DNA of 64,000 nucleotides from Escherichia coli (GTDB taxonomy: Bacteria; Pseudomonadota; Gammaproteobacteria; Enterobacterales; Enterobacteriaceae), in NCBI RefSeq assembly GCF_048403405.1, contig NZ_CP183129.1, one strand, 5' to 3'. Under the pieces are notes generated by a model that saw only the letters and a list, made by a program, of their open reading frames with translations, ran no database searches and was not told the origin of the DNA. The position numbers were made by a program, and so were the translations under genes. This document shows, piece after piece, positions 1 through 64,000 of the stretch. How positions within the stretch are numbered: the stretch's first letter is position 1; the number at the start of each line of letters is the position of its first letter.

Positions 1-213
1 CGTTCGTCAATTATGGTGGGCGAAGTGGACGCCACGACCGCAAGCGGTATTCACGGTCTGGCTGATGAAAACGAAGATATTCGCGTTCATGTGGTAAGCC
101 GGGAACAGGCATACCAGTGGGTAGAAGAGGGGAAAATCGACAACGCAGCGTCGGTCATCGCTTTGCAATGGCTGCAGCTGCATCATCAAGCGTTAAAAAA
201 TGAGTGGGCATAA
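1..213 (+). CDS. nudF: ADP-ribose pyrophosphatase NudF, C-terminal fragment (5' end lies outside the window)
   Basis: ORF runs in frame from the window edge to a stop at 211-213; C-terminal sequence matches remembered NudF; position immediately upstream of yqiB-cpdA-yqiA-parE matches K-12 order. Confidence 0.8.
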
Positions 214-636
214 ATGAAGCGTTACACACCTGACTTTCCTGAAATGATGCGCCTGTGCGAGATGAACTTTTCACAATTGCGCCGTTTGTTACCGCGCAAT
301 GACGCACCCGGCGAAACTGTAAGCTATCAGGTGGCAAACGCACAATATCGGCTGACGATTGTGGAATCGACCCGATACACTACCCTGGTGACAATAGAAC
401 AGACTGCGCCCGCGATCAGTTACTGGAGCCTTCCGTCAATGACGGTGCGTCTGTATCATGACGCGATGGTGGCTGAAGTGTGTTCAAGCCAGCAGATTTT
501 TCGCTTCAAAGCGCGGTATGATTATCCTAATAAAAAGTTGCATCAACGCGACGAAAAGCATCAAATTAATCAGTTTTTAGCGGACTGGTTGCGATACTGT
601 TTAGCACATGGAGCGATGGCGATTCCGGTTTATTAG
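214..636 (+). CDS. yqiB: DUF1249 family protein YqiB
   Basis: 140 aa ORF, ATG directly after the nudF stop; length and synteny match K-12 yqiB. Confidence 0.88.
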
Positions 637-660
637 CGTCGTGAAACCTAAGGACACCAT

Positions 661-1488
661 TTGGAAAGCCTGTTAACCCTTCCTCTGGCTGGTGAGGCCA
701 GAGTCAGGATTTTACAAATTACCGACACTCACCTGTTTGCGCAAAAGCACGAAGCCCTGTTGGGGGTAAACACCTGGGAAAGCTACCAGGCGGTGCTGGA
801 GGCGATTCGGCCACACCAGCACGAATTCGACCTGATTGTCGCGACAGGTGATTTAGCGCAGGATCAATCCTCTGCGGCCTATCAGCATTTCGCTGAAGGC
901 ATCGCAAGTTTTCGTGCGCCCTGCGTCTGGCTGCCGGGCAACCACGATTTCCAGCCCGCGATGTACAGCGCGTTACAGGATGCGGGTATCTCCCCGGCGA
1001 AGCGGGTGTTTATTGGTGAGCAATGGCAAATCCTGTTGCTGGATAGCCAGGTGTTTGGCGTGCCGCACGGTGAGCTGAGCGAGTTTCAGCTTGAGTGGCT
1101 GGAACGTAAACTGGCCGATGCGCCAGAACGCCATACGTTGCTGCTGCTACATCATCATCCGCTACCTGCGGGTTGTAGTTGGCTTGATCAACACAGCCTG
1201 CGTAACGCGGGCGAACTGGATACCGTGCTGGCGAAGTTTCCGCACGTCAAATACTTGCTGTGCGGTCATATTCATCAGGAGCTGGATCTCGACTGGAACG
1301 GTCGCCGCCTGCTGGCAACGCCGTCGACCTGTGTGCAGTTTAAGCCGCACTGTTCCAACTTTACGCTGGACACCATCGCGCCCGGCTGGCGTACTCTCGA
1401 GTTACATGCTGATGGCACGCTGACCACCGAGGTGCATCGCCTGGCGGACACACGTTTCCAACCTGATACCGCTTCAGAAGGCTACTGA
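661..1488 (+). CDS. cpdA: 3',5'-cyclic AMP phosphodiesterase CpdA (metallophosphoesterase)
   Basis: 275 aa; TTG start preceded by an AAGGA ribosome-binding site; metallophosphatase motifs (DTH, GDL, GNHD, GHIH); synteny. Confidence 0.92.
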
Positions 1489-2069
1489 TGTCTACGCTTC
1501 TTTATTTACACGGTTTCAACAGCTCGCCGCGCTCTGCAAAAGCGAGCTTGTTAAAAAACTGGTTGGCGGAACATCACCCTGACGTAGAGATGATCATTCC
1601 GCAGTTGCCGCCGTATCCTTCCGATGCGGCAGAACTGCTGGAATCCATTGTCCTGGAACATGGCGGCGATTCGCTGGGTATTGTCGGTTCGTCACTGGGG
1701 GGATATTACGCCACCTGGTTGTCGCAATGTTTTATGCTGCCCGCAGTGGTGGTAAACCCGGCGGTACGCCCGTTTGAACTGCTGACGGACTATCTCGGTC
1801 AGAACGAGAACCCCTACACCGGGCAGCAATATGTGCTAGAGTCACGCCATATTTACGATCTCAAAGTCATGCAGATTGACCCGCTGGAAGCGCCGGATTT
1901 GATCTGGCTGCTGCAACAGACGGGAGATGAAGTGCTGGATTACCGCCAGGCGGTGGCGTACTACGCTTCCTGCCGCCAGACTGTCATAGAAGGCGGCAAC
2001 CACGCATTCACGGGCTTCGAAGATTATTTCAACCCGATCGTCGATTTTCTTGGTCTGCACCATCTCTGA
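1488..2069 (+). CDS. yqiA: esterase YqiA (alpha/beta hydrolase)
   Basis: 193 aa; start overlaps the cpdA stop (TGATG); GxSxG-type motif GSSLGG; synteny. Confidence 0.9.
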
Positions 2070-2094
2070 CGATCAACTCGAATTGCTAACTTAA

Positions 2095-3990
<1,896 letters not shown>

Positions 3991-4019
3991 TAATCCTCCC
4001 GCCAGAAGAATAAAACATA

Positions 4020-4051
4020 GCCCGGTATACAAGTGTATACCGGGCTTTTTT
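4020..4051. terminator. Intrinsic terminator hairpin between convergent parE and the receptor gene
   Basis: GC-rich inverted repeat cccggtataca/tgtataccggg followed by a T6 run. Confidence 0.6.
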
Positions 4052-4053
4052 GA

Positions 4054-6195
4054 TCAAAATTCCATTTTCACCGTGAATTGCACTTCACGCGGATCGCCAA
4101 TCTGATTCCCCAGATTATTTGTGGCGATGGAAGAGGTGTAATACGTTTTATCAAACAGGTTTTTGACGTTTAATTGCAGTGTGACCGGATACTGCAATTT
4201 CATTTTGTATGCGGCGAAGGCATCGGCAACGAAATAGCCTGGCAGATAATAGTCAGCCCCATTGGTTGCCGAACGACGGCTTACGCCATGTCCACCACCG
4301 CCAAACGTCAGTGTGTTATTGCCTGGCATGTTATGAATGTCATAGGTCAGGAATAGCGAACCGGTATGACGAGGAACATTCGGCAATGGTTTCCCTGCAT
4401 AATCAGGATCTTCCAGAACCTTAGCATCGGTATAGCCGTAGCTGGCAATGATATTAATGTTTTCAGTTAATGCTCCCGCAAGGTCGACTTCTACCCCTCT
4501 TGAACGAACGCGGCCTGCCGTTTTGGCGATGGTTTCATCACCAATACTTTCGGTATACAACACGTTACGTTTATGGATATCAAACAGCGCAATATCTGCG
4601 GTGATACCATCGAACAGCTCGAATTTTGCCCCGACTTCGTAAGCATTAGATGATTCCGGTGGAAGATCTCCGATGTAGCTGGCAATTGACGATTGCGGCA
4701 TAAATGTTTGCGAATAATTAGCAAATAAGGATACCGATGGCGTCAGTTTGTAGACTAACCCCAGTTTGGGCGTCCATTGTTCATCGCGGCTGTCAGTATT
4801 GACATTAAAAGGACGGCCTTTACCCGCATACTGCGTGTAATACTGATAGCGGATCCCGGCGACGGCAATCCAGTTATCGGTCAGATAGAGCGCGTCCTGT
4901 GCATAAGCTGAGTAGCTCTCCTGTTTGATCGTCTGATCGCTGTCCGACGCCGAGACAGTTGTGCATTTGCTGGTATTGCCGTAAACAGGGTTGTAGATAT
5001 TGAAATCTTTAGCGTTTTTACAGCGAATCATATCTGTGCGCAGAAGATCATAATATTCATATGACACCCCACCCAGAATCTCATTATAGAACCCAGCAAT
5101 ATCAACATTCCCTTGCAGATCCGCACGAGTAGCATGCATACGCTGGGTAGATCCCTGAGTTGCATCAACACGCCGTGTCAGCGTTCCTGTCGTTGCATCA
5201 TACGCGGTAACACGAGCCTGATTATCGCCGTATTTATCCTGGCTGTAGCTGTAATCAAAGCGCGCTGTCCACTGGCTATTGAGATGATATTCTGCGTTGA
5301 GTTGCGCCAGATCGGACTGACCATCTGTAATATTAAACGGTTCGTCAAAACGTATTTTTCGATCAACGTTTACGGGCTGTTTCGTCGTAAGGTCGAAAAT
5401 CGTTCCACGATCGAACGGAGTTTTATAGTCCCGATGGGAATAGAGCATGGTTACTGTTGCATTATCACCAAACCAGGTGAGTGACGGGGCAATAAATGTA
5501 CTGCGCTCTTTACCGAAGTTTCGCCAGTAATCTTCATCCTGCACTTCCCCCGTCAGGCGGTATGCCAGCTGAGTGCCTTCAATGGGACCTGTGATATCAA
5601 GTTGCCCAGTGCCTCCGCCAAAACTGGAGGACGTGGCTGAGACAGAACCATGGAATGTTTTTTCCGGGCGCTTGGTCACGACGTTAATCAATCCACCAGG
5701 ATCGAGAATGCCATACAGCGTGGAGGCCGGACCTTTTAGCACTTCCACACGTTCTGTGGCGGCGTTGAAACTGCGAGGAAGTACAGTTCGCAGGCCGTTG
5801 GTCATGATGGAGCCATCCCGGTTAGCACCAAACCCACGACGTACAAAGGCGTCCTGAGTTCCGCCTAATGTATTGGTCTGTACCACGTTACTGACGTTAT
5901 AAAGCGCTTCATCCAGCGTCGTTGCATTCTGATTTTCCAGAACCTGATCGCTAACCGTATTGACCACCTGCGGGATATCCAGCATCGGCATATCGGTTAA
6001 TGTCGCCATGGAGGTGCTCAGAGGTTGATAACCATCGGTCGCCTCAGTTGCGGTATTTGCATCCGCTGTAACAGTGATTGTTTCGCCATCTTTGGTCGTT
6101 GCAGTGTCGGTTGCATGAATCATTGGTGCTGCAAAGAGCAGTGAAAAGAGCGCCCGACCTTTGATTCCTGAGAATGAAGGTGTGAACTTAGCCAT
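4054..6195 (-). CDS. TonB-dependent siderophore outer-membrane receptor
   Basis: 713 aa; signal peptide; TonB-box-like ETITVTA; plug and beta-barrel features; C-terminal aromatic residue (ends ...KMEF); not part of the K-12 parE-ygiN junction as I recall it. Confidence 0.9.
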   Translation of the reverse strand: MAKFTPSFSGIKGRALFSLLFAAPMIHATDTATTKDGETITVTADANTATEATDGYQPLSTSMATLTDMPMLDIPQVVNTVSDQVLENQNATTLDEALYNVSNVVQTNTLGGTQDAFVRRGFGANRDGSIMTNGLRTVLPRSFNAATERVEVLKGPASTLYGILDPGGLINVVTKRPEKTFHGSVSATSSSFGGGTGQLDITGPIEGTQLAYRLTGEVQDEDYWRNFGKERSTFIAPSLTWFGDNATVTMLYSHRDYKTPFDRGTIFDLTTKQPVNVDRKIRFDEPFNITDGQSDLAQLNAEYHLNSQWTARFDYSYSQDKYGDNQARVTAYDATTGTLTRRVDATQGSTQRMHATRADLQGNVDIAGFYNEILGGVSYEYYDLLRTDMIRCKNAKDFNIYNPVYGNTSKCTTVSASDSDQTIKQESYSAYAQDALYLTDNWIAVAGIRYQYYTQYAGKGRPFNVNTDSRDEQWTPKLGLVYKLTPSVSLFANYSQTFMPQSSIASYIGDLPPESSNAYEVGAKFELFDGITADIALFDIHKRNVLYTESIGDETIAKTAGRVRSRGVEVDLAGALTENINIIASYGYTDAKVLEDPDYAGKPLPNVPRHTGSLFLTYDIHNMPGNNTLTFGGGGHGVSRRSATNGADYYLPGYFVADAFAAYKMKLQYPVTLQLNVKNLFDKTYYTSSIATNNLGNQIGDPREVQFTVKMEF

Positions 6196-6295
6196 TTAGT
6201 CTGTTATCCCAAAAACTCACGGATTGTCGTGAGTGAAAATTGTTTCTTGTTGCTCACTAAGCACTATCCGTTTGTTATTTCACCATCGGATATGT

Positions 6296-6314
6296 AATTG
6301 AGAATCATTCAACC
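6296..6314. promoter_or_regulatory. Possible Fur box in the divergent receptor/ABC-transporter promoter region
   Basis: gtaattgagaatcattcaa matches about 12 of 19 positions of the Fur consensus GATAATGATAATCATTATC, with a conserved AATCATT core; weak on its own. Confidence 0.3.
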
Positions 6315-6568
6315 ATGCGGTGATGTAGTAGTAAATGAGAAATAACAAAAAATTGCTACATGTGTTTTTATGAGAGGTTAATGCAATTCAATTGATGGTA
6401 ATTTATTAATATTTAATGGTTTTATTTTTATCTTTAAAAATATTTCACCTGTTATTTACCTTGTTTTTGTATGGATTTTAACTTCTTGACTACTACATTT
6501 TGTGGCGTCAAACTCTCAAAGGAGAATGAGTTTTATTTTTGTTTGTCTTTGATTAAGTTGGCGTACAC

Positions 6569-7378
6569 GTGGCACATAACGCAAAAGGGCAGGGGCTGAT
6601 CCTCGACAATGTTTCTGCCGGGTATCACAAGAAAATCATTGTTGATGGTGTTTCTTTCTCCGTTCCCACAGAAAAAATGACCGTTCTGGTTGGGGCAAAC
6701 GGCTGTGGAAAGTCGACGTTGCTCAGCACCATTGCACGTATCTTGCAACCTATGGGCGGCTCGATATTGCTGGATGGTAAAGCGATTCACGAGCAACCAA
6801 CGAAAGCGTTATCCCGTAGACTTGGGATCTTGCCGCAGTCGCCATTATTGCCGGAGGGCTTAACCGTTTATGAACTGGTGTCGCGTGGGCGTTTTCCCTG
6901 GCAGAATTTCATTCGTCAATGGAGCGACGCCGACGAGCAGGCGGTAGAAGAGGCCCTGAAATTAACCGGTACGCAGGAGTTTGCACATTTACCTGTTGAA
7001 AAACTTTCTGGTGGGCAGCGCCAGCGTTGCTGGATTGCGATGGTGTTGGCGCAAAAGACGCCTTATATCCTGCTGGATGAACCCACAACCTGGCTTGATT
7101 TACGTTATCAGGTTGAAATTCTTGAGTTATTACATGATTTAACGCGTCATCACGGGCGTACAGTCGTCGTGGTGTTGCATGATCTGAATTTTGCCGTCAA
7201 TTATGGCGATACGTTGATATTTTTACGCCAGGGGAAAGTGGTGCGTGTGTTGAATGAGGGGGAGCATTGCACGCCTGAGCTGGTAAAAGCTGTCTTTGAC
7301 GTTGATGTTCACGCATCAATAAATCCTCTGACGGGAAAGCCGTTCTTCATGCCGTTTCGTGGTGTAGAAAAAGTATGA
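6569..7378 (+). CDS. ABC transporter ATP-binding protein (iron-siderophore importer type)
   Basis: Walker A GANGCGKST, signature LSGGQRQR, Walker B ILLDEPT; GTG start. Confidence 0.9.
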   Translation: MAHNAKGQGLILDNVSAGYHKKIIVDGVSFSVPTEKMTVLVGANGCGKSTLLSTIARILQPMGGSILLDGKAIHEQPTKALSRRLGILPQSPLLPEGLTVYELVSRGRFPWQNFIRQWSDADEQAVEEALKLTGTQEFAHLPVEKLSGGQRQRCWIAMVLAQKTPYILLDEPTTWLDLRYQVEILELLHDLTRHHGRTVVVVLHDLNFAVNYGDTLIFLRQGKVVRVLNEGEHCTPELVKAVFDVDVHASINPLTGKPFFMPFRGVEKV

Positions 7379-8358
7379 TGCGCACAGGGCTGGTTACTGT
7401 AATTTTCCTCGCCTTACTGCTGGTGGGATGCGTGGTATATCCAGGGATTGGTGCCCGATTTATTGCACCACAAACGGTGTTGCAGGCATTTCTTCATTTT
7501 GAACCGCAAAACTTCGATCACAACGTAATTGTAAGACTCCGTTTGCCGCGTTTAGCGGCAGCATTGCTTACCGGTGCTTCTCTTGGAGTTGCTGGTGCTT
7601 TGTTGCAGGCTGTCATTCGTAACCCATTGGGGGAGCCACATATTTTAGGCTTAAATGCCGGAGCCGCTCTTGCTGTCGTTGCTGCCACTGCGCTTGGGCT
7701 GGCCTTTCCGGTTGGACGCCCACTGCTGGCATCTACGGGCGGCGCGTTATTGTTCCTGTTGATATTGCTGCTTTCCTCCGCAGGGCGTTCAGGGTTAACG
7801 CCAATGAAAGTTACTTTATGCGGCGTGGCGCTATCGGCGTTCGTGTCCTCAATAACGGCTGCAATCCTGATTCTTGACGAACAAACACTGCTGGCGATGC
7901 GGACATGGCTAGCAGGTGATTTAGCGGGGCAGGATTGGGTGACGCTGGGTACGTCCGCCTGGTTTTCTCTGGGGGGGGTTGTGTTAGCCATTTACCTTGC
8001 GCCCTCTCTTAACATGTTGGCACTGGGTGATCGCATGGCGCAGGGGCTGGGCGTCTCGGTACTCCGCACGCGAACATTCACTCTGCTTGCGATCGCGTTG
8101 CTCTGTGGCGCAGCCGTATCGATTGCTGGCCCCATTGGTTTTGTCGGTCTGCTAGTACCGCAGATTGTCAGGCGTCTGGTATCAGCGGATCTGCGCGTTC
8201 TGCTCCCTCTTTCAGCTTGTGTCGGCGCGCTTTTGTTATTACTGGCAGATATTATTGCCCGGACGCTTTTCACGCCCCATGAGTTAGCGACCGGTGTCAT
8301 GACGGCGTTAGTTGGTGCGCCTGTTTTTGTCATTATGGCGACGAGGATGTTCAAATGA
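7375..8358 (+). CDS. ABC transporter permease, FecCD/BtuC family
   Basis: 327 aa polytopic membrane protein; 4-bp overlap with the upstream ATPase gene. Confidence 0.9.
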   Translation: MMRTGLVTVIFLALLLVGCVVYPGIGARFIAPQTVLQAFLHFEPQNFDHNVIVRLRLPRLAAALLTGASLGVAGALLQAVIRNPLGEPHILGLNAGAALAVVAATALGLAFPVGRPLLASTGGALLFLLILLLSSAGRSGLTPMKVTLCGVALSAFVSSITAAILILDEQTLLAMRTWLAGDLAGQDWVTLGTSAWFSLGGVVLAIYLAPSLNMLALGDRMAQGLGVSVLRTRTFTLLAIALLCGAAVSIAGPIGFVGLLVPQIVRRLVSADLRVLLPLSACVGALLLLLADIIARTLFTPHELATGVMTALVGAPVFVIMATRMFK

Positions 8359-9404
8359 GTCGGATAATGAACGTCGGGCTACGTCCACTACGTGTTGGTA
8401 AGTTTTCGACACTGGTACGCCCTAAAAATCTGGTGTTGCTTGGTGGGCTGTTTCTGTTTGCGGTTGGAATACTGATATTCGGTCTGATGCATGGTTCTTT
8501 TTCTGTCCCGGCATCGGAAGTAGGACGAGCGTTGTTTGCTCCAGAAAACGTAAGCACAGACGCACGTTATATTGTGCAGGATATTCGCTTGCCGAGAGTC
8601 ATCATGGCATTGCTATGCGGAGCCATGTTAGGTATGGCGGGGGCCGCGATGCAATCCATTGCGCGTAACGGCCTTGCCGATCCTGGTTTAATCGGCGTCA
8701 AAGAAGGATGTAGCGTGGCGGTGCTGTGGCTGATTTTCCAGTTTCCAATGCTGGGAATGTTCTGGCGTCCAGTGGCTGGTCTTGCTGGTGGCTTGTTGGT
8801 GGCTTTAATCGTGATTTTTTGTGCACGCGATATTTCCCGCCCGCGATTTGTTCTGATTGGTATTGGTGTTTCCTGGTTTTTCGCCGCCGGTATCGGTGTA
8901 TTTATGACCACTGCAGATGTTCGAGATGTACAAACTGCATTGATGTGGTTATCGGGAAGCCTGCATGCAGCTAACTGGATGTTAGTCGGTATTTCAGCCT
9001 GTTGGATGTTGCCAGCCGCTCTTTTATTGCTGTTCACCGCCAGGACGGCGGATATCGCTCTGCTTGGTCATCAGGTTGCAACCGGGTTAGGGGTGAATAG
9101 TTCTCGTCTGGCGTTGTTACGTGTCGCCGCACCAATAATCCTGACAGCCGTCTGCGTTTCGTGTGTTGGTAACATCGGTTTTGTCGGATTGATAGCACCC
9201 CATATATCACGTTTTATTCTACGTGGCGGGCAGACGACATTACTGCTGGGGAGCGCCGTATCGGGGGCGTTGTTAGTCATCCTGGCGGATAGCATTGGTC
9301 GTTTGGCTTTTTTGCCTTTGCAACTGCCTGCCGGAATCATTATTTCATTGATTGGTGGACCATTCTTTTTGCTACTGCTCTGGCAGCGCAGGAACAGTTT
9401 TTAA
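8355..9404 (+). CDS. ABC transporter permease, FecCD/BtuC family (second subunit)
   Basis: 349 aa polytopic membrane protein, paralogous to the preceding permease; 4-bp overlap. Confidence 0.9.
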   Translation: MSRIMNVGLRPLRVGKFSTLVRPKNLVLLGGLFLFAVGILIFGLMHGSFSVPASEVGRALFAPENVSTDARYIVQDIRLPRVIMALLCGAMLGMAGAAMQSIARNGLADPGLIGVKEGCSVAVLWLIFQFPMLGMFWRPVAGLAGGLLVALIVIFCARDISRPRFVLIGIGVSWFFAAGIGVFMTTADVRDVQTALMWLSGSLHAANWMLVGISACWMLPAALLLLFTARTADIALLGHQVATGLGVNSSRLALLRVAAPIILTAVCVSCVGNIGFVGLIAPHISRFILRGGQTTLLLGSAVSGALLVILADSIGRLAFLPLQLPAGIIISLIGGPFFLLLLWQRRNSF

Positions 9405-9414
9405 TGGGAGTTAT

Positions 9415-10362
9415 ATGCGTTTATTTTTTTCTCTGCTGATACTGTTGTCATTCTTTGCCCGCGCGACAGAACCTGTTCAGGTCTTTACTGATGATTTAGG
9501 GCGCAAAGTCACTGTTCCTGCTCATCCAAAGAGAATTGTCTCTTTACACGATCTTGATATCACTATTCCTCTGATTGAGCTCGGTGTACCTCCTGTCGCC
9601 AGCCACGGACGAACCCGGCCTGACGGTAGCCATTTCATTCGATCAGGCGCGTTATTGACAGGTGTCGACTTTGATAATTCATCGATCGCTTTTATTGGCA
9701 CCGCTGATATTGATATTGAAGCGATTGTGGCGGCAAAGCCTGACCTGATCATCACAGAACCGACCCGTAATACGCCCATTGAACAACTGGAAAAAATTGC
9801 GCCCACGGTGAGCATTGATCATCTCAAAGGAGGCGCGCCAGAAATCTACCGCAAGCTGGCAGAACTTACAGGAACGCAGTCGCAGCTGGCGATACTTGAA
9901 CGCCGCTATCAGGCACAAATCAATGCGCTGAAGGCGACGCTGGACAGCCAAAAAATAACGGTATCGGTGATTCAGGCAAATCAGGGAAAAATTAATGTGA
10001 TGCATAGCTATCATTCGCTGGGGCGGGTATTACGCGATGCTGGTTTTCGCTTTCCGCCGCTGATTGAGAGCATTCCTGAAGGTGGGCGAATGGATGTGAG
10101 CGCAGAGCGTTTACCTGAACTGGATGCCGATTTTGTTTTTGCAACCTGGCGCGGTGACACCGGTGGTAAACCTCAGGATGAGCTGGCAGCAATGGAAAAA
10201 GTCATGCCGGGATGGTGTCAGTTTCTGACGGCCTGTCGTTCCGGGCGCTATGTGCTGATTTCTCGTGAAGAGGCGATTTCTAACTCCTTTGCATCTCTGG
10301 GGCTGATGGCTGCGCAGATACAATCACAAATTGCGGGACGACCTCTACCGGAGGCTAAATGA
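9415..10362 (+). CDS. Periplasmic siderophore-binding protein of the ABC importer
   Basis: Start moved to the in-frame ATG at 9415, which has a GGGAG ribosome-binding site and begins a typical signal peptide (MRLFFSLLILLSFFARA); the tracked ORF begins upstream at 9352. Confidence 0.85.
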   Translation: MRLFFSLLILLSFFARATEPVQVFTDDLGRKVTVPAHPKRIVSLHDLDITIPLIELGVPPVASHGRTRPDGSHFIRSGALLTGVDFDNSSIAFIGTADIDIEAIVAAKPDLIITEPTRNTPIEQLEKIAPTVSIDHLKGGAPEIYRKLAELTGTQSQLAILERRYQAQINALKATLDSQKITVSVIQANQGKINVMHSYHSLGRVLRDAGFRFPPLIESIPEGGRMDVSAERLPELDADFVFATWRGDTGGKPQDELAAMEKVMPGWCQFLTACRSGRYVLISREEAISNSFASLGLMAAQIQSQIAGRPLPEAK

Positions 10363-11246
10363 TCCAGAAAGACAAAACGCGGGTTGATATTTATGGTGAG
10401 CGTTTTCGCACTCGCGCGAGTCAGTTAACGCCTGGGTTAAGAACTGTCGCAAGCTACATTAATGAGCATCGTGAAGTGGTACTCGAGCAAACGGCGATGG
10501 AAATTGCGGCCACGTTGAACACTTCCGATGCCACAGTTATCAGGGCTATACAGGCTCTGGGGTTTGCCGGGCTGCGTGATCTGAAACGCACACTGGAACA
10601 GTGGCTTGGTCCAGCCCTTAGTTCCAGCGAAAAGATGTCTACGACGGTGAGTAACTTGACGAGCGATGTTAACACCGCAATCGACTTTGTTCTTGAAGGG
10701 CATTTGTATACTTGTAATGTCCTGTCAGAGCCTGAAAACCGCCACGCGCTTGCGCAAGCTGTAGCGTTGTTGGTGCAGGCACGGCAAGTCGCTATTTTTG
10801 GCATTGGCGCTTCGGGTATCCTGGCGGACTATACCGCACGACTATTCAACCGCATAGGTTTGCCTGCCACGGCACTAAACCGTACGGGTATTGGCCTTGC
10901 CGAGCAACTGATCGCGCTTCAACGTGGCGATGTTCTGATCATGATGGCGCAAAAATCTGCGCACCGGGAAGGGCTGACAACGCTTCGTGAGGCGAGGCGG
11001 CTGGGGATCCCTGTTATTTTGCTGACAAACGCGCTGGATTCACGTTTTAGCAAAGACGCCAGTATCGTGATTCATGTTCCGCGCGGGGATGAAAGGGGGA
11101 AAACGCCACTACATGGTACGGTATTGTTGTGCCTGGAAATGATTGTTTGGTCGGTGGCTTCCGCGATGCCGCAGCGTGCGGTTAAAACCATTAAGCGAAT
11201 TAACGATTTCCATCGGGGTTTGAAAACGGGAAGAAAGAATGGCTAA
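10359..11246 (+). CDS. RpiR/MurR-family transcriptional regulator (helix-turn-helix plus SIS domain)
   Basis: 295 aa; N-terminal HTH and C-terminal sugar-isomerase-like domain pattern; start overlaps the binding-protein stop (ATGA). Confidence 0.8.
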   Translation: MIQKDKTRVDIYGERFRTRASQLTPGLRTVASYINEHREVVLEQTAMEIAATLNTSDATVIRAIQALGFAGLRDLKRTLEQWLGPALSSSEKMSTTVSNLTSDVNTAIDFVLEGHLYTCNVLSEPENRHALAQAVALLVQARQVAIFGIGASGILADYTARLFNRIGLPATALNRTGIGLAEQLIALQRGDVLIMMAQKSAHREGLTTLREARRLGIPVILLTNALDSRFSKDASIVIHVPRGDERGKTPLHGTVLLCLEMIVWSVASAMPQRAVKTIKRINDFHRGLKTGRKNG

Positions 11247-11254
11247 TCTGACCT

Positions 11255-11283
11255 GAGGCCGGTAGCAACACCGGCCTCTTTTC
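11255..11283. terminator. Bidirectional intrinsic terminator between the regulator gene and ygiN
   Basis: Stem gaggccgg/ccggcctc with an 8-nt loop, followed by TTTT. Confidence 0.6.
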
Positions 11284-11290
11284 AGGAATG

Positions 11291-11605
11291 TTAAATCCCC
11301 GGTTGCAGAATACGGATATTCATCTCCAGCACGTCGCCTTTTACGGCTTCGCTGTACGCCTTCATGTGCGGGGTTTGCAGATGCGCTTCAAGATGCGCGA
11401 TGCTTTCCCACTGCTCAATCATCACGATAGAATCCGGTGCCATAGACTGGAAACTCACGCCAGCAGCGCAATCCACCATTGGCGTATAGCCGTGGCAACC
11501 TTCTTCTTTCAGTACGGTTGGAACGATTTTAGCAAACTGATCCAATACTGCCTGACGGTGATGTTGACCAGGACGAGTACGGATTTCTGCGATTACGGTA
11601 AGCAT
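11291..11605 (-). CDS. ygiN: Quinol monooxygenase YgiN (ABM domain)
   Basis: 104 aa; adjacent to mdaB as in K-12. Confidence 0.92.
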   Translation of the reverse strand: MLTVIAEIRTRPGQHHRQAVLDQFAKIVPTVLKEEGCHGYTPMVDCAAGVSFQSMAPDSIVMIEQWESIAHLEAHLQTPHMKAYSEAVKGDVLEMNIRILQPGI

Positions 11606-11635
11606 GGTTAACTCCTTCTAAAGCCTGAGCTCTAG

Positions 11636-12217
11636 TTAACCAAAAATTTCCACAAGATGCTTGCGATATTCTTCAGTATAGCGGGGAACATCAGGCATTT
11701 TTATCACGTCATTAGCGATAAATGTCGGCAGCGGTTCCATGCCAAGGAATTGGTTTGCTTTATGGAACGGCAGATACACACCGTCAACGCCAACGCCGTG
11801 GAAGAACTGATCTTTTTCGGTGAAGGCTTCCATTGGTGCGTTCCAGGTCAGAGAAAGCATATATTTTTTGCCCTGTACCAGGCCGCCGGAACCGTATTTT
11901 TTCGACGGATCTTTGCGGGTACGACCATCGCTGGCATACAGCGTCCCGTGACCTTCGGTGAATACATCATCAATGTATTTTTTCACTGTCCACGGCGCGC
12001 CCATCCACCAGCCTGGCATCTGCCAGATCACCACATCAGCCCAGAGAAAGTTTTGTACTTCCGCTTTGACATCGTAGTCGCTGTCGGCGCGAACGATGCG
12101 GACATCATGCCCGAGGTCGCGCAACGTGCCATCCGCGACTTCGGTCAGGGTGTCGTTCAGTTGACCATTGGAGTGGGCGAATTTTTTCGCGCCGTTGATA
12201 ATCAGGATGTTGCTCAT
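11636..12217 (-). CDS. mdaB: NADPH:quinone oxidoreductase MdaB
   Basis: 193 aa; flavodoxin-like quinone reductase; synteny. Confidence 0.93.
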   Translation of the reverse strand: MSNILIINGAKKFAHSNGQLNDTLTEVADGTLRDLGHDVRIVRADSDYDVKAEVQNFLWADVVIWQMPGWWMGAPWTVKKYIDDVFTEGHGTLYASDGRTRKDPSKKYGSGGLVQGKKYMLSLTWNAPMEAFTEKDQFFHGVGVDGVYLPFHKANQFLGMEPLPTFIANDVIKMPDVPRYTEEYRKHLVEIFG

Positions 12218-12278
12218 TTTTTAACCTCAAGGTGAGACGTTTGTCGACTATAGTACGTCACAGAGCGGTACGGTGAAA

Positions 12279-12318
12279 TTAGCAAAATGTGCAAAGTCTT
12301 TTGCTAATTTAGCAAAAG
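12279..12318. promoter_or_regulatory. Candidate operator: perfect 10-1-10 palindrome plus a third half-site, upstream of mdaB
   Basis: cttttgctaa-t-ttagcaaaag at 12298-12318 is a perfect inverted repeat; a third copy, ttagcaaaat, lies at 12279-12288; located 60-100 bp upstream of the mdaB start codon. Confidence 0.4.
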
Positions 12319-12466
12319 TCTGATCTTGCTCTGATTCACCGATGCGGGATAAATATTTTCTGAAAATGACAATACTGAAATCAACTTCCTATAAGTTCCC
12401 ACAGGAGAGATGTATTATGTAAATGATAAAGTAGTTTTTCGGAAAAAATAATCATGGAGAATATAT

Positions 12467-12946
12467 ATGTCAAATATCATATACTTATCAATTAAAGGAA
12501 AAACACAAGGTTTGATCTCTGAGGGCTGTGGTTCGTATGCATCTATTGGTAATAAATATCAAATAAATCATGTGGATGAAATTTTTGTTTTACAGTTCGA
12601 CCATTCTTTAAGTCGAGAATATAATGTAGTGCATCATCCCATAAAATTTTACAAGCCAATAGATAAATCCTCTCCTTTATTAAATGCTGCTCTTTCTGAA
12701 AATGAAGAGTTATCAGCTGTATTTAATTTTTATAGAATTAATTCTGGCGGTTGTATTGAAAGGTTTTACACAATTGAATTGCAAGGGGCATATTTATCGA
12801 ATATTCTGACTTGTTATCCACACTCAATTACACATGCGGGTAATCAACCGGAAGAGGTCATTGTTCTTAATTATAAAAATATAACATGGAAGCACCATAT
12901 CGCGAGTACGGAATCATATAGCTGTTGGGAAGAAAGGATTTTTTAA
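12467..12946 (+). CDS. hcp: Type VI secretion Hcp-family protein (orphan hcp)
   Basis: 159 aa; Hcp-like blocks IYLSIKGKTQGLISEGC, HHPIKFYKPIDKSSPLL and NYKNITWKHH; GGAGA ribosome-binding site 6 nt upstream; AT-rich gene. Confidence 0.8.
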   Translation: MSNIIYLSIKGKTQGLISEGCGSYASIGNKYQINHVDEIFVLQFDHSLSREYNVVHHPIKFYKPIDKSSPLLNAALSENEELSAVFNFYRINSGGCIERFYTIELQGAYLSNILTCYPHSITHAGNQPEEVIVLNYKNITWKHHIASTESYSCWEERIF

Positions 12947-12948
12947 AT

Positions 12949-13659
12949 ATGAAAAGCGATCTCACTATAAAAAATAGATATTGTACAATTCCACAAACGA
13001 AGTTCCGTAAATGGGATGAAATGGACGTTTTACTCTGGAAGTTAGGAAAAAATGATTCGCGTCGCCGTTCAGGAGTATATTATTTAAATGCTTATAAAGA
13101 TGCATATGTACAATATAATAGGGACAAAATAATTAAACATGCATATGCCGCAGGGATTCGTCCAGAGTTATTGGGCGGCGTGGCCTGGATTGAGTCAGGA
13201 GGTATGCCTGAAAATTATAAGTTTCAGATATATGAAACAAAAAGAATGATCGGATCGTTAGATATGCCTGAAAATAAAACATCATTTGGCTCAATGGGTA
13301 TACAAATACGAACCGCAGCGATTACTCTAGGCCTTGACCCTTCAGAATTAACTACCAGAAATCAGTTAGAGTTAGCGACATGCCTGATGGAAGATGATTT
13401 TACCTTTAAAATTGCTGCTACTCATTTAAGAGATCTTGCCCTTTTTGATTATCCCTCTTCGGCAACACTGTATATGACGAATGAGCAGTATATTATGGCT
13501 GGTATTAGATATAATCGTGGTGTTGAACGAGATTTGGGTTTTTTTATTTATTTAATTAATAATTTGCCTGCGCGTGATACAGATGATTATAAATTCATCT
13601 CTTATGGTATGAGGTTGTTAGAGATTAGAGAACATATCAAAAAATTGATCAATGAGTAA
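12949..13659 (+). CDS. Hypothetical protein with lysozyme/lytic-transglycosylase-like motifs; candidate Hcp-associated cell-wall-targeting effector
   Basis: Start set at the ATG at 12949 (GAAAGGA ribosome-binding site) 2 nt after the hcp stop; motifs WIESGG, FGSMGIQI and IRYNRG resemble the soluble-lytic-transglycosylase E-S / GLMQ / AYNAG pattern; function is inferred. Confidence 0.5.
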   Translation: MKSDLTIKNRYCTIPQTKFRKWDEMDVLLWKLGKNDSRRRSGVYYLNAYKDAYVQYNRDKIIKHAYAAGIRPELLGGVAWIESGGMPENYKFQIYETKRMIGSLDMPENKTSFGSMGIQIRTAAITLGLDPSELTTRNQLELATCLMEDDFTFKIAATHLRDLALFDYPSSATLYMTNEQYIMAGIRYNRGVERDLGFFIYLINNLPARDTDDYKFISYGMRLLEIREHIKKLINE

Positions 13660-13665
13660 TCAGAG

Positions 13666-13995
13666 ATGTTAAAAAAACAACTACTATCAATATTTGAAGC
13701 ACTATTATACATAATGCTTACTTATTGGTTAATAGATGCTTTTTTTGCTTTCAATAAGTATGACTGGATGCTTGAGTCGGGAGACAATATTTGCAGTATA
13801 CCTTCCGTTTCAGGCGAAGATCGTATATTGCAAGCAATGATTGCAGCATTTTTTCTTCTGACGCCACTTATTATTCTTATCTTAAGAAAACTCTTTATGC
13901 GGGAAATGTTCGAGTTTTGGCTATATGTATTCACGCTCGTTATTTGTTTGGTTTGTGGTTGGTGGCTTTTTTGGGGACGGTTTATATTTTGCTAA
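13666..13995 (+). CDS. ygiZ: Small inner-membrane protein (about 3 transmembrane helices); K-12 YgiZ occupies this position; candidate immunity protein
   Basis: 109 aa with three hydrophobic segments; starts 7 nt after the preceding gene; K-12 has the about 110 aa membrane protein YgiZ between mdaB and qseC (recollection); the immunity role is inferred. Confidence 0.6.
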   Translation: MLKKQLLSIFEALLYIMLTYWLIDAFFAFNKYDWMLESGDNICSIPSVSGEDRILQAMIAAFFLLTPLIILILRKLFMREMFEFWLYVFTLVICLVCGWWLFWGRFIFC

Positions 13996-14005
13996 TAGTA
14001 AAATC

Positions 14006-14033
14006 TATGAGAGTCGTTTTAACGGCTCTCATA
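14006..14033. terminator. Hairpin between convergent ygiZ-like gene and qseC
   Basis: Inverted repeat tatgagag(tcg)/(cgg)ctctcata with a 6-nt loop; a U-tract follows only on the minus-strand transcript. Confidence 0.4.
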
Positions 14034-14043
14034 GACAGAGAAG

Positions 14044-15393
14044 TTACCAGCTCACCTTCGCCTCAAATCCACCTTGTTCCGCATTCCCAAACTCAACATT
14101 CATGCCATGCAATTTGGCGATTCGCTGGACAATCGATAGCCCAAGTCCACTGCCGGTAGCGGTTTGTCCGGGTGGGCGATAGAAGCGTTCGCCAATTCTC
14201 GCCAGTGCCTCTGGCGTCACACCGGGGCCGTTATCCCTCACGATGAAATTTTCGGCATTCAGCGTGACGTCCACCACGCTGCCCTGTGGACTGTAGCGCA
14301 CGGCGTTATCCAGAAGGTTTCGTACCAACAAACTTAGCAACAGCGGTTGTCCGGTGCGTTTGATGCCGTGGGCATTGAGTGTCAGTCGCACGTCAATTTT
14401 CGCCTGCTGCGCCGTGTGGTAAATATCCATCACCGATGATTGCAGGAGATCTTCAAGCGGGATCTCCGCGACGTCCTGAAGGTTATCCAGTGAGTCCAGC
14501 CGCGATAGCGTGAGCAGTTGATCAACCAGACGAGTAGCACGATCGATTCCGGAATGTAATTGAAGCAGCGCTTTTTTCCGCGCCTGCGGATCATCGTCAG
14601 AGAGCTGCGCAACTTCGGTTTGCACTTTCAGCGCCGTTAACGGGCTACGTAGTTCGTGAGCTGCGTCGGAGGTAAAACGTCGTTCACGAACCATCATCGC
14701 ATGTGTGCGGGCGAACAGTTGATTCAACGACTCAACCAGTGGACGCACTTCGCTGGGTACGCCCGTCGCGTTTAGTGGTTTTTCCGAGTCAGGGTCACGC
14801 ATACGTAGTGCCAGCGCCAGTTTGTTCAGCGGCGCGAGTTCACGACCCAGTAGTACCATCATGATGATTAACATAATCGGCAGTGCGACAAGCCACGGGA
14901 TCAATTGCCCGGCAACAATCGCCAGCGCCATGTCTTCGCGGTATTCCCATTCCTGACCAACAACGATGCGATATTTGCCATCAGGTGAGGTCATCCAGAC
15001 AAAACGCCAGGGATCGTCTTCACCGACCAGTTGCCCGTCAGCAAAACCTTCCCGTTGATAGCTATAGGGAATATCTTCTCCGTTATCGCCATCGTTAAGG
15101 ACCATTCTGCCGTCGTGGGTAAAGATGGCAAAGGTCAGCGCATCGTCATCAACATGACCGTGTTTTAATTTATTTGGCGTCTGTGCCATGCGATCTGCCG
15201 CGTTGATTTCGTTGAGATCGAGCGTACTTAACCGCTTGGCAAACAGCATCAGTTGGGTGTCGAACAACTCATCGACGTTATCCGTTGTTTGTTTCCAGGC
15301 GACAAAGCTGGAAAGCAGCCAGGTCACTGAGGCCAGAATTAAAAAGATTAGCGTCAGCCTGACTCGCAGACTAAGACGTTGGGTAAATTTCAT
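14044..15393 (-). CDS. qseC: Sensor histidine kinase QseC
   Basis: 449 aa; two transmembrane segments; H-box HELRSPL; ATPase domain; 4-bp overlap with qseB. Confidence 0.95.
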
Positions 15394-16049
15394 TTCTCAC
15401 CTAATGTGTAGCCAATACCATGAACGGTACGAATAAAATCACTGCCGAGTTTGCGTCGCAGATGATGCACATGCACTTCAACGGCATTACTGGTGACCTC
15501 TTCGTCCCAGGTATACAGTTTCTCTTCAATCAGTTTGCGCGGCAGTACCCGACCAGCGTTACGCATCAGTAATTCCAGCAGGGCAAATTCTTTTGGTTTC
15601 AGTGTTAAGGGTTCGCCAGCCAGCGTGGCGATACGTTTGCCGGGGTCGAGCATGACGTTACCGTGGCGCAGTTCGTTGCTGGCCTGGCCGTTGGTTCGGC
15701 GCATCAGAGCTTCCAGCCTGGCGGCGACTTCTATCAACGCAAAAGGTTTACACAGATAATCGTCAGCTCCCAGACGCAGCCCCTCTACACGTTCCGCTAA
15801 CGCATCGCGCGCGGTCAGGATCAGTACCGGCTCACGCTGACCTTTTTCTCGCCATTCGCGCAAAATATCGCGACCATCCATGCCTGGTAAGGTTAAATCC
15901 AGGATCACCGCATCATAAGGCGCACTATATAGCGCCTCTTTTCCCTGACGACCTTGTGTAAACCAGTCGACGCTAAAACCCATTTTACTAAGGCCCGTTT
16001 TGATGCCGTCGCCAATCAGCATGTCATCTTCTATCAGTAAAATTCGCAT
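15390..16049 (-). CDS. qseB: Response regulator QseB (OmpR family)
   Basis: 219 aa; receiver domain (DLTLPGMDG) and winged-helix C-terminus. Confidence 0.95.
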
Positions 16050-16200
16050 TTTTTCATCCCTGCGATAACCGTATTTGCTGCCAGTAAACCGTGTTGTAAC
16101 GCGCTCTGTACAGCATTAAATTTTATTTTTTTCCCTTAAGAAGTTGTTAAGGACTATCTTGTTAAATGCTCGGAAACAGACATTAAAGGGAGTAATAAAC

Positions 16201-16593
16201 ATGAAAAAATTCGCAGCAGTAATCGCAGTAATGGCCCTGTGCAGCGCACCGGTGATGGCAGCAGAGCAGGGCGGTTTTTCTGGCCCATCGGCAACGCAAA
16301 GTCAGGCCGGAGGATTCCAGGGGCCGAACGGCAGCGTAACGACCGTAGAAAGCGCAAAATCCCTGCGTGACGACACCTGGGTAACCCTGCGCGGCAATAT
16401 CGTTGAACGCATCTCTGACGATCTCTACGTGTTCAAAGATGCCAGCGGTACTATCAATGTTGATATCGACCACAAACGCTGGAACGGCGTGACGGTGACG
16501 CCGAAAGATACGGTTGAGATTCAGGGTGAAGTCGATAAAGACTGGAATTCTGTTGAAATTGACGTCAAACAGATCCGCAAAGTAAATCCGTAA
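16201..16593 (+). CDS. ygiW: Periplasmic OB-fold protein YgiW
   Basis: Start set at the ATG at 16201 with an AGGGAG ribosome-binding site, giving 130 aa with a signal peptide (MKKFAAVIAVMALCSAPVMA); the tracked ORF has an unsupported N-terminal extension. Confidence 0.9.
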   Translation: MKKFAAVIAVMALCSAPVMAAEQGGFSGPSATQSQAGGFQGPNGSVTTVESAKSLRDDTWVTLRGNIVERISDDLYVFKDASGTINVDIDHKRWNGVTVTPKDTVEIQGEVDKDWNSVEIDVKQIRKVNP

Positions 16594-16603
16594 TTGTTAC
16601 CGC

Positions 16604-16624
16604 TCCCGGGACGCATTCCCGGGA
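16604..16624 (+). terminator. Hairpin downstream of ygiW
   Basis: Palindromic stem tcccggga/tcccggga with a 5-nt loop; weak T tract. Confidence 0.4.
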
Positions 16625-16645
16625 ATAATTTCGCAGGGAGGCAAA

Positions 16646-17128
16646 ATGACAAACCTGACACTGGATGTAAATATTATCGATTTCCCATCAATCCCTGTGG
16701 CGATGTTGCCGCACCGCTGTAGCCCTGAGTTGCTCAACTACAGCGTGGCGAAATTTATCATGTGGCGTAAAGAGACGGGGCTTTCTCCTGTTAACCAAAG
16801 CCAGACTTTTGGCGTCGCCTGGGACGACCCTGCCACCACCGCACCGGAAGCGTTTCGCTTTGATATCTGCGGCAGCGTTAGCGAACCGATCCCCGATAAT
16901 CGTTATGGTGTGAGTAATGGTGAACTTACCGGTGGACGTTATGCTGTGGCCCGCCATGTTGGCGAGCTGGACGATATTTCACACACGATATGGGGCATCA
17001 TTCGCCACTGGCTACCTGCAAGCGGCGAGAAAATGCGTAAAGCACCGATTCTGTTTCACTACACCAATCTTGCCGAAGGAGTGACAGAGCAGCGACTGGA
17101 AACGGATGTTTATGTACCGTTAGCGTGA
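16646..17128 (+). CDS. ygiV: GyrI-like effector-binding domain protein YgiV
   Basis: 160 aa; synteny next to ygiW/qseBC. Confidence 0.88.
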   Translation: MTNLTLDVNIIDFPSIPVAMLPHRCSPELLNYSVAKFIMWRKETGLSPVNQSQTFGVAWDDPATTAPEAFRFDICGSVSEPIPDNRYGVSNGELTGGRYAVARHVGELDDISHTIWGIIRHWLPASGEKMRKAPILFHYTNLAEGVTEQRLETDVYVPLA

Positions 17129-17236
17129 TGGAGAATCTTTACCGGAGTGTGAGCCACATCACTCGCGATAAGTTTGAGCGAACAATGCCACAGGCGTATT
17201 GTTGTCGGGCTTATAATTTCTCCGGTAAGGAATACC

Positions 17237-18844
17237 ATGTATACGCGAAATTTATTATGGCTGGTCAGCCTGGTAAGTGCGGCTCCTCTCTACGCTGCTG
17301 ACGTTCCCGCCAACACACCGCTCGCCCCGCAACAAGTCTTTCGTTACAACAATCATAGCGACCCAGGTACGCTCGACCCGCAAAAGGTAGAGGAGAATAC
17401 TGCCGCGCAGATTGTGCTGGATCTGTTTGAAGGTCTGGTATGGATGGACGGTGAAGGCCAGGTGCAGCCCGCTCAGGCTGAACGCTGGGAGATACTGGAC
17501 GGCGGCAAGCGCTATATTTTCCATCTGCGTAGCGGTTTGCAGTGGTCAGACGGTCAGCCTCTGACGGCAGAGGATTTTGTCCTCGGCTGGCAGCGCGCGG
17601 TTGACCCGAAAACGGCAAGCCCTTTTGCTGGCTATCTGGCACAGGCGCACATTAACAATGCCGCGGCTATTGTTGCGGGTAAAGCAGATGTTACATCGCT
17701 GGGTGTCAAAGCGATGGATGATCGTACTCTTGAAGTTACGCTTGAGCAGCCGGTTCCTTGGTTCACGACGATGCTCGCCTGGCCGACGCTGTTCCCGGTT
17801 CCCCATCATGTCATCGCGAAATATGGCGATAGCTGGAGTAAGCCTGCGCATATGGTTTACAACGGTGCCTTTGTGCTTGAACAGTGGGTAGTTAACGAAA
17901 AGATTACTGCACGCAAAAATCCAAAGTACCGCGATGCGCAACATACAGTATTGCAACAGGTTGAGTATCTGGCGCTGGATAATTCGGTCACCGGCTATAA
18001 CCGCTATCGCGCGGGAGAGGTCGATCTCACCTGGGTTCCGGCGCAGCAAATTCCCACCATTGAAAAATCACTGCCTGGCGAGCTACGAATTATCCCGCGT
18101 CTGAACAGCGAATATTACAACTTTAACCTTGAGAAACCGCCATTTAACGATGTGCGGGTGCGTCGGGCGCTATATCTTACGGTTGATCGACAGCTTATTG
18201 CGCAAAAGGTACTGGGGTTGAGAACGCCCGCAACCACGCTGACGCCGCCAGAGGTAAAAGGCTTTAGCGCGACGACGTTCGATGAACTGCAAAAGCCAAT
18301 GAGTGAGCGTGTCGCGATGGCAAAAGCCTTGCTGAAACAGGCGGGATACGACGCCTCTCATCCGCTACGCTTTGAGCTGTTCTACAACAAGTACGATCTG
18401 CATGAAAAAACCGCGATAGCGTTGTCTTCCGAATGGAAAAAATGGCTGGGTGCACAGGTGACGCTGCGCACAATGGAGTGGAAAACTTATCTTGATGCCC
18501 GACGAGCCGGTGATTTCATGCTGTCGCGGCAGTCGTGGGATGCGACGTATAATGATGCTTCCAGCTTCCTGAACACGCTCAAAAGCGATAGTGAAGAAAA
18601 CGTCGGTCACTGGAAAAATGCGCAGTATGACGCCTTACTAAACCAGGCCACGCAGATCACTGATGCGACAAAGCGTAATGCGTTGTATCAGCAGGCAGAA
18701 GTGATCATCAACCAACAGGCACCGCTGATTCCTATCTACTATCAGCCGTTAATCAAACTGCTTAAACCCTACGTTGGCGGTTTTCCGCTGCATAATCCCC
18801 AGGATTATGTCTACAGCAAAGAGTTGTATATCAAGGCACATTGA
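17237..18844 (+). CDS. ygiS: Periplasmic solute-binding protein YgiS (family 5, oligopeptide-type)
   Basis: Start set at the internal ATG at 17237, giving 535 aa with a signal peptide (MYTRNLLWLVSLVSAAPLYA). Confidence 0.9.
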   Translation: MYTRNLLWLVSLVSAAPLYAADVPANTPLAPQQVFRYNNHSDPGTLDPQKVEENTAAQIVLDLFEGLVWMDGEGQVQPAQAERWEILDGGKRYIFHLRSGLQWSDGQPLTAEDFVLGWQRAVDPKTASPFAGYLAQAHINNAAAIVAGKADVTSLGVKAMDDRTLEVTLEQPVPWFTTMLAWPTLFPVPHHVIAKYGDSWSKPAHMVYNGAFVLEQWVVNEKITARKNPKYRDAQHTVLQQVEYLALDNSVTGYNRYRAGEVDLTWVPAQQIPTIEKSLPGELRIIPRLNSEYYNFNLEKPPFNDVRVRRALYLTVDRQLIAQKVLGLRTPATTLTPPEVKGFSATTFDELQKPMSERVAMAKALLKQAGYDASHPLRFELFYNKYDLHEKTAIALSSEWKKWLGAQVTLRTMEWKTYLDARRAGDFMLSRQSWDATYNDASSFLNTLKSDSEENVGHWKNAQYDALLNQATQITDATKRNALYQQAEVIINQQAPLIPIYYQPLIKLLKPYVGGFPLHNPQDYVYSKELYIKAH

Positions 18845-18981
18845 TGCCTTTATCGCCGTCGGAGCACGTCCGGCGGCGCTATTCACGCTGATCTCCTGTG
18901 ACTCGACGCGGCAGATAATGTAGTATCTCCGGCAATATTGCCCCTTTGAAGGCTGGCGAATAAGTTGAGGAATCAGAATTA

Positions 18982-21240
18982 ATGAGCGATATGGCAGAGC
19001 GCCTTGCGCTACATGAATTTACGGAAAACGCCTACTTAAACTACTCCATGTACGTGATCATGGACCGTGCGTTGCCGTTTATTGGTGATGGTCTGAAACC
19101 TGTTCAGCGCCGCATTGTGTATGCGATGTCTGAGCTGGGCCTGAATGCCAGCGCCAAATTTAAAAAATCGGCCCGTACCGTCGGTGACGTACTGGGTAAA
19201 TACCATCCGCACGGCGATATCGCCTGTTATGAAGCGATGGTCCTGATGGCGCAGCCGTTCTCTTACCGTTATCCGCTGGTTGATGGTCAGGGGAACTGGG
19301 GCACGCCGGACGATCCGAAATCGTTCGCAGCAATGCGTTACACCGAATCCCGGTTGTCGAAATATTCCGAGCTGCTATTGAGCGAGCTGGGGCAGGGGAC
19401 GGCTGACTGGGTGCCAAACTTCGACGGCACTTTGCAGGAGCCGAAAATGCTACCTGCCCGTCTGCCAAACATTTTGCTTAACGGCACCACCGGTATTGCC
19501 GTCGGCATGGCGACCGATATTCCACCGCATAACCTGCGTGAAGTGGCTCAGGCGGCAATCGCATTAATCGACCAGCCGAAAACCACGCTCGACCAGCTGC
19601 TGGATATCGTGCAGGGGCCGGATTATCCGACTGAAGCGGAAATTATCACTTCGCGCGCCGAGATCCGTAAAATCTACGAGAACGGACGTGGTTCAGTGCG
19701 TATGCGCGCGGTTTGGAAGAAAGAAGATGGCGCGGTGGTTATCAGCGCATTGCCGCATCAGGTTTCAGGTGCGCGCGTACTGGAGCAAATTGCTGCGCAA
19801 ATGCGCAACAAAAAGCTGCCGATGGTTGACGATCTGCGCGATGAATCTGACCACGAGAACCCGACCCGTCTGGTGATTGTGCCGCGTTCCAACCGCGTGG
19901 ATATGGATCAGGTGATGAACCACCTCTTCGCAACCACCGATCTGGAAAAGAGCTATCGTATTAACCTCAATATGATCGGTCTGGATGGTCGTCCGGCGGT
20001 GAAAAACCTGCTGGAAATCCTCTCCGAATGGCTGGTGTTCCGCCGCGATACCGTGCGCCGCCGACTGAACTATCGTCTGGAGAAAGTCCTCAAGCGCCTG
20101 CATATCCTCGAAGGTTTGCTGGTGGCGTTTCTCAATATCGACGAAGTGATTGAGATCATTCGTAATGAAGATGAACCGAAACCGGCGCTGATGTCGCGGT
20201 TTGGCCTTACGGAAACCCAGGCGGAAGCGATCCTCGAACTGAAACTGCGTCATCTTGCCAAACTGGAAGAGATGAAGATTCGCGGTGAGCAGAGTGAGCT
20301 GGAAAAAGAGCGCGACCAGTTGCAGGGCATTTTGGCTTCCGAGCGTAAAATGAATAACCTGCTGAAGAAAGAACTGCAGGCAGACGCGCAAGCCTACGGT
20401 GACGAACGTCGTTCGCCGTTGCAGGAACGCGAAGAAGCGAAAGCGATGAGCGAGCACGACATGCTGCCGTCTGAACCTGTCACCATTGTGCTGTCGCAGA
20501 TGGGCTGGGTACGCAGCGCTAAAGGCCATGATATCGACGCGCCGGGCCTGAATTATAAAGCGGGTGATAGCTTCAAAGCGGCGGTGAAAGGTAAGAGCAA
20601 CCAACCGGTAGTTTTTGTTGATTCCACCGGTCGTAGCTATGCCATCGACCCGATTACGCTGCCGTCGGCGCGTGGTCAGGGCGAACCGCTCACCGGCAAA
20701 TTAACGTTGCCGCCTGGGGCGACCGTTGACCATATGCTGATGGAAAGCGACGATCAGAAACTGCTGATGGCTTCCGATGCGGGTTACGGTTTCGTCTGCA
20801 CCTTTAACGATCTGGTAGCGCGTAACCGTGCAGGTAAGGCTTTGATCACCTTACCGGAAAATGCCCATGTTATGCCGCCGGTGGTGATTGAAGATGCTTC
20901 CGATATGCTGCTGGCAATCACTCAGGCAGGCCGTATGTTGATGTTCCCGGTAAGCGATCTGCCGCAGTTGTCGAAGGGCAAAGGCAATAAGATTATCAAC
21001 ATTCCGTCGGCAGAAGCCGCGCGTGGCGAGGATGGTCTGGCGCAACTGTACGTTCTGCCGCCGCAAAGCACGCTGACCATTCATGTTGGGAAACGCAAAA
21101 TTAAACTGCGTCCGGAAGAGCTACAGAAAGTCACTGGCGAACGTGGACGCCGCGGTACGTTGATGCGCGGTTTGCAGCGTATCGATCGTGTTGAGATCGA
21201 CTCTCCTCGCCGTGCCAGCAGCGGTGATAGCGAAGAGTAA
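18982..21240 (+). CDS. parC: DNA topoisomerase IV subunit A
   Basis: 752 aa; GyrA-like N-terminus including the active-site region (AAMRYTE). Confidence 0.97.
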
Positions 21241-21473
21241 TATGTCGGGGAGGGCGCTGTTTCCTCCCGCTTGCAAGGAACGCCGGATGAAACGTTAAGT
21301 CGTCATCCGGCAGCGTATTCAACCCCCGGAAACGATAAAAATTCCCTTGAAACCGTTGTTTATTCATGCGTTGCGATTAACAATACGCTTTTCCAGAGAG
21401 CGGCTTTTAACAATGCCCTAACCTGATTTCAGGTGACGTACAATGCCAGTCTCTCAGACCTTCAGAGGGTGTT

Positions 21474-22214
21474 ATGCTATATATCTTTCGTCTTATTATT
21501 ACCGTGATTTACAGCATCTTAGTCTGTGTATTCGGCTCCATTTACTGCCTTTTCAGCCCGCGTAACCCGAAACATGTGGCCACCTTTGGGCATATGTTTG
21601 GCCGTCTTGCGCCGCTTTTCGGCCTGAAAGTGGAGTGCCGCAAACCTGCAGACGCTGAAAGCTACGACGGCAATGCTATCTATATCGCTAACCACCAGAA
21701 CAACTATGACATGGTGACAGCATCGAACATTGTGCAACCGCCGACGGTGACGGTAGGTAAAAAGAGCTTGCTGTGGATCCCCTTCTTCGGGCAGTTGTAC
21801 TGGTTAACCGGCAACTTATTGATCGACAGAAACAATCGCACTAAAGCTCACGGCACTATTGCGGAAGTCGTGAATCATTTCAAAAAACGCCGTATTTCCA
21901 TCTGGATGTTCCCGGAAGGTACCCGCAGCCGTGGTCGCGGCCTGCTACCGTTCAAGACCGGGGCATTTCACGCGGCAATTGCGGCAGGCGTCCCGATTAT
22001 TCCCGTGTGCGTCTCTACAACTTCGAATAAGATTAATCTTAATCGGCTACACAACGGTCTGGTGATTGTCGAAATGCTGCCGCCAATTGATGTCAGTCAG
22101 TATGGCAAAGATCAGGTTCGCGAGTTGGCTGCCCATTGTCGTTCGATAATGGAACAAAAAATCGCTGATCTCGATAAAGAAGTCGCAGAGCGCGAAGCCG
22201 CCGGAAAAGTTTAA
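21474..22214 (+). CDS. plsC: 1-acyl-sn-glycerol-3-phosphate acyltransferase
   Basis: 246-codon ORF; acyltransferase motifs NHQNNYD and FPEGTR. Confidence 0.95.
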   Translation: MLYIFRLIITVIYSILVCVFGSIYCLFSPRNPKHVATFGHMFGRLAPLFGLKVECRKPADAESYDGNAIYIANHQNNYDMVTASNIVQPPTVTVGKKSLLWIPFFGQLYWLTGNLLIDRNNRTKAHGTIAEVVNHFKKRRISIWMFPEGTRSRGRGLLPFKTGAFHAAIAAGVPIIPVCVSTTSNKINLNRLHNGLVIVEMLPPIDVSQYGKDQVRELAAHCRSIMEQKIADLDKEVAEREAAGKV

Positions 22215-22288
22215 GTCGGCAATCTGTATTTTTGCGGGGAACACTTTCCTGCACGGTATTACTTTAGCCAGTTTTACATGGAGCAAAT

Positions 22289-23701
22289 ATGTCACTCAGT
22301 CGGCGTCAGTTCATTCAGGCATCGGGGATTGCACTTTGTGCAGGCGCTGTTCCCCTGAAGGCCAGCGCAGCCGGGCAACAGCAACCGCTACCCGTTCCGC
22401 CGCTGCTTGAATCTCGCCGTGGGCAACCGCTGTTTATGACTGTACAACGTGCGCACTGGTCATTTACGCCAGGGACACGCGCGTCGGTTTGGGGAATCAA
22501 TGGTCGTTACCTGGGGCCGACTATCCGCGTCTGGAAGGGCGACGATGTTAAGCTTATTTACAGCAACCGCCTGACAGAAAATGTCTCAATGACGGTGGCC
22601 GGGCTACAGGTACCAGGCCCGCTGATGGGCGGTCCGGCACGGATGATGTCGCCAAACGCTGACTGGGCACCCGTACTGCCTATTCGCCAGAACGCAGCTA
22701 CTCTGTGGTATCACGCCAATACTCCCAACCGCACGGCTCAGCAGGTCTATAACGGCCTTGCCGGAATGTGGCTGGTGGAAGATGAAGTCAGCAAGTCGCT
22801 GCCTATCCCCAACCATTATGGTGTGGATGATTTTCCGGTCATTATTCAGGATAAACGGCTGGATAACTTTGGTACGCCAGAATACAACGAACCGGGAAGC
22901 GGCGGCTTTGTTGGTGATACGCTGCTGGTTAACGGTGTACAAAGCCCGTACGTTGAAGTCTCGCGTGGCTGGGTGCGCTTGCGTCTGTTGAACGCGTCGA
23001 ACTCTCGTCGCTATCAACTACAGATGAGCGATGGTCGCCCGTTACATGTGATTTCTGGCGATCAGGGATTCCTGCCCGCTCCTGTATCGGTGAAGCAACT
23101 TTCGCTGGCACCGGGCGAGCGTCGTGAGATTCTGGTGGATATGAGCAACGGTGATGAAGTGTCGATCACCTGTGGCGAAGCGGCGAGCATTGTTGATCGT
23201 ATTCGTGGCTTCTTTGAGCCATCCAGCATTCTGGTTTCTACGCTGGTGCTAACGCTGCGCCCAACCGGCCTCCTTCCGCTGGTCACAGACAGTCTTCCGA
23301 TGCGCTTGCTGCCAACTGAAATCATGGCTGGTTCGCCGATTCGCAGTCGTGATATCAGTCTGGGTGATGACCCGGGTATTAATGGACAACTGTGGGACGT
23401 TAACCGTATTGATGTCACCGCGCAGCAAGGAACATGGGAACGCTGGACGGTACGCGCGGACGAGCCGCAAGCGTTCCATATTGAAGGCGTGATGTTCCAG
23501 ATCCGTAACGTGAATGGCGCGATGCCGTTCCCGGAAGACAGAGGCTGGAAAGATACCGTTTGGGTTGACGGACAAGTGGAGCTGCTGGTTTATTTCGGTC
23601 AGCCTTCCTGGGCGCACTTCCCGTTCTACTTCAACAGTCAGACGCTGGAAATGGCGGACCGTGGCTCGATAGGGCAACTGTTGGTCAATCCGGTACCGTA
23701 A
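22289..23701 (+). CDS. ftsP: Cell division protein FtsP (SufI), multicopper-oxidase-like Tat substrate
   Basis: 470 aa; twin-arginine signal SRRQFIQASG. Confidence 0.95.
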   Translation: MSLSRRQFIQASGIALCAGAVPLKASAAGQQQPLPVPPLLESRRGQPLFMTVQRAHWSFTPGTRASVWGINGRYLGPTIRVWKGDDVKLIYSNRLTENVSMTVAGLQVPGPLMGGPARMMSPNADWAPVLPIRQNAATLWYHANTPNRTAQQVYNGLAGMWLVEDEVSKSLPIPNHYGVDDFPVIIQDKRLDNFGTPEYNEPGSGGFVGDTLLVNGVQSPYVEVSRGWVRLRLLNASNSRRYQLQMSDGRPLHVISGDQGFLPAPVSVKQLSLAPGERREILVDMSNGDEVSITCGEAASIVDRIRGFFEPSSILVSTLVLTLRPTGLLPLVTDSLPMRLLPTEIMAGSPIRSRDISLGDDPGINGQLWDVNRIDVTAQQGTWERWTVRADEPQAFHIEGVMFQIRNVNGAMPFPEDRGWKDTVWVDGQVELLVYFGQPSWAHFPFYFNSQTLEMADRGSIGQLLVNPVP

Positions 23702-23706
23702 TCTTC

Positions 23707-23731
23707 ATACTCGCCCGAGGAGGGCGAGTAT
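23707..23731 (+). terminator. Hairpin downstream of ftsP
   Basis: 9-bp stem atactcgcc/ggcgagtat with a short loop; T-rich tail is weak. Confidence 0.45.
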
Positions 23732-23811
23732 GGAATACCTTTCGATTTCTCTTTCGTTCCGGCTTATAATCCCCGGCCTTTGATTATTTTTTTATCATTT
23801 CTGGAAGCAAA

Positions 23812-26031
23812 ATGAGCTCTATCTCCCTGATCCAACCGGATCGCGACCTGTTCTCCTGGCCGCAGTACTGGGCCGCCTGTTTTGGACCGGCACCGTTTTT
23901 GCCGATGTCTCGTGAAGAGATGGATCAACTTGGCTGGGATAGCTGCGACATCATTTTGGTTACTGGCGACGCGTATGTCGATCACCCAAGCTTCGGGATG
24001 GCGATTTGCGGTCGTATGCTGGAAGCGCAGGGCTTTCGTGTCGGGATCATTGCCCAACCGGACTGGAGCAGCAAAGACGACTTTATGCGTCTGGGTAAAC
24101 CGAATCTGTTTTTCGGTGTTACTGCTGGCAACATGGACTCGATGATCAACCGCTATACTGCCGATCGCCGTTTACGTCATGACGATGCCTACACGCCGGA
24201 TAACGTCGCGGGTAAGCGACCGGATCGCGCCACACTGGTTTATACCCAGCGTTGTAAAGAGGCGTGGAAAGATGTGCCGGTGATCCTCGGCGGTATTGAG
24301 GCCAGCCTGCGCCGTACCGCGCATTATGATTACTGGTCCGATACCGTGCGCCGTTCTGTGCTGGTGGATTCCAAAGCCGACATGCTGATGTTTGGTAACG
24401 GTGAGCGTCCGCTGGTGGAAGTGGCGCATCGTCTGGCGATGGGCGAGCCGATTAGTGAAATCCGCGATGTGCGTAATACCGCGATTATCGTAAAAGAGGC
24501 GTTGCCAGGCTGGAGCGGCGTGGATTCCACCCGTCTCGATACCCCAGGGAAAATCGACCCGATCCCGCATCCGTATGGCGAAGATCTGCCGTGCGCGGAT
24601 AACAAACCTGTTGCGCCGAAAAAGCAGGAAGCGAAAGCCGTAACCGTGCAGCCGCCGCGCCCGAAACCGTGGGAAAAAACCTACGTATTGCTGCCTTCTT
24701 TCGAGAAAGTGAAGGGCGATAAAGTGCTGTACGCCCATGCTTCGCGTATTCTGCACCACGAAACTAACCCAGGCTGCGCCCGCGCATTGATGCAAAAACA
24801 TGGCGACCGCTATGTGTGGATCAACCCGCCTGCTATTCCGCTCTCTACCGAAGAGATGGACAGCGTTTTTGCGCTGCCGTACAAGCGCGTGCCGCATCCG
24901 GCCTATGGCAATGCCCGTATTCCGGCTTACGAAATGATCCGTTTCTCGGTCAACATTATGCGCGGCTGCTTTGGCGGCTGCTCTTTCTGTTCTATCACCG
25001 AGCACGAAGGGCGCATTATTCAGAGCCGTTCGGAAGATTCGATCATCAATGAGATCGAAGCGATCCGCGACACCGTTCCAGGTTTTACGGGCGTAATTTC
25101 CGATCTCGGTGGGCCAACTGCCAACATGTATATGTTGCGCTGCAAATCGCCACGCGCTGAGCAAACCTGCCGTCGTTTGTCGTGCGTTTATCCGGATATT
25201 TGTCCGCATATGGACACTAACCACGAACCGACGATCAACCTCTATCGCCGTGCGCGCGATCTGAAAGGCATTAAAAAGATCTTGATCGCTTCCGGCGTAC
25301 GTTATGACATCGCCGTGGAAGATCCGCGCTATATCAAAGAGCTGGCGACCCATCACGTCGGCGGTTATCTGAAGATTGCCCCGGAACATACCGAAGAAGG
25401 GCCGTTGTCGAAGATGATGAAGCCGGGCATGGGCAGCTATGACCGCTTTAAAGAGTTGTTCGATACCTACTCGAAACAGGCAGGTAAAGAGCAGTATTTG
25501 ATCCCGTATTTCATCTCGGCACACCCCGGTACGCGCGATGAAGATATGGTGAATCTGGCGCTGTGGCTGAAAAAGCACCGCTTCCGCCTCGACCAGGTAC
25601 AGAACTTCTACCCGTCGCCGCTGGCTAACTCGACCACTATGTATTACACCGGCAAAAACCCGCTGGCGAAGATTGGTTATAAAAGTGAAGACGTCTTTGT
25701 ACCGAAGGGCGACAAGCAGCGTCGCCTGCATAAAGCGTTGTTGCGTTACCACGATCCGGCAAACTGGCCGTTAATCCGCCAGGCGCTGGAAGCGATGGGC
25801 AAAAAGCATCTGATTGGCAGCCGTCGCGATTGCTTAGTGCCTGCGCCAACCATTGAAGAGATGCGTGAGGCTCGTCGCCAGAACCGCAATACCCGTCCGG
25901 CGTTGACTAAACATACGCCGATGGCGACCCAGCGTCAGACGCCTGCTACGGCAAAAAAAGCGTCGTCTACGCAATCTCGTCCGGTGAATGCTGGTGCGAA
26001 GAAACGCCCTAAAGCGGCGGTTGGACGTTAA
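23812..26031 (+). CDS. ygiQ: Radical SAM protein YgiQ (UPF0313)
   Basis: 739 aa; CxxxCxxC motif CFGGCSFC; basic C-terminal tail. Confidence 0.92.
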
Positions 26032-26032
26032 A

Positions 26033-26072
26033 AAATATCCCCGGTAACAGAATGCTGCCGGGGATATTTTTA
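26033..26072. terminator. Bidirectional intrinsic terminator between ygiQ and yqhH
   Basis: Perfect 12-bp stem aaatatccccgg/ccggggatattt followed by a T-run. Confidence 0.7.
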
Positions 26073-26330
26073 TCATTCTGCGTACATACGCAAGCAGCGC
26101 AGGCAATCAAAATAGTCCTGAGCATCAAGACGCGTATTGGCTCTGTTAGCGTCGGATTTGGCAGCATAGATTTGTGGGCGTAATGCTTTCATATCCTGCT
26201 CAAGCCGGGCGATTTTGGCATTTAATGTTTGCACATTGCTCGCCAGCTGATTGACCTTTTGCTCATTGACGCAGCCACTGAGCAAGCAGGTTGCCAGAAC
26301 AACAGCTCCCACGGTGAAAATCGTTTTCAT
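26073..26330 (-). CDS. yqhH: Small lipoprotein YqhH (Lpp-like coiled coil)
   Basis: 85 aa; lipobox LLSGC; synteny. Confidence 0.85.
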
Positions 26331-26380
26331 ATAGTGTTCCCTTTTATTTATTGTTCCGGCTAATTGTTATTTAATTCAGC

Positions 26381-27307
26381 TCATTGTTTTAATCTGGCGG
26401 CGGTTTTTGCCTCAATCTGCTTAAGTAGGCTGCCGCTGTTCGGGCGGATAAAATCAGCGATTTCCCACTTACCTTCGCGCCGCTGTAAAATCAGTTCTTG
26501 CTCTTCGTTGTTGCCATTGGTCAGCGTAAAACGAACATGAATGCGGGCGGAATCGGTGGTTTTCTCCAGGACTCGAATTTCATCAACGCGGGAAAATAAC
26601 GACTCTTCGCCAAAACAGATCGGATTGTCGTAAATAAATTGCCGTTCTATTTGCATATCTTCATCGGGATTGTTGGCAGTCTTGAAGGTGGTTTTATAGA
26701 AGGCATTGACCGCCTGGCGGTAAGAGTCGGAAACCACCCACGTCCACGGCCAGCTATAATCAGCAATATGTTCAAAGAGTTCGGCAACAAAGGCTTCCGG
26801 CTGTTCTTTTTGCAACGAAGCTATAGCGGCCAGCGTTTTTTCATTCTCGCTATTAACTGCTTGTAAGACGCTGCCATGATTGCTGACAATATCGTCAATG
26901 ACCCAACGACCATTTTCCGCCACCATTTTCAGTGTCTGCATGGTCTTTTCTTTATCGTCTTTAAAGATACGAAAGCGCACAACGGCATCGGCATGATCGG
27001 CGTCAGGTTGTGTTATCGCTACGCTTTCTAACACCAGATCGCCAAAATCCTGACAATCACAAACCGGATCATAATCCAGCCAGCCAATATTGCCCGGTAG
27101 TGTAAGATTGTCGTTCAGCGTAAGCGCCTGTTGAATACGCGCAGAAGTTATCGCTCGCTCCCCGGTTTCACCAAAATAAGGCGTACTGGCATCTGATTTA
27201 TAGTTCTGATAAATCTGCCGGACTGTTTGTTCTACGGTCTGTGAAGGAGGCTGCGCCTGTACGGTAAAACTTGCCAGGGCTGCTAAAAACAGAAGTATTA
27301 TTTTCAT
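26381..27307 (-). CDS. yqhG: DUF3828 family periplasmic protein YqhG
   Basis: 308 aa with a signal peptide; synteny. Confidence 0.85.
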   Translation of the reverse strand: MKIILLFLAALASFTVQAQPPSQTVEQTVRQIYQNYKSDASTPYFGETGERAITSARIQQALTLNDNLTLPGNIGWLDYDPVCDCQDFGDLVLESVAITQPDADHADAVVRFRIFKDDKEKTMQTLKMVAENGRWVIDDIVSNHGSVLQAVNSENEKTLAAIASLQKEQPEAFVAELFEHIADYSWPWTWVVSDSYRQAVNAFYKTTFKTANNPDEDMQIERQFIYDNPICFGEESLFSRVDEIRVLEKTTDSARIHVRFTLTNGNNEEQELILQRREGKWEIADFIRPNSGSLLKQIEAKTAARLKQ

Positions 27308-27506
27308 CTGTTTTTCACCTCTCCGTTGCGTTTATCCCGGGTGTAGATGAATTGTTCCTTTAAGAGCTTCCGGCTCTGCATGATGATATCCTTATATTTG
27401 GCATTCCTGAACAAGGAAGAGTAACAATGGGCAGGACGCGAGGGGAATAAATGATTTCTGAAAAGTCCGGTAGCGGAACATTACCGCCACCGGGAGAATT
27501 TGCACG

Positions 27507-28334
27507 TTAGCCGCCAAACTGGTCAGGATCGGGACCGAGACGCTTGCCCTGATCGAGTTTTGCAATTTCGCCGAGTTCGTCTTTGTCGAGACGGAAATCC
27601 CAGACATCAAAGTTTTCGGCAATACGTGAAGGTGTGACCGATTTCGGGATCACCACCAGGCCGCTATCCAGATGCCAGCGGATAACAATCTGCGCCGGGG
27701 TTTTGCCGTATTTATCTGCCAGATCGCGAATGACTTTCTGATCGAAAACGCCTTTCCCTCCTTGCGCTAATGGGCTCCAGGATTCGGTCTGGATTTTGTG
27801 TGTCGCGTTCCAGGCATGTAGCTGGCGTTGTTGCATCAGCGGGTGAAGTTCGATCTGGTTTATCACAGGCGTCACGCCAGTTTCATCAATCAGGCGTTGC
27901 AAGTGATGGATCTGGAAGTTGCACACACCGATGCTTTTGATTAATCCCTCTTTTTGCAATTCGATCATGCCTTTCCATGCTTCGACATAATGGTCGATAG
28001 CGGGAACGGGCCAGTGCATTAAGTAGAGGTCGATATAATCAAGCTGGAGTTTTTTCAGGCTGTCGAGCAGGGCTTCGCGGGGGCGCTTGTGGTCGTCGTT
28101 CCACAGTTTAGTGGTGATGAACAGTTCTTCTCTGTTGACTGAGGCATTTTTCAGGGCTTTGCCGACACCTTCTTCGTTCTTATAGGCCGCGGCGGTATCA
28201 ATCGAGCGATAACCCACGTCTAACGCTTTTTGAATGGCGGTGATTACTTCCTCATTACTTGCTTGCCAGACGCCCAGTCCCAACTGGGGCATGACATTGC
28301 CATCCTGTAGCTTAATAACGGTTGGATTAGCCAT
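27507..28334 (-). CDS. dkgA: Aldo-keto reductase DkgA (2,5-diketo-D-gluconate / methylglyoxal reductase)
   Basis: 275 aa; aldo-keto reductase family sequence pattern; sits downstream of yqhD. Confidence 0.93.
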   Translation of the reverse strand: MANPTVIKLQDGNVMPQLGLGVWQASNEEVITAIQKALDVGYRSIDTAAAYKNEEGVGKALKNASVNREELFITTKLWNDDHKRPREALLDSLKKLQLDYIDLYLMHWPVPAIDHYVEAWKGMIELQKEGLIKSIGVCNFQIHHLQRLIDETGVTPVINQIELHPLMQQRQLHAWNATHKIQTESWSPLAQGGKGVFDQKVIRDLADKYGKTPAQIVIRWHLDSGLVVIPKSVTPSRIAENFDVWDFRLDKDELGEIAKLDQGKRLGPDPDQFGG

Positions 28335-28438
28335 ACGTTCCTCCTTTATATGAACTCACCGGAGCAGGCTCCGGTGAGGTGTTGTGAACTTAAGTCTGGA
28401 CGAAATGCCCGAAAACGAAAGTTTGAGGCGTAAAAAGC

Positions 28439-29602
28439 TTAGCGGGCGGCTTCGTATATACGGCGGCTGACATCCAGCGTAATGTCATGATTTTCGCCCA
28501 GTTGGGTCATACCGTGCTCTTCCAGTTTTTTCAACAAAGCCGGGATGGAGCTGCCGTCCAGACCGTAGTCGGAGAGGTGGGTCGGCACGCCTAATTGCTC
28601 AAAGAAATTGCGGGTTGCGGCAATCGCGGCGTCAATACGCTCATCGTCGGAACCTTCTGTGATGTTCCAGACGCGTTCAGCATATTGCAGCAGCTTAGCG
28701 CGCTTGGTATCGCGTTTTTCATTCCACAGTGCAGGCAGGACGATAGCCAGTGTTTGTGCGTGATCCAGACCGTGCATCGCAGTCAGTTCGTGGCCTAGCA
28801 TATGCGTTGCCCAGTCCTGCGGTACGCCAGCGCCAATCAAACCGTTCAGCGCCTGAGTCGCCGCCCACATAACGTTGGCGCGCACATCGTAGTTTTCTGG
28901 CTCTTTCAGGGCTTTCGGACCATCTTCGATCAGCGTCAACAAAATGCCTTCTGCGAAACGGTCCTGAATTTTGGCATCAACCGGTTTGGTAACATACTGT
29001 TCCACGGTGTGCACAAAGGCATCCACTACACCGTTAGCCACCTGACGCGGCGGCAGAGTGTAGGTATAAACCGGATCGAGCACGGCAAATACGGGTTGAA
29101 CATGGGCAGAATGGAATGCCTGCTTGTCGCCTGTGGTTTTACGGGAGATCACCGCGCCTGCGTTGGATTCTGAACCGGTTGCTGGCAGCGTCAGCACACA
29201 GCCCATCGGGATGGCGCTTTTAATTTCTTTACCGCCCGTTTGTAGAATGTGCCACGGATCGATATTTTCCGGATAATTAGCCGCTGCGGCGATAAATTTG
29301 GTGCCGTCCAGTACAGAACCGCCGCCAACCGCCAGCAGGAAAGTCACTTTTTGTTCGCGAACCAGTTTCACGGCGTTCATCAGCGTTTCATAAGCCGGGT
29401 TTGGCTCAATACCGCCAAATTCCAGCACGTCCATGCCTTTCAGGGCATCCAGAACTTGATCGAGAACGCCGGTTTTTTTCACGCTGCCGCCGCCGTAGGT
29501 AATCAATACGCGAGCATCGTGAGGAATTTGTTCGCGTAAACCAGCGATTGCGCCTTTACCAAAAAGAATGCGGGTTGGGGTGTGCAGATTAAAGTTGTTC
29601 AT
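28439..29602 (-). CDS. yqhD: NADPH-dependent aldehyde reductase YqhD (iron-containing alcohol dehydrogenase family)
   Basis: Start set at MNNFNLHTP, giving 387 aa; the tracked ORF carries 8 extra N-terminal codons. Confidence 0.93.
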
Positions 29603-29738
29603 TACTTGCTCCCTTTGCTGGGTCAATATGAGGGCAGAGAACGATCTGCCTGATGTTTTTCATTGTGATCGCCAGCGCCCTGGCTCTCAATGCTCATTTC
29701 TGCCAATGTCTTGCCTATTTCTCCAGAGTGCTGGAGAA

Positions 29739-30695
29739 ATGCTACAAAATTGCGCACAATCAAATTGCCGCATTATTCCTAAGAAATTACGCGATATGAA
29801 ACGTGAAGAGATTTGCCGCTTGCTGGCGGATAAAGTTAATACACTGAAAAATAAAGAAAATGGTTTGTCAGAGCTGTTGCCCGATGTGCGTTTGTTGTAT
29901 GGCGAGACGCCTTTCGCACGTACACCGGTAATGTACGAGCCTGGCATCATAATTCTCTTTTCCGGGCATAAAATCGGTTATATCAATGAACGCGTGTTTC
30001 GTTATGATGCCAATGAATACCTGCTGCTGACGGTGCCGTTGCCGTTTGAGTGCGAAACCTATGCCACGTCAGAGGTGCCGCTGGCAGGGTTGCGTCTCAA
30101 TGTCGATATTTTGCAGTTACAGGAACTGTTGATGGACATTGGCGAAGATGAGCATTTCCAGCCGTCGATGGCAGCCAGCGGGATTAACTCTGCCACGTTA
30201 TCAGAAGAGATTTTATGCGCGGCGGAGCGGTTACTCGACGTGATGGAGCGACCGCTGGATGCGCGTATTCTCGGCAAACAGATCATCCGCGAAATTCTGT
30301 ACTACGTGCTGACCGGACCTTGCGGCGGTGCGTTACTGGCGCTGGTCAGTCGCCAGACTCACTTCAGCCTGATTAGCCGCGTGCTGAAACGGATTGAGAA
30401 TAAATACACCGAAAACCTGAGCGTCGAGCAACTGGCGGCAGAAGCCAACATGAGCGTATCGGCGTTCCACCATAATTTTAAGTCTGTCACTAGCACCTCG
30501 CCGTTGCAGTATTTGAAGAATTACCGTCTGCATAAGGCGCGGATGATGATCATCCACGACGGCATGAAAGCCAGCGCGGCGGCGATGCGCGTCGGCTATG
30601 AAAGCGCATCGCAATTTAGCCGTGAGTTTAAACGTTACTTCGGTGTGACGCCGGGGGAAGATGCGGCAAGAATGCGGGCGATGCAGGGGAATTAA
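29739..30695 (+). CDS. yqhC: AraC-family transcriptional activator YqhC
   Basis: Start set at the ATG at 29739 with a GGAG ribosome-binding site, giving 318 aa; C-terminal AraC-type helix-turn-helix; divergent from yqhD. Confidence 0.9.
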
Positions 30696-30734
30696 ATACG
30701 TTCCCGGTACAGCAACCGGGAACGGGGAAAATCG

Positions 30735-31394
30735 TCAGGCGTTACAGTATTTTTTTTTAATCACCACAAACAGCGTGCCTAACAAGCCAGCGGTTAACAA
30801 GGCAATTGGCAGGATCATCAGGATCGTCATTACCTGATCTTCATGGCGTTTAACGAACGGAATCATACTTAAGGCATAGCCGAAACTGGTTACCACGCTG
30901 ACCCACAGCAATCCGCTTAACCAGTTGAAAAACTGGAAACGGCGGTTTGGCAAACCGGAAATTCCTGCCATGGTTGGCAGCAGCGTACGGACAAATGCAA
31001 GAAAACGTCCAGCCAGCAGCGCCAGCAGACCGTGGCGGTCAAACATGCAGGTGGCGCGCTGGTGATATTTAGCAGGAAGCTGTGCCAGCCAGCCTTTCAC
31101 CGTTTTGGTATTCCCTAACCAGCGCCCCTGAATATAACTTAACCAGCAGCCCAGACTTGCTGCGGCGGTCAGAATCGCAATCGTAGGCAGAAAATCCATA
31201 ACCCCTTGGGCAATCAATGCGCCAGCCAATATCAACAAGCTGTCGCCTGGCAAAAATGAGGCGGGCAGCAGGCCGTTTTCTAAAAACAGCGTGGCAAACA
31301 TGACAAAGTAAACAACGCTAACAATATGAGGATCCGCCAGCGCGGCAAAGTCGTGTTGCCAGAGCGCAGCGATGATATCTTGAATAACAGCCAT
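30735..31394 (-). CDS. yghB: DedA-family inner-membrane protein YghB
   Basis: 219 aa membrane protein; synteny next to metC. Confidence 0.9.
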
Positions 31395-31533
31395 GGACTT
31401 TCCTGTGGAACAGCGTTTAAGCCTTTATCTGCCTATTGTACTCCTGATTCGTCCGGGACGCCTTGATCCCGGACGCAACAATTTAAGACTTTTCACAATA
31501 AAATGTCTGCAAAATTGTCCAAAAGTGGCAATG

Positions 31534-32721
31534 TTATACAATTCGCGCAAAACCGGCGTCCAGATCGGCAATCAGATCGTCGACATCTTCCAGACCAATA
31601 TGCAGGCGAATCAAGGTCCCGCTAAAATCGATCTCGCCTTGCGGGCGAATGGCGGCGATATGTTCTGGTTGATTTGCCAGGATCAACGATTCATAACCGC
31701 CCCACGAGTAGGCCATGCTGAATAAACTGAAGTTATCCAGATAGTTCGCCAGCTCTTCATCATTGAGCTTTTTCTTAAGCACAAAGGAAAATAGCCCGCT
31801 GCTACCTGTAAAGTCTCGTTTCCAGAATTCGTGGCCTTTACTGCCAGGCAGAGCAGGGTGGTTAACTCGCGCTACTTGCGGATGTTCTGCCAGCCATTTG
31901 GCCACTTTCAGACTGCTTTCATGATGTTGACGCAAACGCACACCTAATGTGCGCAGGCCACGGCTGGTTATATAGGCGGTATCGGCATCGACCATCTGGC
32001 CCATCAGGTAGGCATTCTCCCGTAGTTGCTCCCAGCAACGGGCATTGCACACCGCAGTGCCAATCATCGCATCTGAATGCCCAACCAGATATTTGGTGGC
32101 GGCCTGAATAGAAACATCGATGCCAAAATCCAGCGCCTTAAACAGCACACCGGCTGCCCAGGTGTTGTCGATCATAATGATGGCATCCGGCACCACACTG
32201 CGTACGGCGGCAACAATCGCCGGAACGTCGTGGACTTCCATGGTGATGGATCCTGGGGATTCCAGAAATACGATTTTGGTGTTTGGCTGTAGATACTTAA
32301 CGATATCGGCACCAATCAGCGGATCAAACCATGATGTCGTTACGCCCAGTTTGCTGAGGATTTTGCTACAGAAATCCTGACTCGGTTCATAGGCGGTGTT
32401 GGTCATCAACACATGATCGCCCTGTTCGACAAAAGCAAGAATAGAATTAGCAACCGCCGCCGCCCCGCAGGGGAACAGCACGCAGCCTGCGCCACCTTCC
32501 AGTTCGCACATCGCCTCTTGTAAGGAGAAATGGGTTAACGTTCCGCGCCGTCCATAAAACAACTCGCCATTGGCGCGATTGCGCGTCGCGTGTTTTTTGG
32601 CTTCCACACTGTCAAAGACCAGCGAAGAAGCGCGCTGAATCACGCTATTTACCGCGCCGAGAGTGTATTTTTTGCTGCGTCCTGCATTCACCAGTTGAGT
32701 ATCAAGCTTTTTGTCCGCCAT
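31534..32721 (-). CDS. metC: Cystathionine beta-lyase
   Basis: Start set at [11 protein letters not shown], giving 395 aa; PLP-dependent Cys/Met-metabolism family; the tracked ORF is N-terminally extended. Confidence 0.95.
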
Positions 32722-32972
32722 CTCGGGATTCCTGTTTTTATACGTCTGGATGTCTAAACTAGCATGAATATTCGCGGGCGCATCCTGAAGAATTGGCATA
32801 AAGCAGAAAATTTTCGCAAATGGCGTGCTGGTGACTTTTTTACTGCGTAAACGCAAGGAAAAGAAAGCAAAGGTACGGCAGTATGCAAATAGTAATGAGA
32901 ACGACTATCAATTCGACGTCGTTTTGATATTATTATGCGCAGATTTTGTGACTTGCGTCCTGGAGATACACA

Positions 32973-33707
32973 GTGGGTAATAATTTAATGCAGACGGATC
33001 TTTCCGTCTGGGGTATGTATCAGCACGCCGATATTGTCGTTAAGTGCGTGATGATTGGGCTTATTTTGGCCTCCGTAGTCACCTGGGCAATCTTCTTCAG
33101 TAAGAGCGTAGAGTTCTTCACTCAGAAGCGTCGCCTTAAGCGCGAGCAGCAACTGCTGGCTGAAGCGCGTTCCTTAAACCAGGCCAACGATATCGCCGCT
33201 GATTTTGGTAGCAAAAGCTTAAGCCTGCATTTGCTCAATGAAGCGCAGAATGAGCTGGAACTGTCAGAAGGCAGCGACGATAACGAAGGTATTAAAGAAC
33301 GTACCAGCTTCCGTCTGGAGCGTCGGGTCGCCGCAGTAGGTCGTCAAATGGGCCGCGGTAACGGTTATCTGGCAACCATCGGCGCGATTTCGCCGTTCGT
33401 TGGTCTGTTTGGTACGGTCTGGGGCATCATGAACAGCTTTATTGGTATCGCGCAAACGCAGACCACTAACCTGGCAGTCGTTGCGCCGGGTATTGCAGAA
33501 GCTCTGTTAGCAACGGCAATCGGCCTCGTGGCAGCGATTCCGGCGGTCGTTATCTATAACGTATTTGCACGCCAGATTGGCGGCTTTAAAGCGATGCTGG
33601 GTGATGTTGCAGCGCAGGTATTGTTGCTGCAAAGCCGTGACCTGGATCTGGAAGCCAGCGCCGCTGCGCATCCGGTTCGTGTCGCACAAAAATTACGCGC
33701 AGGATAA
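32973..33707 (+). CDS. exbB: Ton-system energiser ExbB
   Basis: 244 aa; GTG start; MotA/TolQ/ExbB family. Confidence 0.95.
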   Translation: MGNNLMQTDLSVWGMYQHADIVVKCVMIGLILASVVTWAIFFSKSVEFFTQKRRLKREQQLLAEARSLNQANDIAADFGSKSLSLHLLNEAQNELELSEGSDDNEGIKERTSFRLERRVAAVGRQMGRGNGYLATIGAISPFVGLFGTVWGIMNSFIGIAQTQTTNLAVVAPGIAEALLATAIGLVAAIPAVVIYNVFARQIGGFKAMLGDVAAQVLLLQSRDLDLEASAAAHPVRVAQKLRAG

Positions 33708-33713
33708 TGTCCG

Positions 33714-34139
33714 ATGGCAATGCATCTTAACGAAAACCTCGACGATAACGGCGAAATGCATGATATCAACGTGACGCCGTTTATCGACGTGATGTTGGTT
33801 CTGCTGATTATCTTTATGGTGGCGGCACCGTTAGCGACGGTAGATGTGAAGGTGAACTTGCCTGCTTCTACCAGCACGCCGCAGCCGCGCCCGGAAAAAC
33901 CGGTTTATCTGTCGGTGAAGGCAGACAACTCGATGTTTATCGGTAACGATCCGGTCACCGATGAAACAATGATTACGGCGTTGAATGCGTTAACCGAAGG
34001 CAAGAAAGACACCACCATCTTCTTCCGAGCGGACAAAACCGTCGATTACGAGACGTTGATGAAGGTAATGGATACGCTGCATCAGGCGGGTTACCTGAAG
34101 ATAGGTCTGGTCGGCGAAGAAACTGCCAAAGCGAAATAA
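33714..34139 (+). CDS. exbD: Ton-system energiser ExbD
   Basis: 141 aa; single N-terminal transmembrane segment. Confidence 0.95.
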   Translation: MAMHLNENLDDNGEMHDINVTPFIDVMLVLLIIFMVAAPLATVDVKVNLPASTSTPQPRPEKPVYLSVKADNSMFIGNDPVTDETMITALNALTEGKKDTTIFFRADKTVDYETLMKVMDTLHQAGYLKIGLVGEETAKAK

Positions 34140-34144
34140 AAATG

Positions 34145-34180
34145 ATGCCCGGTTGCTTTTCACAACCGGGCATTTTTTTA
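34145..34180. terminator. Bidirectional intrinsic terminator between exbD and yghA
   Basis: 11-bp stem atgcccggttg/caaccgggcat followed by T6. Confidence 0.8.
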
Positions 34181-35062
34181 ACCTAAATGCTCGCCGCCGC
34201 AGACACCGTGCACTTCTGCGGTGACGTAGCTCGACTCCTGACTTGCCAGGTAAACATATACAGGGGCCAGTTCCGCCGGTTGCCCCGCACGCTTCATCGG
34301 CGTTTTCTGACCAAACTGCGGGATCTTATCCTGCGTCTGTCCGCCGGAAATTTGCAGTGCTGTCCAGATCGGGCCAGGTGCAACAATATTCACACGAATA
34401 CCTTTCTCCGCGACCTGTTTTGCCAGGCCTCGGCTGTAGTTCAGAATCGCCGCCTTCGTAGCCGCATAGTCCAGTAAATGCGGGCTTGGCTGGTATGCCT
34501 GGATTGACGAAGTGGTGATGATACTGGCACCTTTCGGTAGCAGGGGGATCGCTTCCTGGGTTAGCCAGAACAGCGCGAAAACGTTAATGGCAAAGGTCTT
34601 TTGAAACTGTTCGCTGGTGAGGTCTGCAATATCAGGAATGGCAACCTGTTTCCCGGCGACCAGCGCCATAATATCCAGCCCGCCTAACGCCTTATGCGCT
34701 TCGTGAACCAGCGAACGGGCGAATTTCTCATCGCTTAAATCGCCTGGCAGCAGGACGGCTTTGCGTCCGCATTCTTCAATGATCTTTTTCACATCCTGAG
34801 CGTCTTGTTCTTCTACGGGAAGATAACTGATCGCCACGTCAGCCCCTTCACGCGCGTAAGCAATGGCGGCAGCGCGACCGATTCCGGAATCGCCCCCTGT
34901 CACCAGTGCTTTACGATCTTTCAGGCGACCGCTACCTACATAGGTTTTCTCGCCGCAATCCGGCACCGGTGTCATTTTCGCCTGGATGCCTGGCGTCGGT
35001 TGTTTCTGTTTGGGATATTCACCAGTGTAATACTGCGTGGTCGGGTCTTTTAAATGAGACAT
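34178..35062 (-). CDS. yghA: Short-chain dehydrogenase/reductase YghA
   Basis: About 294 aa; Rossmann motif [10 protein letters not shown]; start taken at the second Met. Confidence 0.9.
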
Positions 35063-35183
35063 CATTTTTCTCCCTTCAGGTTCAACGTCCTTTAAGGGTA
35101 GACGCTCTCGATGCGTTGATAAGGGAACCAGGAAGATCCCTAACCCTCAGAATTATGCGACAAAGGTTTAACGGATATGTTGA

Positions 35184-35747
<564 letters not shown>

Positions 35748-35754
35748 TCTGATT

Positions 35755-35780
35755 CGGGCGCGGTTCTCGCGCCCGTTATT
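35755..35780. terminator. Hairpin between convergent yqhA and gpr
   Basis: Stem cgggcgcg/cgcgcccg with a 5-nt loop, followed by TTATT. Confidence 0.5.
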
Positions 35781-35786
35781 AACAGG

Positions 35787-36827
35787 TCATTTATCGGAAG
35801 ACGCCTGCCACAGATTCAGCTCGCCATCGGCGATATGCTGATCAATCTGCGCCAGCTCCTCGGTGCTAAATGTCAGATTATTCAGCGCCTGCACGTTCTC
35901 CTCAAGTTGCTCCGCGCGGCTGGCACCAATCAATACCGAGGTGACGCGATCATCTTTCAGCAACCAGCTTAACGCCATTTGCGCCATTGATTGTCCACGC
36001 TGCTGTGCCATTTCATGCAATAAGCGCAGGCTGTTGAGGTTGGCTTCGGTGAGCATTTTCGGCGTCAGACCACGAACTTTATTCCCTTCACGATGCATCC
36101 GTGAATCTTGCGGAATACCGTTGAGATATTTTCCGGTCAGCAATCCCTGAGCCAGAGGAGTAAAGGCAATGCAGCCCACGCCGTTATTTTGCAGAGTATC
36201 CAGCAGGCCGCTTTTATCCACCCAGCGGTTCAGTAAATTGTACGAAGGTTGATGAATTAACAGCGGAATTTTCCACTCGCGCAGTAACTCGACCATTTTT
36301 TGCGTCCGCTCTGGCGAGTAAGAGGAGATCCCGACATAAAGCGCCTTACCGCTTTGTACCGCATGAGCCAGCGCAGAGGCGGTTTCTTCCATCGGCGTAT
36401 TTTCATCGACGCGATGAGAGTAAAAGATATCGACATACTCAAGCCCCATACGCTTCAGGCTTTGGTCGAGGCTGGCGAGCAGGTATTTACGTGAACCGCC
36501 AGAGCCGTAAGGGCCGGGCCACATATCGTAGCCAGCCTTGGTAGAGATAATCAGTTCATCGCGATAAGCGGCAAAATCCTCGCGCAGCAGGCGACCAAAG
36601 TTCTCTTCTGCGCTTCCTGGAGGCGGCCCGTAATTGTTGGCTAAATCAAAGTGCGTAATGCCTAAATCAAACGCTTTACGCAGGATCGCACGCTGTGATT
36701 CCAGCGCGTTAACGTGACCGAAATTGTGCCATAAACCGAGCGATAACGCGGGCAGGCGTAAACCGCTTTTTCCGCAATAACGGTACTGCATCTGCCCGTA
36801 ACGCTCGGGATTCGCTAACCAGACCAT
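35787..36827 (-). CDS. gpr: L-glyceraldehyde-3-phosphate reductase (aldo-keto reductase; YghZ)
   Basis: 346 aa; aldo-keto reductase family. Confidence 0.93.
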   Translation of the reverse strand: MVWLANPERYGQMQYRYCGKSGLRLPALSLGLWHNFGHVNALESQRAILRKAFDLGITHFDLANNYGPPPGSAEENFGRLLREDFAAYRDELIISTKAGYDMWPGPYGSGGSRKYLLASLDQSLKRMGLEYVDIFYSHRVDENTPMEETASALAHAVQSGKALYVGISSYSPERTQKMVELLREWKIPLLIHQPSYNLLNRWVDKSGLLDTLQNNGVGCIAFTPLAQGLLTGKYLNGIPQDSRMHREGNKVRGLTPKMLTEANLNSLRLLHEMAQQRGQSMAQMALSWLLKDDRVTSVLIGASRAEQLEENVQALNNLTFSTEELAQIDQHIADGELNLWQASSDK

Positions 36828-36983
36828 GACCTCTCCTTTCCACCATTCAATTTCGAAACAATGTTTCTAGTTTAGCGATTCATCAGCGCGTATCCCGTAG
36901 TCTGGCTCACAGAGTGACGAAAAACTGGGCAAAAACACGCGCTTATGCTTTGCTTAAAAAAACACCAACTGAGGAGTGCAACG

Positions 36984-37871
36984 ATGCCGCGTTTAACCGC
37001 CAGAGATTTCCCACAAGAGTTGCTGGATTACTATGACTATTACGCTCACGGGAAAATCTCGAAACGTGAGTTCCTCAACCTTGCGGCGAAGTATGCGGTA
37101 GGCGGGATGACGGCATTAGCGTTGTTTGATTTGCTCAAGCCAAATTATGCGCTGGCGACTCAGGTAGAGTTTACCGACCCGGAAATTGTTGCTGAGTACA
37201 TCACGTATTCTTCACCAAATGGTCACGGCGAGGTGCGGGGTTATCTGGTGAAGCCCGCAAAGATGAGCGGCAAAACGCCAGCCGTAGTGGTGGTGCATGA
37301 GAATCGTGGACTGAATCCGTATATCGAAGATGTGGCACGGCGAGTGGCGAAGGCGGGGTATATCGCCCTGGCACCTGACGGCTTAAGTTCCGTTGGAGGT
37401 TATCCGGGTAATGATGATAAAGGTCGTGAGCTGCAACAGCAGGTTGATCCAACCAAACTGATGAATGATTTCTTTGCCGCAATTGAGTTTATGCAACGCT
37501 ATCCGCAAGCGACAGGCAAAGTGGGTATTACCGGATTTTGCTATGGCGGTGGCGTATCGAACGCGGCAGCGGTCGCGTATCCGGAACTGGCCTGCGCGGT
37601 GCCGTTTTATGGTCGACAGGCACCCACCGCCGATGTGGCGAAGATTGAAGCGCCTTTACTACTCCACTACGCGGAACTGGACACCCGAATCAACGAGGGC
37701 TGGCCTGCTTACGAGGCGGCGTTGAAAGCCAATAATAAGGTCTATGAGGCGTATATCTATCCGGGGGTTAATCACGGATTCCATAATGATTCCACGCCCC
37801 GTTATGACAAATCTGCCGCCGATCTTGCCTGGCAAAGGACGCTGAAATGGTTCGATAAATATCTCTCCTGA
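36984..37871 (+). CDS. yghX: Dienelactone hydrolase family protein, apparently intact
   Basis: Start set at the ATG at 36984, preceded by GAGGAG; about 295 aa; uninterrupted reading frame. Confidence 0.75.
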   Translation: MPRLTARDFPQELLDYYDYYAHGKISKREFLNLAAKYAVGGMTALALFDLLKPNYALATQVEFTDPEIVAEYITYSSPNGHGEVRGYLVKPAKMSGKTPAVVVVHENRGLNPYIEDVARRVAKAGYIALAPDGLSSVGGYPGNDDKGRELQQQVDPTKLMNDFFAAIEFMQRYPQATGKVGITGFCYGGGVSNAAAVAYPELACAVPFYGRQAPTADVAKIEAPLLLHYAELDTRINEGWPAYEAALKANNKVYEAYIYPGVNHGFHNDSTPRYDKSAADLAWQRTLKWFDKYLS

Positions 37872-37989
37872 TAGGTTTATCTCTTACGGGATTACGTCTT
37901 AAACAAGCATGAAAAAATAGCGTGCGCAAAAGTCGTTCTTTGCCTAAAATATCGCTATATATGGCAATATATAGCGAATGAGGTGAACG

Positions 37990-38277
37990 ATGAATAACCA
38001 TTTTGGTAAAGGCTTAATGGCGGGATTAAAAGCAACGCATGCCGACAGTGCGGTTAATGTGACAAAATACTGTGCCGATTATAAACGCGGTTTTGTATTA
38101 GGCTACTCACACCGGATGTACGAAAAGACCGGAGATCGCCAGCTTAGCGCCTGGGAAGCGGGTATTCTGACGCGCCGCTATGGACTGGATAAAGAGATGG
38201 TAATGGATTTCTTTCGTGAGAATAATTCCTGTTCTACGTTGCGCTTTTTTATGGCCGGTTATCGCCTCGAAAATTGA
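37990..38277 (+). CDS. yghW: DUF2623 family protein YghW
   Basis: 95 aa; located immediately upstream of hybO. Confidence 0.8.
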
Positions 38278-38465
38278 TCAAACATACGTATTATCTTGCT
38301 TTAATTAATTACACTAATGCTTCTTCCCTTCGTTTTAGCGCCCCGCCGCAGTATCATGATATCGATAACCATAATAAATGTGTGGTAAATGGCGCATCGA
38401 TCGCATTATTGATTTTGCGATTGAGGCAAAATATATGCCAGGTCTTCGCAACGGAATAACTATAA

Positions 38466-39584
38466 ATGACTGGAGATAACACCCTCATCCATTCTCACGG
38501 CATTAACCGTCGTGATTTCATGAAGCTTTGTGCAGCATTAGCCGCCACCATGGGGTTAAGTAGCAAAGCCGCTGCAGAGATGGCCGAATCGGTTACTAAC
38601 CCGCAGCGTCCGCCAGTTATCTGGATTGGCGCGCAGGAGTGTACCGGTTGTACGGAATCTCTGCTTCGTGCAACGCATCCAACGGTAGAAAACCTCGTGC
38701 TGGAGACTATCTCTCTGGAGTATCACGAAGTGCTTTCCGCCGCCTTCGGTCATCAGGTCGAAGAGAACAAACATAACGCTCTCGAGAAGTACAAAGGGCA
38801 GTATGTGTTAGTGGTGGATGGTTCCATCCCATTAAAAGATAATGGTATTTATTGCATGGTTGCCGGTGAGCCGATTGTGGATCACATCCGCAAAGCGGCG
38901 GAAGGCGCAGCAGCCATTATCGCTATCGGTTCCTGCTCTGCGTGGGGCGGTGTTGCCGCAGCTGGAGTTAACCCAACTGGCGCTGTCAGCCTGCAAGAAG
39001 TTCTGCCAGGCAAAACTGTAATCAACATTCCTGGCTGCCCGCCGAACCCGCACAACTTCCTCGCGACCGTTGCGCACATCATCACTTACGGCAAGCCGCC
39101 GAAACTGGATGACAAAAACCGTCCGACCTTCGCCTATGGCCGTCTGATTCACGAACACTGCGAACGTCGCCCGCACTTCGATGCTGGTCGTTTTGCCAAA
39201 GAGTTCGGTGATGAAGGCCACCGCGAAGGCTGGTGCCTGTACCACCTCGGCTGTAAAGGGCCAGAAACTTACGGCAACTGCTCAACGCTGCAATTCTGCG
39301 ATGTTGGCGGTGTGTGGCCGGTGGCGATTGGTCACCCGTGCTATGGCTGTAACGAAGAAGGTATCGGCTTCCATAAAGGCATCCATCAGCTTGCCAACGT
39401 CGAAAACCAGACTCCGCGTTCACAGAAACCGGATGTTAACGCTAAAGAAGGCGGCAACGTCTCTGCGGGCGCTATTGGTTTGCTCGGCGGTGTGGTTGGG
39501 CTGGTTGCCGGTGTCAGCGTGATGGCGGTGCGTGAACTGGGTCGTCAGCAAAAGAAAGATAACGCTGACTCACGGGGAGAATAA
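38466..39584 (+). CDS. hybO: Hydrogenase 2 small subunit (Tat substrate)
   Basis: 372 aa; twin-arginine motif RRDFMK; [NiFe]-hydrogenase small-subunit cysteine pattern. Confidence 0.96.
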
Positions 39585-39586
39585 CC

Positions 39587-40573
39587 GTGAACAGACGTAA
39601 TTTTATTAAAGCAGCCTCCTGCGGGGCATTGCTGACGGGCGCGTTGCCGTCTGTCAGTCATGCGGCTGCTGAAAACCGCCCGCCAATTCCGGGATCGCTG
39701 GGGATGTTGTACGACTCGACCTTGTGCGTAGGCTGCCAGGCTTGCGTCACCAAGTGTCAGGATATCAACTTCCCTGAACGTAACCCGCAAGGGGAACAGA
39801 CCTGGTCGAACAACGACAAACTGTCGCCGTATACCAATAACATCATTCAGGTGTGGACCAGCGGCACAGGGGTCAATAAAGACCAGGAGGAGAACGGCTA
39901 CGCGTACATTAAGAAACAGTGTATGCACTGCGTCGATCCGAACTGTGTCTCTGTGTGCCCGGTCTCTGCACTGAAAAAAGATCCGAAAACCGGCATTGTC
40001 CATTACGACAAAGATGTGTGCACCGGCTGCCGTTACTGCATGGTCGCCTGCCCATACAATGTGCCGAAGTACGACTACAACAACCCGTTTGGTGCGCTGC
40101 ATAAGTGCGAGCTGTGCAACCAGAAAGGTGTGGAACGTCTCGATAAAGGCGGTCTGCCTGGCTGCGTAGAAGTGTGCCCGGCGGGTGCGGTGATTTTTGG
40201 TACGCGTGAAGAGCTGATGGCGGAGGCGAAAAAACGTCTGGCGCTGAAGCCGGGCAGCGAATACCACTATCCGCGTCAGACGCTGAAATCTGGTGACACT
40301 TACCTGCATACGGTGCCGAAATATTATCCGCATCTGTACGGCGAGAAAGAGGGCGGCGGTACTCAGGTTCTGGTACTGACGGGTGTGCCTTATGAAAATC
40401 TTGACCTGCCGAAACTGGACGATCTTTCTACTGGTGCGCGTTCCGAACATGTCCAACACACCCTGTATAAAGGCATGATGCTACCACTGGCTGTGCTGGC
40501 GGGCTTAACCGTGCTGGTTCGTCGCAACACCAAAAACGACCATCACGACGGAGGAGACGATCATGAGTCATGA
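39587..40573 (+). CDS. hybA: Hydrogenase 2 iron-sulfur (ferredoxin-type) subunit
   Basis: 328 aa; Tat signal; several CxxCxxCxxxCP clusters. Confidence 0.96.
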
Positions 40574-41741
40574 TCCACAACCGCTGGGCGGCAAAATCAT
40601 CAGTAAACCGGTCATGATTTTTGGACCGTTAATCGTCATCTGTATGCTCCTGATTGTGAAGCGTCTGGTGTTCGGTCTAGGCTCAGTCTCTGACCTGAAC
40701 GGCGGCTTCCCGTGGGGTGTGTGGATCGCGTTTGACCTGTTGATCGGCACCGGCTTTGCCTGTGGCGGCTGGGCGCTGGCGTGGGCGGTATACGTCTTTA
40801 ACCGTGGGCAATACCATCCGCTGGTGCGTCCGGCGCTGTTGGCGAGTCTGTTCGGTTACTCACTGGGTGGCTTGTCGATCACCATCGACGTTGGTCGCTA
40901 CTGGAACCTGCCGTACTTCTACATTCCGGGTCACTTCAACGTGAACTCGGTACTGTTCGAGACGGCGGTCTGTATGACCATCTACATCGGCGTGATGGCA
41001 CTGGAGTTTGCTCCGGCATTGTTTGAACGATTGGGCTGGAAGGTGTCGCTACAGCGTCTGAACAAGGTGATGTTCTTCATCATCGCGCTCGGTGCGCTGC
41101 TGCCGACTATGCACCAGTCTTCAATGGGGTCGCTGATGATCTCGGCGGGCTACAAGGTGCATCCGTTGTGGCAGAGCTATGAAATGTTGCCGTTGTTCTC
41201 GCTGCTGACGGCGTTCATCATGGGCTTCTCGATTGTCATCTTTGAAGGTTCGCTGGTGCAGGCGGGTCTGCGTGGCAACGGTCCGGATGAAAAGAGTCTG
41301 TTCGTTAAGCTGACCAACACCATCAGTGTGTTGCTGGCGATTTTCATCGTGCTGCGCTTTGGCGAGCTTATCTATCGCGACAAGCTGTCGTTAGCGTTTG
41401 CCGGTGACTTCTATTCCGTGATGTTCTGGATTGAAGTCCTGCTGATGCTCTTCCCGCTGGTCGTTCTGCGTGTGGCGAAGCTGCGTAATGATTCCCGCAT
41501 GCTGTTCCTGTCAGCACTGAGCGCGCTGTTAGGTTGTGCAACCTGGCGTCTGACCTATTCGCTGGTGGCATTCAACCCGGGCGGCGGTTACGCCTACTTC
41601 CCGACCTGGGAAGAACTGTTGATTTCTATTGGTTTTGTGGCTATTGAGATTTGCGCTTACATCGTACTCATTCGTCTACTGCCGATACTTCCTCCTTTAA
41701 AACAAAACGATCATAATCGTCATGAGGCGAGCAAAGCATGA
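40563..41741 (+). CDS. hybB: Hydrogenase 2 integral membrane subunit
   Basis: 392 aa polytopic membrane protein. Confidence 0.96.
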
Positions 41742-43441
41742 GCCAGAGAATTACTATTGATCCGGTAACCCGTATTGAGGGGCATTTACGCATCGATTGC
41801 GAAATCGAAAATGGCGTCGTTTCGAAAGCATGGGCTTCCGGTACCATGTGGCGCGGCATGGAAGAGATCGTGAAAAACCGCGATCCGCGCGATGCATGGA
41901 TGATTGTGCAACGTATCTGTGGCGTATGTACTACCACTCACGCGCTGTCTTCCGTTCGTGCGGCAGAAAGTGCGCTGAATATCGACGTTCCGGTTAACGC
42001 GCAATACATCCGTAACATCATTCTGGCTGCGCACACCACGCATGACCATATCGTTCATTTCTATCAGCTTTCGGCGCTGGACTGGGTGGACATCACTTCT
42101 GCACTGCAAGCTGACCCAACCAAAGCCTCCGAAATGCTGAAAGGTGTTTCGACCTGGCACCTGAACAGCCCGGAAGAGTTCACCAAAGTTCAGAACAAGA
42201 TCAAAGATCTGGTTGCCAGCGGTCAGTTGGGGATTTTCGCCAATGGCTACTGGGGTCACCCGGCGATGAAACTGCCGCCGGAAGTGAACCTGATTGCGGT
42301 AGCGCACTACCTGCAGGCGCTGGAGTGCCAGCGTGACGCTAACCGCGTCGTGGCGCTGCTGGGCGGTAAAACGCCGCACATTCAGAACCTGGCAGTAGGT
42401 GGGGTCGCTAACCCGATCAACCTCGACGGTCTGGGCGTGCTGAATCTTGAGCGTCTGATGTACATCAAGTCCTTCATCGACAAGCTGAGCGACTTTGTTG
42501 AGCAGGTTTATAAGGTTGATACCGCGGTTATCGCCGCGTTCTATCCGGAATGGCTGACGCGCGGTAAAGGTGCGGTGAACTACCTGAGCGTGCCGGAATT
42601 CCCGACCGACAGTAAAAACGGCAGCTTCCTGTTCCCGGGCGGCTACATTGAGAATGCGGATCTGTCCTCGTATCGTCCGATCACTTCTCATTCCGATGAA
42701 TACCTGATCAAAGGCATTCAGGAAAGCGCGAAGCACTCCTGGTATAAAGACGAAGCGCCGCAGGCACCCTGGGAAGGTACCACCATTCCGGCTTATGATG
42801 GTTGGTCTGACGACGGGAAATATTCCTGGGTGAAATCACCGACTTTCTACGGCAAAACGGTAGAAGTGGGTCCGCTGGCTAATATGCTGGTGAAACTGGC
42901 GGCAGGTCGCGAATCTACCCAGAATAAACTGAATGAAATCGTTGCGATTTATCAGAAACTGACTGGCAACACGCTGGAAGTGGCGCAGCTGCACTCCACG
43001 CTGGGCCGTATTATTGGTCGTACCGTTCACTGCTGCGAATTGCAGGATATCCTGCAAAATCAATACAGTGCACTGATCACCAATATCGGCAAAGGCGATC
43101 ACACCACCTTTGTGAAGCCGAACATTCCGGCAACGGGTGAGTTCAAAGGCGTAGGTTTCCTCGAAGCACCGCGCGGTATGCTCTCTCACTGGATGGTGAT
43201 CAAAGACGGTATTATCAGTAACTACCAGGCAGTTGTTCCATCAACCTGGAACTCTGGCCCGCGTAACTTCAATGATGACGTCGGTCCTTACGAGCAGTCG
43301 CTGGTGGGTACACCGGTTGCCGATCCGAATAAACCGCTGGAAGTGGTGCGTACCATTCACTCCTTCGACCCGTGCATGGCCTGTGCGGTACACGTAGTGG
43401 ATGCCGACGGCAACGAAGTGGTTTCAGTGAAGGTTCTGTAA
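41738..43441 (+). CDS. hybC: Hydrogenase 2 large ([NiFe]) subunit
   Basis: 567 aa; N-terminal RICGVCTTTH and C-terminal DPCMACAVH nickel-binding motifs. Confidence 0.97.
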   Translation: MSQRITIDPVTRIEGHLRIDCEIENGVVSKAWASGTMWRGMEEIVKNRDPRDAWMIVQRICGVCTTTHALSSVRAAESALNIDVPVNAQYIRNIILAAHTTHDHIVHFYQLSALDWVDITSALQADPTKASEMLKGVSTWHLNSPEEFTKVQNKIKDLVASGQLGIFANGYWGHPAMKLPPEVNLIAVAHYLQALECQRDANRVVALLGGKTPHIQNLAVGGVANPINLDGLGVLNLERLMYIKSFIDKLSDFVEQVYKVDTAVIAAFYPEWLTRGKGAVNYLSVPEFPTDSKNGSFLFPGGYIENADLSSYRPITSHSDEYLIKGIQESAKHSWYKDEAPQAPWEGTTIPAYDGWSDDGKYSWVKSPTFYGKTVEVGPLANMLVKLAAGRESTQNKLNEIVAIYQKLTGNTLEVAQLHSTLGRIIGRTVHCCELQDILQNQYSALITNIGKGDHTTFVKPNIPATGEFKGVGFLEAPRGMLSHWMVIKDGIISNYQAVVPSTWNSGPRNFNDDVGPYEQSLVGTPVADPNKPLEVVRTIHSFDPCMACAVHVVDADGNEVVSVKVL

Positions 43442-43935
43442 TGCGTATTTTAGTCTTAGGGGTTGGCAATATTTTGCTGACCGATGAAGCCATCGGCGTG
43501 CGGATTGTCGAAGCGTTAGAGCAACGATACATTCTGCCGGATTATGTTGAGATCCTCGATGGCGGCACGGCGGGAATGGAGCTGCTTGGCGACATGGCAA
43601 ATCGCGATCATCTGATTATTGCGGATGCCATTGTGTCGAAAAAGAACGCGCCGGGAACGATGATGATCCTGCGGGATGAAGAAGTTCCGGCGTTGTTTAC
43701 CAACAAAATCTCTCCGCATCAGCTTGGCCTGGCCGACGTATTGTCGGCCCTGCGCTTCACCGGTGAGTTTCCGAAAAAGCTGACCCTGGTCGGCGTGATC
43801 CCGGAATCGCTGGAGCCGCACATCGGCTTAACGCCGACGGTCGAAGCGATGATTGAACCTGCGCTTGAGCAGGTTCTGGCTGCGCTGCGCGAATCAGGCG
43901 TGGAAGCCATCCCACGGGAGGCGACTCATGACTGA
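43441..43935 (+). CDS. hybD: Hydrogenase 2 maturation endopeptidase
   Basis: Start set at the ATG overlapping the hybC stop (TAATG), giving 164 aa beginning MRILVLGVGN. Confidence 0.93.
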   Translation: MRILVLGVGNILLTDEAIGVRIVEALEQRYILPDYVEILDGGTAGMELLGDMANRDHLIIADAIVSKKNAPGTMMILRDEEVPALFTNKISPHQLGLADVLSALRFTGEFPKKLTLVGVIPESLEPHIGLTPTVEAMIEPALEQVLAALRESGVEAIPREATHD

Positions 43936-44416
43936 AGAGATAGCAGGTTTCCAGACCTCCCCGAAGGCGCAAGTGCAGGCAGCTTTTGAAGAAATTGCCC
44001 GGCGTTCGATGCATGATCTCTCTTTTCTGCATCCTTCAATGCCGGTGTATGTTTCTGACTTTACGCTGTTCGAAGGTCAGTGGACGGGGTGTGTGATCAC
44101 CCCGTGGATGCTGAGTGCAGTTATCTTCCCCGGCCCGGATCAACTCTGGCCGCTGCGCAAAGTGAGTGAAAAAATTGGTCTGCAACTGCCGTATGGCACC
44201 ATGACCTTTACCGTTGGCGAACTGGACGGTGTTTCGCAATACCTCTCCTGCTCGCTGATGTCGCCGCTTTCGCACAGCATGTCGATTGAAGAGGGCCAAC
44301 GCCTGACGGATGACTGCGCACGAATGATCCTTTCGCTGCCAGTCACGAATCCGGATGTACCACACGCAGGGCGTCGCGCCCTGCTGTTTGGCCGCAGGAG
44401 TGGCGAAAATGCATGA
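43928..44416 (+). CDS. hybE: Hydrogenase 2 specific chaperone
   Basis: Start set at MTEEIAGFQ, giving 162 aa; overlaps the hybD end. Confidence 0.9.
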   Translation: MTEEIAGFQTSPKAQVQAAFEEIARRSMHDLSFLHPSMPVYVSDFTLFEGQWTGCVITPWMLSAVIFPGPDQLWPLRKVSEKIGLQLPYGTMTFTVGELDGVSQYLSCSLMSPLSHSMSIEEGQRLTDDCARMILSLPVTNPDVPHAGRRALLFGRRSGENA

Positions 44417-44750
44417 GTTGTCGCTTTGCCAGAGCGCCGTTGAAATTATCCAACGGCAGGCGGAGCAGCACGATGTTAAGCGCGTCACCGCCGTGTGGCT
44501 GGAAATTGGCGCGCTCTCCTGCGTTGAGGAGAGCGCCGTCCGTTTTAGTTTTGAAATTGTCTGCCACGGAACGGTGGCGCAAGGGTGCGATTTACATATC
44601 GTCTATAAACCCGCCCAGGCCTGGTGCTGGGATTGCAGCCAGGTGGTGGAGATTCATCAGCACGATGCGCAGTGTCCGCTCTGTCATGGCGAGCGGTTGC
44701 GTGTCGATACCGGCGATTCGCTGATCGTCAAAAGTATTGAAGTTGAATAA
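44409..44750 (+). CDS. hybF: Hydrogenase nickel-insertion protein (HypA-like)
   Basis: Start set at MHELSLCQ, giving 113 aa; zinc-finger CxxC...CxxC. Confidence 0.92.
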   Translation: MHELSLCQSAVEIIQRQAEQHDVKRVTAVWLEIGALSCVEESAVRFSFEIVCHGTVAQGCDLHIVYKPAQAWCWDCSQVVEIHQHDAQCPLCHGERLRVDTGDSLIVKSIEVE

Positions 44751-44762
44751 CCGGAGTTAACA

Positions 44763-45011
44763 ATGTGTATTGGCGTTCCAGGCCAGGTGCTGGCTGTCGG
44801 TGAGGATATTCACCAGCTTGCGCAGGTTGAAGTATGTGGTATCAAGCGCGACGTGAATATCGCCCTGATTTGTGAAGGTAACCCTGCCGATCTGCTGGGC
44901 CAGTGGGTGCTGGTACACGTCGGATTTGCCATGAGCATCATCGACGAAGATGAAGCCAAAGCCACATTAGACGCGCTGCGCCAAATGGATTACGACATTA
45001 CCAGCGCGTGA
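44763..45011 (+). CDS. hybG: Hydrogenase maturation factor (HypC-like)
   Basis: 82 aa; N-terminal MCIGVPG motif. Confidence 0.92.
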
Positions 45012-45018
45012 TGATTAA

Positions 45019-45053
45019 AGCCGGATGCGGCGTAAATGCTTTATCCGGCTACA
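45019..45053. repeat. REP (repetitive extragenic palindromic) element
   Basis: agccggatgcggcgtaaatgctttatccggctaca matches the enterobacterial REP consensus (GCCGGATGCGGCGTAAACGCCTTATCCGGCCTAC) from memory. Confidence 0.6.
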
Positions 45054-45080
45054 TAGCGATAAGCCTGCCAATGTTGCGAC

Positions 45081-55041: not shown

Positions 55042-56112
55042 ATGAAGCTGGTTGAACACTACATCATGCGTGGTACGCGCCGTCTGGTGCTGATTATCGT
55101 CGGTTTTCTGATCTTTATTTTCGCCAGCTACTCCGCACAGCGTTATCTGACCGAAGCGGCAAATGGGACATTAGCTCTTGATGTTGTGCTGGATATCGTT
55201 TTCTACAAAGTGCTGATTGCACTGGAGATGTTGTTACCTGTTGGACTGTATGTGTCAGTTGGCGTGACGCTAGGGCAGATGTATACCGATTCGGAAATCA
55301 CAGCTATCTCTGCGGCGGGGGGCAGTCCGGGACGCTTGTACAAAGCCGTTCTTTATCTGGCGATACCGCTAAGTATTTTTGTCACCCTTCTGTCGATGTA
55401 TGGTCGTCCGTGGGCTTATGCGCAGATTTATCAACTGGAGCAACAGTCACAGTCGGAGCTGGATGTTCGCCAGTTGCGGGCAAAGAAATTTAACACTAAC
55501 GATAACGGACGAATGATCCTTTCGCAGACGGTTGATCAGGATAATAATCGCCTGACTGACGCGCTGATTTATACTTCTACTGCCAATCGAACCCGCATTT
55601 TCCGCGCCCGTTCGGTTGATGTGGTTGACCCATCACCTGAGAAACCGACCGTTATGTTGCATAACGGGACCGCCTATCTTCTCGATCATCAGGGGCGTGA
55701 CGACAACGAACAGATCTACCGTAATCTGCAATTACATCTGAATCCGCTGGATCAAAGCCCTAACGTCAAACGCAAAGCAAAATCGGTCACGGAGCTGGCG
55801 CGCTCCGTCTTTCCAGCCGATCATGCCGAACTGCAATGGCGACAAAGCCGTGGCCTGACAGCATTGTTGATGGCGCTGCTGGCCATTTCATTAAGTCGGG
55901 TAAAACCGCGGCAAGGGCGATTTTCAACATTATTGCCACTGACGTTGCTGTTTATTGCCATTTTTTATGGCGGCGACGTCTGCCGTACGCTGGTGGCTAA
56001 CGGCGCGATTCCCCTCATTCCTGGTTTGTGGTTAGTACCCGGACTCATGCTAATGGGCCTGCTGATGCTGGTCGCACGCGACTTCTCTTTGCTGCAGAAA
56101 TTTTCCCGATGA
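55042..56112 (+). CDS. LptF/LptG-family (YjgP/YjgQ) permease, first paralogue
   Basis: 356 aa; N-terminal pattern similar to LptF (YxxRxxxxxxxxxxxxF, TESEIT-like TDSEIT); polytopic. Confidence 0.8.
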   Translation: MKLVEHYIMRGTRRLVLIIVGFLIFIFASYSAQRYLTEAANGTLALDVVLDIVFYKVLIALEMLLPVGLYVSVGVTLGQMYTDSEITAISAAGGSPGRLYKAVLYLAIPLSIFVTLLSMYGRPWAYAQIYQLEQQSQSELDVRQLRAKKFNTNDNGRMILSQTVDQDNNRLTDALIYTSTANRTRIFRARSVDVVDPSPEKPTVMLHNGTAYLLDHQGRDDNEQIYRNLQLHLNPLDQSPNVKRKAKSVTELARSVFPADHAELQWRQSRGLTALLMALLAISLSRVKPRQGRFSTLLPLTLLFIAIFYGGDVCRTLVANGAIPLIPGLWLVPGLMLMGLLMLVARDFSLLQKFSR

Positions 56113-57188
56113 ATGTTTTCAGTCGCTATTTAATCCGTCATCTCTTTCTCGGTTTTGCCGCCGCCGCAGGGCTATTGCTGCCGCTTTTTACCACCTTCAA
56201 CCTGATTAACGAACTGGATGATGTCAGCCCGGGCGGTTATCGCTGGACTCAGGCGGTGCTGGTGGTGCTGATGACCTTACCGCGTACACTGGTCGAACTT
56301 TCGCCGTTTATCGCCTTATTGGGAGGGATTGTTGGCCTGGGGCAGTTATCGAAAAACAGTGAGCTTACCGCCATTCGCAGCACTGGGTTTTCTATCTTCC
56401 GTATTGCACTGGTGGCGCTGGTTGCCGGGATATTGTGGACTGTTTCGTTAGGCGCGATAGATGAGTGGGTGGCGTCGCCATTGCAGCAACAGGCGCTGCA
56501 AATCAAATCGACTGCCACCGCGTTGGGGGAGGACGATGACATTACCGGCAATATGCTTTGGGCCAGGCGCGGTAATGAATTTGTGACGGTGAAATCGCTG
56601 AACGAGCAGGGCCAGCCTGTGGGCGTGGAGATATTTCATTATCGCGACGATCTCTCGCTCGAATCCTACATTTTTGCACGCAGTGCCTCCATTGAAGACG
56701 ACAAAACGTGGATCCTGCATGGTGTGAATCATAAAAAATGGTTGAATGGCAAAGAAACGCTGGAAACATCAGATAATCTTGCCTGGCAATCGGCCTTCAC
56801 CAGTATGAATCTTGAAGAGTTATCGATGCCGGGAAATACTTTTTCTGTCCGTCAACTTAATCATTACATCCATTATTTGCAGGAAACCGGGCAACCCAGC
56901 AGCGAATACCGCCTTGCACTGTGGGAAAAACTGGGACAACCCATCCTGACCCTGGCGATGATTTTGCTGGCTGTGCCGTTTACCTTTAGTGCCCCGCGTT
57001 CGCCTGGGATGGGTAGCCGTCTCGCTGTAGGCGTCATCGTGGGCTTACTCACCTGGATCAGCTATCAAATCATGGTCAATCTGGGGTTGCTATTTGCGTT
57101 GAGCGCACCTGTTACCGCGCTCGGTTTACCGGTAGCGTTTGTGATGATGGCGTTGAGCCTGGTGTATTGGTATGACAGACAACATTAA
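56109..57188 (+). CDS. LptF/LptG-family (YjgP/YjgQ) permease, second paralogue
   Basis: Start set at the ATG at 56109 overlapping the upstream stop (ATGA); about 359 aa; N-terminus MNVFSRYLIRH resembles LptG. Confidence 0.8.
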   Translation: MNVFSRYLIRHLFLGFAAAAGLLLPLFTTFNLINELDDVSPGGYRWTQAVLVVLMTLPRTLVELSPFIALLGGIVGLGQLSKNSELTAIRSTGFSIFRIALVALVAGILWTVSLGAIDEWVASPLQQQALQIKSTATALGEDDDITGNMLWARRGNEFVTVKSLNEQGQPVGVEIFHYRDDLSLESYIFARSASIEDDKTWILHGVNHKKWLNGKETLETSDNLAWQSAFTSMNLEELSMPGNTFSVRQLNHYIHYLQETGQPSSEYRLALWEKLGQPILTLAMILLAVPFTFSAPRSPGMGSRLAVGVIVGLLTWISYQIMVNLGLLFALSAPVTALGLPVAFVMMALSLVYWYDRQH

Positions 57189-57222
57189 ACCCGCCGTGGC
57201 GCAGCGCCACAGCGGGCTCACA

Positions 57223-58395
57223 TTACTGCTTCAGAGTAGCAAATGCCTGAATGATGGCATCGATTTGCTCACGACTGTGGGCAGCGTTTACGCTACAGCG
57301 CAGCAGCGTGATGCCTGCAGGCGCGGCAGGTGGCAGGATAAGATTCACATAAACGCCCAGCGAAATAAGCTCGCGCCAGATGCGTAAACCTTCCTCTTTC
57401 GAACCGATTATTACTGGCACTACCGGGCTAATATGTGAACTTAACTCATAACCCAGTTTTTGCAGACCGTCATACAGATGGTTGGCATTATCCATCAGCT
57501 TTTGCCGCAACTCTGGTTGTGTAGCAATGGTTCTTAACGACGAGCGCACGGTCGCAATGCAGGACGGAGAAGGAGAGGCGGTAAAAATATACGGGCGGCT
57601 GCCGTAGCGCAGCACTTCCATCGCTTCCGAACCGACAGCAAAACCGCCAATCGAGGCCAGACTTTTACTGAAAGTACCAACGATAATATCCACATCATCT
57701 TCAACGCCAACGGCTTCAGCCAGTCCGCGCCCCGTTGCGCCTAACACGCCAAACGAATGCGCTTCATCGACAATCAAATAACCACCGAGACGACGTTTGA
57801 TATCAACAATTTCCGCCAGCGGCGCAACGTCACCGAGCATACTGTAGATGCCTTCAACGATGATAATCGCCTCTTTTGCCCGTTCACCGAGGCGAACCAT
57901 GCGCCGTTCCAGATCTTTAGCATCGTTATGGCGGAAACGAATAATTTCCGCGCCACCGAGAGAACAGGCGTCATAAATACTGGCGTGGCTGTCGGCATCC
58001 AGTAACACCACGGCGTTATGGTCGGCAAGTGCGCTGATGACGCCTAAATTAGCGGTATAACCGGTTGAAAAAACGATAGCGGTAGGGCGATTAAAAAACT
58101 CGGCGATCTCTTTCTCTAACGCCAGATGCGGCGCATAACTGCCGTTTGCCATACGAGAACCGGTGGTGCCGGTGCCTTGGGCCGCTAACGCTGCCTGACC
58201 TTCGGCGATGGCATCATGATTGAAGGTTAATCCGAGATAATTATTGGTCCCGGCCAGAATCACTTTTTTATTGCCGATCCGGCCTTCGGTGGCGGAATAC
58301 ACTCCATCAATACAGGTACCAAACGGCGTTAACCCGTTGTCACTAAATTGCAGTCGCTCGCCAGCAAGACGCGCATATTTATCGTATAGCCCCAT
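57223..58395 (-). CDS. Alpha-oxoamine synthase, serine-palmitoyltransferase-like (PLP-dependent)
   Basis: 390 aa; PLP-lysine motif GTFSKSLASIGGF closely resembles the bacterial serine palmitoyltransferase GTFSKS signature; class I/II aminotransferase fold pattern. Confidence 0.85.
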   Translation of the reverse strand: MGLYDKYARLAGERLQFSDNGLTPFGTCIDGVYSATEGRIGNKKVILAGTNNYLGLTFNHDAIAEGQAALAAQGTGTTGSRMANGSYAPHLALEKEIAEFFNRPTAIVFSTGYTANLGVISALADHNAVVLLDADSHASIYDACSLGGAEIIRFRHNDAKDLERRMVRLGERAKEAIIIVEGIYSMLGDVAPLAEIVDIKRRLGGYLIVDEAHSFGVLGATGRGLAEAVGVEDDVDIIVGTFSKSLASIGGFAVGSEAMEVLRYGSRPYIFTASPSPSCIATVRSSLRTIATQPELRQKLMDNANHLYDGLQKLGYELSSHISPVVPVIIGSKEEGLRIWRELISLGVYVNLILPPAAPAGITLLRCSVNAAHSREQIDAIIQAFATLKQ

Positions 58396-58643
58396 TATTT
58401 ATTCTCCAGCCATGGAAGTAGTGTTTCCATTAATTGCGCAGGGGTTTTGACATCCAGCAGAATATTAATAGGAATGGAAATATCGAATCTGTCTTCCAGC
58501 ATCATTAAGAGATCCATCACTTTGATCGACTCCAGGCCAAGATCGTTGACGAGATCGCTGTCGGGCTTAATTTCCACACCGTTTTCGACCAAATCCTGTA
58601 AACAGGAAAGGATGTAATCCATTACTATTTCACGATTTACCAT
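58395..58643 (-). CDS. Acyl carrier protein
   Basis: 82 aa; phosphopantetheine-attachment motif DLGLESIKVMDL; stop overlaps the synthase start (TAATG). Confidence 0.85.
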   Translation of the reverse strand: MVNREIVMDYILSCLQDLVENGVEIKPDSDLVNDLGLESIKVMDLLMMLEDRFDISIPINILLDVKTPAQLMETLLPWLENK

Positions 58644-58674
58644 AGAAACGTTAACACACCTTTAAACAAGACAA

Positions 58675-59589
58675 TCAAAATAGCCCGTTGCGTAATGCGT
58701 GTTCCAGGCTAATCCCGGGAAACCAATTAATATCTTCAGAAATACGGTTATTACTTGCTGACCAGTCGGCGTGGGTTAATTCACGGATTTTCGAGCGGGT
58801 CAGCATAGGTTCTTTACCCGCCAGACGGCTCAACGCGGTACTGATATCCGCAAGGCAGGTGAGTACCGACAGAGGAATACCAACCATTCGAACGGAACCA
58901 CAACGGGCGTCGGCGGCAAGCTGTCTTACGCGTTGCCAGTCATAGCCGCCGGCGACGCCATCGCATAATTCATAGGTTTGCGTCTGTACAGTTTCGGCGC
59001 TTAACCACTGCCCCACGGCTTGCGCGAAATCGGTGACGTGCAGGAAAGAGAGCTGTGTATCTGGCGCACCAAGTCGTGGCAGCAGGCCGCGCAGCATCCA
59101 GTCAAACAGCGGTTTTAACTCTTTATCGCCGGGACCATACACGGCTGTCGGGCGAAAAATGCCCAGCGTAATTTCGTCAGCCATTGCGGTCAGTCGTTGT
59201 TCGGCGACGTGTTTGGAATTTGCGTACCAGGAGAGTTCGGGATGGCGCGCCGCCAGCGAAGAGATAAACAGAAAACGTTGGCAAAAGCCGCTCTCTTTTG
59301 CCGCTTGCATCAGTCGCAGGCTGCCGTCAACGTTACAGCGGGTAAAAATCTCTTCTTTGTGCCCGCGCACTTGCCCGGCGCAATGGACCACCGCGCTGGC
59401 TCCGGCAACCAGTTCGCTAAGTGAATGAGTATCTTCCAGAGAACCGCGCACCCAGGTGAGATTATCATTGACGTGAGCGCGGGCAGTACGCGTCAATGCG
59501 CGAACGTGAAAGCCGCGGGCGAGCAGGTTATCGATAATATATTTACCGATAAACCCGGTAGCGCCCGTCACCGCGACAGTTTGATTCAT
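58675..59589 (-). CDS. NAD(P)-dependent epimerase/dehydratase-family (extended SDR) reductase
   Basis: 304 aa; Rossmann motif GATGFIG and catalytic YANSK (YxxxK). Confidence 0.85.
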   Translation of the reverse strand: MNQTVAVTGATGFIGKYIIDNLLARGFHVRALTRTARAHVNDNLTWVRGSLEDTHSLSELVAGASAVVHCAGQVRGHKEEIFTRCNVDGSLRLMQAAKESGFCQRFLFISSLAARHPELSWYANSKHVAEQRLTAMADEITLGIFRPTAVYGPGDKELKPLFDWMLRGLLPRLGAPDTQLSFLHVTDFAQAVGQWLSAETVQTQTYELCDGVAGGYDWQRVRQLAADARCGSVRMVGIPLSVLTCLADISTALSRLAGKEPMLTRSKIRELTHADWSASNNRISEDINWFPGISLEHALRNGLF

Positions 59590-61307
59590 GCCAGGGATTC
59601 CTGCACATGAAGGCTTGCAGCATAAGCCTTCTGATAACGTTTTTTCGCTTCCGCACGGGCAGGCTTGCCGGAGGACGTTCGGGGAATACTGTGGGGCGGC
59701 AACAGATCGATAGCCGCGGTCACGCCAAATTCGCTTTGGATCCGTGCTGCCAGCGCGTGGATAAGCTGCCCGCGACGTTCTTCATCGCTGATCCGACACT
59801 GGATCTGCAAAATGATTTTTTCCTGGGCGGTAACAAAAGCAATCGCATCGCCAGAATGAATTTCCGGTTCCTGTTCCGCAATATATTCAATATCCTGCGG
59901 CCAGATATTACGGCCACGAATAATAATCAGATCTTTAATGCGTCCGGTGACATACAGATAACCGTCCAGCAGATAACCGAGGTCGCCGGTGTCTAACCAG
60001 CCCGTCGCGGCAATCTCGTCTTGCGAAACCTGGTCGCCAAAGTAACCGCTCATCAGGCTGGGGCCGGAGATGCAAATATGGCCTACCACACGTTCCGCGA
60101 CAGGTATACCTGCTTCATTGCGGATTTCAATGCCATGTTCCGGCAACGCTTTACCGCAGTTGACGAAAGTCGATACGGCGCGTGTTTCAGCATCCGGCGC
60201 GACGGCTTTGCCCTGATATTCGAGGATGTCGCGATCCACTTCGTTAACCACAACCCCGGAAGCTTCATCAGAGAAGCTGACAGCCAGCGCATTTTCTGCC
60301 AGTCCGTAGCACGGCATGAAAGTTTTATCGTCAAAGTTGACCTGACGGAAACATTCAGCGAATTGATGGAGTTGTTCTGCGGAGATGGGTTCTGCACCAA
60401 TACCAGCGACGCGCCAGCAGGAAAGATCCAGTTCAGCGAGATCTTTTTCATTCACGCGGCGCTGGCACAATTCATAGCCAAACGGCGGCGCAACGGAAAC
60501 GGTGCCGCGATTTTTACTGATCAATTTAAGCCATTGCAGAGGACGCATGGCAAAATCCTGAGTGCGCAAATAATCTACTGAAAGCTGCGTGGCGACGGGG
60601 GTCAGGAGAAAGCCGACCAGTCCCATATCATGGTAGAAAGGCAGCCAGGAGACGCAGCGGTCGCCAGGGCGTAATTTAATGCCATCGTGGCTTATAGCAC
60701 GTAGATTAGCCATCACTTCGCGATGGGTGATAATGACGCCACGGGGAAAACGGGTGCTGCCGGAGGTGTACTGGAGGTAGGCGATATCGTTCGGAACTGG
60801 ACGCTGGAGCGCAACATCGGCTTCCGGTAATGCCTTAAACCAGGCGTGGCTTAAAACATGTAATTCGGGGTTGTTATGCGTAGCGGCATTGACCAGTGGC
60901 AACCACTCATCACCAGTGATAATGGCTGCGGGCTGGCAACTTGCCAGTAAACCCTGCAGTTTGGCGCTCCAGGAATCCCGCTGACCGACGCCCATTGGAA
61001 TCGCCAACGGGACGGCGACTAAGCCGGCATACTGGCAGGAAAAAAAAGCCTCTACGAACCCGCTACTGGTTTCGGCAATCAGCGCCACGCGATCGCCTTT
61101 TTTCAGGTTCAGCGATAACAACCGCTTCGCACCAGCTTCGGCACGCGCTTTTAACGTCTGATATTCCAGTTGATCTTCAAGTTGGCAACGTCTGTCATAA
61201 AAATTCATTCCGGCGCTACTCAGAGCGGCGTAGTCCAAAGCATCAACCAGCGTTGGAAAATCGGCATAGCGCATAGGTAGGGAATGCGTAAAGATTTTAT
61301 TAGACAT
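59586..61307 (-). CDS. Fatty acyl-AMP ligase / acyl-ACP synthetase (AMP-binding superfamily)
   Basis: AMP-binding motif YTSGSTRFPRGV; 4-bp overlap with the downstream reductase gene; start set at the first ATG (61307) because the tracked ORF begins with TTG at 61334; a start at 61274 is also possible. Confidence 0.82.
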   Translation of the reverse strand: MSNKIFTHSLPMRYADFPTLVDALDYAALSSAGMNFYDRRCQLEDQLEYQTLKARAEAGAKRLLSLNLKKGDRVALIAETSSGFVEAFFSCQYAGLVAVPLAIPMGVGQRDSWSAKLQGLLASCQPAAIITGDEWLPLVNAATHNNPELHVLSHAWFKALPEADVALQRPVPNDIAYLQYTSGSTRFPRGVIITHREVMANLRAISHDGIKLRPGDRCVSWLPFYHDMGLVGFLLTPVATQLSVDYLRTQDFAMRPLQWLKLISKNRGTVSVAPPFGYELCQRRVNEKDLAELDLSCWRVAGIGAEPISAEQLHQFAECFRQVNFDDKTFMPCYGLAENALAVSFSDEASGVVVNEVDRDILEYQGKAVAPDAETRAVSTFVNCGKALPEHGIEIRNEAGIPVAERVVGHICISGPSLMSGYFGDQVSQDEIAATGWLDTGDLGYLLDGYLYVTGRIKDLIIIRGRNIWPQDIEYIAEQEPEIHSGDAIAFVTAQEKIILQIQCRISDEERRGQLIHALAARIQSEFGVTAAIDLLPPHSIPRTSSGKPARAEAKKRYQKAYAASLHVQESLA

Positions 61308-61678
61308 ATACACCACGAAAAAATTGGATATCAAAAATAAAATGACAATAATGCGGTGGATTATATAGGCATAAAAGATAAATGAGATAGTATTTTCATC
61401 AGTGTGAAAATGAACATTGATTTAAATAATGAGTTTGAGTTTTTTTGTTTTTATTGTGAATGATATTTAATTTATGAATGTATTAAGAAGAAGCCTTGTC
61501 CGGTCGCCTTAAATCGACAAAAGGCATTGTGGCGCTTCTGTGTAGTCTCTGACCTTATCGTAATCATTAATAAATGCTATTTATTCGTCGTTTGTATTCA
61601 TTGGGTTGATTATTAAGGTGCCGTTCGTTGCTGTTGCAACCTGTTTGTCACCGTTAATTATTTGTTACCCACAGAACT

Positions 61679-62821
61679 ATGGAATGCGATCTGCTGATGA
61701 TTAAAATTGAAAAAGTAATTAATAAAAATGACCTTAAGGCATTTATCGCTTTTCCGTCATCACTTTATCCCGACGATCCAAACTGGATACCCCCTTTATT
61801 CATTGAACGCAACGAGCATTTGTCTGCGAAAAATCCGGGGACGGACCATATCATCTGGCAGGCGTGGGTGGCAAAAAAAGCCGGGCAGATAGTTGGGCGA
61901 ATTACCGCGCAAATCGATACCTTGCACCGTGAGCGTTACGGTGAAGATACCGGTCATTTCGGCATGATTGACGCCATTGATGATCCGCAGGTTTTTGCCG
62001 CGTTGTTTGGCGCAGCGGAAGCGTGGTTGAAGTCACAAGGAGCAAGTAAGATCAGCGGGCCTTTCAGCCTGAATATCAATCAGGAAAGCGGATTACTGAT
62101 TGAAGGTTTCGATACACCACCCTGTGCGATGATGCCGCACGGTAAACCGTGGTATGCCGCGCATATTGAACAATTGGGTTATCACAAAGGCATTGATTTA
62201 CTGGCGTGGTGGATGCAGCGAACCGATCTTACTTTCTCTCCGGCGCTAAAAAAACTGATGGATCAGGTGCGCAAAAAGGTGACCATTCGCTGCATCAATC
62301 GCCAGCGGTTTGCCGAAGAGATGCTGATCCTGCGTGAGATTTTCAACTCTGGCTGGCAGCATAACTGGGGATTTGTGCCGCTTACCGAACATGAGTTCGC
62401 GACTATGGGCGATCAGCTTAAGTACCTGGTGCCGGACGATATGATCTACATCGCCGAGATTGATTCTGCACCCTGTGCGTTTATTGTCGGCTTACCGAAC
62501 ATCAACGAGGCGATTGCCGATCTGAACGGATCGCTCTTTCCCTTCGGCTGGGCAAAATTGCTGTGGCGTTTAAAAGTCAGCGGTGTGCGAACTGCGCGAG
62601 TACCGCTGATGGGCGTGCGGGACGAGTATCAGTTCAGCCGCATCGGCCCGGTGATTGCGTTGTTATTGATTGAAGCCTTACGCGATCCGTTTGCCCGCCG
62701 GAAGATCGATGCGCTGGAGATGTCATGGATCCTCGAAACCAATACAGGCATGAATAACATGCTGGAACGCATTGGGGCGGAGCCGTACAAGCGTTACCGA
62801 TTGTATGAAAAGCAGATTTGA
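61679..62821 (+). CDS. yghO: GNAT-fold N-acyltransferase-like protein YghO, full length
   Basis: 380 aa intact ORF divergent from the ligase operon; GNAT-like assignment from sequence pattern; K-12 carries only a yghO pseudogene as I recall. Confidence 0.7.
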   Translation: MECDLLMIKIEKVINKNDLKAFIAFPSSLYPDDPNWIPPLFIERNEHLSAKNPGTDHIIWQAWVAKKAGQIVGRITAQIDTLHRERYGEDTGHFGMIDAIDDPQVFAALFGAAEAWLKSQGASKISGPFSLNINQESGLLIEGFDTPPCAMMPHGKPWYAAHIEQLGYHKGIDLLAWWMQRTDLTFSPALKKLMDQVRKKVTIRCINRQRFAEEMLILREIFNSGWQHNWGFVPLTEHEFATMGDQLKYLVPDDMIYIAEIDSAPCAFIVGLPNINEAIADLNGSLFPFGWAKLLWRLKVSGVRTARVPLMGVRDEYQFSRIGPVIALLLIEALRDPFARRKIDALEMSWILETNTGMNNMLERIGAEPYKRYRLYEKQI

Positions 62822-62827
62822 TGGCAG

Positions 62828-63592
62828 TCACCCCTGCTTCATCTCCAGCGGCACCGCCGAGCGAATCAAATGGTGGCCTTCCAGCTCGATATCGTGGAGA
62901 TTCTTTTTCACGGTCCGCACATGATCGCGTGCTGCGCGCTGGGCGACGTGCGGCAGACGCTGCAACACCGCGTTGTAGATCCGTGCATGCTGGCGATCGA
63001 TCTGCTTTTTTTGCTGTGGTCGATGGTAGAGATTATTTACGCTGGCAAACACTGAATTAAACATCAGATCGGTCAATGATTGCAGCGTAAACACCAGCAC
63101 CTGATTGTGGGAAGCCTGACAAATGGCGAGATGGAAAGCGTGATCCAACTGCGCATGTTCGATCAGCGAAATCTCTTTGTTGTTCTCACTGGCGGCGAGC
63201 ATTTTTTCATAACAGCGGGTTATCACAACAAAATCAGCCTGCGTTCCCAGCGTTGCCGCCAGCCTTGCCGATTCGCCCTCCAGCAATGCGCGAACGTCGA
63301 GCAGATCATACAGCGTTCGCGGCTGCGTACTGAACAGATGGATCAGCGGGCTGGTGTCCTGCACCCGATTAAGCCGTGCGACACGAGAATCGCGACCCTG
63401 CGCCGTTTCAATAATCCCGCGCCCGCGCAGCACGGTCAGCCCTTCACGCAGTGCGGAGCGTGAGAAGCCGAGCTTTTCACACAGTCGACGTTCCGAGGGA
63501 AGCGGCTGACCGACCTTCAGTACGCCGTCGATAATTAACCGTTCGATACTCTCTGCAACCACTTCGCAAATAGGGCGACGTTCATCTTTCAT
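62828..63592 (-). CDS. glcC: Glycolate operon activator GlcC (GntR/FadR family)
   Basis: Start set at MKDERRPICEVV, giving 254 aa; N-terminal GntR helix-turn-helix. Confidence 0.93.
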   Translation of the reverse strand: MKDERRPICEVVAESIERLIIDGVLKVGQPLPSERRLCEKLGFSRSALREGLTVLRGRGIIETAQGRDSRVARLNRVQDTSPLIHLFSTQPRTLYDLLDVRALLEGESARLAATLGTQADFVVITRCYEKMLAASENNKEISLIEHAQLDHAFHLAICQASHNQVLVFTLQSLTDLMFNSVFASVNNLYHRPQQKKQIDRQHARIYNAVLQRLPHVAQRAARDHVRTVKKNLHDIELEGHHLIRSAVPLEMKQG

Positions 63593-63842
63593 TCCCGGAC
63601 CTCGTGCACAGGTAGGACCAATTTTTCTGTTCTTAACTCGCAAAACACGCACATCACGTAAGTGATTACGTTACATCAATTTAACATTAAGTTAACCAAG
63701 GCAAGGTCACAGAGCTGGAAAAAAAATGGTCTGACCGGTAGCTAAAGAGATAGACGAAAACGAAAAGCCCGCTTAATAACTGTTCACAGAAGCAGCGCGC
63801 AAAAATCAGCTGCCACACAACACAACAAAGCGAAGCCTACTC

Positions 63843-64000
63843 ATGAGCATCTTGTACGAAGAGCGTCTTGATGGCGCTTTACCCGATGTCGACCGCACAT
63901 CGGTACTGATGGCACTGCGTGAGCATGTCCCTGGACTGGAGATCCTGCATACCGATGAGGAGATCATTCCTTACGAGTGTGATGGGTTGAGCGCGTATCG
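63843..64000 (+). CDS. glcD: Glycolate oxidase subunit GlcD, N-terminal fragment (continues beyond the window)
   Basis: ATG at 63843 followed by MSILYEERLDGALPDVDRTSVLMALREHVPGLEILHTDEEIIPYECDGLSAY..., open to the window end; divergent from glcC. Confidence 0.88.
   Translation, partial: MSILYEERLDGALPDVDRTSVLMALREHVPGLEILHTDEEIIPYECDGLSAY

Follow-up and report, generated by a model that had tools for sequence, protein, structure and literature searches.

A fit iron-transport locus of Escherichia coli was reportedly described by Ouyang and Isaacson in Infection and Immunity in 2006, together with tests of growth phenotypes. The regulation of fit, the primers used and the study of FitR were published by Ouyang and Isaacson (Open Microbiol J 2008; PMC2593036), with Fur and FitR as independent repressors of fit. 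Repression by Fur was 23-fold and dipyridyl induced expression (PMC2593036). FitR is an auto-repressor that bound the fitA-fitB spacer in EMSA, with lacZ data in addition, and its effects were small (2-5 fold; PMC2593036). In K. pneumoniae ST258, a gene annotated as fitA, which is probably the ortholog of E. coli fitA, was induced under iron limitation (PMC5907654).

Positions 4054-11246 of the window (the whole 64-kb stretch of DNA analysed here) are this published chromosomal fit locus (fitA, fitBCDE and fitR). Gene order, orientation, primer sites and the FitE structure all agree with the published E. coli system, and we found no difference of substance. The locus is already known, and it is ordinary apart from the question of which iron carrier it imports. 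We are confident of the reading as a whole, that is, a complete TonB-dependent, binding-protein-dependent ferric-chelate importer with the regulation, substrate and origin proposed below.

Identification of the locus and its genes

All 18 published fit primers (PMC2593036) were placed in the expected genes and in the expected order, with 0-3 mismatches each. The fitA qPCR primers matched exactly at 5375-5451, as did the fitB and fitD primers in their genes, and the fitC primers showed 2 mismatches in each. The cloning and qPCR primers for fitR fell at both ends and inside of the ORF 10359-11246. The promoter primers were placed at 6217-6238 and 6552-6575 and here span 359 bp, compared with a quoted fragment length of 347 bp (PMC2593036). 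The allele of the window is 100% identical to that of strain U1 and 97.2-99.6% identical to alleles sampled from other fit-positive complete genomes. A first-pass annotation had noted a resemblance to Fit and a siderophore-type uptake function; the ordered primer placement and the match of FitE to PDB 3BE5/3BE6 confirm both, the locus being the Fit system.

The left flank is the core gene parE (2098-3990, plus strand; ORF and RefSeq annotation of U1 and EDL933). A scan for terminators on both strands detected a GC-rich hairpin at 4019-4046, which has 12 pairs (7 G-C) and a T-run on either side and probably terminates transcription of both parE and fitA; the ACCGGGCTTTTTT..TCA end at this hairpin also occurs at the Enterobacter and Huaxiibacter junctions. 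The minus strand encodes fitA (4054-6195, 713 aa). Across a control region of 373 bp (6196-6568, GC 0.31) follow, on the plus strand, fitB (6569-7378, 269 aa, GTG start), fitC (7375-8358, 327 aa), fitD (8355-9404, 349 aa), fitE (9415-10362, 315 aa including a signal peptide) and fitR (10359-11246, 295 aa).

The receptor gene, the divergent ATPase gene, the two FecCD-type permease genes and the binding-protein gene were all found at the positions first noted. The sixth gene, fitR, had been overlooked; the plus-strand operon therefore comprises five genes (fitBCDER), and the end coordinate of the interval then given (11246) is the stop codon of fitR. The proposed 4-bp overlaps (ATGA) are present at fitB/fitC and fitE/fitR, whereas the one at fitC/fitD holds only with the ATG at 8355 as start codon (PGAP start of fitD: 8367), and fitD and fitE do not overlap but are separated by a 10-nt spacer with a GGGAG Shine-Dalgarno sequence. 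Downstream of fitR, the hairpin GAGGCCGG-N8-CCGGCCTC followed by TTTT (11255-11282), read directly from the sequence and kept in Escherichia sp. and E. whittamii, is probably a terminator facing the core gene ygiN on the right flank (11291-11605, minus strand; ORF and RefSeq annotation).

Transport proteins and substrate

The TonB-dependent outer-membrane receptor FitA has a signal peptide, a TonB-box-like ETITVTA and, in Pfam, only Plug and TonB_dep_Rec beta-barrel domains; an N-terminal signalling domain is absent from the Pfam matches. It passed the siderophore-receptor model TIGR01783 (371.9 bits; cut-off 223.5) and none of the substrate-specific equivalog receptor models. Among the best-scoring receptor models was FhuA (226 bits, far under the equivalog cut-off), while the BtuB model gave 45 bits (cut-off 599.7). 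FitA thus scores as a siderophore receptor and not as BtuB.

FitB, FitC and FitD scored best with the FecE, FecC and FecD models respectively. The best NCBIfam matches of the ATPase FitB (FecE and FepC) both lie under cut-off, and its translation contains a Walker A motif (GANGCGKST), a signature motif (LSGGQRQR) and a Walker B motif (ILLDEP). FitC and FitD are FecCD-family permeases. FitE is a periplasmic binding protein of the Peripla_BP_2 type (PF01497) that matched PDB 3BE5/3BE6 with E 2.2e-195 over residues 19-315; 3BE6 is named Ec-FitE in PMC10553834. In the transport route that we propose, FitA would move the iron complex over the outer membrane with TonB energy, FitE would carry it in the periplasm, and FitC and FitD would deliver it to the cytoplasm, powered by the FitB ATPase.

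The substrate had been called unknown at first pass, which is still the published position, and enterobactin has been ruled out by published work (PMC5907654). Annotation of three flanks detected no siderophore biosynthesis genes nearby. In distant fit-like clusters, a PepSY_TM reductase is encoded in addition, as are two PstS-like binding proteins. Our best guess is that the carrier is a xenosiderophore of other organisms, non-catecholate and chemically beyond the range of FhuD and FepB.

FitR and conserved elements of the fitA-fitB spacer

FitR is a member of the RpiR/MurR family and carries an HTH_6 and a SIS domain (Pfam, NCBIfam). Comparison of 70 distinct orthologs revealed an invariant helix (TSDATV.R..QALGF) and an invariant SIS loop (FGIGAS), with the SIS domain as the most conserved portion of the protein.

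Footprinting of the spacer between fitA and fitB in about 65 loci, including roughly 58 from Enterobacterales, showed four conserved blocks in otherwise diverged sequence. This dissection into two Fur-box blocks and an inverted pair of 12-mers appears to be new here. In 6196-6568, where a Fur box search had been suggested at first pass, two of the conserved blocks are the predicted Fur sites, which match the Fur consensus at just 12-13 of 19 positions, a level that is reached or exceeded commonly across the 64-kb window. Putative box F1 (TGTAATTGAGAATCATTCAA; 6293-6312, minus strand; 12/19) overlaps the -10-like TTGAAT of the predicted fitA promoter and was found with no more than 3 mismatches in all Enterobacterales spacers except two, in most of them exactly. 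Putative box F2 (GAGAATGAGTTTTATTTTT; 6522-6540, plus strand; 12-13/19) lies directly downstream of the -10-like CAAACT (6509-6514) and was found within the same limit in all Enterobacterales spacers except three. Neither box was found in the alpha-proteobacterial spacers scanned. A promoter scan of the spacer detected no consensus sigma-70 promoter, and the -35 and -10 elements named here are predicted from conservation alone.

The invariant 12-mers (TGTAGTAGTMAA) form an inverted pair, each overlapping a -35-like hexamer, and were found independently in the repeat analysis as inverted repeat I4. Copy A (TGTAGTAGTAAA; 6324-6335, plus strand) has a reverse complement, TTTACTACTACA, that includes the -35-like TTTACT for fitA. 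Copy B (TTGACTACTACA; 6486-6497, plus strand) consists of the -35-like TTGACT of the predicted fitBCDER promoter followed by ACTACA. The pair is exact in all of the Enterobacterales spacers (about 58), and copy A was detected with 0-2 mismatches in five of the six alpha-proteobacterial spacers scanned, the exception being Azorhizobium (L065); the 12-mers are thus kept in alpha-proteobacterial loci without Fur boxes. Exact matches in the 64-kb window numbered 2 (0.14 expected), and the 12-mer is nearly missing elsewhere in 1.35 Mb of loci. In Neorhizobium, a separate copy lies about 55 bp upstream of a second FitA-like receptor. We infer that the TGTAGTAGT motifs at these two positions are the FitR operator, overlapping the -35 regions. 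The spacing between them varies from 162 to 262 bp and their helical phase is not constant, so a looping model is unproven.

Taken together with the published regulation, the 373-bp spacer would hold two back-to-back promoters, both closed by Fur-Fe2+ and FitR. FitR might be freed by a small ligand on its SIS domain, in which case expression would need iron shortage and inducer together.

Alternative explanations and origin of the locus

The 12-mers might instead serve as promoter elements or be bound by a different factor, and FitR would then bind at another place in the spacer. The published FitR work contains no footprint (PMC2593036), and the hexamer (TTGACT or TTTACT) inside each 12-mer means that promoter function could explain part of the conservation. 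However, ACTACA, the six bases past the hexamer, is invariant from Escherichia to Xanthobacter where the other spacer sequence is unalignable. FitR is moreover the sole regulator that accompanies the cluster in all taxa, and its recognition-helix region is invariant. The TGTA core of the 12-mer presumably resembles the half-sites of HexR, another RpiR-family protein. These points make the promoter-element explanation unlikely, and we favour the FitR operator. Much less probable still is that the cargo of fit is not iron but, for example, a different metal-chelate or a cofactor such as a corrinoid. In favour of this, the literature names no substrate, the FecCD and BtuC permeases form one superfamily together with the binding proteins that serve them, BtuC models give 155-196 bits on FitC and FitD, and a regulator of the sugar-phosphate-sensing type is unusual among iron systems. 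Against this stand the Fur repression and dipyridyl induction described above, the iron-limited induction of the K. pneumoniae gene, the receptor scores of FitA, the Fur-box blocks conserved throughout Enterobacterales and the PepSY_TM reductases within extended clusters, all of which argue for a ferric chelate.

Concerning origin, parE and ygiN are indeed neighbours in K-12, as had been noted at first pass: 47 bp separate them in a K-12 derivative. That fit is an island inserted between them is doubtful. Recent acquisition by pathogenic lineages, as a genomic or pathogenicity island, would agree with the presence of fit in just 1870 of 5426 complete E. coli genomes, with its absence from K-12, and with literature that ties fitA to pathogenic, AIEC and B2 strains. 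The module also occurs at other chromosomal sites in Klebsiella, Kosakonia, Citrobacter and Kluyvera and has close relatives in alpha-proteobacteria (FitE 64-72% identity), and has therefore moved over long time scales. However, the junctions contain no integrase, IS element, tRNA or direct repeat, the GC content is native (0.493 for fit, 0.509 for the window), and fit is all-or-none, with no partial copies among the 5426 genomes. The parE-ygiN site is likewise occupied in Enterobacter, Lelliottia, Huaxiibacter, Silvania, E. whittamii and a cryptic-clade Escherichia. Divergence of the fit genes follows that of parE, ygiN and mdaB: identities to ST131 were 97.0% for parE, 96.8-98.9% for fit genes and 95.8% for ygiN, and those to the cryptic clade 93.0%, 91.7-96.9% and 95.5% respectively. 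Divergence in step with the flanks agrees with an old resident that K-12-like lineages have lost, and recent acquisition seems improbable. The direction of the indel is a matter of interpretation, with loss from K-12-like lineages at least as likely as insertion, and fit would accordingly be an old parE-ygiN resident.

Comparison with known uptake systems

The ferric-hydroxamate system Fhu of E. coli K-12 (FhuA/FhuE and FhuCDB) shares with Fit a TonB-dependent receptor, a class III binding protein, a FecCD-type ABC importer and Fur control. FitA nevertheless scores far under the equivalog cut-offs of FhuA, FhuE and FoxA, and FitE is related to FhuD with just E 1e-13. The Fhu permease is the fused FhuB, whereas Fit has two separate permease proteins and, unlike Fhu, its own repressor FitR.

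PiuB/FoxB-type PepSY_TM reductases are encoded directly after fitE in the fit-like clusters of Affinibrenneria, Acerihabitans, Rhizobium and Neorhizobium, and the PepSY_TM protein of Rhizobium is a fusion with flavodoxin and FNR domains. Such a gene is absent from the E. coli fit locus, and iron release must therefore rely on unlinked functions.

The ferric-citrate system Fec (FecABCDE and FecIR) resembles Fit in having a substrate-specific regulatory layer above Fur. Its induction proceeds by surface signalling via the N-terminal domain of the receptor and an ECF sigma factor, whereas FitA has no signalling domain and the Fit regulator is a cytoplasmic RpiR-type repressor. In FoxA-FoxR of Salmonella, FoxR acts as an activator that binds the siderophore. 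FoxA and other regulator-controlled xenosiderophore receptors share with Fit a dedicated cytoplasmic regulator that is encoded nearby and acts on top of Fur control. FoxR, which regulates the uptake of ferrioxamine, is AraC-like (PMC9804782), in contrast to the RpiR/SIS repressor FitR; Fit differs further from FoxA-FoxR in having its own ABC importer.

The locus at 4054-11246 is the fit system

Six ORFs were found within 4054-11246: fitA (4054-6195, minus strand, 713 aa), which encodes a TonB-dependent receptor, and, divergent from it on the plus strand, fitB (6569-7378, 269 aa; ABC ATPase), fitC (7375-8358, 327 aa) and fitD (8355-9404, 349 aa), both for FecCD permeases, fitE (9415-10362, 315 aa; periplasmic binding protein) and fitR (10359-11246, 295 aa; RpiR/MurR regulator). 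The ORF list and domain searches showed that order and domains agree with the gene list of Ouyang and Isaacson (PMC2593036). The locus is flanked on the left by parE (2098-3990) and on the right by ygiN (11291-11605, minus strand).

Published primers cover the promoter and each of fitA, B, C, D, E and R (PMC2593036). Mapping placed 18/18 of these fit primers in the window in the expected gene, order and orientation, with 0-3 mismatches, and the fitR cloning primers delimited the ORF 10359-11246 exactly. The binding protein matched PDB 3BE5/3BE6 over residues 19-315 (E 2.2e-195), 3BE6 being E. coli FitE (PMC10553834). Primer sites, structure match and gene order therefore identify the locus as the already published fit system, as the first-pass annotation had guessed. 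The window is 100% identical to the corresponding sequence of E. coli strain U1.

The receptor divergent from a four-gene importer described in that annotation is present, but the fifth plus-strand gene, fitR, an ORF with HTH_6 and SIS domains, had been missed, because four plus-strand genes were listed even though the interval ended at the stop of a fifth. The 4-bp gene overlaps described there exist as ATGA at fitB/fitC and fitE/fitR; the one at fitC/fitD depends on the start codon chosen, and fitD and fitE do not overlap.

FitA-E have been presented as a typical iron transporter (PMC2593036), and a 2022 paper, which found no functional data, used fitA as a marker of adherent-invasive strains, mostly B2. 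Fit belongs to the accessory iron systems that are taken as markers of extraintestinal and adherent-invasive E. coli.

Outside the locus, a low-GC islet (GC ~0.32) was observed between mdaB and qseC (12467-13995). Three genes make it up: one for an orphan Hcp-family type VI secretion protein (12467-12946), one for a 236-aa hypothetical protein (12949-13659), and ygiZ/DUF2645 (13666-13995). The same arrangement occurs in ST131; none of the islet is present in EDL933, and ygiZ alone in K-12.

Distribution and origin of the locus

Among 5426 complete E. coli genomes, 1870 carried the whole 7.2-kb locus (97.2-100% identity) and none a partial copy; O157:H7, ST131 and O127:H6 are among the carriers. 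A FitE scan with one genome per species revealed 74 loci. The arrangement with fitA divergent from fitBCDE and fitR is shared by Escherichia, Enterobacter, Lelliottia, Huaxiibacter, Silvania, Kosakonia, Phytobacter, Citrobacter, Klebsiella, Raoultella, Kluyvera, Affinibrenneria and Acerihabitans, and also by the alpha-proteobacteria Rhizobium, Neorhizobium, Azorhizobium and Xanthobacter (FitE 64-73%, FitR 50-53% identical). Fit occupies the parE-ygiN site in Enterobacter, Lelliottia, Huaxiibacter, Silvania, E. whittamii and cryptic-clade Escherichia, and lies elsewhere in the other genera. As stated in the first-pass annotation, parE and ygiN are adjacent in K-12, with 47 bp between them in the K-12 derivative NEB10-beta.

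The same annotation had read the locus as inserted at this site, which probably did not happen. Neither an integrase nor IS elements, nor a tRNA or direct-repeat boundary, were found at the junctions or in the flanks, the junctions carry GC-rich terminator hairpins only, and the GC content of the fit locus (0.493) is near that of the window (0.509). Nucleotide identities showed that the divergence of the fit genes follows that of the flanking core genes, with 97.0% for parE, 96.8-98.9% for the fit genes and 95.8% for ygiN in the comparison with ST131, and 93.0%, 91.7-96.9% and 95.5%, respectively, with cryptic-clade Escherichia. The marks of a horizontally acquired island that were looked for (mobility genes, tRNA or repeat boundary, deviant composition and discordance with the flanks) were thus not found, and the occupation of the parE-ygiN site in other genera also speaks against one. 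A comparison of the junctions for insertion versus deletion revealed GC-rich hairpins in all states and short similarities that discriminate poorly between the two. Since divergence that tracks the flanks is what long co-residence predicts, we favour, rather than a recent insertion, an old resident that K-12-like lineages have lost; K-12 would thus probably have lost fit, rather than pathogens having gained it.

In many Enterobacter-clade genomes about 6 kb of extra sequence lies between fitR and ygiN (e.g. 11910-17264 in locus L006). In E. soli it encodes an AraC-type regulator, an oligosaccharide MFS transporter and two further proteins, one of 629 aa without family match and one unknown of 395 aa, and it resembles an unrelated sugar-use module. 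Palindromic CCCTCTCCC...GGGAGAGGG repeat units were seen at the parE-fitA and fitR-ygiN junctions of Enterobacter loci (L005, L010, L013, L019, L055 and others) and are absent from Escherichia junctions.

FitR and the fitA-fitB control region

Pfam searches detected an HTH_6 domain at residues 14-81 of FitR (E 3.6e-10) and a SIS domain at residues 138-246 (E 2.4e-13), and this combination of an N-terminal HTH_6 and a C-terminal SIS domain places FitR among the RpiR/MurR regulators; no specific NCBIfam equivalog cut-off was reached. Across 70 distinct orthologs the SIS domain is the best-conserved region of FitR, and both the FGIGAS loop (residues 147-152) and the helix TSDATV.R..QALGF are invariant. 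Phosphosugars are typical ligands of SIS domains, and a phosphosugar or sugar acid bound there would be the effector expected of an RpiR/MurR regulator. The conservation of the SIS domain and its invariant FGIGAS loop argue for a real small-molecule effector of FitR. FitR was the sole regulator to accompany the cluster everywhere in the fit-like loci compared, and the sequence evidence points to FitR with its SIS domain as a conserved, integral component of the fit module.

Repression by Fur-iron and FitR has been published for strain i484; repression by FitR amounts to 2-5 fold at both divergent promoters, FitR binds spacer DNA in EMSA, and the authors stated that they did not know exactly where Fur and FitR bind (PMC2593036). 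As the best Fur-consensus matches in the spacer (6196-6568) were no better than many others in the window, phylogenetic footprinting replaced a scan by consensus only. Fourteen spacers from different genera aligned poorly outside four conserved blocks: a Fur-like block at 6293-6312 (TGTAATTGAGAATCATTCAA), two 12-mers at 6324-6335 (TGTAGTAGTAAA) and 6486-6497 (TTGACTACTACA), and a second Fur-like block at 6522-6540 (GAGAATGAGTTTTATTTTT). The two Fur-like blocks match the Fur consensus at 12-13 of 19 positions, a score reached by many sites in the window; this match is weak alone, and it is their conservation that singles them out as candidate Fur sites.

The two 12-mers are inverted copies of TGTAGTAGTMAA and were independently recovered as inverted repeat I4. 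About 58 Enterobacterales spacers carry both without a mismatch. Alpha-proteobacterial spacers have the 12-mers with 0-2 mismatches (only one copy in Azorhizobium) and no Fur-like blocks. Exact matches in the window are restricted to the two spacer copies (0.14 expected), and beyond the spacer pairs 1.35 Mb of fit-like loci yielded three one-mismatch matches and one exact extra copy. We infer that TGTAGTAGT, invariant from Escherichia to Xanthobacter, is a candidate FitR operator. Inside each 12-mer lies a -35-like hexamer (TTGACT for fitB, TTTACT for fitA), then ACTACA; -10-like hexamers follow 17 bp downstream (CAAACT for fitB, TTGAAT for fitA), and each -10-like hexamer is overlapped or immediately followed by its Fur-like block. 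FitR bound there would occlude the -35 element and the spacer of both promoters. A consensus promoter scan gave no match in the fitA-fitB spacer, and Rfam no RNA family within 3500-14500.

The TGTAGTAGT copies are 162/163 bp apart in Escherichia and Enterobacter, 175 bp in Klebsiella and Raoultella, 184/185 bp in Kosakonia, Citrobacter and Kluyvera, 190 bp in Rhizobium and 252-262 bp in Xanthobacter. Within the Enterobacterales the classes differ by steps of 10-12 bp, which hints at helical phasing. A constant helical phase between the two 12-mers was considered and rejected, as the spacing classes across all taxa show none.

Several further sites were observed. The best Fur-consensus match in the window (14860-14878, 15/19, GATTATGTTAATCATCATG) lies, by coordinate mapping to U1, inside qseC and is for this reason probably a chance match. 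The Neorhizobium locus (L064, 2115-4122 and 4305-4332) has a second FitA-like receptor gene with an exact ATGTAGTAGTCAA of its own, the extra copy mentioned above, about 55 bp upstream, and a CTACTACAT...ATGTAGTCG dyad nearby. In Shimwellia pseudoproteus (L061) fitBCDE-fitR are 56-72% identical and each 12-mer has one mismatch; the receptor encoded divergently shares just 36% identity with FitA and has apparently been swapped.

Receptor and importer

FitA scored 371.9 bits against the TIGR01783 siderophore-receptor subfamily model (cut-off 223.5, model positions 1-649). Its Pfam domains are Plug and barrel only, and its translation has a TonB-box-like ETITVTA after the signal peptide. As Pfam detected no N-terminal signalling domain in FitA, any sensing of the substrate would be cytoplasmic, via FitR. 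FitA remained below every NCBIfam substrate-specific equivalog cut-off tested (FhuA, FoxA, FhuE, Fiu, FepA/CirA, FecA, BtuB), with bits/cut-off of 226/803 for FhuA, 166/1300 for FoxA, 163/666 for FhuE, 152/686 for Fiu, 103/1100 for FecA and 45/600 for BtuB. The closest solved receptors reached only E 1e-49, with FoxA, FetA and FhuA at about equal distance; FitE is far from YfiY and FhuD, and catecholate binders are farther still. A substrate assignment from the nearest characterised homologs of FitA and FitE was therefore rejected, all being distant and none assignable. FitB-FitE comprise two FecCD permeases, an ATPase with Walker and signature motifs and a Peripla_BP_2 protein, as in FecCD/BtuCD-type (type II) importers. 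From the established behaviour of these protein families, the substrate would pass from the receptor to the binding protein and on to the FecCD permease pair with its ATPase.

Accessory genes in related loci and the substrate

Accessory genes after fitE were found in the loci of Affinibrenneria (L059, 10898-14018), Acerihabitans (L062, 10885-12033), Rhizobium (L063, 10804-15469), Neorhizobium (L064, ~11047-15436) and Azorhizobium (L065, 10950-12901). The Affinibrenneria, Rhizobium, Neorhizobium and Azorhizobium clusters encode two paralogous PstS-like periplasmic binding proteins, with 4OMB and 4PQJ as closest solved structures (E 1e-33).

A 2018 paper reported that enterobactin is not the fit substrate, called the substrate unknown, and found that iron limitation induces a K. 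pneumoniae ST258 gene annotated as fitA (PMC5907654); no later identification of the substrate was found in the literature. NRPS/NIS synthetase genes were absent from the E. coli flanks and from the three non-E. coli flanks that were annotated, those of Enterobacter soli, K. pneumoniae and Rhizobium sp.

E. coli has broad importers for hydroxamates (FhuBCD) and catecholates (FepBCDG). As a dedicated importer is nevertheless kept, our guess is that the fit substrate is a chemically different, non-catecholate xenosiderophore. The dedicated ABC importer beside these broad systems would also suit another reading, in which Fit imports iron on a phosphorylated or sugar-derived chelator, e.g. a plant- or diet-derived one, rather than by classical siderophore piracy, and the SIS domain of FitR senses the ligand or its phosphorylated product. 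The sugar-phosphate-type regulator, the PstS-like pair, of phosphate-binding type, in the extended clusters of plant-associated gamma- and alpha-proteobacteria and the lack of visible biosynthesis genes near the annotated loci hint at this reading, which we nonetheless consider improbable. The questions of the substrate and of the FitR signal are genuine ones of the ordinary orphan-transporter kind, with modest relevance to siderophore-drug conjugates and to how bacteria compete for iron in the gut and the urinary tract.

A PepSY_TM gene follows fitE in Affinibrenneria, Acerihabitans, Rhizobium and Neorhizobium. It is the only accessory gene in Acerihabitans, and the PstS-like pair is the only addition in Azorhizobium. 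The Rhizobium PepSY_TM protein carries fused flavodoxin and FNR domains, in the manner of PiuB and FoxB-type reductases.

Follow-up and report, generated by a model that had tools for sequence, protein, structure and literature searches.

A predicted base-level map of the divergent fitA-fitB control region in the Escherichia coli fit iron-uptake island

The fitA-fitB region and related divergent control regions

The E. coli K-12 enterobactin regions fepA-fes, fepB-entC and fepD-entS are bidirectionally controlled by Fur. Like the fitA-fitB region, these regions (fepA-fes, 242 bp; fepB-entC, 374 bp; fepD-entS) separate divergent iron-transport operons by a long AT-rich intergenic stretch and share with it long leaders and Fur boxes that cover or closely follow the -10 elements, which in the case of fit are predicted. 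The Fur PWM used in this study finds Fur boxes in all three of them. The enterobactin boxes agree with the consensus at 13-16 of 19 positions, compared with 12 of 19 for the site adjacent to fitA (block A, below), and the enterobactin regions have neither a locus-specific second repressor nor TGTAGT boxes, both of which fit has. The fit promoter of E. coli i484 was reportedly also the subject of work by Ouyang and Isaacson in 2006 (Infect Immun 74:6949). The fitA-fitB region was shown to be a bidirectional promoter that drives lacZ in both orientations and is repressed by Fur and by the RpiR-family protein FitR independently of each other (Ouyang and Isaacson 2008, Open Microbiol J 2:94, PMC2593036). 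Iron limitation led to about 3-fold higher fit expression and fitA was raised 23-fold in a fur mutant, with the support for Fur repression consisting of data cited as 'unpublished' plus qRT-PCR, while an EMSA demonstrated that FitR shifts a 347-bp fitA-fitB fragment (PMC2593036). The reporters gave 139-168 Miller units in LB, and the responses to iron, Fur and FitR were clear (PMC2593036). Bidirectional activity, repression by iron and Fur, repression by FitR and binding of FitR to the fragment are therefore established by others; our literature search for start-site or Fur-ChIP data on fit returned none.

The window, by which we mean the whole 64-kb stretch of E. coli DNA that was analyzed, contains at positions 6196-6568 the fitA-fitB intergenic region of the fit iron-uptake island. 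The sequence matches E. coli chromosomes at 100%, and the gene order parE / receptor / ABC ATPase / two permeases / binding protein / RpiR regulator / ygiN is that of the published fit locus, which identifies the locus as fit. The island is sited between parE and ygiN and is accessory, being carried by 1870 of 5426 complete genomes; this is a third of the complete genomes of E. coli, O157:H7 and ST131 among them. The genes relevant here are the following:

4054-6195, minus strand: fitA, TonB-dependent siderophore receptor, 713 aa (ORF; NCBIfam TIGR01783, 372 bits; RefSeq; published gene order)
6569-7378, plus strand: fitB, ABC transporter ATPase, first gene of fitBCDE-fitR (ORF; RefSeq start; NCBIfam FecE-like)
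10359-11246, plus strand: fitR, MurR/RpiR-family repressor (HTH_6 + SIS) acting on the fitA-fitB region (NCBIfam; published EMSA)

With fitA starting at 6195 on the minus strand and fitB at a GTG codon at 6569, the intergenic length is 373 bp. The GTG start of fitB is not preceded by a Shine-Dalgarno sequence, and variation between loci becomes codon-like from the GTG on; fitR is the last operon gene in every related locus compared. The GC content of the region is 30.6% versus 51% for the window and drops to 22-25% in the centre. A preliminary description of this DNA had proposed a strongly AT-rich, regulated, divergent control region, and both parts hold: composition and coordinates are as described, and the regulation is that of the published bidirectional, Fur-repressed promoter. 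In E. coli i484 fitA likewise diverges from fitBCDE-fitR across a fragment of about 350 bp that is repressed by Fur and FitR; the locus is the same and nothing differs in kind. Since the region had already been characterized as a Fur- and FitR-repressed promoter, no new kind of biology is added. The promoter system is known, and a base-level map of it is new but ordinary. What the map adds, all as predictions, are a pair of promoters, each with its Fur box, a pair of RccR-type FitR boxes whose spacer is constrained in length, and a covariation-supported leader RNA. The predicted site positions, the second Fur box, the TGTAGTAGT boxes and the leader hairpins go beyond the 2008 study, which left the Fur and FitR sites unmapped, and provide a design basis for the footprinting, spacer-phasing and leader-mutation work that its authors left open. 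Conservation, covariation, motif scores and spacing are established in the present analysis; exact start sites, the assignment of proteins to blocks, looping and the roles of the hairpins are what we infer. We consider it likely that the overall account, with two promoters, a Fur box at each, FitR boxes and a structured fitA leader, is correct.

Predicted promoters and Fur boxes

For phylogenetic footprinting, 31 orthologous loci from about 12 genera were compared, with 15 representative loci used for spacing and for scoring with the Fur PWM. Four elements, termed block A, box B, box C and Fur-B, are invariant or almost so across the 31 loci within otherwise diverged DNA. A sigma-70 scan of the region called no promoter at the scan threshold, and the promoters PfitA and PfitB, each of which matches the promoter consensus at only 8 of 12 positions, were therefore derived from conservation. 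Promoter elements and predicted Fur operators are located as follows:

6335-6330, minus strand: predicted PfitA -35 TTTACT, inside box B
6307-6315, minus strand: predicted PfitA extended -10 TGgTTGAAT (TG 6315-6314, hexamer 6312-6307), read from the sequence and conservation
6486-6491, plus strand: predicted PfitB -35 TTGACT, inside box C
6509-6514, plus strand: predicted PfitB -10 CAAACT, 17 nt past the -35, start predicted at ~6521 (conserved spacing)
6292-6312, no strand: block A, ATGTAATTGAGAATCATTCAA, predicted PfitA Fur operator overlapping the -10 hexamer and the start (conservation, Fur PWM)
6522-6544, no strand: Fur-B, GAGAATGAGTTTTATTTTTGTTT, predicted PfitB Fur operator, about +2 to +24 (Fur PWM, conservation)

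The arrangement would be one of two back-to-back sigma-70 promoters, with PfitA reading leftwards from a predicted start at about 6299-6300 and PfitB reading rightwards. At PfitA the TG and the TTGAAT are invariant in all loci retaining fitA, the sole variable base being the 'n' of TGn. At PfitB, TTGACT is followed at a distance of exactly 17 nt by a hexamer whose second base is A and whose sixth base is T in 15 of 15 representative loci, and the -35/-10 spacing of 17 nt is the same at both promoters in the loci examined.

The preliminary description had pointed to a Fur-like site, the 19-mer GTAATTGAGAATCATTCAA at 6294-6312 within block A. The site is present, but 66% of dinucleotide shuffles of the region match the 19-bp Fur consensus at least as well as it does (12/19), for which reason consensus counting was replaced by a PWM trained on 13 K-12 Fur promoters (leave-one-out range of the known sites, 5.7-20.7 bits). 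The exbB site in the window scores high with this PWM by construction, as it is identical to one of the training sites. GTAATTGAGAATCATTCAA scores 7.9 bits, a value equalled in 23% of shuffles (P about 0.23), and because shuffles so often reach such scores the site does not rise above chance by its sequence alone. What makes block A a credible Fur operator is its near-invariance together with its position over the predicted fitA -10 and +1: the 19-mer is identical in 27 of the 31 loci while the flanks diverge, and the block spans the predicted -10 to about +7.

A different assignment would make block A a FitR site or mere core promoter, with Fur acting only at Fur-B or spreading from there. 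In addition to the low score, two features of the block speak for this reading, namely that it opens with TGTAAT, one base off the RccR-type half-site TGTAGT discussed below, and that its 21 invariant bases exceed what a degenerate Fur box would need, part of them being the -10 hexamer and start site. However, the 23-fold derepression of fitA in the fur mutant (PMC2593036) calls for a Fur site near fitA, and block A is the top Fur PWM match within the fitA half of the region; its core GAATCATTC is a Fur-type palindrome. The natural variants are likewise compatible with a Fur box, as judged from their sequence: the Salmonella variant TGATAATCATT shifts towards the Fur consensus, and the change in Dryocola strikes the unspecified centre base. 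In a Tatumella locus without fitA, moreover, fitR and TGTAGTAGT are kept while block A is lost together with fitA. We therefore regard a purely FitR or core-promoter role of block A as unlikely.

The case for Fur-B is also made by its score. The 19-mer at 6522-6540 matches the consensus at 13 of 19 positions and reaches 12.9 bits on the minus strand, inside the leave-one-out range of the 13 known K-12 sites; 1.7% of shuffles do as well (P 0.017), and just three positions in the 64 kb score as high. It is the top match of the whole intergenic region in 15 of 15 representative loci (8.8-14.0 bits), and its variation stays within Fur-like sequence space, as in Dryocola, where the site reads GATAATGATACTTATTACT by hand and scores 14/19 by script. 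In the proposed mechanism, Fur-Fe2+ would, when iron is plentiful, bind the Fur box at or just after each -10, block A (6292-6312) at fitA and Fur-B (6522-6544) at fitB, and thereby block RNA polymerase.

The stronger Fur box at 6522-6540 does not figure in the preliminary description. A mini-ORF overlapping Fur-B (MSFIFVCL*, 6526-6552) was rejected as coding, as its Shine-Dalgarno sequence lies 1 nt from the ATG and its length and frame vary across genera.

Candidate FitR boxes and the spacer between them

Pseudomonas RccR, an RpiR-family protein of HTH_6 and SIS domains, is a tetramer that represses its own gene and recognizes the operators TGTAGT-N3-ACTACA (15-bp) and TGTAGT-N16-ACTACA (28-bp) (PMC5489143, PMC11014249). 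FitR has the same family assignment and domain composition, and its best match among solved structures is RccR (8JU9; E 3e-15 between distant relatives). The fitA-fitB region contains the following elements:

6324-6335, no strand: box B, TGTAGTAGTAAA, predicted FitR half-operator holding the PfitA -35 (conservation, RccR half-site)
6355-6360, no strand: GCTACA, which partners box B in inverted orientation (TGTAGT-N25-CTACA) and may be the other half of a FitR operator (partial conservation)
6362-6483, no strand: central AT-rich spacer, ~22% GC, of fixed length and poor sequence conservation
6486-6497, no strand: box C, TTGACTACTACA, inverted copy of box B, predicted FitR half-operator holding the PfitB -35 (conservation)

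The common core of the two boxes is TGTAGTAGT, located at 6324-6332 and, as its reverse complement, at 6489-6497, each copy overlapping a -35 hexamer. These are the only two copies in 64 kb, where 0.13 would be expected, and both lie inverted in the fitA-fitB region. Box B retains TGTAGTAGT exactly in 31 of 31 loci and box C in 30 of 31. The partner of box B is less constant: counting from the start of TGTAGTAGT, CTACA is found at +31 or +32 in Escherichia, Enterobacter, Silvania, Kosakonia, Citrobacter and Tatumella, is ACTACG in Salmonella and Dryocola, and is absent in the Raoultella, Erwinia, Sodalis and Serratia loci. In addition to TGTAGTAGT, the Tatumella locus that lacks fitA retains the CTACA partner, box C and Fur-B.

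Since the boxes match the TGTAGT/ACTACA half-site of RccR, the closest solved relative of FitR, they are probably FitR operators; the RccR probe PaceA also contains TGTAGTAGT. The relation between the two proteins is distant, which makes shared specificity an analogy. The half-site spacings at fit, N25 and about N162, differ from the N3 or N16 of RccR, so that the fit boxes would not be an RccR site as such but would only work like one, and the regulated targets differ as well, being an iron transporter for FitR and carbon metabolism for RccR. FitR would bind both TGTAGTAGT boxes over the -35 hexamers, probably together with the partner CTACA at 6356-6360, and would thus add a second layer, independent of Fur, in which repression is 2- to 5-fold. 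FitR and its likely operators, the TGTAGTAGT copies at both -35 hexamers, are absent from the preliminary description.

The DNA between the boxes is conserved in a different manner. In 17 loci the spacer is exactly 119 nt long without any indel, and its ungapped identity is 0.49 versus 0.62 at fitB third codon positions. The fixed length hints that a single FitR oligomer may touch both boxes. Looping between distant operators is known from repression in lac, gal, ara and deo. Compared with these systems, the fit boxes lie about 165 bp apart, with a spacer that is conserved in length and not in sequence. Across genera the box-to-box distance is 168-169, 181, 184 or 189-191; the main classes differ by 21-22 bp, about two helical turns, as in looping, whereas the loci of Raoultella (181) and Tatumella (184) are off whole helical turns and do not fit. 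Bridging of the boxes by a FitR loop is purely what we infer. In such a loop, the AT-rich spacer would be selected for length and flexibility and not for sequence. The most far-reaching reading joins both halves of the region: an RccR-like FitR tetramer would loop the two TGTAGTAGT half-operators and repress both promoters at once, and the two-hairpin fitA leader (below), with its conserved unpaired GRGCAAUGA motif possibly serving RyhB or Hfq for docking, would control a TonB-dependent receptor post-transcriptionally as an element so far undescribed. We hold this combined reading only tentatively and think it more doubtful than probable. An IHF consensus, WATCAANNNNTTR, in the spacer was dropped as a candidate, as it is a perfect match in one E. 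coli allele (L002) and in none of the others.

The preliminary description had also raised silencing by H-NS, and control might indeed consist mainly in the xenogeneic silencing of a promoter region that is AT-rich and was acquired horizontally. AT-richness and horizontal acquisition, the marks of an H-NS target, are both found here: the GC content falls from 51% in the window to 30.6% in the region and about 22% in its centre, and the island is accessory. However, the published reporter activities in LB, responsive to iron, Fur and FitR (PMC2593036), do not describe a silent promoter, and in other genera the spacer has 32-39% GC and yet all boxes persist. Silencing as the main mode of control is accordingly rather improbable, a shade more so than the reassignment of block A; it might instead come on top of the other controls without replacing them.

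Hairpins of the predicted fitA leader

From the predicted start, the fitA transcript would carry a leader of about 105 nt with one hairpin (HP2) near the 5' end and a second one (HP1) just before the ribosome-binding site:

6265-6292, minus strand: HP2, outer stem TATCCG/CGGATA, ~7 nt after the predicted fitA start (folding, RNAalifold)
6241-6250, minus strand: conserved unpaired motif G(G/A)GCAA(U/C)(G/A)A in the fitA mRNA, GUGAGCAAC here, between the hairpins (GCAA invariant in the alignment)
6215-6234, minus strand: HP1, 5' leader hairpin with a 7-bp stem and 6-nt loop; UUUUU and the GGGA ribosome-binding region come next (folding, covariation)

HP1 corresponds to the inverted repeat of the preliminary description, which is real and keeps its pairing through compensatory changes; its arms are ACTCACG (6215-6221) and CGTGAGT (6228-6234), so that it ends at 6234 and not at 6235. 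The further proposal that the repeat forms a hairpin in the receptor mRNA leader is borne out, as it lies within the predicted fitA leader and its structure is conserved. HP1 has a dG of -9.6 kcal/mol (z = -4.06 versus shuffles), HP2 one of -9.1 kcal/mol (z -3.3); the whole fitA leader folds with z = -2.79 and the 65-nt stretch around HP1 with z = -1.42. For HP2, RNAalifold recovers the hairpin with compensatory changes in three of five pairs; helix 1 is 91.5% paired in the covariance-model alignment described next, and the hairpin is retained in Kosakonia, Raoultella and Erwinia. MAFFT with RNAalifold missed HP1 because the hairpin varies in length, and the sequences were realigned with a covariance model from five Enterobacter leaders. 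All eight HP1 pairs of the model then show compensatory changes among 22 orthologues, and 13 of 18 pairs do so over the leader, where 88.4% of cells are paired compared with 29-40% for slid structures, the controls being given alongside because counts from an alignment made with that covariance model lean towards the modelled structure. The leader covariation score was reached by 0 of 500 shuffles. G.U cells outnumber A.C cells on the fitA-sense strand (27 vs 11), and a variant of HP1 in a second E. coli genome is G.U on this strand and A.C on the opposite one. Both hairpins are weak or absent in Sodalis and Dryocola. A search of Rfam over 6000-6800 gave only sub-threshold eukaryotic miRNA/snoRNA noise, with no family threshold reached. 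HP1 and HP2 would most likely work as RNA elements that affect the stability of the mRNA or the initiation of translation.

HP1 could alternatively be an intrinsic terminator or attenuator, in which case most PfitA transcripts would stop at the U-run 6210-6214, leaving a leader RNA of ~90 nt and allowing regulated read-through. The E. coli hairpin would suit this role, as four of its seven stem pairs are G-C and UUUUU follows directly, and a U-rich run also follows HP1 in Enterobacter and Kosakonia. On the other hand, the terminator scan did not report HP1, Serratia and Erwinia have no U-run after the hairpin, the leader alignments show no conserved alternative (antiterminator) pairing, and the U-rich stretch runs into the conserved GGGA(A/U)AAC ribosome-binding region. 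Termination at HP1 thus appears about as improbable as the FitR or core-promoter reading of block A. That the repeat is instead a palindromic protein site in the DNA is very improbable: it is a perfect 7-N6-7 palindrome in the window, but the arm sequence differs between genera while pairing stays, with compensation at every pair, which is the signature of a folded strand and not of a protein recognition sequence, and the variant of the second E. coli genome pairs as G.U on the fitA-sense strand only.

The unpaired motif between HP1 and HP2 is complementary to the RyhB seed (RyhB nt 39-47), but the energies of the seed duplex with it are not better than those of shuffles (P mostly above 0.1), and RyhB pairing is retained merely as a lead. 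Enterobacter fitA leaders have an upstream ATG, which was rejected as coding: it lies 60 nt away and in frame with fitA in some loci, lies 58 nt away and out of frame in others, and is absent in E. coli. Long-range helices occluding the fitA start codon are not claimed, since the minimum-free-energy partners differ between Escherichia and Enterobacter.

The least credible reading, that AT-rich non-coding DNA has produced both the Fur-like site and the hairpin by chance, could draw on the frequency of 12/19 matches among shuffles and on the modest folding of the 65-nt hairpin stretch, but it is already refuted by the comparative data, namely the near-invariance of the Fur-like site (27/31 loci) and the covariation of the hairpin across about 12 genera, and regulation through the fragment is published (PMC2593036).

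Gene content and known regulation of the locus

The segment 5800-7000 of the window is 100% identical to several complete E. coli genomes. Open reading frames, NCBIfam matches and the RefSeq annotation place the genes nudF-yqiB-cpdA-yqiA-parE ahead of a receptor gene, and identify the following features:

4054-6195, minus strand: TonB-dependent siderophore receptor (fitA)
6196-6568: 373-bp gap between the divergent genes fitA and fitB
GTG start at 6569, plus strand: ABC ATPase (fitB)
after fitB, plus strand: two FecCD permeases, then a periplasmic binding protein
10359-11246, plus strand: MurR/RpiR regulator (fitR)

From receptor to regulator, these genes make up the fit locus (fitA; fitB, C, D, E; fitR) of Ouyang and Isaacson, an accessory island carried by 1870 of 5426 complete E. 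coli genomes; ygiN and mdaB come next after fitR. Adjoining mdaB, at 12467-13659, the RefSeq annotation shows a gene for an Hcp-family type VI secretion effector and then a hypothetical gene, which may represent a second accessory segment beside the fit island.

The fitA-fitB intergenic DNA was reported in 2008 to drive lacZ in both orientations, with approximately 3-fold higher expression under iron limitation, and a 347-bp intergenic fragment was shifted by purified FitR (PMC2593036). The authors stated that they did not know exactly where Fur and FitR bind (PMC2593036), and no later mapping of these sites in the fit region was found in the literature searched. The nature of the region was thus already known, leaving its internal anatomy to be worked out. 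The preliminary description, which proposed a divergent control region under Fur with a hairpin in the leader, was right in its core reading of a region already in the literature. The operator map, spacer constraint and conserved leader presented here are new, testable details of it, ordinary in kind.

With 30.6% GC compared to 51% for the window and a minimum of about 22-25% in its centre, the region is indeed AT-rich, as had been described. The H-NS-type architecture suggested on that occasion may apply, the only points in its favour being how AT-rich the region is and that the island is accessory; the published fit reporters are active in LB and responsive to iron (PMC2593036).

Conserved blocks and predicted Fur operators

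A FitA scan with one genome per species yielded 21 orthologous loci from Escherichia, Enterobacter, Lelliottia, Silvania and Huaxiibacter (FitA 82-99% identical), to which a FitR search with context look-up added loci from Kosakonia, Raoultella, Erwinia, Sodalis, Salmonella, Serratia, Tatumella, a Citrobacter-like genome and Dryocola (FitR 69-88% identical). Gene order is the same across the collected loci with the sole exception of Tatumella, which lacks fitA, and fitR was found in all of them. The intergenic alignment is mostly diverged, with a few invariant blocks:

block A, 6292-6312: ATGTAATTGAGAATCATTCAA; the 19-mer first proposed as a Fur-like site (6294-6312) is exact in 27 of 31 loci
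box B, 6324-6335: TGTAGTAGTAAA; TGTAGTAGT is exact in 31 of 31 loci
box C, 6486-6497: TTGACTACTACA; exact in 30 of 31 loci
Fur-B, 6522-6544: GAGAATGAGTTTTATTTTT(A/G)TTT; conserved, with limited variation

The Tatumella locus (L040, 772-1350), in which azlC and azlD stand upstream in place of fitA, retains TGTAGTAGT, CTACA at +32, TTGACTACTACA and a 13.8-bit Fur box (Fur-B), while block A is gone; it is a natural deletion that splits fitA-specific elements from shared ones.

Fur sites were scored with a position weight matrix built from the best sites of 13 well-established Fur-repressed K-12 promoter regions (fepA-fes, fepD-entS, fepB-entC, fhuA, cirA, fiu, exbB, tonB, fecI, fhuE, ryhB, feoA and fhuF); in leave-one-out scoring these known sites give between 5.7 and 20.7 bits. 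The 19-mer at 6294-6312 matches the Fur consensus at 12/19 positions, as do 66% of sequences obtained by dinucleotide shuffling of the region, and its 7.9 bits are reached by 23% of shuffles; judged by sequence alone, it does no better than chance. The top match of the region is Fur-B (6522-6540; 13/19, 12.9 bits), whose score is reached by only 1.7% of shuffles and is equalled or exceeded at only three positions of the 64-kb window. One of these is the exbB Fur box AGTAATGAGAACGACTATC (32891-32909, in the metC-exbB intergenic region, exbB start at 32973), an internal positive control whose identical K-12 site was in the training set. In 15/15 representative loci the best intergenic match lies 5-13 nt past the fitB -10 (8.8-14.0 bits), and between genera the Fur-B sequence drifts inside Fur-like space, reading GATAATGATACTTATTACT by hand in Dryocola. 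The preliminary description missed both this stronger Fur box and FitR.

Block A is the top matrix match of the fitA half and covers the predicted fitA -10 and start site. Two natural single-base substitutions, one in Salmonella (TGATAATCATT, nearer the consensus) and one in Dryocola (at the unspecified centre base), are compatible with a Fur box; L013 has a one-base deletion in addition. Because fitA is strongly Fur-dependent (PMC2593036), we take block A with moderate confidence to be the Fur operator of fitA.

Elsewhere in the window, GGAAACGATAAAAATTCCC at 21328-21346, in the gap between the open reading frames 18982-21240 and 21474-22214, scores 14.2 bits, perhaps by chance, perhaps as a Fur site that has escaped annotation. 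Overlapping Fur-B is a mini-ORF (6526-6552; ATG AGT TTT ATT TTT GTT TGT CTT TGA, MSFIFVCL*) with AGGAG just 1 nt before its ATG; as neither frame nor length is conserved, it is probably not translated.

Predicted promoters, candidate FitR sites and the spacer

Read along the fitA strand, box B is TTTACTACTACA, with a further 17 nt leading to TGgTTGAAT, a predicted extended -10 whose TG and hexamer are invariant wherever fitA is retained, only the 'n' of TGn varying; this would place the fitA start near 6299 and give a leader of about 105 nt. Box C begins with TTGACT on the fitB strand, and exactly 17 nt past it a hexamer with A2 and T6 is found in 15/15 representative loci (CAAACT, CAAAAT, CAATAT, CATGAT, TAAGAT and others), pointing to a fitB start near 6521. 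A consensus promoter scan of the region reported neither predicted promoter, since each matches the consensus at only 8/12 positions.

In Escherichia, Salmonella and Enterobacter fitB starts with GTG, and no Shine-Dalgarno sequence precedes it (window 6545-6572). In Kosakonia, Raoultella, Sodalis, Serratia and others (L034-L037, L039-L042) fitB starts about four codons earlier at ATGCCACAGCA..., with a GGAG Shine-Dalgarno before it and a leader 50-80 nt longer, a piece apparently deleted in the lineage of E. coli.

There are exactly two copies of TGTAGTAGT in the 64 kb (0.13 expected); both lie in the fitA-fitB region in mutually inverted orientation, and each overlaps one predicted -35 hexamer. 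Among solved structures the top match of FitR is Pseudomonas aeruginosa RccR (8JU9, E 3e-15), an RpiR-family tetramer with footprinted half-sites TGTAGT/ACTACA separated by N3 or N16 spacers; one RccR probe contains TGTAGTAGT (PMC5489143, PMC11014249). By analogy, we infer that the two boxes are candidate FitR sites. They share the half-site of the RccR operators but differ from the N3/N16 spacing, and would thus work like RccR sites rather than be members of that group. A CTACA partner (6355-6360) lies 25 nt past TGTAGT in many genera, not all. As Tatumella keeps TGTAGTAGT despite the loss of fitA and block A, the conservation of box B reflects more than a role as the fitA -35.

Between the conserved blocks, 119 nt show zero indels across 17 loci from four genera, at an ungapped identity of 0.49, below the 0.62 at fitB third codon positions. 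The E. coli spacer (6362-6483) is likewise invariant in length and hypervariable in sequence, more polymorphic than its flanks: the intergenic region is 90-95% identical in 1073 of the 1870 E. coli genomes, compared to mostly 95-99% for the 1.2-kb stretch with flanking genes. Between genera the TGTAGT-to-ACTACA distance is 168-169, 181, 184 or 189-191 bp, and the two main classes are 21-22 bp apart, about two helical turns. This is consistent with, though not proof of, a requirement for the boxes on the same helix face, as in a FitR-mediated loop. Enterobacter and relatives (L004-L022) also carry a CCCTGG-N6-CAGGG inverted repeat, aligned to about 6452-6475 and some 15-35 nt upstream of the fitB -35, which is degenerate in E. 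coli.

Structure of the predicted fitA leader

The inverted repeat pointed out at the outset is real: its arms (6215-6221 / 6228-6234) form hairpin HP1, the fitA-strand RNA folding at -9.6 kcal/mol (z = -4.06), and the structure covaries in the fitA leader. With MAFFT and RNAalifold, the one hairpin recovered was HP2, which lies upstream (6265-6292) and has 3/5 pairs compensatory. A covariance model of HP2 and HP1 was built from five Enterobacter leaders and all 22 sequences were realigned to it, resulting in 88.4% of cells paired versus 29-40% with partners slid. In this alignment, whose pair counts lean towards the model because it is fitted to it, compensatory changes occur in 13 of 18 leader pairs, including all 8/8 HP1 pairs, and the observed covariation score was reached by 0/500 shuffles. 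The excess of G.U over A.C cells (27 versus 11) mildly favours the fitA-sense strand as the folded one. The whole leader folds with z = -2.79 and matches none of the Rfam families. The RyhB seed (nt 39-47) could pair with a conserved unpaired motif of the leader, its complement G(G/A)GCAA(U/C)(G/A)A at about 6241-6250 on the minus strand; in energy the duplexes are no better than those of shuffles, and pairing with RyhB would be only a lead.

Our best guess is that the leader hairpin is an RNA-level element acting on stability or ribosome access. A terminator fits E. coli, where the HP1 stem is followed by UUUUU, but Serratia and Erwinia have no U-run past the hairpin and a conserved antiterminator was not found. 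HP1 as a protein operator is ruled out, since its arm sequences change between loci.

Follow-up and report, generated by a model that had tools for sequence, protein, structure and literature searches.

The regulator gene at positions 10359–11246 of the 64,000-nucleotide stretch of Escherichia coli DNA analysed here (the window) is fitR, which codes for the iron-importer repressor characterised in 2008. Since deletion, over-expression, reporter and EMSA experiments were published in that year, the finding is a re-discovery; what is added to the earlier work is a candidate operator, a linkage to siderophore receptors across taxa and an altered ligand pocket. The evidence as a whole is best explained by FitR being a locus-specific auto-repressor of a xenosiderophore-type importer that acts through half-site operators and responds to a non-canonical SIS effector, a reading that we consider likely.

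The ABC-importer locus in the window, located between parE and ygiN, corresponds to the published E. coli fit system (fitA, fitBCDE, fitR), and the layout of its six genes is identical to that of strain i484, whose FitR is encoded by the same gene (Ouyang & Isaacson 2006, 2008). Open reading frames, annotation and protein families delineated a divergently transcribed TonB receptor gene and one operon coding for an ATPase, two permeases, a binding protein and the regulator. The receptor gene fitA (4054–6195, minus strand; RefSeq annotation) encodes a TonB-dependent siderophore receptor of 713 amino acids that is similar to FhuA, FoxA and FhuE and scored 372 bits against NCBIfam TIGR01783, exceeding the cutoff of that family. 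The operon on the plus strand comprises fitB (6569–7378), coding for the ABC ATPase, fitC (7375–8358) and fitD (8367–9404, RefSeq start), coding for FecCD-type permeases, fitE (9415–10362, RefSeq start), coding for a periplasmic siderophore-binding protein of the Peripla_BP_2 type, and fitR (10359–11246, ATG start), coding for a 295-amino-acid repressor with HTH_6 and SIS domains; the assignments of fitB and fitC rest on ORF, RefSeq and profile data, those of fitD and fitE on RefSeq and profile data, and that of fitR on ORF, Pfam and the structure model. In line with this, all 18 published fit primers mapped to the expected genes in the window, in the expected order and orientations, 11 of them without mismatch and the remainder with 1–3 mismatches. 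These included the fitA qPCR primers (5375–5451, zero mismatch), primers in fitB (6726–6812), fitC, fitD and fitE, and the fitR primers (10359–10381, 10416–10433, 10462–10549 and 11226–11243). The three mismatches in the N-terminal fitR2 primer and the one or two in the fitC and fitE primers indicate that the locus differs from that of strain i484 by allelic variation only. No gene for an AraC-type HTH regulator or an ECF sigma/anti-sigma pair was found between parE and ygiN in the ORFs, annotation and profiles, and the initial annotation was correct in regarding this type of regulator as unusual for an iron-uptake locus.

The start codon of fitR (ATG, 10359–10361) overlaps the fitE stop codon (TGA, 10360–10362) as ATGA in the context GGAGGCTAAATGATCC, with a GGAGG Shine-Dalgarno sequence 4 nt upstream of the ATG. 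The same 4-nt overlap, which the initial annotation had read correctly from the sequence, was present in 21 of 46 full-importer loci of other genera, and a gap of 2–15 nt was found in 16 more; the overlap recurs in other genera and is no chance feature of one strain. Directly downstream of fitR we found a terminator hairpin, GAGGCCGGT-AGCAAC-ACCGGCCTC followed by TTTT (11255–11282, plus strand; fold dG −25.5 kcal/mol, z −4.5), which closes the fitBCDER operon and faces the convergent ygiN. A simple terminator scan did not pick it up because its tail has only four T; the strong hairpin with its TTTT tail confirms the proposed position of fitR at the end of the operon.

The proposed helix-turn-helix plus SIS architecture, already noted by the 2008 authors (PMC2593036), was borne out at the levels of the ORF, which RefSeq labels 'MurR/RpiR family transcriptional regulator', of Pfam (HTH_6, PF01418, residues 14–81, E 3.6e-10; SIS, PF01380, residues 138–246, E 2.4e-13) and of an AlphaFold2 model (mean pLDDT 92.3) whose N-terminal part is a helical bundle. 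Among solved proteins, the best sequence and structure match of FitR was RccR, the KDPG-responsive RpiR-family regulator of Pseudomonas (PDB 8JU9/8K3B), although the two are only about 22% identical. In the Foldseek search, RccR–KDPG and NanR–ManNAc-6P gave the best matches, RccR being followed by the NanR proteins of Vibrio and Streptococcus, whereas MurR ranked lower and matched over the SIS domain only; the SIS domain also matched phosphosugar isomerases. NanR (Vibrio vulnificus, Streptococcus pneumoniae) and MurR (E. coli) share family and fold with FitR and are likewise locus-specific repressors, released by a catabolic intermediate, but their effectors are amino-sugar phosphates and their targets sugar catabolism genes. 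Similarly, the KDPG-responsive Pseudomonas regulators RccR and HexR share the HTH_6 and SIS fold with FitR and control central carbon metabolism, whereas the regulon of FitR is an iron importer.

That the regulator affects both the receptor and the ABC promoters, as the initial annotation had implied, has already been published: in strain i484, a fitR knock-out, over-expression, lacZ fusions in both directions and EMSA established FitR as an auto-repressor of the two divergent promoters, those of fitA and of fitBCDE-fitR, and the intergenic fragment was bound in EMSA with specific competitor (PMC2593036). In the same study, fit expression was Fur-dependent and the action of FitR was independent of iron and Fur, its effects were small (about 1.5- to 3-fold in LB), and the work on the fur/fitR double mutant gave 23-fold, 2.2-fold and 52-fold effects (PMC2593036). 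The EMSA probe was the whole fragment of roughly 350 bp (PMC2593036). Mapping of the promoter primers (6217–6238 and 6552–6575) placed the fragment used for EMSA and lacZ fusions at 6217–6575, which covers most of the divergent fitA/fitB control region (6196–6568).

A generic sigma-70 scan returned zero promoters in the fitA/fitB intergenic region, and conservation is thus the sole basis for the promoter elements proposed here. PfitA would consist of a −35 element TTTACT and a −10 element TTGAAT (6307–6312, minus strand), and PfitB of a −35 element TTGACT, a 17-nt spacer and a −10-like CAAACT (6509–6514). A Fur-box-like block, GTAATTGAGAATCATTCAA (6294–6312), overlaps the −10 element of PfitA; it shows little or no variation among Enterobacterales loci and is missing from the alpha-proteobacterial ones. 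A second such block, GAGAATGAGTTTTATTTTT (6523–6541), lies just downstream of the −10 element of PfitB; here, AAAGAGAATGAGATTTATTT is the block conserved in Enterobacterales loci and absent in Xanthobacter. When compared directly, both blocks match the Fur consensus at 12 of 19 positions, and a search for the 19-bp consensus with up to three mismatches gave zero sites in the window. Rfam yielded nothing credible in the control region, and RNAalifold predicted one short helix in the fitA leader and nothing more.

Two 12-mers stood out in the control region. The first, TGTAGTAGTAAA (6324–6335; TTTACTACTACA on the fitA strand), covers the −35 element of PfitA, was invariant across 15 genera in a phylogenetic footprint and contains TGTAGT; on the receptor side, 64 of 65 control regions matched TGTAGTAGT exactly, and the remaining one had a single mismatch. 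The second, TTGACTACTACA (6486–6497), covers the −35 element of PfitB, was invariant in every full-importer locus compared and contains ACTACA. Both were conserved in about 65 loci of gamma-, alpha- and beta-proteobacteria in which the surrounding intergenic DNA could not be aligned. The invariant 12-mer element itself is non-palindromic. At PfitA, a partner half-site gCTACA (6355–6360) gives the arrangement TGTAGT-N25-(A)CTACA. Of the 64 control regions that offered an anchor, 39 have an ACTACA-like hexamer with a start-to-start offset of +31 or +30 (an exact one in 29 of them), and nearly all receptor-only loci are among these 39; at the sequence level, the candidate operator is thus pseudo-palindromic, with ACTACA at PfitB, and conserved across loci. 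No fixed distance to a partner half-site was found on the fitB side, where some Kluyvera loci carry TGTAGT-N10-ACTACA and others none. TGTAGT/ACTACA with variable linkers is also the experimentally defined site of RccR, and R53 and R56 of RccR align with R62 and Q65 of FitR, both of which are invariant and lie in the recognition helix (approximately T55–G68). Unlike the situation described for RccR, E. coli fit has two invariant sites about 160 bp apart, one per divergent promoter.

We infer from these comparisons that the TGTAGT/ACTACA 12-mers are the candidate FitR operator. It could be argued that they are extended promoter elements, or sites of an unlinked factor, and that FitR binds elsewhere in the intergenic region: TTGACT and TTTACT resemble −35 elements with a 17-nt spacing to −10-like hexamers, and the 9-mer core is not rare, since another 19 copies turned up in the 1.5 Mb of loci retrieved, most of them at a single conserved position within the receptor coding sequence. 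However, six additional bases that a −35 hexamer does not need are invariant, the 12-mers agree with the half-site demonstrated for the closest characterised relative of FitR, and the motif accompanies FitR-type genes over three proteobacterial classes, in full-importer as well as receptor-only loci. It was kept in Xanthobacter, which lacks the Fur-like blocks, and in Orrella, where the FitR relative is 45% identical, while a relative of 32% identity was associated with the compact palindrome TGTAGTAGTGACTACA; the conserved motif thus appears to track FitR rather than Fur, and we regard assignment of the 12-mers to the promoter or another factor as improbable. Given its 19 extra copies, the 9-mer alone is too unspecific to define a wider regulon, and its use as a marker for one was dropped. 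Knowledge of the operator would offer a direct handle for reporter constructs and for finding the regulon.

RccR holds the phosphate of KDPG with four serines (S139, S183, S185 and S188). Two independent alignments showed that FitR keeps the first of these (S152) and carries A197, K199 and H202 in place of RccR S183, S185 and S188, so that of the Ser/Thr phosphate clamp of the MurR/RpiR family (the GxGxS and SxSGxS/T loops) only S152 is left. The SxSGxS/T loop, which is retained in the aligned NanR of V. vulnificus, was missing from all 95 full-length cluster representatives closest to FitR (28–71% identity). In the AlphaFold2 model, residues 197–202 form a loop joining a strand and a helix, and the pocket is lined by S152, R161, R165 and the loop A197–H202. 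Among 39 non-redundant orthologues, residues 189–196, Q198, H202, E204, S152, R161 and R165 were invariant, compared with 25% of positions overall. The initial annotation had left open whether a sugar-phosphate signal or an unusual ligand is involved, and had named a lack of conserved ligand-binding residues in the SIS alignment as a counter-argument; the alignment bears this out in part, with one clamp serine conserved and three replaced. Judged by its residues, the pocket appears unlike those that normally bind sugar phosphates: the proposed sugar-phosphate link is not supported, and the unusual ligand appears more likely, being in better agreement with the conservation of the remodelled pocket, which ranks with the least variable stretches of FitR. 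The loss of the phosphate clamp together with this strong constraint indicates that the effector is most likely no ordinary sugar phosphate. K199, H202 and R203 could nevertheless bind phosphate, and a phosphorylated effector is conceivable.

Two other views of the SIS domain have to be weighed. FitR may be a HexR/RccR-like sensor of a sugar phosphate of central metabolism, such as KDPG, that couples the importer to carbon status, in line with the phosphosugar ligands of all its closest solved relatives, with a DNA half-site identical to that of the KDPG sensor RccR, with the invariance of S152, R161 and R165, the latter two aligning with RccR H148 and R152, and with the PstS-like (phosphate-binding-protein-like) genes that adjoin fitR in some variant loci. 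The replacement of three of the four clamping serines, the absence of the SxSGxS/T motif from all nearest representatives and the strict association of fitR with siderophore receptors rather than with sugar-metabolism genes argue against such a sensor and make it unlikely. Alternatively, the SIS domain may serve oligomerisation only, FitR being a constant negative-feedback damper on a Fur-switched operon. This would agree with the degenerate phosphate-binding motif, with the autoregulation implied by operon membership and with published repression that is weak and iron-independent and for which no inducer was reported (PMC2593036), and part of the conserved pocket stretch could serve folding or a subunit interface; however, conservation across genera at the pocket loop, S152, R161 and R165 ranks with the highest in FitR, which is unexpected for a vestigial site, and an effector-free FitR is in our view quite doubtful. 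No ligand of FitR was reported in the literature searched, and, apart from the 2008 paper, searches on the substrate of Fit and on further siderophore-receptor regulators of the RpiR type yielded nothing. As the pocket departs from the standard phosphosugar type, ligand screening should cover siderophores and other anions and not sugar phosphates alone.

In the favoured model of a locus-specific auto-repressor, FitR, probably a dimer or tetramer like its relatives, would recognise TGTAGT/ACTACA half-sites, with one invariant copy over each −35 element and the extra partner 31 bp away at PfitA, while Fur would occupy separate boxes over the −10/+1 region of each promoter. Binding of the two repressors to different sites would account for the multiplicative effects published for FitR and Fur. 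The SIS domain would provide a strongly constrained effector pocket in which the canonical phosphate clamp is no longer present; a small anionic molecule linked to the transported substrate is a plausible effector and would add substrate-dependent de-repression to the iron control. We propose by analogy that FitR follows the one-component xenosiderophore-sensor logic of Salmonella FoxR. FoxR is described as an AraC-type regulator of ferrioxamine uptake (PMC9804782); like FitR, it is a small cytoplasmic regulator encoded beside a hydroxamate-type receptor and acting on top of Fur control, whereas FitR is a repressor with a different fold. FecIR also controls an E. coli iron importer beyond Fur, in a substrate-specific manner (PMC2593036), but is a sigma/anti-sigma pair signalling from the receptor, and the fit locus encodes nothing of that kind.

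FitR-type genes accompanied TonB-dependent siderophore receptors even at loci without ABC genes, and in the receptor-only loci carrying the motif the receptor was only about 35% identical to FitA. Three distant relatives (P0127, P0136 and P0139) either lay on short contigs or had gene neighbourhoods that told us little. More tentatively, and with less confidence than we place in the model for the locus itself, FitR may found a distinct and widespread RpiR/SIS subfamily, characterised by a TSDATV(I/V)R helix, TGTAGT/ACTACA operators and a lost clamp, that serves TonB-dependent (xeno)siderophore uptake in gamma-, alpha- and beta-proteobacteria and senses the imported siderophore or another non-phosphosugar. 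If true, this subfamily would induce iron piracy genes in a substrate-specific manner through a one-component mechanism based on a repressor, and sensing of a siderophore or other non-phosphosugar would extend the SIS fold to a new class of ligands. Within E. coli, the fit locus was present in 1870 of 5426 complete genomes (about a third) and is enriched in extraintestinal and adherent-invasive strains; its Klebsiella counterpart is iron-induced.

Upstream of fitR lie genes for an ABC ATPase, two FecCD permeases and a Peripla_BP_2-type binding protein (fitBCDE), and a gene coding for an FhuA/FoxA-like TonB-dependent receptor (fitA) is divergent from this importer operon. The window DNA is E. 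coli chromosome, with several complete genomes 100% identical to it, and the six fit genes are inserted between parE and ygiN/mdaB. Because the full block was present in 1870 of 5426 complete E. coli genomes and the flanks in nearly all, fit is an accessory island. The six-gene locus is the published fit system. All primers in Table 2 of the 2008 study of strain i484 by Ouyang and Isaacson were mapped onto the window: the fitA, fitB, fitD and fitR qPCR primers and the fitR cloning primers matched exactly, the remaining ones showed 1-3 mismatches, and every primer fell in the expected gene and orientation, the 'fit promoter' amplicon corresponding to 6217-6575. In i484, both the fitA- and the fitB-lacZ fusion are repressed when FitR is over-expressed, and transcript levels fall; repression is relieved in a fitR transposon mutant and returns upon complementation; and purified FitR shifts the intergenic fragment in EMSA, with unlabelled fragment competing (PMC2593036). 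This experimentally established repression does not need iron and is Fur-independent (23-fold in the fur, 2.2-fold in the fitR and 52-fold in the double mutant); the paper stops short of the exact FitR and Fur sites (PMC2593036). The deletion, over-expression, reporter-fusion and EMSA experiments proposed in the initial annotation are those of this paper, and the gene it singled out is a re-discovery of one already known since 2008. A 2018 paper assigned no substrate to fit, and a literature search for later work found nothing after it.

For pBAD-fitR1, the published complementation plasmid, the forward primer (10416-10433) begins at fitR codon 20, and the next in-frame ATG is codon 47 (10497). 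If the EcoRI site of pBAD22 lies upstream of the vector ATG, the pBAD-fitR1 product would be N-terminally truncated. The published FitR size of 28 kDa is below the ~33 kDa expected for 295 aa plus tag.

The fitR ORF (10359-11246, + strand) starts with ATG and encodes 295 aa. In line with the initial description of a helix-turn-helix plus SIS regulator, Pfam assigned HTH_6 (residues 14-81, E 3.6e-10) and SIS (residues 138-246, E 2.4e-13) domains, and an AlphaFold2 model built with 66 relatives as input was confident (mean pLDDT 92.3). The top solved structures matching this model were full-length RpiR-family regulators, namely the Pseudomonas regulator RccR with KDPG, V. vulnificus NanR with ManNAc-6P and S. 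pneumoniae NanR; E. coli MurR ranked lower and matched with the SIS domain alone. Both domains and the fold thus place FitR in the MurR/RpiR family. The claimed overlap with the binding-protein gene was seen in the sequence, as the fitR ATG and the TGA of the upstream ORF share ATGA (with GGAGG 4 bases 5' of the ATG), and the upstream ABC genes and a strong hairpin plus T-run 3' of fitR (dG -25.5 kcal/mol, z -4.5) support its place as the last gene of the importer operon. The initial observation thus held in every detail.

A scan of one genome per species yielded 75 loci with a FitR relative, and tblastn with the six Fit proteins revealed two architectures among them. The full fitA / fitBCDE-fitR layout was found in Escherichia, Enterobacter, Kosakonia, Citrobacter, Klebsiella, Raoultella and Kluyvera, as well as in some Erwinia, Rosenbergiella and the alpha-proteobacterium Xanthobacter (FitR 53% identical). 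In the reduced layout (Pantoea, Serratia, Rahnella, other Erwinia and some Enterobacter; loci L024, L036, L047 and about 25 others, e.g. L036:6271-10870), a FitR orthologue (65-68% identical) is divergent from a different TonB receptor, ~35% identical to FitA, and ABC permease or ATPase genes were not detected. The sole reduced locus examined in detail, L036 of Pantoea agglomerans, has a ferrichrome/ferrioxamine-type binding protein after the receptor. Among more distant relatives, that of the beta-proteobacterium Orrella (45% identical) is the last gene of a receptor-ABC-binding protein operon, a 40%-identical one lies directly 5' of a TonB receptor gene, and a 32%-identical one is flanked by Rrf2 regulator and TonB receptor genes. 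Since fitR occurs in receptor loci in which no ABC genes were detected and its distant relatives lie beside receptors, its stable partner is the siderophore receptor, neither the ABC importer nor genes of sugar metabolism. Many full loci, though not all, keep fitE and fitR tightly joined: of 46, 21 have the ATGA overlap and a further 16 have gaps of 2-15 nt. Three genes intervene in two loci, and fitR stands alone in the reduced layout.

Extra genes separate the binding protein gene and fitR in some fit-like loci (L017:6926-9992, L018 and L086:8010-9946). Those of L017 encode a putative PepSY-type membrane protein (judged by eye, with no NCBIfam match) and two paralogous PstS-like (PBP_like_2) proteins, seemingly without signal peptides; Orrella (L086) likewise has a PstS-like pair. 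Two distant FitR relatives (42% and 32% identical) adjoin Rrf2-family genes (L081:963-2384 and L084:1291-5133), one of them also adjoining a TonB receptor gene. Rrf2 proteins include iron regulators of alpha-proteobacteria, so these loci may again combine an iron-status regulator with a FitR-type one, though with a different partner.

When fitA-fitB intergenic regions from 15 genera were aligned, little similarity was seen beyond four blocks: a fitA-side Fur-like block GTAATTGAGAATCATTCAA (6294-6312), a 12-mer TGTAGTAGTAAA ~11 nt after it (6324-6335), a fitB-side 12-mer TTGACTACTACA (6486-6497) followed by a -10-like hexamer, and after this a second Fur-like block AAAGAGAATGAG(A/T)TTTATTT (6523-6541). 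The 12-mers are mutual reverse complements save one base, and each spans a -35-like hexamer set 17 nt from a -10-like one. The core TGTAGTAGT was exact on the receptor side in 64 of 65 control regions, including every reduced-layout locus, and had one mismatch in the 65th; ACTACTACA was present on the fitB side in all full loci. Xanthobacter and a related MAG keep the 12-mers and lack the Fur-like blocks. The DNA upstream of the Orrella receptor reads TGTAGTAGT ... TTTACTACTACA-N-Fur-like box, and the 32%-identical relative has a compact palindrome TGTAGTAGTGACTACA before its own gene and TGTAGTAGT before the neighbouring receptor gene. The sites of RccR, the best solved FitR relative, are pseudo-palindromes of TGTAGT and ACTACA, separated by 3 nt in a 15-bp site or by 16 nt in the 28-bp consensus site; half-site mutation abolishes binding. 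A less likely reading is that the 12-mers, which lie over -35-like hexamers, are not FitR sites; because the motif survives without the Fur-like blocks, follows distant relatives and matches the proven RccR site, we tie it to FitR rather than to Fur or RNA polymerase alone, and infer that the 12-mers are a candidate FitR operator, which is new. At the DNA level, FitR would work like RccR and HexR. On the PfitA side, a partner half-site (A/g)CTACA at 31 bp start-to-start (30 in four loci) was found in 39 of 64 anchorable regions (29 exact), with no conservation of the sequence in between; in the window, the pair is TGTAGT (6324-6329)-N25-GCTACA (6355-6360). Reduced-layout loci carry the same TGTAGTAGTAAA-N19-ACTACA site plus a Fur-like box, and the fitB side of the control regions showed no partner half-site at constant distance. 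Erwinia typographi (L039:9680-9990) has two motif copies 5' of fitR, yet no detectable intact FitA-like receptor nearby; one copy is TGTAGT-N14-GCTACA, a spacing equal to that of the RccR site at P. aeruginosa aceA.

In a direct comparison, the Fur-like blocks matched 12 of 19 positions of the 19-bp Fur consensus, and none came within three mismatches of it. Where they lie, how well Enterobacterales conserve them and the published Fur dependence make them probable Fur boxes. Each promoter would then be bound by two repressors at separate sites, one over -35 and the other over -10/+1, which would account for the published independent, multiplicative effects. A CAGGGCAATGAT block, conserved in the receptor leader of most of the 15 aligned genera (e.g. 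L013:5685-5822) and diverged in Escherichia (GTGAGCAACAAG), could act as another Fur-like site or as an sRNA target. The fitA 5' leader also contains two hairpins (6215-6234 and 6265-6292, - strand sense): TATCCG...CGGATA directly past the likely start site, with some compensatory changes across genera, and ACTCACG-GATTGT-CGTGAGT followed by TTTTT, ~15 nt ahead of the start codon. At this position, other genera also carry a hairpin and T-run, though the hairpin sequence differs, an arrangement suggestive of an attenuator or stabilising element.

Four serines of RccR (S139, S183, S185 and S188), described as conserved in the RccR paper, bind the KDPG phosphate, and H148, R152, H164, K270 and R277 contact the sugar. 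A pairwise HMMER alignment and a 98-sequence MAFFT alignment agreed in mapping these residues onto FitR. The ligand-binding residues, by which the initial annotation had proposed to judge the SIS domain, gave a divided answer: S139 is kept as S152, and the other three serines are replaced by A197, K199 and H202, so that FitR fails the phosphate-clamp feature of the MurR/RpiR family; V. vulnificus NanR has S/S/S/T at the four positions. RccR H148 and R152 correspond to R161 and R165. In the model, residues 197-202 form the loop between strand 192-196 and helix 203-215, a structurally equivalent position. Among representatives of clusters formed at 50% identity, none of the 95 full-length ones closest to FitR (28-71% identical) had SxSGxS/T; most carry A-Y-G-x-x-Y-x-E instead, and all share the recognition helix TSDATV(I/V)R. 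This absence argues against a conventional phosphosugar sensor, a rival reading to which K199, H202 and R203 lend something, as they might still hold a phosphate. The lost serines would also suit a regulator without an effector; among 39 non-redundant orthologues, residues 189-196 (RGDVLIMM), Q198, H202, E204, S152, R161 and R165 are invariant, against 73 of 295 positions across the whole of FitR, and we infer from this conservation that the pocket is not decaying and is likely a working effector site with altered chemistry. The pocket is still basic, so the effector is probably an anion, though the usual phosphate clamp is absent. FitR could belong to an RpiR subfamily that is dedicated to receptors and binds something other than a phosphosugar, and in logic it may resemble Salmonella FoxR (PMC9804782), a substrate-responsive regulator of a xenosiderophore receptor.

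Elsewhere in the window, a gene for a type VI secretion protein of the Hcp family lies with a neighbouring hypothetical gene between mdaB and ygiZ (12467-13659). The pair seems to be a small orphan insertion, with no T6SS cluster visible nearby.

Follow-up and report, generated by a model that had tools for sequence, protein, structure and literature searches.

We found that the junction between mdaB and qseC in an Escherichia coli chromosome holds an AT-rich islet that is probably a self-contained, horizontally mobile T6SS cargo module, in which an effector and an immunity protein are encoded together with a dedicated Hcp. The 64,000-nucleotide stretch of DNA that we analysed (the window) matches E. 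coli strain U1 (NZ_CP041359.1) with 100% identity. The features of the islet and its flanks are as follows, in window positions:

11636-12217, minus strand: mdaB, islet flank
12295..12321, no strand: hairpin with 13-nt arms (inverted repeat I6) on the mdaB side, directly before the islet start
12322..14043, no strand: AT-rich islet, the stretch missing from empty-site E. coli such as O157:H7
12322..12466, plus strand: AT-rich leader 5' of hcp, presumed site of the cassette promoter
12467..12946, plus strand: orphan hcp (tssD), 159 aa; its product is presumed to carry the effector as a ring and to chaperone it
12949..13659, plus strand: candidate effector gene, 236 aa, 27.5 kDa, soluble, with a predicted lytic-transglycosylase / g-type-lysozyme-like fold; Glu82 codon at 13192-13194
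13666..13995, plus strand: ygiZ, 109 aa, DUF2645, three TM helices, candidate immunity protein
14004..14035, no strand: hairpin with 15-nt arms and a 2-nt loop (inverted repeat I2) between the convergent ygiZ and qseC
14044-15393, minus strand: qseC, islet flank

Comparison with an empty site set the borders of the islet: homology to O157:H7 stops at 12321 and restarts at 14044. GC content is 0.29-0.40 between approximately 12150 and 14100, compared with 0.50-0.55 in mdaB and qseC, and the islet holds three plus-strand ORFs with gaps of 2 nt and 6 nt between them. For the islet itself, GC is 0.30-0.38 versus approximately 0.52. A preliminary description of this DNA, made from its letters, had pointed out an AT-rich islet with three closely packed genes and had stated that the window contains no other T6SS structural genes; both observations held, and a tblastn search of the 64-kb window with 31 T6SS proteins returned the orphan hcp as the only T6SS-like gene. 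Within the leader, positions 12322-12394 are common to K-12 and the sequence from 12395 on is specific to the cassette. A promoter can only be presumed in this leader, because a consensus promoter scan gave scores no better than shuffles. The hairpin at 14004..14035, which is found in K-12 too, is probably a terminator common to ygiZ and qseC; it did not pass a strict T-run terminator scan.

The 159-aa protein is an Hcp, as had been proposed. It matched the TIGR03344 profile over its full length (residues 1-157 on model positions 1-167; E = 4.5e-59) with 199.1 bits, far above the cut-off of 58.9, and its nearest solved relatives are the Hcps 6a2v, 3he1 and 5mxn (E of approximately 1e-21). It shares 43% identity with the 160-aa Hcp of the aspV-type T6SS of U1. 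Because identity with the Hcps that E. coli T6SS clusters in general encode is only 27-43%, its entry into resident T6SS tubes is putative. Identity to the cassette Hcps of other genera is 55-77%, and all five that were aligned are 159 aa long. We also considered whether the gene was the hcp2B of APEC and rejected this identity: hcp2B belongs to the hcp-vgrG2-xmtU/xmtV operon of the aspV cluster, and the hcp2B-type Hcp in U1 shares only 27% identity with the orphan.

The candidate effector gene starts with an ATG at 12949, 2 nt past the hcp stop; the program-made ORF list gives an upstream TTG at 12925, whereas RefSeq and all homologues use the ATG. The protein has no hydrophobic segment (maximum 19-residue hydropathy 0.87), and its N-terminus, read by eye, has no evident signal peptide or lipobox. 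At 27.5 kDa it lies within the 10-30 kDa range of cargo thought to fit the Hcp lumen (PMC8262886). A Pfam search found no match, including to SLT (PF01464), even at E ≤10, and NCBIfam and PADLOC likewise gave none. Searches of PDB sequences with phmmer and two family HMMs returned chance matches only and no link to solved lytic transglycosylases, with Tse3 (4luq/4m5e) and Tge2 (4kt3) absent at E ≤10 (phmmer and hmmsearch). The effector did match PHROG_11932 (E = 2e-29), a PHROG family of unknown function.

Structural comparison placed the effector near known wall-cleaving enzymes. Every one of the top 15 Foldseek matches to the effector model (mean pLDDT 71.6; below 50 at residues 84-87, beside the catalytic-type Glu, and at 102-114) was MltE or Tse3, and the model has the all-alpha, goose-lysozyme-like fold in which a Glu closes the motif-I helix (E-S motif). 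In a local hhalign match of 24 residues, with a probability of 25%, effector residues 66-89 (...WIESGGMPEN) paired with MltE residues 48-71, so that E82 falls on the catalytic E64. Glu82 is invariant in 66 distant family members, and the SLT-like motifs TSFGS..Q and RYNRG are likewise conserved; the SLT profile reached E ≤0.001 in one of these 66 relatives and ≤0.1 in nine. By computation, the effector shares a lytic-transglycosylase / lysozyme-like fold and its conserved Glu. The lysozyme-like character suggested in the preliminary description is thus borne out in silico, by the fold match and the conserved catalytic-type Glu.

We found 374 cluster representatives of the effector domain. In longer relatives the domain is C-terminal, lying approximately 70 residues or less from the end with up to 716 residues before it, and its fusion partners are eCIS_core/DUF4157 (12), OmpA (5), PAAR (3-4), PG_binding_1 (2-4), Rhs and Phage_Mu_F. 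This C-terminal placement behind PAAR, Rhs, eCIS/DUF4157, MuF and peptidoglycan-binding parts supports the idea that the domain behaves as a toxin domain.

The third gene, whose ATG lies 6 nt past the effector stop, is named ygiZ (DUF2645 family) in RefSeq. YgiZ matched PF10840 with E = 1e-10 (residues 13-109 on model positions 5-98 of 98), its hydropathy profile has three hydrophobic segments, and the loop motif NKYDWMxE is conserved in YgiZ/DUF2645. At every locus examined, a DUF2645 gene lies directly 3' of the toxin domain. It co-varies with the toxin and persists when the delivery domain changes, the pattern expected of an immunity gene. The earlier proposal that the small membrane protein is the immunity partner therefore agrees with synteny, in that the gene travels with the effector as an immunity gene would.

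This arrangement extends well beyond E. coli. All 13 stand-alone loci, which come from at least eight genera and include Serratia plasmids, have the order hcp-effector-DUF2645; a genome-collection scan that relies on peptide patterns yielded only 8 loci. Each of the 13 has hcp directly upstream of the effector gene, as expected of a cargo effector, and no other T6SS core genes lie within 6 kb of any of them. A DUF2645-like gene also follows one PAAR fusion, one N-extended form and one vent-metagenome member. Across genera, identity is 55-77% for Hcp, 56-74% for the effector and 29-64% for the immunity protein, which diverges fastest. The triad is conserved over these genera with synonymous divergence saturated, and comparison of U1 with Nissle gave dN/dS values of 0.10, 0.14 and 0.19 for the three genes. 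The cassette genes are under purifying selection.

Among 5,426 complete E. coli genomes, approximately 23% carry the cassette (the full-length islet at ≥95% nucleotide identity), approximately 61% carry ygiZ alone and approximately 15% carry neither; in counts, the cassette is present in 1,261-1,263 genomes and ygiZ in 4,580-4,597 (approximately 85%). Carriers include Nissle 1917 and ST131. K-12 had been described as having only ygiZ at this position, and BW25113 indeed has ygiZ alone between mdaB and qseC, with no traces of the hcp or effector gene found in the K-12 mdaB-ygiZ spacer. O157:H7 has neither cassette nor ygiZ, and its mdaB and qseC are 110 bp apart. The supposition that the module is undescribed stands in one respect: we found no publication describing it in the literature searched, in which subscription journals are poorly covered. 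It is, however, neither rare nor strain-specific, and RefSeq already annotates the three genes, labelling them 'Hcp family / hypothetical protein / ygiZ' in approximately 1,260 complete E. coli genomes.

The aspV-type T6SS of U1 and the metV-type T6SS of Nissle are both complete, and a tssBC sheath set of a main type is present in approximately 78% of carriers. The remaining ~278 of ~1,263 (approximately 22%) lack both main types of E. coli T6SS sheath genes, as judged by a megablast search for these two types. The preliminary description had held that finding the same three genes in strains lacking any T6SS would count against an effector module. These carriers go part of the way towards that. 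We do not take them as a refutation, because loss of T6SS clusters is frequent and U1 itself has its complete aspV-type system. They do restrict how far current activity can be claimed across all carriers. The metV T6SS is present in approximately 71% of carriers versus approximately 12% of non-carriers, an association that is confounded by phylogeny.

We weighed four other explanations of the islet. It might be a silent or decaying relic, horizontally acquired, silenced by H-NS and lacking a compatible T6SS, with ygiZ kept for an unrelated envelope function. Its AT-richness, the distance of its Hcp from the resident Hcps and the 278 carriers without either main sheath type are consistent with this, and ygiZ over-expression is reported to be linked to solvent (sabinene) tolerance (PMC7181518). 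Decay, however, is hard to reconcile with three ORFs that are intact in U1 and Nissle and that all carrier rows listed give as genes and none as pseudogenes, with a full-length islet kept at high identity in approximately 1,260 genomes, with the low dN/dS values or with the same triad in other genera despite saturated synonymous divergence. Most carriers also have a T6SS sheath set, and silencing in the laboratory is normal for T6SS loci and no sign of lost function. We consider a relic unlikely, although it is the alternative to which we give most weight. Quite improbable, in our judgement, is a membrane-targeting or pore-forming effector of the Ssp6/Sip6, Tse4/Tsi4 or colicin E1 type, for which the lysozyme-like model would be misleading and YgiZ would protect by intramembrane interaction, like colicin immunity proteins. 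A three-TM membrane protein of approximately 110 aa is the architecture of pore-forming-colicin immunity proteins, and the candidate immunity protein has just this form. Sip6, the immunity protein for Ssp6, is a small two-TM protein, and orphan hcp genes adjoin some Ssp6-like genes (PMC6889166). The effector itself, however, has no hydrophobic or amphipathic-hairpin segment, its invariant Glu sits in an MltE-like motif, its relatives are fused to the peptidoglycan-binding domains OmpA and PG_binding_1, and the published list of Ssp6 homologues has no E. coli entry even though E. coli genomes carry the effector gene. Membership of the Ssp6/Sip6 family specifically was judged improbable from that list, from hydropathy and from fold.

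The 236-aa protein could also be a self-acting wall-remodelling enzyme that opens the peptidoglycan of the producer for T6SS assembly. MltE, its best structural match, is reported to be recruited for assembly of the T6SS membrane complex in enteroaggregative E. coli, and TagX has been reported to open the peptidoglycan of its own cell for T6SS assembly in Acinetobacter. Against such a role, the effector would be unable to enter its own periplasm through Sec because it has no evident signal peptide, lipobox or TM segment; its gene is linked to hcp, not to tssJLM; PAAR, Rhs, eCIS and MuF toxins carry the same domain as their C-terminal cargo; and it is constantly paired with a fast-evolving small protein that persists alone in most E. 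coli. We regard this explanation as very improbable. Slightly less probable still is that the islet is a phage or eCIS fragment, consisting of a tail tube protein and a virion-associated lysin. Phage tail tube proteins are homologues of Hcp, the effector has its PHROG match, and the effector family includes fusions to Phage_Mu_F and eCIS_core. The tube protein, however, scores far above the curated TssD/Hcp cut-off and its nearest solved relatives are T6SS Hcps. Neither the islet nor its immediate neighbourhood contains integrase, capsid, tail or eCIS genes, a repeat search found no flanking direct repeats, and the other loci occur in varied non-phage contexts. As PADLOC and Rfam searches also gave no matches, we rejected a phage or defence-system identity.

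The identities of the genes, the fold with its conserved Glu, the fusion partners, and the synteny, distribution and purifying selection of the cassette all come from computation. For secretion, loading, attack and protection we infer the following course on the T6SS cargo reading. The three genes would be transcribed together, because the gaps between them are only 2 nt and 6 nt. The 27.5-kDa effector would bind within the ring that six copies of its cognate orphan Hcp form, and the loaded ring would join the tube of a resident T6SS encoded elsewhere and be fired into a Gram-negative neighbour. In the periplasm of the prey, the effector may cut peptidoglycan glycan strands at a lytic-transglycosylase or muramidase-type site at Glu82, thereby weakening the wall. 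Sister cells would be shielded by inner-membrane YgiZ, whose short periplasmic loop with the NKYDWMxE motif may bind and block the effector. In E. coli that have ygiZ only (most strains, K-12 included), ygiZ would serve as an orphan immunity gene against cassette-bearing attackers.

The proposed module resembles several known systems in part. Likeness to the Tge/Tgi pairs (Tse3/Tsi3 of P. aeruginosa and Tge2/Tgi2 of P. protegens) is structural only, and to Tse3; at the sequence level, neither Tse3 nor Tge2 could be matched even at E up to 10. Whereas Tgi immunity proteins are soluble periplasmic proteins or lipoproteins, YgiZ is a three-TM inner-membrane protein, and the cassette differs further in bringing its own dedicated hcp and in being mobile. 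The family-1 lytic transglycosylases (SLT PF01464; MltE/EmtA, Slt70 and MltC) are housekeeping enzymes, whereas the effector is a putative delivered toxin domain, either transglycosylase or muramidase; it differs from them in lacking a PF01464 match at E 10 and an evident signal peptide or lipobox, and in having an extra conserved N-terminal segment, FRKWDEIDxxxW. E. coli reportedly uses Hcp as a toxin vehicle in the Hcp-ET fusion toxins. In the Ssp6-like/Sip6 loci of Enterobacteriaceae, an off-cluster hcp is followed by small toxin and immunity genes, as in the cassette, and the Hcp is presumed to be a specific carrier (PMC6889166). Unlike these two groups, which act by pore formation or as nucleases, the cassette has a toxin that is outside the Ssp6 list, unfused to Hcp and predicted to cleave the wall. 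Killing of the lytic-transglycosylase type by a T6SS-delivered protein, as proposed here, is described for A. baumannii Tse4/Tae17 (bioRxiv 10.1101/2021.03.04.433973, PMC11796386); that effector is reported to be large, bifunctional and VgrG-dependent, whereas the effector here is small, single-domain and Hcp-linked. As with the orphan immunity genes of Vibrio cholerae arrays and Bacteroidales acquired immunity islands, the immunity gene is far commoner than the toxin (approximately 85% versus 23%). ygiZ differs from these in being one conserved gene that keeps the same place in the chromosome, outside any array or mobile island, and K-12 ygiZ has its own BglJ-RcsB-activated promoter.

Orphan Hcp-effector-immunity modules are already well established, and the advance here is a new family and the assignment of a function to a gene, not a new principle. 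The effector adds a putative toxin domain that has no Pfam model and is used again by several injection systems. More tentatively, and in our judgement somewhat less likely than not, DUF2645/YgiZ may form an unrecognised class of polytopic inner-membrane immunity proteins against an undefined SLT-like toxin domain of T6SS (Hcp-, PAAR- and Rhs-linked), eCIS and MuF systems. The immunity proteins known for T6SS effectors that degrade the wall are lipoproteins or soluble proteins of the periplasm, none of them known to be a polytopic membrane protein, and a three-TM immunity protein against a predicted peptidoglycan-cleaving toxin would be unusual. Because the antidote is membrane-embedded, the target of the toxin may be nascent or lipid-linked glycan strands at the outer surface of the cytoplasmic membrane and not the mature sacculus. 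If the assignment is true, ygiZ, a conserved K-12 gene of unknown function, would be an orphan T6SS immunity gene, and its presence in approximately 85% of strains would make it a population-wide shield against a weapon carried by approximately one quarter, mainly of Nissle-like and ST131-like lineages. The module adds a wall-targeting candidate effector to the repertoire of Nissle 1917, ST131 and the type strain ATCC 11775, which bears on probiotic antagonism and gut colonisation; the cassette and ygiZ together would then influence strain competition in the gut.

The segment between mdaB and qseC has a GC content of 0.29-0.40, compared with approximately 0.50-0.55 on both sides, and carries three closely packed genes on the plus strand.

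Features of the mdaB-qseC junction in the window
11636-12217, minus strand: mdaB, flanking gene
12295-12321: hairpin, one boundary of the inserted segment
12467-12946, plus strand: hcp, 159 aa (TIGR03344)
12949-13659, plus strand: candidate effector ORF (below, the effector), 236 aa, with its ATG 2 nt past the hcp stop
13666-13995, plus strand: ygiZ, 109 aa, 6 nt past the effector ORF (PF10840)
14004-14035: hairpin, other boundary of the inserted segment
14044-15393, minus strand: qseC, flanking gene

The first ORF encodes an Hcp (TIGR03344, 199 bits; cut-off 58.9) and the third encodes YgiZ, a DUF2645 protein with three hydrophobic helices (PF10840, E 1e-10); the effector had no matches in Pfam, NCBIfam or PADLOC. 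RefSeq names the products 'Hcp family type VI secretion system effector', 'hypothetical protein' and 'ygiZ: DUF2645 family protein'. When 31 T6SS proteins taken from two E. coli clusters were compared with the whole window by tblastn, the islet hcp was the sole match. The window sequence is the same as in E. coli strain U1. Given these ORFs, the Hcp and DUF2645 matches and the single T6SS gene, the preliminary description of an AT-rich islet with an Hcp gene, a small three-helix membrane protein and no further T6SS structural genes was accurate, and its statement that K-12 has only ygiZ here held for BW25113.

A survey of 5,426 complete E. coli genomes revealed three states of this junction. 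The full cassette, with at least 80% of the islet covered, was found in 1,261 genomes (hcp in 1,263), including Nissle 1917, ST131 strains and the type strain ATCC 11775. Because ygiZ is present in 4,580-4,597 genomes, approximately 3,320 (61%) have ygiZ without hcp and the effector gene, as in K-12 BW25113. Approximately 830 genomes (15%) have neither cassette nor ygiZ; in one of these, O157:H7, mdaB and qseC are 110 bp apart. Relative to this empty site the inserted segment is the hairpin-bounded 12322-14043, and no direct repeats were found flanking it. K-12 homology to the window ends at 12394 and restarts at 13688, 22 nt into ygiZ, and the first seven codons of K-12 ygiZ differ from those of the window gene. 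The 163 bp K-12 spacer in place of window 12395-13687 (L009:1696-1858 in the extracted BW25113 locus) is unrelated and contains no hcp or effector-gene remnant. Twelve E. coli genomes have an hcp allele of just 80-90% identity to the islet gene, and a 98% copy of the effector lies on a 353-kb record deposited as an E. coli plasmid (NZ_MG591698.1). A second variable segment adjoins the islet at approximately 7000-11246 and encodes a FecCD-type ABC permease pair, a siderophore-binding protein and a MurR/RpiR regulator (10359-11246); it adjoins ygiN in U1, Nissle and O157:H7, whereas in K-12 parE lies directly beside ygiN.

Close homologues of the effector, at 54-74% identity, occur in Citrobacter, Pseudocitrobacter, Pectobacterium, Erwinia, Serratia, Chania and Buttiauxella, and all those with a source name are called 'hypothetical'. 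Invariant positions among 24 full-length members include E82 in W-I-E-[STAV]-G-G, T111-S112-x-G114-S115...Q119 and R187-Y-N-R-G191. An AlphaFold2 model built from the alignment of these 24 members shows an all-alpha fold at moderate quality (mean pLDDT 71.6, pTM 0.73); the first 42 residues and two of the loops are poorly defined.

Structure matches of the effector, with scores
MltE: 10.7
P. aeruginosa Slt: 10.6
Tse3/Tge1 (T6SS effector): 9.8
Slt70: 9.6
MltC: 9.6
MltF: 9.2
g-type lysozyme: 8.6
phiKZ gp144: 7.7
Tge2: 6.4

With Foldseek, the top 15 matches of the model were to MltE or Tse3 only, and the probability collapsed beyond them. Profile-sequence alignment placed the effector stretch YAAGIRPELLGGVAWIESGGMPEN opposite a 24-residue stretch of E. 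coli MltE, putting E82 on MltE E64, the residue mutated in inactive MltE-E64Q structures. Taken alone, this alignment is short and of low probability; its weight comes from its agreement with both the fold match and the invariant glutamate.

Searching 1.84 billion cluster representatives with a profile identified 374 relatives. Among the longer relatives the domain lies at the C-terminus, preceded by up to 716 residues and usually followed by fewer than 40. Scanning 66 long members against Pfam and NCBIfam found N-terminal eCIS_core/DUF4157 (12 members), OmpA (5), PAAR (3-4) and PG_binding_1 (2-4), together with Rhs core and repeats and Phage_Mu_F. Fusion to trafficking domains is the signature of polymorphic-toxin cargo. 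One glutamate, two glycines and one serine are invariant over the 66, and weak SLT matches fell within the domain in one member at E <=0.001 and in nine at E <=0.1. The domain is fused to two unrelated peptidoglycan-binding domains, which points to peptidoglycan as its substrate. A few relatives match Pfam Ntox3, counted at the level of the whole protein.

The order hcp (159 aa)-effector-DUF2645, with gaps of a few nucleotides, was found in all 13 stand-alone loci recovered (Escherichia, Citrobacter and Chania, one each; Pseudocitrobacter, Pectobacterium and Buttiauxella, two each; Serratia, three, including one on a conjugative plasmid; and one further genome). No other T6SS core genes lie within 6 kb of these loci, and the neighbourhoods are unrelated. 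The effector is also found on plasmids in Serratia, Rahnella and Cronobacter. Upstream of a more distant effector member, a metagenomic fragment ends in the same Hcp C-terminus. DUF2645 is kept when the delivery module changes: a DUF2645-like gene of 97-100 aa directly follows a PAAR-toxin fusion, an N-extended form and a hydrothermal-vent member. Compared with the window proteins, Hcp is 55-77% identical, the effector 56-74% and the DUF2645 protein 29-64%, and this faster divergence of the candidate immunity protein fits toxin-antidote co-evolution. If the N-terminus of YgiZ is inside the cell, a loop of approximately 24 residues is exposed, and its motif N-K/R-Y-D/E-W-M-x-E is kept even in distant members. 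Two cysteines, C43 in this loop and C109 at the C-terminus, are invariant among closer members only. Two distant proteins of 97-98 aa (L030:978-1271 and L031:2768-3064) keep the NxYEWM motif and lack both cysteines, so a disulfide, if any, is dispensable for the family; a third (L010:2170-2472, 100 aa) has a looser motif and both cysteines. Serratia sp. H1w has two diverged whole cassettes (loci L023 and L025), with effectors at 57% and 62% identity to that of the window and differing immunity proteins, which suggests that the cassette diversified by duplication or repeated acquisition.

U1 has no island at its metV tRNA genes (locus L016) and has a complete aspV-type T6SS (L028), whereas the Nissle metV site (L017) contains a complete T6SS with Tle3/Tli3. 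In the U1 aspV cluster, the last gene of the hcp-vgrG arm is an Rhs core gene with a frameshift, and an IS element comes after it. Over its full length the orphan Hcp shares 43% identity with the 160-aa Hcp of the aspV cluster; its identity is 27% with the hcp-vgrG Hcp and 32% with that of the Nissle metV-type cluster. Chimeric megablast queries with inclusion-exclusion found metV-type tssBC in approximately 900 of approximately 1,263 cassette carriers (71%) compared with approximately 12% of non-carriers. One or other sheath type is present in 3,448 genomes and the union with the cassette is 3,726, leaving 278 carriers (22%) with neither; these counts are confounded by phylogeny, score partial clusters as present and leave out a rarer third T6SS type.

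We consider it probable that the islet forms an autonomous cargo module of Hcp, effector and immunity protein. In this reading a small wall-cleaving enzyme would reach prey through a resident T6SS, carried by the orphan Hcp; YgiZ would protect kin, and most E. coli would keep ygiZ as an orphan immunity gene. The rival readings are less well supported, and only a silent relic carries real weight. We regard a relic as unlikely; purifying selection acts on the cassette genes, with dN/dS between U1 and Nissle of 0.10 for hcp, 0.14 for the effector and 0.19 for ygiZ (from small substitution counts) and dN of 0.12-0.26 against Citrobacter werkmanii, where synonymous sites are saturated or nearly so.

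To our knowledge, immunity proteins against wall-degrading T6SS effectors are soluble or lipid-anchored, and YgiZ, as a polytopic, membrane-embedded predicted immunity protein, does not fit this precedent. Either its short loop may suffice to obstruct the active-site groove, or the membrane face may be where the enzyme acts. That the effector is instead a membrane-targeting toxin seems improbable; it is soluble (27.5 kDa, pI 8.7) and lacks hydrophobic segments. No signal peptide is evident in its N-terminus, read by eye, and we give a self-acting assembly enzyme very little credence. Because the effector matches PHROG_11932, a phage family of unknown function (E 2e-29), and relatives among P0035-P0182 are fused to Phage_Mu_F and to eCIS_core/DUF4157, phage-associated and eCIS delivery routes seem to employ the same toxin domain; that the islet itself is a phage or eCIS fragment is the least probable reading.

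The cargo module would resemble Tge-type effectors in its predicted mode but has a dedicated Hcp. Sequence membership in Tge1 and Tge2 was rejected, as profile and sequence searches of PDB sequences found no homology, and membership in Pfam SLT was rejected as the effector has no Pfam match. The effector is probably not a member of the Ssp6 family, on the indirect evidence that the published homologue list of that family has no E. coli entry, and identity of the locus with the published APEC hcp2B operon was rejected. The literature searched, with incomplete coverage of subscription journals, does not mention DUF2645 or relevantly tie ygiZ to T6SS, and an extensive structural catalogue of specialised T6SS effectors has SLT-like clusters and, in the available part of its supplements, no DUF2645. 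Together, these data assign a proposed function to ygiZ and define a reusable toxin domain and immunity pair.

What the first reader, a model, noticed from the sequence alone, without database searches (positions are those of the whole stretch)
12279..12318. Perfect 21-bp palindrome with a third half-site upstream of mdaB
cttttgctaa-t-ttagcaaaag is a perfect inverted repeat (10 bp arms), and another ttagcaaaat half-site lies 10 bp upstream. This is the signature of a dimeric (possibly tandem) regulator binding site. It sits 60-100 bp upstream of the mdaB start and about 150 bp upstream of hcp, so it could control either gene.
Basis: seen in the sequence. Interest (0 to 1): 0.45.

Follow-up and report, generated by a model that had tools for sequence, protein, structure and literature searches.

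The report
Predicted YafC operator upstream of mdaB
The palindrome is the strain-specific "perfected" form of an ancient control site of the mdaB (quinone reductase) promoter, and comparison across genomes points to YafC, an uncharacterised LysR-type regulator, as the protein that binds it.

Summary
The palindrome CTTTTGCTAA-T-TTAGCAAAAG is real (12298-12318) and non-random. It is perfect in only about 4% of complete E. coli genomes; K-12 and O157 carry one mismatch, in a position that is free to vary. It predates the hcp islet. Across 84 Enterobacterales the invariant core is (A)TTATTGC-N7-GCAAAAG. The 7-bp spacer varies, and the core always lies 42 nt before a conserved -10 hexamer of mdaB, so the dyad centre is at about -65. 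The same box in the same promoter geometry lies upstream of dkgB, which is next to yafC. It also abuts the yafC start codon in many genera. In one organism yafC is divergent from mdaB with the box between them. This is the classic layout of a LysR-type recognition site, so I predict it is the YafC operator of mdaB-ygiN. In E. coli that dyad also matches a MarA/SoxS/Rob marbox. Terminator, QseB, YhaJ, YtfH and YcaN readings were tested and rejected. Nothing here is biochemical: binding by YafC is inferred. The kind of element is known; the regulator assignment and motif appear new.

The parts
12298..12318 (-). Palindrome = predicted YafC recognition site (RBS-type dyad). On the mdaB strand: TTGC 12315..12312, spacer N7 12311..12305, GCAA 12304..12301, flanked by ACTT (12319..12316) and AAG (12300..12298). 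The dyad centre is 12308, about -65 from the inferred mdaB start.
   Evidence: sequence. (invariant in 84 taxa, spacer variable, fixed 42 nt to the -10). (same box at yafC and dkgB, and yafC divergent from mdaB in L092).
12305..12305 (.). SNP that makes the palindrome perfect (T here; G in K-12, O157 and other Escherichia species). It is the last position of the variable spacer.
12276..12295 (-). Second element D, TTTGCACATTTTGCTAATTT. It contains the weaker dyad TTGC(12294..12291)-N7-GCTA(12283..12280), centre about -44, which resembles an activation-site (ABS) dyad. It also matches a forward MarA/SoxS/Rob marbox overlapping the -35.
   Evidence: PMC12052159 Table S2 lists GCACATTTTGCTAAT as a predicted marbox.
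12272..12277 (-). -35-like hexamer TTCACC of the inferred mdaB promoter P1.
   Evidence: TTCACC, TTTACC or TTTTCC at this fixed position in most of the 84 taxa..
12250..12255 (-). -10 hexamer TACTAT of the inferred promoter P1, 16-bp spacer. The start is expected near 12243-12245.
   Evidence: a TAnnnT hexamer lies exactly 42 nt after GCAAAAG in 83 of 84 taxa. No direct start-site mapping was available.
11291..12217 (-). Regulated operon mdaB (11636-12217) and ygiN (11291-11605).
   Evidence: Co-transcription was shown in Salmonella (PMC2653508).
12321..12322 (.). Junction where the ygiZ-containing DNA (here also hcp and a 236-aa ORF) was inserted. It lies immediately outside the extended palindrome. 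In O157:H7 and E. albertii the qseC stop codon follows 5 nt beyond this point.
38413..38431 (.). Second perfect box in the window, TTTTGC-GATTGAG-GCAAAA, 34 nt upstream of the hybO ATG (38466). It is a candidate further YafC site in a different position (not -65).
   Evidence: 21.1 bits on the box matrix, with the next best non-regulon hit at 13.2.

Best explanation
The palindrome is the high-affinity recognition site (RBS-type T-N11-A dyad) of a LysR-type regulator at about -65 of the mdaB-ygiN promoter. The regulator is most likely YafC. Proposed mechanism (inferred): a YafC tetramer holds the strong dyad TTGC-N7-GCAA (12315..12301) with one pair of DNA-binding domains. The other pair holds the weaker dyad TTGC-N7-GCTA about 21 bp downstream, next to the -35. 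An effector would shift or bend the complex and activate RNA polymerase at P1 (-35 TTCACC, -10 TACTAT). The effector is unknown; given the regulon, a quinone or reactive carbonyl is the obvious guess. The same protein would control dkgB through an identical promoter layout, and would repress its own gene through a box abutting its start codon. In Escherichia, Salmonella and Citrobacter the downstream dyad doubles as a class II-type marbox. That accounts for the published MarA/SoxS/Rob/RamA dependence of mdaB. The two systems would then share, and possibly compete for, about 20 bp. Shown here: the sequence, its conservation, the fixed geometry, recurrence of the box at yafC and dkgB, and yafC-mdaB synteny in one organism. 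Inferred: that YafC is the binding protein, the direction of regulation, the effector and the transcription start.
For: (1) Footprint at mdaB. In 81 Enterobacteriaceae sequences, ATTATTGC-N7-GCAAAAGACTTTGCACATTTTGC is at least 90% conserved while the 7-bp spacer is 40-50% conserved. The U box also survives in Shimwellia, Tenebrionibacter and strain 4M9, where parC or an alcohol-dehydrogenase-like gene (Shimwellia), not qseC, lies upstream. (2) Fixed geometry. A TAnnnT hexamer lies exactly 42 nt after GCAAAAG in 83 of 84 taxa, with a -35-like hexamer 16 bp before it, so the dyad centre is at about -65. (3) Synteny. In L092 a 303-aa LysR-type gene is divergent from mdaB, and ATTATTGC-TGTATGA-GCAAAAG lies in the 145-bp intergenic region at the same 42-nt distance from TATTAT. 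That protein scores 506.8 bits on the NCBIfam equivalog model for YafC (cut-off 470) and is 75% identical to K-12 YafC. (4) Autoregulatory site. K-12 yafC has TTTTGC-N7-GCAAAA abutting its ATG. So do Dickeya and Lelliottia and all 34 distinct yafC upstream variants from metagenomes, with varying spacers. (5) Second target with identical layout. dkgB lies next to yafC. It carries ATTATTGC-N7-GCAAAAA, then 20 nt, TTTTCC, 16 nt, CATAAT in K-12, and the equivalent in Dickeya. All 48 dkgB upstream variants recovered carry the box (two with ACAA in place of GCAA). Of the 46 captured by the spacing pattern, 44 have [G/C/A]ATAAT exactly 42 nt after the box. (6) Specificity. A 19-nt matrix built from these sites gives only four hits above 20 bits in the window plus 36 kb of K-12: mdaB, yafC, dkgB and hybO. 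The next best is 13.2. TTGC-N7-GCAA occurs 75 times at -100..-51 of mdaB in 80 loci and only 16 times elsewhere in 427 kb. (7) For the marbox layer: mdaB is cited as a mar regulon member (PMC2989944). It falls 3.2-fold in a Salmonella ramA mutant (PMC3139621). D scores 10.4 bits on a matrix built from 87 ChIP-seq sites, a background tail of 2e-4.
Against: No binding or expression data for YafC were available. Literature searches pairing mdaB with marbox, MarA/SoxS/Rob, ChIP-exo and YhaJ named no YafC link. The Galagan compendium reports 37 YafC ChIP-seq sites but no motif model, and its held supplement mentions neither mdaB nor dkgB. The promoter P1 and the -65 position rest on conservation, not on a mapped start. 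A K-12 start-site list instead has starts corresponding to about 12269 and about 12317. One Salmonella yafC locus has lost the box at yafC although Salmonella keeps it at mdaB. Outside the 4-bp core the two half-sites are not mirror images in most genera: ATTA versus AAAG, with A.A at position 8 from the centre in 65 of 75 sequences. The palindrome also scores as a weak marbox (9.4 bits). Another protein could in principle recognise the box, with yafC merely one of its targets.
Confidence: 0.7

Rival explanations
1. The palindrome is a second marbox. A MarA/SoxS/Rob(/RamA) monomer would bind it in tandem with the one on element D, 21 bp upstream and in the same orientation.
For: On a matrix built from 87 Salmonella ChIP-seq sites the palindrome scores 9.4 bits forward and 8.9 reverse. 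The forward frame stays positive in all 81 taxa, median 8.7. PMC12052159 Table S2 lists GCTAAATTCGCAAAA at mdaB as a predicted marbox. The conserved blocks fall on marbox positions 1-5 and 13-18.
Against: The most informative marbox positions after GC (A6, C7) are not conserved; A6 is A in only 6 of 75 sequences. A forward marbox centred near -63.5 fits neither class I (reverse) nor class II as defined in PMC12052159. The same box recurs at dkgB and at the yafC start codon, which are not reported marbox promoters in anything I read, with the GCA again absent. No ChIP-seq peak at mdaB was reported in Salmonella, although that assay has low sensitivity.
Confidence: 0.12
2. The box is an operator for a different, unidentified dimeric regulator. 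yafC and dkgB are simply further members of that regulon.
For: Conservation alone does not name the protein. No YafC motif has been published in the sources I could read.
Against: The combination is the textbook signature of a LysR-type regulator acting on its own box: a T-N11-A dyad at about -65, a box on the regulator's own gene, a neighbouring target gene, and a divergent regulator-target pair in L092. The candidates I could test do not fit. YhaJ recognises TCA-N7-TGA. The qorB-ytfH and ycaN-ycaK intergenic regions lack the box.
Confidence: 0.1
3. It acts as an RNA or DNA hairpin: a terminator or processing site for qseBC read-through, or a 5' stem-loop of a longer mdaB transcript.
For: In the ancestral arrangement it lies 5-12 nt after the qseC stop codon. 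The window RNA 12340..12262 folds to -26.2 kcal/mol, z = -4.9. One K-12 start-site list has a 5' end near 12317.
Against: The scan found no terminator-like site: no G+C-rich stem and no U tract. The core hairpin is weak: -8.9 kcal/mol here, -6.8 in K-12 and -3.6 for the cross-genus consensus. The stem never covaries; it is invariant, while the loop varies and position 8 is an A.A mismatch in most genera. The element persists where no gene ends upstream (parC divergent, or yafC divergent). It recurs at dkgB and yafC. The outer flanks that lengthen the fold are not significantly complementary (p = 0.2).
Confidence: 0.04
4. It is the QseB (PreA) binding site through which the neighbouring two-component system activates mdaB.
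For: PreA overexpression raises mdaB 7- to 32-fold in Salmonella. The authors proposed direct binding and left the site undefined (PMC2653508).
Against: The qseB promoter in this window carries a PmrA-like direct repeat, CTTAAC-N5-CTTAAG (16151..16135). Nothing resembling it lies upstream of mdaB in any genus. The box exists in taxa whose mdaB locus has no qseBC. The PreA effect could be indirect, through read-through or through the 605-fold induced AraC/GyrI-like STM3175.
Confidence: 0.03

Closest known systems
LysR-type regulator promoters with an RBS (T-N11-A dyad near -65) plus an ABS near -35/-45, for example BenM/CatM ATAC-N7-GTAT sites (general description in PMC11739112; the BenM/CatM details are from my own knowledge)
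   Same: An interrupted dyad with 4-6 specific bases per half-site and a 7-bp free spacer (T-N11-A). The centre lies at about -65 of the target promoter. A weaker second dyad lies about 21-22 bp downstream, next to the -35. There is a box on the regulator's own gene, and in one organism the regulator is divergent from the target.
   Different: The half-site sequence (TTGC/GCAA) is distinct. In E. coli the regulator gene is 2.9 Mb from mdaB (230 kb versus 3.17 Mb on the K-12 map), so this is trans regulation of an unlinked operon. At yafC the box sits on the ribosome-binding region and start codon rather than in a divergent promoter. No effector or binding data exist.
YhaJ box of E. coli (TCA-N7-TGA; yqjF, yhaK, ybiJ, ygiD, yhhW; PMC5031710)
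   Same: A LysR-type T-N11-A dyad with a 7-bp spacer that controls scattered genes for quinol and aromatic detoxification. It is the closest functional analogue in the same organism.
   Different: The recognition bases differ (TCA/TGA versus TGC/GCA). mdaB is not among the published YhaJ targets; a search for YhaJ together with mdaB returned no paper.
marRAB marbox and class II MarA/SoxS/Rob promoters
   Same: Element D, read on the + strand as AAATTAGCAAAATGTGCAAA (12276-12295), resembles the mar marbox GATTTAGCAAAACGTGGCAT (quoted from memory). It is in forward orientation overlapping the -35, and mdaB is a published mar/ram regulon gene. The repeated word TTAGCAAAA equals the promoter-proximal recognition element of that marbox.
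   Different: The palindrome itself lacks the GCAC element. In most genera D reads GCTCAT, scoring 2.9 bits. The marbox is an asymmetric monomer site, whereas the palindrome is a dyad.

Membership tests
LysR-type regulator recognition site (RBS) | Interrupted dyad of the T-N11-A type | tested here: met
   T-TGC-N7-GCA-A. The core is invariant in 72-75 of 75 distinct sequences per position and the spacer varies.
LysR-type regulator recognition site (RBS) | Centred near -65 of the regulated promoter | tested here: met
   There are 42 nt from GCAAAAG to a conserved TAnnnT hexamer in 83 of 84 mdaB promoters and in 44 of 46 dkgB promoters. The start site itself is inferred, not mapped.
LysR-type regulator recognition site (RBS) | A second, weaker site (ABS) next to the -35 | tested here: inconclusive
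   mdaB has TTGC-N7-GCTA 21 bp downstream. dkgB has CTGC-N7-G(C/A)TC 22 bp downstream. In the deeper taxa L084-L086 this second dyad is not recognisable.
LysR-type regulator recognition site (RBS) | Cognate regulator gene linked to a target and carrying its own box (autoregulation) | tested here: met
   yafC is divergent from mdaB in L092. dkgB is adjacent to yafC. The box abuts the yafC ATG in E. coli, Dickeya, Lelliottia and 34 of 34 metagenomic variants. One Salmonella locus is an exception.
LysR-type regulator recognition site (RBS) | Demonstrated binding by the regulator (EMSA, footprint, ChIP) | not testable with these tools
   YafC ChIP-seq exists (37 sites, no motif model), but the peak list is not in the held text.
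Marbox (MarA/SoxS/Rob/RamA site) | Asymmetric 20-bp consensus AYnGCACnnWnnRYYAAAYn (15-nt core gcannwwntgnnaaa, PMC12052159) | tested here: not met
   This row is for the palindrome. GC and GCAAAA are conserved, but A6 and C7 are not: A6 is A in 6 of 75 sequences. For element D the feature is met in E. coli, with 12 of 14 specified positions and 10.4 bits.
Marbox (MarA/SoxS/Rob/RamA site) | Class I (reverse, about -56 to -85) or class II (forward, -36 to -55) placement | tested here: not met
   The palindrome read as a forward frame is centred at about -63.5. D is forward at about -42.5 and so meets class II. Definitions are from PMC12052159; positions are.
Intrinsic terminator / structured RNA | G+C-rich stem followed by a U tract, or covariation that preserves pairing | tested here: not met
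QseB/PmrA-type response-regulator site | Direct repeats of CTTAA-like hexamers about 11 bp apart | tested here: not met
   The repeat is present at the qseB promoter (16151..16135) and absent upstream of mdaB.
YhaJ box | TCA-N7-TGA | tested here: not met
   Searches compared.

The most novel reading that the evidence does not exclude
YafC is a so far undescribed quinone/carbonyl-stress regulator of Enterobacterales. Its operator is TT(A/T)TTGC-N7-GCAAAA, and its core regulon is mdaB-ygiN, dkgB and yafC itself. A further repressive site may sit in front of the hydrogenase-2 operon (hybO). At mdaB its activation site is physically the same DNA as the MarA/SoxS/Rob marbox. Two stress systems would therefore compete or cooperate on one 20-bp segment.
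Probability: 0.45. Interest if true: 0.65.

Novelty: new member of a known kind. Interest (0 to 1): 0.6.

Why it matters
YafC is one of the E. coli transcription factors still without a function, a motif or a regulon. A recent ChIP-seq compendium could not derive a motif for it. mdaB is regularly seen in drug-tolerance and oxidative-stress screens, and its control has been credited only to MarA/SoxS/Rob/RamA or, in Salmonella, to PreA. A specific operator, three or four concrete target promoters and a fixed promoter geometry turn "what does YafC do" into a few-day experiment. They would also explain the deep conservation of about 45 bp upstream of mdaB. They give a reason why the ygiZ/hcp DNA was tolerated only just outside this block. 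They also warn against reading perfect palindromy as the functional feature, since the perfect form is a neutral spacer variant.

Tried and rejected
(1) qseC terminator or RNA hairpin: no terminator features, no covariation, weak energy, and the element persists without an upstream gene end.

(2) Longer quasi-palindrome involving the inserted DNA: the 79-nt fold looked strong, but the outer flanks are not significantly complementary (p = 0.2).

(3) QseB/PreA site: no PmrA-like repeat, and the box is present in loci without qseBC.

(4) Palindrome as a marbox: it scores moderately, but the GCA(C) element is not conserved and the placement is wrong.

(5) STM3175 / full-length YgiV (AraC plus GyrI-like, Rob-like; PMC10414762). 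I considered it because it is locally encoded and PreA-induced. It does not fit. Escherichia lacks its DNA-binding domain yet keeps the box. The left arm differs from the cross-genus consensus in the same way in Escherichia, which lacks the domain, and in Salmonella, which keeps it.

(6) YhaJ: its box is TCA-N7-TGA.

(7) YtfH (HxlR-type, next to qorB) and YcaN (LysR-type, next to the MdaB-family gene ycaK): their intergenic regions lack the box.

(8) Fis, IHF, FNR, CytR, PurR and CpxR consensus sequences, compared from memory: spacing or bases do not fit. These were not tested with tools.

(9) Salmonella ChIP-seq for MarA/SoxS/Rob/RamA: no mdaB peak, but the assay also misses several classic targets, so it is uninformative.

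(10) The papers by Martin and Rosner (2002) and Martin et al. (2008), which would give the published mdaB marbox, are not held.

(11) Gao et al. 2021 ChIP-exo: no YafC.

Full report
**Where we are.** The window is 100% identical to E. coli strain ST2747. The palindrome lies in the intergenic DNA upstream of mdaB (11636-12217, minus strand) and ygiN (11291-11605, minus). Beyond it, on the plus strand, lie an Hcp-family ORF (12467-12946), a 236-aa ORF with no Pfam match, and ygiZ (13666-13995). Then come qseC and qseB on the minus strand.

**The observation.** CTTTTGCTAA-T-TTAGCAAAAG occupies 12298-12318 exactly as described, and a third TTAGCAAAAT lies at 12279-12288. Three of the four exact TTAGCAAAA words in 64 kb are here. 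Perfect palindromes of this size are about ten times more frequent in the window than in Markov-shuffled sequence. Most of the others are probably terminators, though I did not check them. So the feature is real.

It is perfect only in a minority lineage, however. The exact 60-mer is found in 218 of 5422 complete E. coli genomes. K-12-like and O157:H7 genomes, and the other Escherichia species, carry G at 12305, which gives one mismatch.

**It predates the islet and marks a boundary.** K-12 shares the sequence up to about 12380-12398 and lacks hcp. O157:H7 lacks ygiZ as well. There the homology stops at 12321, and the qseC stop codon follows 5 nt later. E. albertii, most other genera and Salmonella (106-bp preB-mdaB spacer, PMC2653508) have this compact arrangement. 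The ygiZ DNA, with or without hcp, was therefore inserted immediately outside the extended palindrome.

**Phylogenetic footprint at mdaB.** I fetched mdaB loci from 80 species-level genomes and seven more distant MdaB loci. Read in the mdaB direction, ATTATTGC-N7-GCAAAAGACTTTGCACATTTTGC-T-n-ATTT is at least 90% conserved across Escherichia, Salmonella, Citrobacter, Klebsiella, Enterobacter, Kluyvera, Leclercia, Kosakonia and others. The seven bases between TTGC and GCAA are only 40-50% conserved.

The inner TAA/TTA arms are not conserved, and the SNP at 12305 falls in the free spacer. The stem never covaries, and position 8 from the centre is an A.A mismatch in most genera. The hairpin is weak: -8.9 kcal/mol here and -3.6 for the consensus. 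No terminator-like site is found. Conservation is at the level of double-stranded sequence, which indicates a protein site.

**Fixed geometry.** In 83 of 84 taxa a TAnnnT hexamer lies exactly 42 nt after GCAAAAG (TACTAT in E. coli, 12255..12250). A -35-like hexamer lies 16 bp upstream of it (TTCACC, 12277..12272). This holds even in Shimwellia, Tenebrionibacter and strain 4M9. There the intervening DNA has diverged, and mdaB-ygiN sits between parC and parE with no qseBC. With a start about 7 nt after the hexamer, the dyad centre (12308) is at about -65. Acinetobacter has none of this.

**The downstream element and the third half-site.** It matches the marbox consensus at 12 of 14 specified positions. 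It scores 10.4 bits on a matrix I built from the 87 sites in Table 1 of the Salmonella MarA/SoxS/Rob/RamA ChIP-seq study (PMC10268841). It is oriented forward and overlaps the -35.

The literature agrees with this. mdaB is cited as a mar regulon gene (PMC2989944). It is among the most RamA-dependent genes in Salmonella (PMC3139621). A 2025 computational screen lists this sequence as a candidate marbox, and also GCTAAATTCGCAAAA inside the palindrome (PMC12052159 Table S2).

The palindrome itself is a poor marbox. The A and C of GCAC are not conserved, and a forward site at -63.5 fits neither class. In most genera the downstream element reads GCTCAT and scores only 2.9 bits. It is not conserved in the deeper taxa. 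The marbox is thus a younger layer on an older promoter.

**Finding the protein.** TTGC-N7-GCAA is a T-N11-A dyad at -65, the textbook position of a LysR-type recognition site. The downstream element is itself TTGC-N7-GCTA, 21 bp away, like an activation site. I tested candidates. YhaJ recognises TCA-N7-TGA. The qorB-ytfH and ycaN-ycaK intergenic regions lack the box.

The break came from a contig (L092) whose MdaB is 81% identical to the E. coli protein. A LysR-type gene is divergent from mdaB there. The 145-bp intergenic region carries ATTATTGC-TGTATGA-GCAAAAG, with TATTAT exactly 42 nt downstream. That protein is a YafC equivalog (NCBIfam NF040888, 506.8 bits against a cut-off of 470) and is 75% identical to K-12 YafC.

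**The box at yafC and dkgB.** In K-12, TTTTGC-TCCTGTT-GCAAAA abuts the yafC start codon. The same holds in Dickeya (TTTTGC-TGGAGAA-GCAAAA|ATG) and Lelliottia. It also holds in all 34 distinct yafC upstream variants recovered from metagenomes, again with varying spacers.

The gene next to yafC is dkgB, an aldo-keto reductase. In K-12 it has ATTATTGC-CAGAATC-GCAAAAA, then 20 nt, TTTTCC, 16 nt, CATAAT. Dickeya has the same layout. All 48 distinct dkgB variants recovered carry the box (two with ACAA). Of the 46 captured by the spacing pattern, 44 have [G/C/A]ATAAT exactly 42 nt after it. dkgB also has a second dyad, CTGC-N7-G(C/A)TC, 22 bp downstream.

The consensus sequences are:
- mdaB: ATTA TTGC n7 GCAA AAGACT
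- dkgB: ATTA TTGC n7 GCAA AAATCC
- yafC: AATT TTGC n7 GCAA nAATG

A matrix from these sites gives only four hits above 20 bits in the window plus 36 kb of K-12. They are mdaB (26.4), yafC (22.9), dkgB (22.7) and a site 34 nt upstream of hybO (21.1). The next best is 13.2.

**Interpretation.** The most economical reading is that the palindrome is the YafC recognition site of the mdaB-ygiN promoter. The "third half-site" belongs to the activation-site dyad, which in E. coli doubles as the MarA/SoxS/Rob marbox. The positions suggest activation at mdaB and dkgB (box at -65) and repression at yafC (box over the ribosome-binding region). The regulon comprises a quinone reductase, a quinol monooxygenase and a dicarbonyl reductase. 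That suggests a quinone or reactive-carbonyl signal, but this is a guess.

All of this is inference from sequence. I found no paper linking YafC to mdaB or giving a YafC motif. One ChIP-seq compendium reports 37 YafC sites with no model, and a ChIP-exo survey does not include YafC.

**Open points.**
- The start site is inferred. A K-12 start-site list has 5' ends equivalent to about 12269 and about 12317. The first fits an extended -10 (TGCTAATTT) inside the marbox.
- One Salmonella yafC has lost its own box.
- The PreA effect on mdaB in Salmonella is unexplained. It may be indirect.

**Verdict.** The "regulator site" reading is right in kind, wrong in detail, and wrong about hcp. The element is an ordinary type of bacterial operator. 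Its assignment to an uncharacterised regulator, with a motif and a small coherent regulon, appears to be new and is directly testable.

Noticed in passing
window 38413-38431: A second perfect box, TTTTGC-GATTGAG-GCAAAA, lies 34 nt upstream of the hybO (hydrogenase 2 small subunit) start codon. It scores 21.1 bits on the box matrix, and the surrounding 86-mer is identical in 5395 of 5418 E. coli genomes. Its position is unlike the -65 layout, so if real it would be repressive. Conservation outside E. coli was not checked.
   Followed up: partly
window 12467-13995: The Hcp ORF has a full-length PF05638 match, but RefSeq flags it as a pseudogene with an internal stop. It is followed by a 236-aa ORF with no Pfam match and then ygiZ (DUF2645), with almost no intergenic space. 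This looks like a split Hcp-toxin fusion plus an immunity gene. K-12 keeps only ygiZ, which may therefore be an orphan type VI immunity gene. O157:H7 has none of the three.
   Followed up: partly
window 16135-16151 (minus strand): A PmrA-like direct repeat, CTTAAC-N5-CTTAAG, lies in the ygiW-qseB intergenic region. It is the likely QseB autoregulatory box. I used it only as a negative comparison for mdaB.
   Followed up: partly
window 14005-14034: A 9-bp perfect inverted repeat (CTATGAGAG ... CTCTCATAG) lies between the convergent ygiZ and qseC ends. It is probably a bidirectional terminator that came in with the ygiZ insertion.
   Followed up: no
window 8355-11246: FecCD-type permease, siderophore-binding protein and MurR/RpiR regulator genes lie next to ygiN, where K-12 has parE. 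They are another strain-variable insertion at this locus, and are also present in O157:H7.
   Followed up: no
L084-L086, L090, L091: In deeper Enterobacterales, mdaB-ygiN lies directly between parC and parE. The qseBC-ygiW(-ygiV) block of core Enterobacteriaceae therefore looks like a later insertion between parC and the mdaB control region.
   Followed up: partly
L097 2455-2503: One Salmonella enterica yafC locus has a TTG start, and the box at the start codon has decayed (GCCAAAC-TACAGGT-ACAAAT). The Salmonella mdaB promoters nevertheless keep the box. Autoregulation may have been lost there.
   Followed up: no
window 12269 and 12317 (from K-12 coordinates 3170500 and 3170452, U00096.2): A published K-12 start-site list places 5' ends inside the control region. 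One fits an extended -10, TGCTAATTT, that overlaps the marbox. The other lies at the outer edge of the palindrome. Neither is the conserved promoter inferred here.
   Followed up: partly
window 4019-4046, 23706-23732, 28355-28378, 29717-29740, 37952-37977, 48027-48061, 53139-53160: Seven other perfect palindromes with arms of 10-15 nt and loops of at most 5 nt. They are presumably terminators, but I did not examine them.
   Followed up: no
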